Assembly (NCBI GenBank): GCA_026025795.1
Contig: JAPEUG010000036.1
Location: 54,990-74,989 of the forward strand
DNA length: 20,000 nt
Source of the DNA: Thelocarpon superellum
Lineage: Eukaryota
Direction: 5' to 3'
Of this stretch, positions 1-20,000 are shown piece by piece. The stretch's first letter is position 1; every line of letters starts with the position of its first letter. A program made the translations under genes and the position numbers. The notes beneath the pieces were generated by a model, which saw nothing but the letters and a program-made list of their open reading frames with translations, was not told the DNA's origin and searched no databases.

Positions 1-485
1 AGTGGCTTCTTCAATTTCTGGGCGACAAGGGCGCGGACGATGTCGACGGCGGGGACAGGCACGTCGGGCACCTGGGCGGCCGGGCCAGCACTGGGTAGGC
101 GGGTTGCTGCCGCCGCCGCGGCGGGGATGGGGGCGGACGACGGGGCGGGAACCGCGGAGGAGCCCACATCCGCCTCGGCGGCGGGAGCGGGTTCATCCTC
201 AACGGGATCAACGTCGTAGTAGATCTCTTTGGCGTCTTTATTGTAGCACAGGATCTGCCGCTGGAGGGAGAGGGCAGCGTCGTACGCCTCGTATTTGGCG
301 GCCAGCGTACGCTTAGCCATGACGCCGAGGGTGTCGGCCGGGCCGATCTCGACGATGCGCTCCGTCGTCTTCTCGGCGAGGATGACATCTTGGGTTTCGA
401 TCCATCTCACGGGTGAAGCAAATTGGTAGGCCAATAGCTCAACGAGTAGGGTGTGGGCGAGCTCTTGCTCATGTTCGGGACGCAT
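1..485 (-). CDS. FAS2: Fatty acid synthase subunit alpha, 5' part (gene continues beyond the left edge)
   Basis: Manual translation of the minus strand from ATG at 485 (context GCCATCACGATG): [94 protein letters not shown], then an Ala/Pro linker and [19 protein letters not shown] (start of the ACP region). This is the characteristic N-terminus of ascomycete FAS alpha. It is missing from the ORF track because the frame has no stop inside the window. Confidence 0.96.
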
Positions 486-2108
486 CGTGATGGCGGGTGT
501 GAACACGTCCGCCGACGAGGCTGTCCAAGGCCCAGCGCCAGACTGTTGCGACGGTCTGTTCGACGTCTAACCCGACGGCGAGCCAGTTCAATGGCAGATG
601 GAGTGGCGGTGCCCGATCACGTCGATCGTCCCATGTGTAGGAGGGAGGGACAGGGTTGGTGTTACGTCCCCAATCTAACGGTGACGAGAGATTGAGTGGA
701 ATTCCTGTTGGCGAGTCCGAGTGCACGGAAGAAGCAGTACTGGCTGAGCGATCATCAATTGGCCGGACTTGATGGCCACCCAGGACGGAGTTCAACGGTT
801 GGGGCTCCGTTTAAAGATGCATAGGGCGTTCGTTCTTCAACAAGACTCGACATCAAGTTTGGGTGATTATTTGCTTCTCTCGTTCGCCTCTAAGCTTGCT
901 GGCCGGACTACCAGCTCTCGCCATCGTACCGCTACTGGGCTAGGCAACTGTTCGCAGCTCTGCCGCCCGTACGGGGACCGCGCAATCGCCGCTGTACCAA
1001 GCATTCCCTCTCCCAAATCCGTTGGCGATTCGCTTGGCGCTAATTCCCCAGCGTTTCTCGTAGCTGTAAGGGTTGGGCCTGGCCCAAAGCATCGGCTACC
1101 AGTTCGTCATCTCACTTCTTGAGCACGGACGTGGGACTTTTGTACCTTCGGCTCATGTGGAGTGTGTGTCGCCGAGGGGTAGAGGTTACCTTGTAACTTA
1201 TCCATTCACGTATCGCACTGCAAACCCAGCTTCACTCCATGTCCGTCAGCGCTGCCGTGTCACTTAGTCTCCGTTCGCGGCATGGGGAGAGCTGGCTGAT
1301 GACCAGGGACCAGATGCCCGTCCATTTCTTGAGCTGTGGGTAGCTTGCAAATTCACCTTTGGCCGACCCTCCTTACCGCAAACGGCTGTCGCTTGGGCTT
1401 GACCTCGCCAACATTCCCAACGCTTGCTGATCCCTGCAGAAAACCCTTGCTGAGGGCTGCACGCCGGCCGCTAGTGTTCCCCAGGCGTCAGGCGAGTACG
1501 GCAGTGCGTACCGATGGGCACGCCTTCACTCAGGTACTGTGTCCTCCCGCTAGTAGACGCATTCCCTCCAAGAGTGCGTTGTGGGCTGGACAAGCTGTGC
1601 GCTCGTAGGTAAATGCGGCGAGGGAATATCTCAACATCACATCAACGTACAGCAGCGATAGCCAACTCGGTTAGCCGCTGCGACCAGGAAGTACGCACTC
1701 GTACTCAACCTTCGACTCGCCCGCCGAACTGCACGTAGTGCTGCCGGAGGTGGAGCTGGAAAGCTCAGGCGCCTGACGGACCGATTCAACGCCAGCTTTT
1801 GTCGTGAGCTAACACCGCTAGATGTTTTCTTGATGCCAAGCTCCCCACCCATCTTTCTCGGCCTCAGGTCACCACCGCCCTCTAAGCATTCGAGATTCTC
1901 TGATTCCTCGAGAGATCTCAAGGATTTAATTCTTGTACTCGGTGCCCTCCATCGCGTGCTCGGGGACTGGGTCGTGCAATTGCGCCCGGTGGACGATCTC
2001 GTCCAGGTAGGTGGTGCTACCTTGCTCCCTCCACCACGACCTCGAACTGACCGTGCTTCAGCCAACAACGCCCTCGTCCCCCAACCGGTCCACCGTCCAC
2101 CGGCGATC
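486..2108. promoter_or_regulatory. Divergent FAS2/FAS1 intergenic region (shared promoter plus 5' UTRs)
   Basis: Head-to-head FAS2 (ATG 485, minus) and FAS1 (ATG 2109, plus). Divergent fasA/fasB pairing is known in filamentous ascomycetes. Transcription starts cannot be located from sequence. Confidence 0.75.
2007..2061 (+). other. Putative 55-nt spliceosomal intron in the FAS1 5' UTR
   Basis: CAG|GTAGGT donor at 2007, ACTGAC branch motif at ~2046-2051, TTCAG acceptor ending 2061, 47 nt before the FAS1 ATG. Its size matches the other introns in the window. Confidence 0.6.
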
Positions 2109-5100
2109 ATGTACGGCAACTCGCAGCATCTGCCGCAGACCGGTGCCTCCACGCCGCGGTCATCCTCCTCCCTCCGCCCGCTGATTTTGAGCCATGGCTC
2201 GTTGGAGTACTCGCTCCTGATCCCCACCCTCCTTCACTACAATGCCTCGCAACTCAAGGATGAATTCCAAGCCACCCTGCCCACTCCTACAGACGAGCTC
2301 GCGCAAGATGACGAGCCTTCATCTGCTGAGGAGCTTGTGGCCCGTTACATGGCCTTTGTCGCCGCAGCGGTAGAAGAGGGCGAAGACGACGCCCAGGGCT
2401 CGGCCGAAAATGTCTTGCGTCTCGTCCTGACCGAATTCGAACGGGCCTTCCTCCGTGGAAACGAGGCTCATGCCCTCGCAGCCACCCTCCCTGGCATCGA
2501 GGCCAAGAAGCTGCTCGTGGTTCAGGCCTACTACGCCGCCCGAGCCACGGCCAATCGACCCATCAAAGCTCACGACTCGGCCCTTCTCCGCGCCGCCGCC
2601 GACAATGAGGCTAAACTCTATGCCATCTATGGTGGTCAGGGTAACATCGAAGACTACTTCGACGAGCTCCGCCAGGTCTACATCACCTACCCCTCGTTCG
2701 TCCAGACGTTCGTCCAGACAGCGGCCGACTTGCTACAGTCCCTCTCGCGCGATCCCCGCGCCGAGAAGCTCTACGCCAAGGGACTCGATATCATGCGCTG
2801 GTTGCAGCATCGTGAGTCGCAACCCGATACGGACTACCTAGTGTCTGCCCCGGTCAGTTTGCCCTTGATTGGCGTCGTCCAGCTGGCCCACTTCACCGTC
2901 ATGTGCCGTGTCCTGGGCCGCACTCCCGGCGAGATCAATGAGCGCTTCAGCGGAACCACCGGCCACTCCCAAGGCATCGTTGTTGCCGCCTCCGTGGCCG
3001 CTGCCGACTCGTGGGAGTCGTTCGACGCCCTTGCAAAGAATGCCTTGACCATTCTCTTCTGGATCGGCTCGCGCAGCCAGCAGACCTACCCGCGTACCTC
3101 CTTGGCCCCCTCCATCCTGCAGGACTCGGTCGACCACGGCGAGGGTACGCCGACGCCCATGCTGAGCATTCGAGACTTATCCTACGCCGCTGTGGAAGAA
3201 CATATTGATGCCACCAACCACCATCTCCCGGCCGATCGGCATATCAGCATTTCGTTGGTCAACAGCGCGCGTAATCTTGTCGTCACTGGGCCGCCCCTCT
3301 CACTTTATGGGCTCAACTTGCGGCTTCGCAAGGTCAAGGCCCCTACCGGCCTCGACCAGACGCGCATCCCCTTTACCGAGCGCAAGGTCCGTTTCGTCAA
3401 CCGCTTCCTGCCGATCACCGCCCCTTTTCATAGCGCATATCTCGCCGACGCCACGCGCCTGCTCGAGGGAGATCTGAAGCATGTGTCGATCCCGGCAAAC
3501 CGCCTCAAGATGGCCGTCTTCGACACCGACAAGGGCGACGACTTGCGCCAGCGCGGCACGGAGAACATCGTGCCTATCCTGGTCCGGCTTATCACGCACG
3601 ACAAGGTGCACTGGAAGCAGGCTACCGACTTCCCCAACGCAACGCATGTCATTGACTTTGGTCCTGGTGGCATCTCCGGCCTGGGCGTGCTCACCAACCG
3701 TATCAAGGAGGGTACCGGCGTGCGCGTCATCCTTGCCGGCGCCATGGATGGCACCAACGCTGAGGTCGGGTACAAGCCCGAATTATTTGATCGCGATGAG
3801 GAGCACGCAGTCACCTACGCCGTCGACTGGGTCAAGGAGCACGGGCCCCGTCTCATCCGCACCTCGGCCGGCCAGACCGTGGTAGACACCAAGATGAGCC
3901 GGCTCTTGGGCCTCCCGCCTGTCATGGTCGCGGGAATGACGCCCTGCACTGTGCCCTGGGACTTTGTTGCCGCCACCATGAACGCCGGTTATCACATCGA
4001 GCTCGCCGGCGGCGGCTACTACAATGCCAAGACCATGACCGCCGCTCTGGCCAAGATCGAGGGCGCCATCCCCCCGGGTCGCGGCATTACCGTCAACCTC
4101 ATCTACGTGAACCCGCGTGCCATGGCCTGGCAGATCCCATTGCTTGGTCAGCTCCGTGCCGATGGCGTCCCCATCGAGGGTCTCACGATTGGCGCCGGTG
4201 TCCCATCCATTGAGGTGGCGAATGAGTACATCGAGACCCTCGGGCTCAAGCACATTGCCTTCAAGCCTGGCTCGATGGAAGCCATCCAACAGGTCGTCAA
4301 CGTCGCCAAGGCCAACCCTACGTTCCCCGTCATCCTGCAATGGACCGGCGGCCGTGGTGGCGGTCATCACTCATTTGAGGATTTCCACCAGCCCATCCTG
4401 CAGATGTATGGCCGCATCCGTCGCTGCCCCAATATCGTCCTCGTTGCCGGTAGCGGCTTCGGCGGCGCCGACGACACCTACCCATACCTCACTGGTGGCT
4501 GGTCTCGCGACTTTGGCTATCCCGAGATGCCCTTTGATGGCTGTCTCTTCGGGAGCCGCATGATGACGGCCAAGGAGGCCTGGACCAGCACCAACGCTAA
4601 GAAGGCCATTGCCGAAGCGGAAGGCCTGGATGATGGTGATTGGGAGAAGACCTACAAAGGGGCCGCCGGCGGCGTCATCACCGTACGCTCGGAGATGGGT
4701 GAGCCGATCCACAAGCTGGCTACGCGCGGCGTCCGCTTCTGGGCCGAGATGGACCAGAAGATCTTCAGCCTGGATAAGGCCAAGCGCGTGCCGGAGCTTA
4801 AGAGGCAGCGTGCGCACATCATCCAGAAGCTCAATGACGACTTCCAGAAGGTCTGGTTCGGGCGCAACGCGGCCGGCGAGAGCGTCGATCTCGAGGACAT
4901 GACCTATGCCGAGGTGGTCCGCCGCATGGTCGACCTGATGTACGTCCGCCACGAGTCACGCTGGATTGACGCCACGCTCAAGGCGCTCACGGGTGACTTC
5001 ATCCGTCGTGTCGAGGAGCGCTTCACCACCGAGACGGGTCGTGCCTCGCTCTTGCAGTCCTACAACGAGCTGAACACGCCCGACCCGGTCGTGGCCAAGA

Positions 5101-8100
5101 TTCTGACCGCCTATCCGCAGGCTGAGCGCCAACTCATCAACGCCCAAGACGTACAGCACTTTCTATTACTCTGCCAGCGACGCGGCCAGAAGCCTGTGCC
5201 CTTTGTCCCCTGCTTGGATGAGAATTTCGAATTCTTCTTCAAGAAAGACTCCTTATGGCAGTCGGAGGACCTGGAGGCGGTGGTCGACCAAGATGTCGGC
5301 CGCACCTGTATCCTCCAAGGCCCGACGGCGGCAAAGTATTCGCGCGTCATCGACGAACCCATCAAGGACATTCTCGACGGGATTCACACTGCTCACGTGG
5401 CTCGTCTGACCGAGAAGGTGTACGCCGGTCAGGCCGCGTCCATCCCCACGGTGGAGTACTTTGGTGGCCGTCTCCTGGGCGGTGACGATGAGCTCGATGT
5501 GGAAGGTCTGACGACGAGCGTGGAGGACCACAAGATCACCTATCGCCTGTCCAAGTCGGCCCAGTCGTCCCTGCCAGACCTTGATGCCTGGCTCGCGCTG
5601 CTGGCGGGCACGACATACTCGTGGCGACACGCGCTTTTCACGTCCGAGGTCTTCATCCAGGGTCAGAAGTTCCAGACCAACCCGATGAAGCGCATCTTTG
5701 CGCCCACTCACGGCCTCGTGGTTGAGATCGCGAACCCGCACCAAGCGGCGCAGACCGTCATCACGGTGTCGGAGCTTTCTTACGGGACCACGTATGTCAA
5801 GGTCATCCAGGTCTCGTTATCGGGCGAGAACGAGATCCAAGTGCAGCTGCTGGAAGAGCGCTCGGCCGAGGGAGCGGCGGTGGCGCTGCCCCTCAAATTC
5901 AACTATCGGCCCGAGACGGGCTACGCGCCCATCCACGAGGTCATGGAGGGACGCAACACGCGCATCAAGGAATTCTATTACCGGCTTTGGTTCGGCAACG
6001 AAGTCGCGCCGCTCGACGCCGACGTGACGGACAGCTTCGAGGGCGGGACGGTGACGGTGACGGCACAGGCCATCTTGGACTTTGTGCACGCCGTCGGCAA
6101 CACGGGTGAGGCCTTTGTGGACCGGGCCGGTAAGGAGGTGCTAGCGCCCATGGACTTTGCCATCGTGGTGGGATGGAAGGCCATCATCAAGCCCATTTTT
6201 CCGCGGGCCATTGACGGCGACCTCCTCAAGCTCGTGCATCTGTCGAATGGCTTCCGCATGCTACCGGGCGCCGACCCGCTGAAGAAGGGCGACGTGCTCT
6301 CGACCAGGGCAGAGGTGAACGCCGTCATCAATCAATCCTCGGGCAAGATGGTGGAGGTGTGCGGCACGATCACTCGTGAGGGCCGTCCAGTGATGGAAGT
6401 GACGAGTCAGTTCCTCTACCGTGGAGCCTACTCCGACTACGAGAATACGTTCCAGCGAAAGTACGAGACGCCGATGCAGGTGCACCTGGCTTCCTCTAAG
6501 GACGTGGCGGTGCTCCTGTCTAAGGAGTGGTTCCATTTTGACGAGCCTGACATTGAGCTCCTCGGCCAGACGCTCACCTTCCGGCTTCAGAGCGTGGTAC
6601 GCTTCCAGAATCAGACGGTCTTCCGCAGCGTGGTGACGCAGGGACCGGTGCTGCTGGAGCTTCCGACCAAGGAGATCATCGAGGTGGCGACGGTGGAGTA
6701 TTCGGCCGGGGTGTCGCACGGCAACCCGGTGATCGATTACCTGCAGCGACACGGATCTTCCATCGAGCAGCCGGTGCATTTTGAGCACGCCATCCCGCTG
6801 AACGGCAGCAAGACACCGTTGGTGCTCCGGGCGCCGGCGTCCAACGAGACGTACGCGCGCGTGTCGGGTGACTTCAACCCGATCCACGTGTCACGCGTGT
6901 TCTCGCGCTACGCCAACCTGCCAGGCACCATCACGCACGGCATGTACTCCAGCGCAGCGGTGCGCAGCCTGGTGGAGACGTGGGCGGCAGAGAACCACGT
7001 GGGCCGCGTGCGAAGCTTCCACTGCTCGCTCGTGGGCATGGTGCTCCCCAACGACGACCTCGACGTGCGTCTGCAACACGTGGGCATGGTGGCGGGCCGC
7101 AAGATCATCAAGGTCGAGGCGCGCAAGCAGGCCACGGACGAGCCGGTGCTGACGGGCGAGGCCGAGGTGGAGCAACCGGTGTCGTCGTACGTCTTCACGG
7201 GCCAGGGGTCGCAGGAGCAAGGCATGGGGATGGATCTGTACGCCAGCAGCCCGGTGGCGCAGGAAGTGTGGGACCGGGCGGACAAGCACCTGATGGACAA
7301 CTACGGCTTCTCGATCATCAACATCGTCAAGAACAACCCCAAGGAGCTGACCATCTACTTTGGCGGACCGCGCGGCAAGGCGATCCGGCAGAACTACATG
7401 GCCATGACCTTCGAGACGGTGGCGGCGGACGGCAGCATCAAGTCGGAGAAGATCTTCAAGGAAGTGGACGAGTCGTCGACCTCGTACACGTACCGCTCGC
7501 CCACGGGGCTGCTTTCGGCGACGCAGTTCACCCAACCGGCACTGACGCTGATGGAAAAGGCCAGCTTCGAGGACATGCGGTCCAAGGGCCTGGTGCAGAG
7601 CAACAGCAGCTTCGCCGGCCATTCGTTGGGCGAGTATTCGGCCCTGGCGGCCCTGGCCGAGGTGATGCCGATTGAGAGTCTGGTGTCGGTCGTGTACTAC
7701 CGTGGACTCACGATGCAAGTGGCGGTGGAGCGCGACCAGGCGGGCCGTTCGAACTACTCGATGTGCGCGGTCAACCCGAGCCGCATCTCCAAGAGTATGC
7801 CGGCCGTTGGGTGCTGTTGCTCGTCGTTTGTCTTGGGGTGCATGCTAATTGACGTGCGCAGCGTTCAACGAGCAAGCGCTTCAGTACGTGGTGGAGAACA
7901 TCGCCGAGGCCACGTCATGGTTGCTGGAGATTGTGAACTACAACATTGCGAACGCGCAATACGTGTGCGCGGGTGATGTGCGTGCCATCCCTTCGGCTCG
8001 CCGCGCGCAGTACTTACCTCAGAATAGCTTCGTGCGCTGGATTGCCTGACGAACGTGACCAACTACCTCAAGACGCAGAAGGTGGACATTCAAGCCCTGA

Positions 8101-8556
8101 CGCAGCAGATGTCGTTGGAAGACGTCAAGGCGCACCTGGTGGAAATCATCCGCGAGTGCGCCAAGCAGACGGAGGCCAAGCCGAAGCCGCTGGAGCTGCA
8201 ACGTGGATTCGCCACGATCCCGCTCAAGGGCATCGACGTGCCCTTCCACTCGACCTTCCTCCGCTCCGGGGTCAAGCCCTTCCGCAGCTTCCTGTTGAAG
8301 AAGATCATCAAGACGACCATCGACCCGAGCAAGCTGGTGGGCAAGTATATCCCCAACGTCACCGCCAAGCCGTTTGAGATCACCAAGGAGTACTTTGAGG
8401 AGGTGTACAAGTTGACCAACTCCCCACGCATCGGTCACGTGTTGGCCAATGTAAGTGCTCCGTGCCGTGTACCGTGAGCACCGTCCTGACCCGTCCATTT
8501 AGTGGGACAAGTACGAAGACCCGAAGGTGGAGATGGCCAAAGCCCCCGTAGCATGA
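2109..8556 (+). CDS. FAS1: Fatty acid synthase subunit beta (AT-ER-DH-MPT), ~2092 aa; exons 2109-7794, 7862-7977, 8028-8450, 8503-8556
   Basis: Start [35 protein letters not shown] resembles primary-metabolism FasB N-termini. Motifs seen: [18 protein letters not shown], MaoC-type [20 protein letters not shown] and GHSLGEY. Introns: 7795-7861 (GTATGC..GCTAAT..CAG), 7978-8027 (GTGCGT..ACTTAC..TAG), 8451-8502 (GTAAGT..CTGAC..TAG). Splicing gives the continuous frame ...[15 protein letters not shown]...[16 protein letters not shown]...[21 protein letters not shown], 6279 nt in total (divisible by 3). Confidence 0.97.
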
Positions 8557-9406
8557 GAGGATGGGGGCGTGATGGATCGATCCTTACAGCCTGCGTGAAT
8601 ATGGTCCTCAGACCGTCTGCGTGTACATAAGAAGATTGCTAGCAGAAATAGAATGCCTTGCTCACTCATATTCTTCATGATCACCCAGCATGTTGACGAG
8701 AACACGGGTATGACCAAGCTCGGACCACGCGACGAGGCGACATCCGATATCGAGTGTGACGGGCCGGGTAGTAGTGTGGTTGATTTCAAAGCGTAGAGCA
8801 TCTCCTTAGCCGCAGTGCACCTTGCCAGTCTACTCGTATTCGTGTACGAGGTCCGCAGCCTATCACGTTACGGCATGAAGTAATGTTAGACTACTCGTCC
8901 TTTTTGTCACCTGTGTGACTACAGAACTTCTGACCGGGGGGCCTTGGCGGCTCCACATGCGGACTCGGAGCCCCTCATATCCCGTCACCGACACACCGCC
9001 GACACGCTCTGAGTAATCCGCCCCCGCCACCAGCCAATGGGAAGTTGCTGAAAGCTACTCGGATTGAATGCCCCGCCATGGCCTCCTCGGTGACACGTCG
9101 GTTGGCTGGGGGCTTAGTTAAGCCCGTCGTGTCAGGCTACGACCTGCATTATTCAGTCGGCCGAGTAACTTCCGTCGGACGCGTCTGGTGAGGCCACCAG
9201 GCAACGTCTAGCTCCCTCTCGTCATGCACGGGTCGGTGGTCTCCATACTGATGGATCGTTACCGGATCTGGGACAGAGTCGCTGATAGCTACGGCTGATT
9301 GCTGGGGAGCTTGGTGATGTCGCGGCGGTGTTCATGTACCTTACCACACGGTTCCTCACCGTGTAACCGCACGTTCCCAGGGCGGGGTGGGGATGCCTCT
9401 TCTTGC

Positions 9407-9415
9407 ATATATATA
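9407..9415 (+). promoter_or_regulatory. TATA-like element upstream of the oxidoreductase gene
   Basis: ATATATATA ~200 nt upstream of ATG 9617, followed by a C/T-rich leader. Confidence 0.4.
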
Positions 9416-9616
9416 GCCTCGCCCTGGCCCGTCTCTATGTGTCTTTCTTCGGACTTAATCCATCATCGAGCACGCACCTGAGATTCATCGACCCGGACAT
9501 AAGATCCTGCATCGACCGTTTCATCACACGAACCACGACTCTTCCCGTCCCCCGTGACCTCCCGTCCCGCTTCCCACCTCTCGTTGCGAGCTCTCACCAG
9601 CACCAGCTCGATCGAC

Positions 9617-10534
9617 ATGTCCCAGGTAATCAAGAACGTCGTCATCTTGGGCGCCACGGGCAACATTGGCCCGTCGGTCCTCACCGCGCTGCTCGAGAGC
9701 GGCAAGTTCAACGTGACGGTGGTGACGCGGCCGACGTCGAGCTCCACCGTGCCGTCGGGCGTCAAGGTGGCCAAGTCCGACTACAGCGAAGAGTCGCTTT
9801 CTTCCATCTTCAGCGGCAACGACGCCGTGGTCAACACGGTCGGGGGCGCGGGGCTGGCAGTGCAAAAAGTCAGCATCGACGCGGCCGTCAAGGCGGGCAT
9901 CAAGCGCTTCATCCCGAGCGAATTCGGATGCGACACGTCTAACGCCAAGGCCCGCGCCATCTGCCCGATCTTCGAGGGGAAGCACGACACGCGCAAGTAC
10001 CTCGACACGCAGGCGGCGGCGCACCCGACCTTCAGCTGGTCGGGGGTGCTGACGGGCCCGTTCTTCGACTGGGGGCTGGATTTCCTCGGCTTCGACCTCG
10101 CCTCGAAGGCCGTCACGCTCTACGACGAGGGCAACGCCCGCTTCTCCGCCACCACTCGGCCCACCATTGGACAGGCCGTGGCGTCGACGCTGCTACATCC
10201 GGCCGAGACGAAGAACCAGTACGTCTACGTCCAGTCGTTCGCCGTGACGCAGAACGAGATCAAAGCGGCGCTGGAGAAGGCGACGGGCGCCCCGTGGAGC
10301 GTGGTCAAGACGCTCTCGTCCAAGGCCGTGGGCGAGGAGGGCCGCGCCAAGTTGGCCAAGGGCGACTTTGCCGGCGGCATCTTCCAGACCATTCTCGCTT
10401 CCATCTTCTCGACCGAGCCCGTGGGCAGCAATTTCCTGGCCGAGCATGGCTCTCTGGACAATGAGCTGCTGGGCTTGCCCAAGGAGGAGCTAGACGTCGT
10501 CGTCAAGAACGTCGTCGCTGCTCACGCGAAGTAG
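9617..10534 (+). CDS. NmrA-like / isoflavone-reductase-like NAD(P)-binding oxidoreductase (atypical SDR), 305 aa, intronless
   Basis: ATG 9617 (MSQVIKNVVILGATGNIG, Rossmann GxxGxxG). Family motifs DAAVKAGIKRFIPSEFG, GPFFDWGL, IGQAVASTL and NQYVYVQS are present, with strongly GC3-biased codons. Confidence 0.9.
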   Translation: MSQVIKNVVILGATGNIGPSVLTALLESGKFNVTVVTRPTSSSTVPSGVKVAKSDYSEESLSSIFSGNDAVVNTVGGAGLAVQKVSIDAAVKAGIKRFIPSEFGCDTSNAKARAICPIFEGKHDTRKYLDTQAAAHPTFSWSGVLTGPFFDWGLDFLGFDLASKAVTLYDEGNARFSATTRPTIGQAVASTLLHPAETKNQYVYVQSFAVTQNEIKAALEKATGAPWSVVKTLSSKAVGEEGRAKLAKGDFAGGIFQTILASIFSTEPVGSNFLAEHGSLDNELLGLPKEELDVVVKNVVAAHAK

Positions 10535-10708
10535 TCGAGTAGTGTATTTACGATTCTTGCGGGGAAAATAAACACCCATGAATCTCGTCTCGTCTGGTCT
10601 CATCTCGTCTCATTTGCTTGCTGGAAACGGGGACTGCACAAAGGCAGAGGAGGAAAAAAGGCAGGAGCAGATGGAAAATAAAGAGGAGATGGAAGAGTCA
10701 GATTCAAA

Positions 10709-13270
10709 TTAGAGATAAAACTCATGAATGCCCGACGGACCGAGCTCGTTATACTCCGAGCGAGTCATGAACCCCTTGCTGATACCCTGGTCAATGACGA
10801 AGACGACCTTGGCGGCGACCTGGGCACCGAGGAACGCAGCCTCTTCGAACCCAGCGTCCTTCCATTCGGGGAAGTAGTCCGGGATCTTAGGCAGTTTGAT
10901 GCTGGTCGGCGTCTGGTGCCCGTGCGACGTGTGGATCGAGTTGGAAATGCCGGCCTGGCCTACGTGCGGACTTCCTTGCGTGAGTGCCGCGGCGTGGTTC
11001 GAGGCCGTGGTGGCGGCGAGAAGGAGCGGGTTCACGGAGCTGCTGCCGCCCGCGCTAGGGCCGCCAAGGGCCGATGTGGACGCGGATGCCGACGCGAGTT
11101 GCGGCTGCGGCGTGTTGGCGCCCGTCGCGAGCGGCGTGGATAGATTGGACGGCAGCTCGGACGTGAAAATCGTCGCGGACGATGGCGAGATGAGGTATTT
11201 GGTCGTCAGCGTTGAGACGAGGGCGTCCTTGAAGCCTGTCGGTGCGCGTTAGGAGGAGGCTAGGGACCGTGAGAATGGGAGGGCTTACCTCGTACTCTGC
11301 ATCCATTCCCGACGATGACGAGCGAGTCCCAGAGGTCCCCCCGCTTGTTCACCTCGGGTACGGACAAAACAGTGCGGAAGATGGCGTCGGCCAGTCGATC
11401 CATGAAGTTGCCGCTGGTGCACTGGAATCGCTCCGTACCCACCTCGACCTCCTTGCGCACGAGACCCGGCACGCCGGTGAAGCGCGCCCGATTGCGTCGT
11501 CGTTCTTCTTTCCGCGCCGCCTTCTCTTGCTGTCGCCGCGTCGCTCCGCTCTCTTCTGCACTTGGGCCGGCTGCCTCTGAAGCGGCCTCCGGGGCTGCTT
11601 CCGATGCTTCTGGCGCGGCCTCCGGAGCCGCCTTTGCGGTGGTCACCGGAGCTGCCTCCTGCGCCGGGTTGGCTTGAGCAGCCTCGCTAGGCTTCGCCTC
11701 CTTCGCCTCCTCCTCGTCCTTCTTCTCACTGCTCGGCTCATCCCCAAGGAGGTCTGCGAGGACTTCGGCAGAGGGTTCGGTAGCGACGTCCATCGGGGCT
11801 GCGGCGGCCGCTTTCTCGCCGCCAGTCTCCGGCTCGTCCCGGCGCTCCTCATACATAAAGACGTTCTTCTCGCGCCGCGAGTTCGGGAGTCGAGTCGGCC
11901 GGACCGGACCCGCGGCTGCCTCGGCCGCCGCTTTCTTCGCCGCATCCCTCTCGGCCTTCTCCTTGTCCTTACGCGCCAGGAACTCCTGCGTCTTGCCGCT
12001 CGTGACGATCGCCGCCACGTCGAGGATCCCCTCGCCGTCTACCACGTCCTTCAAGTCGCCCATCTCCTCGTCGTCATCCCCCGCTCCGGCGCCGGCGACC
12101 AGACCCTGGCCTGCTGCTGCTGCTGCCGCCGCCTGGTCAACCGCCTTGGCTTCCGCCGAGATCGGCAAGGGCACGTCTTTGGGAAGGATTTCGCAGATGT
12201 TGCTCTTCTTCAGCTGCTCGCACATCTCGCGCGTCCAGCCCTTGGGGCCCAGCAACTCCAGCAGCCGCTGCGTCATCGTCTCGCCCCCGCATTCCGACAC
12301 AGCCACGCCGCGTCCGACGTCGTGCACGACAAACTCACTGACGGCGGTCACATCAGTCTTCTCGTAGCCGACGTCCACCACGGTGGCGGTCGGAATGCCG
12401 TATGCGTAGCAGACCGCCAGCGCCGAGTCCAACAGACAAAAGGCCGGCGTCTTGAACTTTTCAAAGAAGAACTGGGTGACGGTCTCGTGGTCCTGCTGGG
12501 TCCATGATGGTTGGGTGATGAGGAGAATGGGCGTGTGAAAGGGTGGGCTAAGGGTGTTGTGGATGTGGTTGAGGAGGGCCAAGAAGCATGACCAGTCCGT
12601 CACCCGCCCCTCCTTCAGCGGATAAACGGCGCCTTCTTCTGAGACCAGGTCTTCTTCGAAGTGGACCACCTCGTCCTCGTCTTCCTCGACTTCCTCCTCT
12701 TCCTCCTCTTCTACCTCTCCCGCCGCGTTCGTTTCCACAGCCGCCTCTGCTGGTTGGGGGTCGCCCGCATCTTGCATCTCCACGTCGCCTTCAGCTTTCG
12801 ACGCGCCATCGGTCGGCGCTGTTTCTTCTGACACTGGCTTTCCCGCTTCCGACTTCTTTCTGCTGTCTCCCTCCACCGTTCCTTCCGCTTCCTCTTTTAC
12901 CTGTTCTGTTCCATTTTGTTTCTCATTTCCTGTCGCTGCTGCCGTGGGGGGCGATGGTTCTCGAGCAGACAGTGCGGGCGCGGAGGCTTGAGGCGGTTGA
13001 GGCGGTTGTGGTGATTTGCGCTTCTCTCGGACCTTATGAGGTTCCCAGGTGCCCTTGATTTCGGCCGGGAACATGCGCGTGGGAACGCGTAGTTTGGCCG
13101 GCGTAAATGACTCCGGGAGGCCGAGTTGAGCCAGGGTCCGCTGAGACCCCGGAGCAATAATCTACCGTGGCCATCATTAGTACGTGCGGCGCCACAAGAA
13201 CAACATGGTCAGCAGCGGCACCAGCCACACGTGCACTTACCAGGACGTGTTCATCCTTGAACGGAGGCAT
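10709..13270 (-). CDS. ARP9: Actin-related protein Arp9 (RSC / SWI-SNF chromatin remodelling subunit), ~809 aa; exons 13270-13241, 13161-11289, 11235-10709
   Basis: Spliced N-terminus MPPFKDEHVL|IIAPGSQRTLAQLGLPESFTPAKLRVPTRMFP. Actin-fold motifs: YPLKEGRVTDW, QFFFEKFKTPAF, TATVVDVGYEKTDV, LWDSLVIVGNG, YFPEWK, FLGAQVAAKVVF, YNELGP. Introns 13162-13240 (GTAAGT..ACTAAT..TAG) and 11236-11288 (GTAAGC..CCTAAC..CAG). The spliced CDS is 2430 nt. Confidence 0.88.
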
Positions 13271-13738
13271 TGTGAATATATGAATTGGGCAACACCACTG
13301 GCGCACCCAGCCTGCACAGCCTGCACAGCCTCACCAATCAAGTCGTCCTAGATCATCAATGTCTTCCTAAGCGACACCAGGCTGATCTGAGAGCGAGATG
13401 GACACAGCTGGGGGAGTTCGAAAAAGACGTACGACTTCGCTAGTGAATGGATCGCGTCGCGATGGAGCTCGAGTGCGGGTGGCTACGAGAACCATAGACG
13501 CACTTTACTCTTACCAGTAGGGTTTGTTACGGAGATCGACAACTTCCAGTAATGCACTTCATCTCGTGGAATTGCATGAGTAACTGACTACCCATTCACT
13601 TCTGTCCAATACTACCAGCGAAGCAGTAGTCACACTCAACTTGAACAGTACGATTCATCCATAATCCAACATGACTGAATGATGACGCGTTTTATATATA
13701 CGTGCCACAACATTCATGATGGTGCCACAGCTTTCAAT

Positions 13739-15081
13739 CTACCCCGATTGATAGAGTGCAGGCCCTGCGACCACATGGGGGTTGATCATGGTGAGATTAA
13801 AGGGCGTATACGTGATGTTGGCATCCGTCAGCGCGATAAACATGGTCCCGTTGATGGCCGGATCAGATTGAAAGGTGGAGATGTTGGGCTGAATGGTCAT
13901 GCCGGTGTTGCCGCGGATGTTGGTAAGGGCCGAGTAAGTCGTATTGAGCTGCGACACCCACACCACGTAGGCCGGCGCCCCAGCCACGGTAGATGTCACA
14001 TAGCTCTGATTGGGCCCGACAGGTTGTCCAGGCGATTCCCATGTCAGATACACCGTCTTGCCCGGATATGAGAGAGGAATTGTTCGATTCTGGGTGATGG
14101 CCGGAGCGCACGTTTCGCCGCAGGAAGCGTTCAAGCCAATCGACGAGATCGATTCATTGAAGCCGGTCTGGTTGGCGTCGGCCCGCGCTGGATTGGGATC
14201 ATTCAAGATGGTCAATGCAGGGAAGTTCTGCCACGCCAGGCGCGTGGTGTTGGCCGGACAGCTGGCGATGTATGGAGCAAGCAACGTCCAGCCCCAGGAC
14301 TGGGGGATGCCGGTCTCAAACCAGACGGGCATGGGGAAGAGCCCATCGAACTGACGAAAGATCATCTGTTGCCGCGCCTCGGTGGTGATGGATTGCAGCA
14401 GCAACTGTGCCGACTCACGCGAGTTGAGGTGATTGAGAAAGCCATACACGCCCGACTCGCCAAAACGGGTCAGTTTTTGGTTGAAGTCGACGAACTCGCG
14501 CACCGTGGTGAAAGGATAGGTATAGCTGCACTGCACCGGAGCCGCGGACCCCAGAATATCCGTGAGGAGTTTTGCGTGCCCCACTTCCTGATCCGCCATG
14601 AACTCGATCAGAAACCGATCGTCGGCATCTAAGCCGGCCTCCTCGAATTCCTCCACACTGAACTGTGCGAGCCCGTGATGGAAGAGATCCAGCTCGATCC
14701 ATTCCTGATATAAGGCTAGCGCCTGAAGTCACCGTTAGCTACGTACGACACCTCCCAACACCTCACGGCGATTTGGCTTACGATGGACTCGAAATCAAAG
14801 TCGCTCGTCACTTGGTAAACGGGCTCACTTCCGTTTGTGCCGAGTCCGCCGGCCGGTGTGTACGGTGCCGGCTCGGGAGCGTGAAGAGTGCCATCACGAG
14901 GGTACGAGGAGGCGTTCGGAGCCGGGGGTAATGCTGCAATGCTCGCATCGAGCACCGTGGTCGTGATGGCACCAATTGGTGATGACGATGGAGCCACTGA
15001 TGTCGCAACGGACGTCACCTGGGGGAGAGCATTGACAAAGGGTAGCAAGGCTACTGCCGCGACAGAATATAGAGCGCACAT
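13739..15081 (-). CDS. Secreted Rds1-like stress protein with ferritin-like domain, ~427 aa; exons 15081-14782 and 14722-13739
   Basis: ATG 15081 (AAAATG) begins a signal-peptide-like MCALYSVAAVALLPFVNALP followed by a Ser/Thr/Pro-rich spacer. Intron 14723-14781 (GTAAGC..GCTAAC..CAG) joins DFDFESI|ALALYQEWIELDLFHHGL. Ferritin-like motifs: MADQEVGHA, LTRFGESGVYGFL, SITTEARQQMIFRQF. These are typical of fungal Rds1-family proteins. Confidence 0.85.
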
Positions 15082-15823
15082 TTTAATTAAAGGACGCCGA
15101 AAGACGTAGAGGATGTGTGGATGTGTGGACAACCTCTGGGGAGCTAGGGAGGGGGATGCCCGGTTTGATATAGGACTGCACTCCCCACATCCATGGGTCG
15201 TCGTCATCGCCATCCTCGTCATCGTGGTGCGTTAACACGGAGCCCCACTTCTCCATGATGACGTATCTCGCAACTCGACGGTGACGCCGACGTACAAGGA
15301 CGAAAAGGACGAAAAGAAAGGGCAAGCGGAAGCGGCCACTAGTAGCTCCATGCTGGAACCCGGGCAAGGAAGAGGAGGTCGCCCGAGGACGCACGACGAG
15401 TGCCACGGGAAGGACAGGGTCTGACTGAGAGTCTTGTCAGCTTCTGGTCCACGCCGGAAGTAAATCCGGTCGTGAGATATGAAAAAGCGGACAGTGGTGA
15501 GCGCGAATGACACGCGGTGTTGCCATCATCGGATGCTGCCGAAAGAGATGACGTTGAGACTTTATCGACGTCGTACCCGCGGCGGCACATATTCAGAGAC
15601 TTTGATTTGACATAACCTGAAGTGGTTGGACCCTTTGACTAATCAGTAATCATTGCTTGCCTCCTCCACTCGCTACTCGTTAGGAGTATCGTGCTATGCA
15701 GAGCCTCGTAGTTTGCTCAATCAAGAGTGCTTTCTCATGATGGATCTCGTGCTCAGACCGTCTTCATCAAATTTTTGGTAAGTTTATATTTTTAATTTAC
15801 CCGCTCCCTATCGTATCTTGTTC

Positions 15824-15956
15824 GGTGCAGTGGGTAAGCACACGCCTATTCTTCGGTCTCCGGTCACATCTAACATGCCCCCCAGCGGAGTGGTTAACGC
15901 GTGAGCCTGCTAAGCTTATCCTTTCGGGGGCGCAGGTTCGAATCCTGCCTGCATCG
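15824..15956 (+). tRNA. tRNA-Ser(GCU), split gene: exon 1 15824-15833, exon 2 15886-15956 (81 nt spliced)
   Basis: Spliced sequence GGTGCAG TG GCGG AGTGGTTA ACGC G TGAGC CTGCTAA GCTTA TCCTTTCGGGGGC GCAGG TTCGAAT CCTGC CTGCATC G. Acceptor stem GGTGCAG/CTGCATC pairs 7/7 (one G-U), D-stem GCG/CGC, anticodon GCT at 15909-15911, long variable arm (Ser/Leu class II), canonical T-arm/B-box GGTTCGAATCC, discriminator G73. Confidence 0.92.
15834..15885 (+). other. 52-nt spliceosomal-type (GT-AG) intron inside the tRNA-Ser D-arm, between positions 10 and 11
   Basis: GTAAGCACACGCCTATTCTTCGGTCTCCGGTCACATCTAACATGCCCCCCAG: donor GTAAGC, branch CTAAC at 15870-15874, pyrimidine run and CAG acceptor. Precise removal restores the cloverleaf and a consensus A-box TGGCGGAGTGG. 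Confidence 0.85.
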
Positions 15957-15961
15957 CCAAA

Positions 15962-15966
15962 TTTTT
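15962..15966 (+). terminator. RNA polymerase III terminator (T5) after the tRNA
   Basis: TTTTT 5 nt after discriminator G73 (…CATCG CCAAA TTTTT). Confidence 0.7.
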
Positions 15967-16311
15967 GTTCCTCTATGGATCGACCATGTTCAATGTAAGA
16001 TCGAAGTTGTGGCTTTTGTTCTTTTACCTAGAGAAGGATGAGAAGCGAAATCCTTGCCCAGCAGCACGTAAAATATTGGAGCCCGTAGGTGTTCAAGATC
16101 TTCAGAACGGTGGATTCACTCGTTGAACGAGCGGAGCAGCGCTGGCCAATGCAAACCACCAAAAACGGCACTTAACTATCCAAGAGGAGCACCTTTGTAG
16201 CTGTTGTAAACAGTGGGTATCCATCCACTGGCATCTACCACATTGGCTTCAACTCTTCGGCCCTCAACGGGCAGTGCTTTGTTCCGGATCTCACCTCTCA
16301 GGCCTCCTCTT

Positions 16312-18433
16312 ATGAGCAAGACGAGGTGGAGTCATGCCATGACCAGTCCGCCAAACATGTCGGTCGATGAGACGGCTGTCTCCACATCAGCGACAGCAGC
16401 CCAACCTAGCTCCATCGAGGATACCCCCCAGGCGGGGCAGCGGGTGACACATGGCGGGAAGGAATACCACACCGTCCAGGAAGGGGCAGCCTTCATCTTG
16501 ATCCCCAAAGACTCCAACAGTGCCACCGAGGACGAGGCGGCTCAATCAGTCTTCTACAATCCCATCCAGCGCTTCAATCGCGACCTCACCGTCCTTGCCA
16601 TCAAGGCGTACGGGCAAGCGTTGTTGGCCAGCCAGCGGGAGAAGACGCAAAATGGGACGGCAAAGAAGGGAAGGCAGTCGAAAAAGAGGAAATGGGCCGA
16701 GCGGAATGCGGCGGCGGAGGCGGTCGATGTCAAGCCGATTGCCATGGAGGTCGAGCCATCAGGGGGGAAGGGACTGAACGAACCGCCGCCTACCAACGCC
16801 CCGGGTGTAGTTGGCGCAGCGTCTGATGAGGGGAAGTCATCGAAAGCTGCGGGCCCCATAACCCGTCCCTTTCGCATCCTGGACGCCCTCTCGGCGACGG
16901 GTCTCCGGGCGTTACGCTACGCAAAGGAGCTGCCCTTTGCCACGTGCATCGTCGCGAACGACCTGTCAGTGGACGCCACCAAAGCAATCAAGCTCAACAT
17001 TAAACTCAATCGAGTGGGCGACCGGGTTCACGTCAGTACGGGAAACGCCATGGCACAGATGTACGCTACGCTGACGCCCACCACATCTCGTGATTCAGCC
17101 ACGGGCGGGGGGAAGTACGACGTCATTGACTTGGATCCCTACGGTACTGCCGCTCCCTTCTTCGAGGCCGCCGTCCAAGCAGTCAAAGACGGGGGCTTGC
17201 TGTGCGCAACCTGTACCGACCCGGGAGTTTTTGCATCGGTGGGATATCCCGAGAAGACCTACGCACTATATGGAGGGACACCCGCCAAGGGGCCTCACTC
17301 GCATGAGGCTGGCTTGCGTCTGATCCTCCACGCCATCGCCTCGACGGCGGCACGCCACGGCCTGGCGATCGAGCCGCTACTTTGCTTATCCATCGACTAT
17401 TACGCTCGCGTCTTCGTCCGCGTCCGACGGTCTCCGGCAGCAGTGAAGTTTCTGGCGGGCAAGACGATGGTGGTGTATAGCTGCGATCAAGGTTGTGGGG
17501 CATGGGCGACGCAGCTCCTTCTGAGGAACAGAGCCACGAAGGCCAAGAATGGGGAGGCAATCTACCGACACGGGCTGGCACATGGACCGTCCGCGGGACA
17601 GCGCTGTGAGCATTGTGGCTTCTCAACACACGTACGTGGTCCACGTTTCACCATGTCAACGTGTCGACTAACGCGAGATATAGATTGCGGGGCCCATGTA
17701 CGCTGGGCCCCTACATTCAACGCCCTTCATCCAGAGCATGCTGGACGACCTTCCGCGCGTGGACGATGGCGTGTACGGCACAATAGCTCGCATCGAGGGC
17801 ATGCTCCTGACCGCGCTGGAGGAAGATCTGTCCCATGCCACGCCTCTGGAGCCCACGGGCGAGGATGAGATCGCTTCGAGGACTCAGTATGATCCCGCCG
17901 CGCTGGACCACCACCCCTTCTTCTTCATTCCCCACGCGTTGGCCAAGGTCATCCATTCCCAAACGCCACACGAGAACGCGTTGCGTGGGGCGCTCAAGCA
18001 TCTCGGCTACCGCGTGTCCCGGAGCCACTGTAAAGCGGGCAGCATCAAGACTGACGCACCGTGGTCCGTCATCTGGGAGGTGATGCGAGAATGGGCTCGG
18101 CAGAAGGCGCCGATCCGGGACGGGGCTGTCAAACCAGGCACCGCGGGCTGGGCGATCATGAAGAAGGACCCCCTCCCGGAAGGGTTGACATCATCGTCGG
18201 TCATGGCGCGTGATGCTCCGCTAGGCAGCGCGTCTGGACCAAAACCCGCGGTGACAGACGACGAATCGCCAAGCGCATCCGTACCGGCAGCCGATGACCT
18301 GAGTGACGGCACTGGTCGACAGGTCCAGTTCGACGAGGTGCTGGGACGACAGAAGGATCGCAAGCGGGTAGTGCGGTACCAGCTTAATCCGACGCCGAAT
18401 TGGGGCCCCATGAACCGAGCGAAATCGTCGTGA
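16312..18433 (+). CDS. TRM1: tRNA (guanine(26)-N2)-dimethyltransferase, ~689 aa from the first ATG; exons 16312-17631 and 17684-18433
   Basis: Trm1 motifs VFYNPIQRFNRDL, ILDALSATGLRALRYAKE, YDVIDLDPYG, GGLLCATCTD, HEAGLRLIL, LSIDYYARVFV, the Cys pairs CDQGC and CEHCG, SRSHCKAGSIKTDAP and the C-terminal RYQLNPTPNWGP. Intron 17632-17683 (GTACGT..GACTAAC..TAG) joins FSTH|IAGPMYAGPLH. Start is uncertain: in-frame ATGs at 16312, 16339 and 16357, and GTG at 16213. Confidence 0.94.
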
Positions 18434-18865
18434 ACAGGAGGAGCGCAGAGGGGGAGGGCATGACAGCCTCGGACTGTTCGCTAACACTGGACATGTGTCG
18501 GGCGACTTTCCTATGTTCCTGTGCTGGTCATGGCGAGAGCAAGGTCAAGTAGGAGACAACTGCGATTTATTCACCAGCGACACAAAAGCTACCGGTCGAA
18601 GGGATGAGGGTAAACACTGCGATCAATCTTCCGTTCTCTCCTTTCCTTTCTCTTCCAGCCCAGATTTCTTCAGCCACGCGATCCGTCGAGAGAAGCACAC
18701 CCTTGGCCGCCGGTGGCTACGGTAGGACCAACCAAAGCTCCCTCCATCGGCATCCACAACCGTTCCTCGACCTCTCCATTCCGATCAGCGACAGCATCGT
18801 GTCACCCGTGATAGGGAAACTTCCGAAAACCCCACATCCAGCTTCTATCCTCGACAGCAGCCACG

Positions 18866-19075
18866 ATGTGCAATTGGTTGATCACGCGGGTCATCTTTAT
18901 GTGCGGCCACAACCAGGAGACGGCGACCCACGCCGACTGCGGAGAGACCTGCCACAACCCGGTTCCTATCCCCCTTGGATCTCGTCGAGTGAACATGATG
19001 TGTCCGCAGTGTGAGCATGAAGGGCGATCTGTTCCACCTCGCCAGCGGATGTCATGGAATTACCCGAACTGGTAG
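18866..19075 (+). CDS. Small Cys/His-rich hypothetical protein (69 aa), possible Zn-binding
   Basis: MC-x10-CGH-x9-C-x3-C...CPQC pattern, good start context (GCCACGATG) and a C/T-rich leader upstream. I recall similar MC...CGH...CxxC small proteins in Pezizomycotina annotations, but this is not verified. Confidence 0.5.
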   Translation: MCNWLITRVIFMCGHNQETATHADCGETCHNPVPIPLGSRRVNMMCPQCEHEGRSVPPRQRMSWNYPNW

Positions 19076-19714
19076 GCGGTCCACTGGGATGGCTCGGGGG
19101 ACACTCCATGATTCTCCCTGCCCGTCCTCACTTGTCATTTTCTCTTGTCCTCCCACCCCAGATCAGTGAGAGCCAACACAATCTCAACACTTAATCCAGA
19201 CACATGCTCATCGTTCGTACACATGGTTGGGAGACGTAGGTAATGTCAGGTAGAAGATTGGAAAGCAGCAGGCTGGCTTAGTCAGCCACGACGACAAACC
19301 CGCATTCGAGCTATGGCTCGAGTAGTTCCGCAGTATTGTAACTACTACTAGTACTTACAGAGGGTGTTTACGGCAACTGCAGCCACGGTAATTCGCCCCC
19401 CACGTGACCCATTCCCAGGTGTACAAAAGCTTGCAGAATAGCTTCTGTAGTGAGAACCACTCGTCCTAGTTCACCATTCGGGGTGCGTCAGTAGGATCCC
19501 ATGCGATGACCACAGAAGAGCCGAGGGCATTGCTCGTGTCGCTGCGTGCCCAAGTGACGTGACTTAGCTCATGTCCACAGTCATGTTCAGCGTGTGATGT
19601 GGACTGTGGGGTGCAGGGGCCACTTGTTGATTGGCTTGAACTCAGTGTCATCGGTTAGTCTGCGGTCGCCATTCGCCGCCATTTGTGGTTGATTGTTGCT
19701 GGGGCAACAGTTTG

Positions 19715-20000
19715 TCATGACTCTTTGCTCGTAGAAACAGTCTCGCGGATCCTCATCACCTCATCGCCTGGTCCAAATGCTGATGCTGATGCATTCAATT
19801 CCTCCTCTTCTTTACACACCCAACGACATGTGCCAATCCTAGCTGCGTGCAGAACCGCGGGTATAAGACTTTTAGTCCATATCGCGTGGGATTTTAAGAG
19901 GGCCAACTTGCAGTCACCGTTTAGCGATCGACAGCACCAGTTCAATCCGACACCACCACTGACACCGCCAAAAATGCCTTCCTCGCCTCCCAAACGAATG
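19715..20000 (-). CDS. Possible 3' end of an unidentified protein-coding gene entering from the right edge
   Basis: The frame is open from the window edge (IRLGGEEGIFGGVSGGVGLNWCCRSLNGD...RIGTCRWVCKEEEE...TSKES*) to TGA at 19715-19717. No family recognised. Confidence 0.35.
   Translation of the reverse strand, partial: IRLGGEEGIFGGVSGGVGLNWCCRSLNGDCKLALLKSHAIWTKSLIPAVLHAARIGTCRWVCKEEEELNASASAFGPGDEVMRIRETVSTSKES

Follow-up and report, generated by a model that had tools for sequence, protein, structure and literature searches.

mRNA-type introns are found in the U6 small nuclear RNA (snRNA) of Schizosaccharomyces pombe and of many fungi (Tani and Ohshima 1989, 1991; Canzler et al. 2016, via PMC5855946). 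In the accessible part of that account, these introns have canonical splicing signals and are otherwise unconserved in sequence, cluster in one region of the gene at sites that differ by species, and have insertion determinants that are described as unclear; the fission yeast U6 gene is single-copy and transcribed by RNA polymerase III (Pol III) (PMC5855946). Spliceosomal introns also occur in the U1, U2 and U5 snRNAs of Rhodotorula hasegawae and in ascomycete rRNA (Takahashi 1993, 1996; Bhattacharya 2000, via PMC5855946). The non-coding hosts named in the accessible text of this source are U6, U2, U5, U1 and rRNA, and tRNA is not among them.

Transfer RNA genes have introns of their own. Canonical eukaryotic tRNA introns lie at position 37/38 and are removed by the tRNA splicing endonuclease (SEN) and a ligase, a route that is contrasted with the spliceosome in the accessible part of a 2023 review of tRNA processing (PMC10275265). 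Non-canonical tRNA introns, with a bulge-helix-bulge (BHB) motif, are described from Crenarchaeota, Cyanidioschyzon merolae and nucleomorphs in the part of PMC3978253 that was accessible. Our literature search turned up no tRNA gene described as having a spliceosomal intron; subscription journals were mostly outside the search, and a prior report is possible. The tRNA-Ser(GCU) gene analysed here would probably add tRNA as a new class of host for an intron type that is itself already known.

The gene lies in a 20,000-nt stretch of DNA (the window, meaning the whole stretch analysed) with a GC content of 52-66% in 1-kb steps and a fungal-type gene set, and sits between a Ferritin_2 gene and TRM1 (Table 1). 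An overlapping gene was considered for either strand and rejected, as no frame of at least 90 codons overlaps positions 15640-16200 on either strand. The original prediction was of a tRNA-Ser piece without its first 10 nt, with those 10 nt found 52 nt upstream. This holds by the coordinates, by an ARAGORN call on the rejoined sequence and by pairing, as bases 1-7 of exon 1 form seven base pairs, one of them G-U, with CTGCATC at 15949-15955.

Table 1. Genes, elements of the interrupted tRNA-Ser(GCU) locus and local candidate introns, by position in the window
Feature	Position	Strand	Description
Fatty acid synthase beta subunit gene	1662-7973	+	Open frame, 2104 codons
NmrA-like gene			
Candidate intron	8451-8502	+	52 nt
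Candidate intron, actin-family gene	11236-11288	-	53 nt, GTAAGC, CTAAC at 13 nt
Actin-family gene	11263-13161	-	
Candidate intron	13162-13240	-	79 nt
Ferritin_2 (Rds1-like) gene	13742-14728	-	
Candidate intron, Ferritin_2/Rds1-like gene	14723-14781	-	59 nt, GTAAGC, CTAAC at 12 nt
TATA-like, AT-rich element	15783..15799	+	-41 to -25 relative to exon 1; TATA at -39
tRNA exon 1 (GGTGCAGTGG)	15824..15833	+	10 nt: 5' acceptor strand (positions 1-7), U8, G9, G10
Putative mRNA-type GT-AG intron	15834..15885	+	52 nt, between tRNA positions 10 and 11
5' splice site GTAAGC	15834-39	+	
Branch site CTAAC	15870-74	+	Branch A at 15873, 12 nt before the insert end
3' splice site CAG	15883-85	+	Insert ends CCCCCCAG
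A-box-like sequence (CAGCGGAGTGG)	15883..15893	+	Last 3 intron bases and start of exon 2; putative role
tRNA exon 2	15886..15956	+	71 nt: rest of D arm, anticodon arm, long variable arm, T arm, 3' acceptor strand, G73
Anticodon GCT	15909-15911	+	In exon 2
B box	15935-45	+	In the T arm of exon 2
CCA	15957-15959	+	DNA-encoded, directly 3' of G73 (15956)
T5 run, Pol III terminator-like	15961..15965	+	5 nt past G73
TRM1	16210-18430	+	Pfam TRM profile (PF02005), running on across a 52-nt GT..AG gap at 17632-17683
TRM1 intron	17632-17683	+	52 nt, GTACGT, CTAAC at 12 nt
Candidate intron	19273-19358	-	86 nt

Removal of the insert restores a complete tRNA. ARAGORN made no tRNA call on the unmodified window, or on the unmodified locus with anticodon-loop introns permitted; without 15834-15885 it called an 84-nt tRNA-Ser(gct). 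This tRNA has a 7-bp acceptor stem containing one G-U pair, a D stem of 3 bp together with G13·A22, a long variable arm and G73. The features of a class II tRNA-Ser (full cloverleaf, GCU anticodon, long variable arm and G73) are therefore present together only after insert removal, the outcome that had been proposed for a tRNA scan with and without the insert. On the native locus the Rfam tRNA model (RF00005) matched 15884-15948 at 39.8 bits (gathering score 29), but this covers no more of the model than positions 9-63, and both acceptor strands lay outside the match. The expectation that standard scanners would miss or truncate the gene was thus correct, with ARAGORN silent on the native sequence and Rfam partial. 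The window gene has no intron at 37/38, and the fold energy of its native precursor is ordinary (z = -0.6).

The insert resembles the introns of the genes around it. The window was searched on both strands for the pattern GTRNGN..CTRAY..YAG, and six segments that bridge or flank open frames were retained; their gene models come from the frames alone, except for TRM1, where the Pfam TRM profile continues across the intron. The GTAAGC donor of the tRNA insert, predicted to be shared with the actin-family and Rds1-like genes, indeed opens the candidate introns of both, that is, two of the six. CTAAC lies 12-13 nt from the 3' end in three of the six, and the branch A of the tRNA insert was found 12 nt from its end, as originally read. 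The insert measures 52 nt, against 52-86 nt for the six candidates, and its predicted equality in length with two of them (TRM1 and 8451-8502, 52 nt each) was confirmed. By signals, spacing and length, the tRNA insert is indistinguishable from the window's own candidate introns. Its sequence has no convincing similarity to the six others (best z = 2.6 of nine comparisons).

Chance is a poor source for these signals. All three were in place in 1 of 200,000 random 52-mers of local composition, and the product of their single frequencies is 2.1e-5; a chance origin was rejected at about 2e-5 for the three jointly. One argument of the original prediction carries less. The insert does lack a run of four T, as stated, but the proposed support for Pol III read-through does not follow, because the local mRNA-type introns of this GC-rich genome also lack such runs: none of the six local candidates has one, and their longest T runs are of 2-3. 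We rejected the missing T4 run as uninformative.

Two further genes of this kind were recovered from metagenomes. An exact 27-nt piece of exon 2 had no metagenome match. A looser Ser(GCU) pattern, consisting of the D loop, seven free bases and then the end of the anticodon stem with its loop, was found at at least 120 metagenome loci in at least 123 matches, two genes of one contig being counted twice. Among the matches listed, sorted by the five bases upstream, 120 run straight into a normal D stem and acceptor 5' strand, one (L074) is without upstream DNA, and two (L057 and L105) show a branch site and YAG there instead. Within the window's D-arm type (GCGG/CGC), 2 of the 12 matches listed are interrupted.

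In L057, a 9-nt exon 1 is followed at tRNA position 9/10 by a 52-nt insert (GTATGG…CTAAC…CAG), and in L105 an 11-nt exon 1 is followed at position 11/12 by a 50-nt insert (GTACGT…CTAAT…TAG). The branch A is followed by 11 nt in L057 and by 12 nt both in L105 and in the window. Both genes additionally carry an intron at 37/38, of 35 nt in L057 and 18 nt in L105; ordinary 37/38 introns are present in three of their nearest uninterrupted relatives too (L015, L054 and L100). With the D-arm insert excised, each is called as tRNA-Ser(gct) by ARAGORN. When the 37/38 intron is taken out as well, the L105 sequence agrees at 82 of 82 positions with the tRNA of L015, whose D arm is uninterrupted, and L057 agrees with it at 81 of 83, the two mismatches lying at the ends called by ARAGORN. 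In native form, ARAGORN calls nothing in L105 and miscalls L057 as a tRNA-Asn with a 99-nt intron, and neither has an Rfam match at the gathering score, where L015 scores 47.6 bits over positions 1-71. The suggestion that interrupted tRNA genes could form a hidden class thus gains two more examples, each missed or miscalled by scanners.

These genes are not close copies of the window gene. Its tRNA is identical to those of the L057, L105 and L015 group at only 61-65 of 84 positions, so that the interrupted genes belong to two or more clearly separate lineages, with insertion points at three neighbouring tRNA positions. Comparison of the insert interiors gave no significant similarity (z = 1.9 for the window against L057, with 16 of 500 shuffles as good; z of about 0 for the other pairs), and a shared origin of the three inserts is not supported by interior similarity. 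The neighbourhood of L057 is without TRM1 and is not syntenic with the window. The nearest recognisable open reading frame there, glycerol kinase-like by eye, is on the other strand and points away.

We consider it probable (roughly 70%) that the window holds a working nuclear tRNA-Ser(GCU) gene that would depend on the spliceosome through a U2-type GT-AG intron in its D arm. This was also the original interpretation, and it is the best supported reading, on the splice signals, the restored tRNA, the diverged copies of the locus, the recurrence in other genes and the absence of a BHB at the cut sites of the window gene. Transcription would begin just upstream of exon 1, by Pol III placed through the TATA-like element and the B box, and would stop at the T5 run. 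The spliceosome would then recognise GTAAGC, CTAAC and CAG, the intron would leave as a lariat, and G10 would be joined to C11 to restore the D stem; processing by RNase P and RNase Z and the standard modifications would complete the tRNA. The pre-tRNAs of L057 and L105 would need the tRNA splicing endonuclease and ligase as well as the spliceosome, because each also carries a 37/38 intron. We infer transcription, polymerase, start site and splicing of the window gene from its sequence.

How such a gene would be transcribed poses a problem for this account. We compared the genes with the consensus A-box and B-box motifs of Pol III promoters. The B box is intact, and the insert without a T4 run, in all three interrupted genes, and a T run follows G73 in each (T5 at 5 nt in the window, T4 at 17 nt in L057, T5 at 12 nt in L105). 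In the window, a near-consensus A box is re-created from the final three bases of the insert and the first bases of exon 2, at a normal distance from the B box; the original prediction had not noted this. In Saccharomyces cerevisiae, TFIIIC places the start 10-20 nt upstream of the A box, so under this rule the rebuilt A box would set the start inside the insert and give an RNA without exon 1. In fission yeast, TATA-directed placement of TFIIIB has been reported. A TATA-like element lies upstream of exon 1 in all three genes, at -39 in the window, -39 in L057 and -54/-52 in L105, and an AT run of at least 6 occurs within 80 upstream bases in 8 of 10 uninterrupted relatives. A start upstream of exon 1 would require either TATA-directed placement of TFIIIB or a Pol II transcript. 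The TATA-like element of the window is a candidate TFIIIB/TBP site for a start just upstream of exon 1, and Pol III is most likely the polymerase of the gene, given these elements.

One alternative keeps the spliceosomal intron and changes the polymerase: the tRNA would be carried on a Pol II transcript, either its own or the 5' leader of TRM1, and be freed by RNase P and RNase Z. Such a transcript would sidestep both the A-box start problem and the very short 5' exon of the proposed precursor (10 nt plus leader), and it would be the usual substrate, as spliceosomes normally act on Pol II transcripts. TRM1 is also well placed: it shares the strand of the tRNA gene and follows it at a distance of about 350 nt, with no open reading frame of at least 90 amino acids between. 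Against this stand the T5 run 5 nt past G73, the T4-5 runs after L057 and L105, and the intact B boxes. Moreover, since L057 has no TRM1 neighbour, the architecture is independent of that host gene, and a host-gene explanation is not general. We regard a Pol II origin as unlikely.

Diverged copies of the locus bear on whether the gene functions at all. None of the runs listed as containing the locus is RNA, and contigs of four DNA runs were aligned to window positions 15000-17000. Run X1 contains the window sequence (97% of sampled words) plus a second, diverged copy, seen as a 169-nt contig over 15741-15909 at depth 29.6 that differs at 24 positions and aligns without gaps. In X2 and X3 the locus is represented by one 302-nt contig per run; it spans 15762-16064 and shows 24 differences and a deletion of 1 nt. 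The insert is kept at the same place in both diverged copies.

The differences between copies are unevenly spread. Counting placed differences only (1 of 24 in X1 and 6 of 24 in X2/X3 are unplaced, and at worst exonic), the X1 copy has 16 in 83 nt of upstream flank, 7 in 52 nt of insert and none in 34 nt of exons; the X2/X3 copy has 10 in 62 nt of upstream flank, 6 in 52 nt of insert plus the deletion, none in 81 nt of exons and 2 in 108 nt downstream. The placed-difference rates are thus 16-19% for the upstream flank, 12-13% for the insert and 0 for the exons. If placed at random, all of these differences would miss the exons with P = 0.006 in X1 and P = 0.004 in X2/X3, two values that are not independent because the copies share most differences. 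The changes within the insert fall at 15839 (+6 of the 5' splice site), 15841, 15842, 15851, 15854, 15867, and 15879 or 15880. They leave GTAAG, CTAAC and CAG untouched, which is not significant with only seven changes (P = 0.11). As no placed difference lies in the exons while insert and flank have diverged, the insert would be older than the split of the copies, and the exons would have been constrained afterwards. To judge from these differences, the pattern is one of purifying selection on the tRNA exons after the insert arrived and is unlike the behaviour of a pseudogene; the earlier argument that intact stems speak against decay gains from the absence of any placed exon difference in 34 and 81 nt.

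A pseudogene is nevertheless the other reading to be weighed, in which a mobile intron-like piece or a reverse-spliced intron inactivated the gene on insertion and another Ser(GCU) gene serves in its place. Three observations fit it: ARAGORN finds no native tRNA and Rfam matches only in part; the rebuilt A box would, by the yeast rules above, predict truncated Pol III transcripts; and X2/X3 and X5 contain other Ser(GCU) genes, with apparently ordinary 37/38 introns, although these may belong to other organisms. Exons with no placed change beside an insert differing by 12-13% and a flank differing by 16-19% argue against it. So does the recurrence of the arrangement, as three genes from two distant tRNA lineages all restore a perfect tRNA, and the tRNA core of both L105 and L057 is exactly that of L015, a working gene. 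The scan also returned Ser(GCU) genes that have truly decayed (L024 and L043), and these differ in appearance, being truncated or having a broken T arm. We therefore judge inactivation improbable.

The spliceosome-dependent gene would also fill a need. AGC and AGU make up 61 of the 225 serine codons in four open reading frames of the window, and these two codons are read only by a tRNA with the GCU anticodon; the organism thus needs a tRNA-Ser(GCU). In X1, no uninterrupted Ser(GCU) contig was found on exon 2 at a likeness of at least 80%, which is suggestive, though contigs and filters can hide a gene. Four X1 contigs fall below 90% likeness: the second copy of the locus, one contig over 15915-15951 and two short pieces inside TRM1. 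The loose end of the contig over 15915-15951 resembles a Ser(UGA) gene interrupted in its anticodon loop by an intron.

The machinery of removal was addressed by a search for BHB motifs, defined as 3-nt bulges at or touching both cuts around a 4-bp central helix, with G-U pairs allowed. None was present at the cut sites of the window gene or of L057, and L105 has a single weak BHB-like arrangement. The window insert, at position 10/11, has neither the 37/38 location nor the BHB of an endonuclease-type intron. Full spliceosomal signals in three genes and no shared BHB together point to the spliceosome. That the insert is instead cut by the tRNA splicing endonuclease and joined by a ligase, its likeness to mRNA introns being incidental, is highly improbable: D-arm introns do exist in archaea and C. 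merolae (accessible part of PMC3978253), but the only BHB-like arrangement, in L105, relies on G-U pairs with cuts at bulge edges, each of the three inserts has the full set of spliceosomal signals, correctly spaced (chance expectation about 2e-5 per insert), and the eukaryotic enzyme measures from the mature domain to 37/38 (accessible part of PMC10275265).

Set beside the known systems, as far as the accessible parts of the sources describe them, the tRNA inserts come closest to the U6 introns. Both are short GT..branch..AG introns in a small, conserved, non-coding and apparently Pol III-transcribed gene, and both cluster, the tRNA inserts at three adjacent positions, with interiors that have no significant similarity. 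Unlike U6, the tRNA host is not a component of the spliceosome, and a second intron, of the type removed by protein enzymes, is present in two of the three interrupted tRNA genes. The window intron splits the A box, whereas the U6 intron carries the B box. As tRNA lies outside the catalytic centre, the reverse-splicing account of U6 introns is not obviously applicable. The Rhodotorula snRNA and ascomycete rRNA introns likewise have non-coding hosts, some of them away from the catalytic centre, but these hosts are Pol II or Pol I transcripts, unlike the presumed Pol III tRNA.

Other tRNA introns are more distant relatives, on the same partial accounts. Introns of the BHB type share with the inserts an interruption of the D arm, the failure of scanners, a disturbed A box and the same question of transcription. 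They are defined by the BHB and cut by the endonuclease, however, whereas here the BHB is absent in two of three genes and spliceosomal signals are present. Canonical 37/38 introns differ from the D-arm inserts (9/10 to 11/12) in position, signals and predicted machinery. A possible source of newly gained short fungal introns, and so of the tRNA insert, is the group of introner-like elements that van der Burgt and colleagues reportedly found in Dothideomycete fungi in 2012. Introner-like elements are recognised as families of near-identical copies.

The three genes may represent a recurrent and unannotated fungal class, in which positions 9-12 of tRNA-Ser(GCU) have gained mRNA-type introns repeatedly or kept one that moves. 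In some of these organisms the interrupted gene would be the sole source of the tRNA for AGC and AGU, about a quarter of serine codons would then depend on the spliceosome, and pre-tRNAs such as those of L057 and L105 would pass through both splicing systems. We see the case for this wider picture as evenly balanced. As ARAGORN and Rfam miss or truncate the interrupted genes, fungal genome annotations may show no tRNA-Ser(GCU), or may give incorrect numbers of tRNA genes.

If true, a tRNA that requires the spliceosome would break the separation of tRNA splicing from the spliceosome. tRNA would join the small set of non-coding RNAs listed as hosts of spliceosomal introns, and would follow U6 as the second example in nature of a spliced transcript that is probably made by Pol III. 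The finding would also bear on the origins of introns, by putting to the test the reverse-splicing explanation offered for U6.

Two features adjoining the interrupted tRNA-Ser(GCU) gene of the window are probably incidental to it. The first is linkage to TRM1 (see table), which encodes an enzyme that dimethylates G26 in tRNAs, a residue that is present in this tRNA-Ser(GCU). Inspection of the DNA flanking L057, one of two metagenome loci that carry a similar D-arm insert, revealed no adjoining TRM1, and thus we consider the linkage probably a coincidence. The second is a genome-encoded CCA, which is unusual among eukaryotic tRNA genes. As CCA is absent after G73 from both genes of this type inspected (L057 and L105), its presence in the window is probably due to chance.

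Features surrounding the tRNA-Ser(GCU) gene, in window coordinates
Feature	Position	Strand	Description
Candidate alternative intron	15778-15885	+	GT..CTAAC..CAG, 108 nt, donor GTAAGT; from splice-signal scan
CCA	15957-15959	+	Genome-encoded, directly 3' of discriminator G73
TRM1	16210-18430	+	Next gene downstream of tRNA-Ser(GCU), same strand

A consensus donor, GTAAGT, also occurs at 15778, within the AT-rich, TATA-like element upstream of exon 1. Given a longer transcript, use of the candidate intron starting there would skip exon 1.

In the tRNA lineage of L057, L105 and three relatives with uninterrupted D arms (L015, L054 and L100), lengths of the ordinary 37/38 intron span a wide range, at 18, 19, 20, 30 and 35 nt, among genes whose exons are identical or nearly so.

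Alignment of DNA contigs to the window identified an additional copy of 15741-16244 in X1, the run that best matches the window, with ~7-14% divergence and roughly one-quarter to one-half of the depth (29.6-51.9 versus 112-165 for the window sequence). This copy could stem from a second strain or haplotype, from a hybrid subgenome or from a paralogous duplication. Additionally, a Ser(GCU)-like contig in X5, a run from organism B of the same study, aligned to 15909-15947 at a depth of 328, and the remaining X5 contigs aligned to this region have depths of 5 to 367. The Ser(GCU)-like contig may be multi-copy or belong to a repeat.

Among the metagenome matches listed, two Ser(GCU)-like loci appear truly decayed: in L024 the T arm is broken and the 3' part repeated, and in L043 tRNA similarity ends immediately past the anticodon loop. 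These decayed loci provide a useful contrast with the intact, interrupted Ser(GCU) genes.
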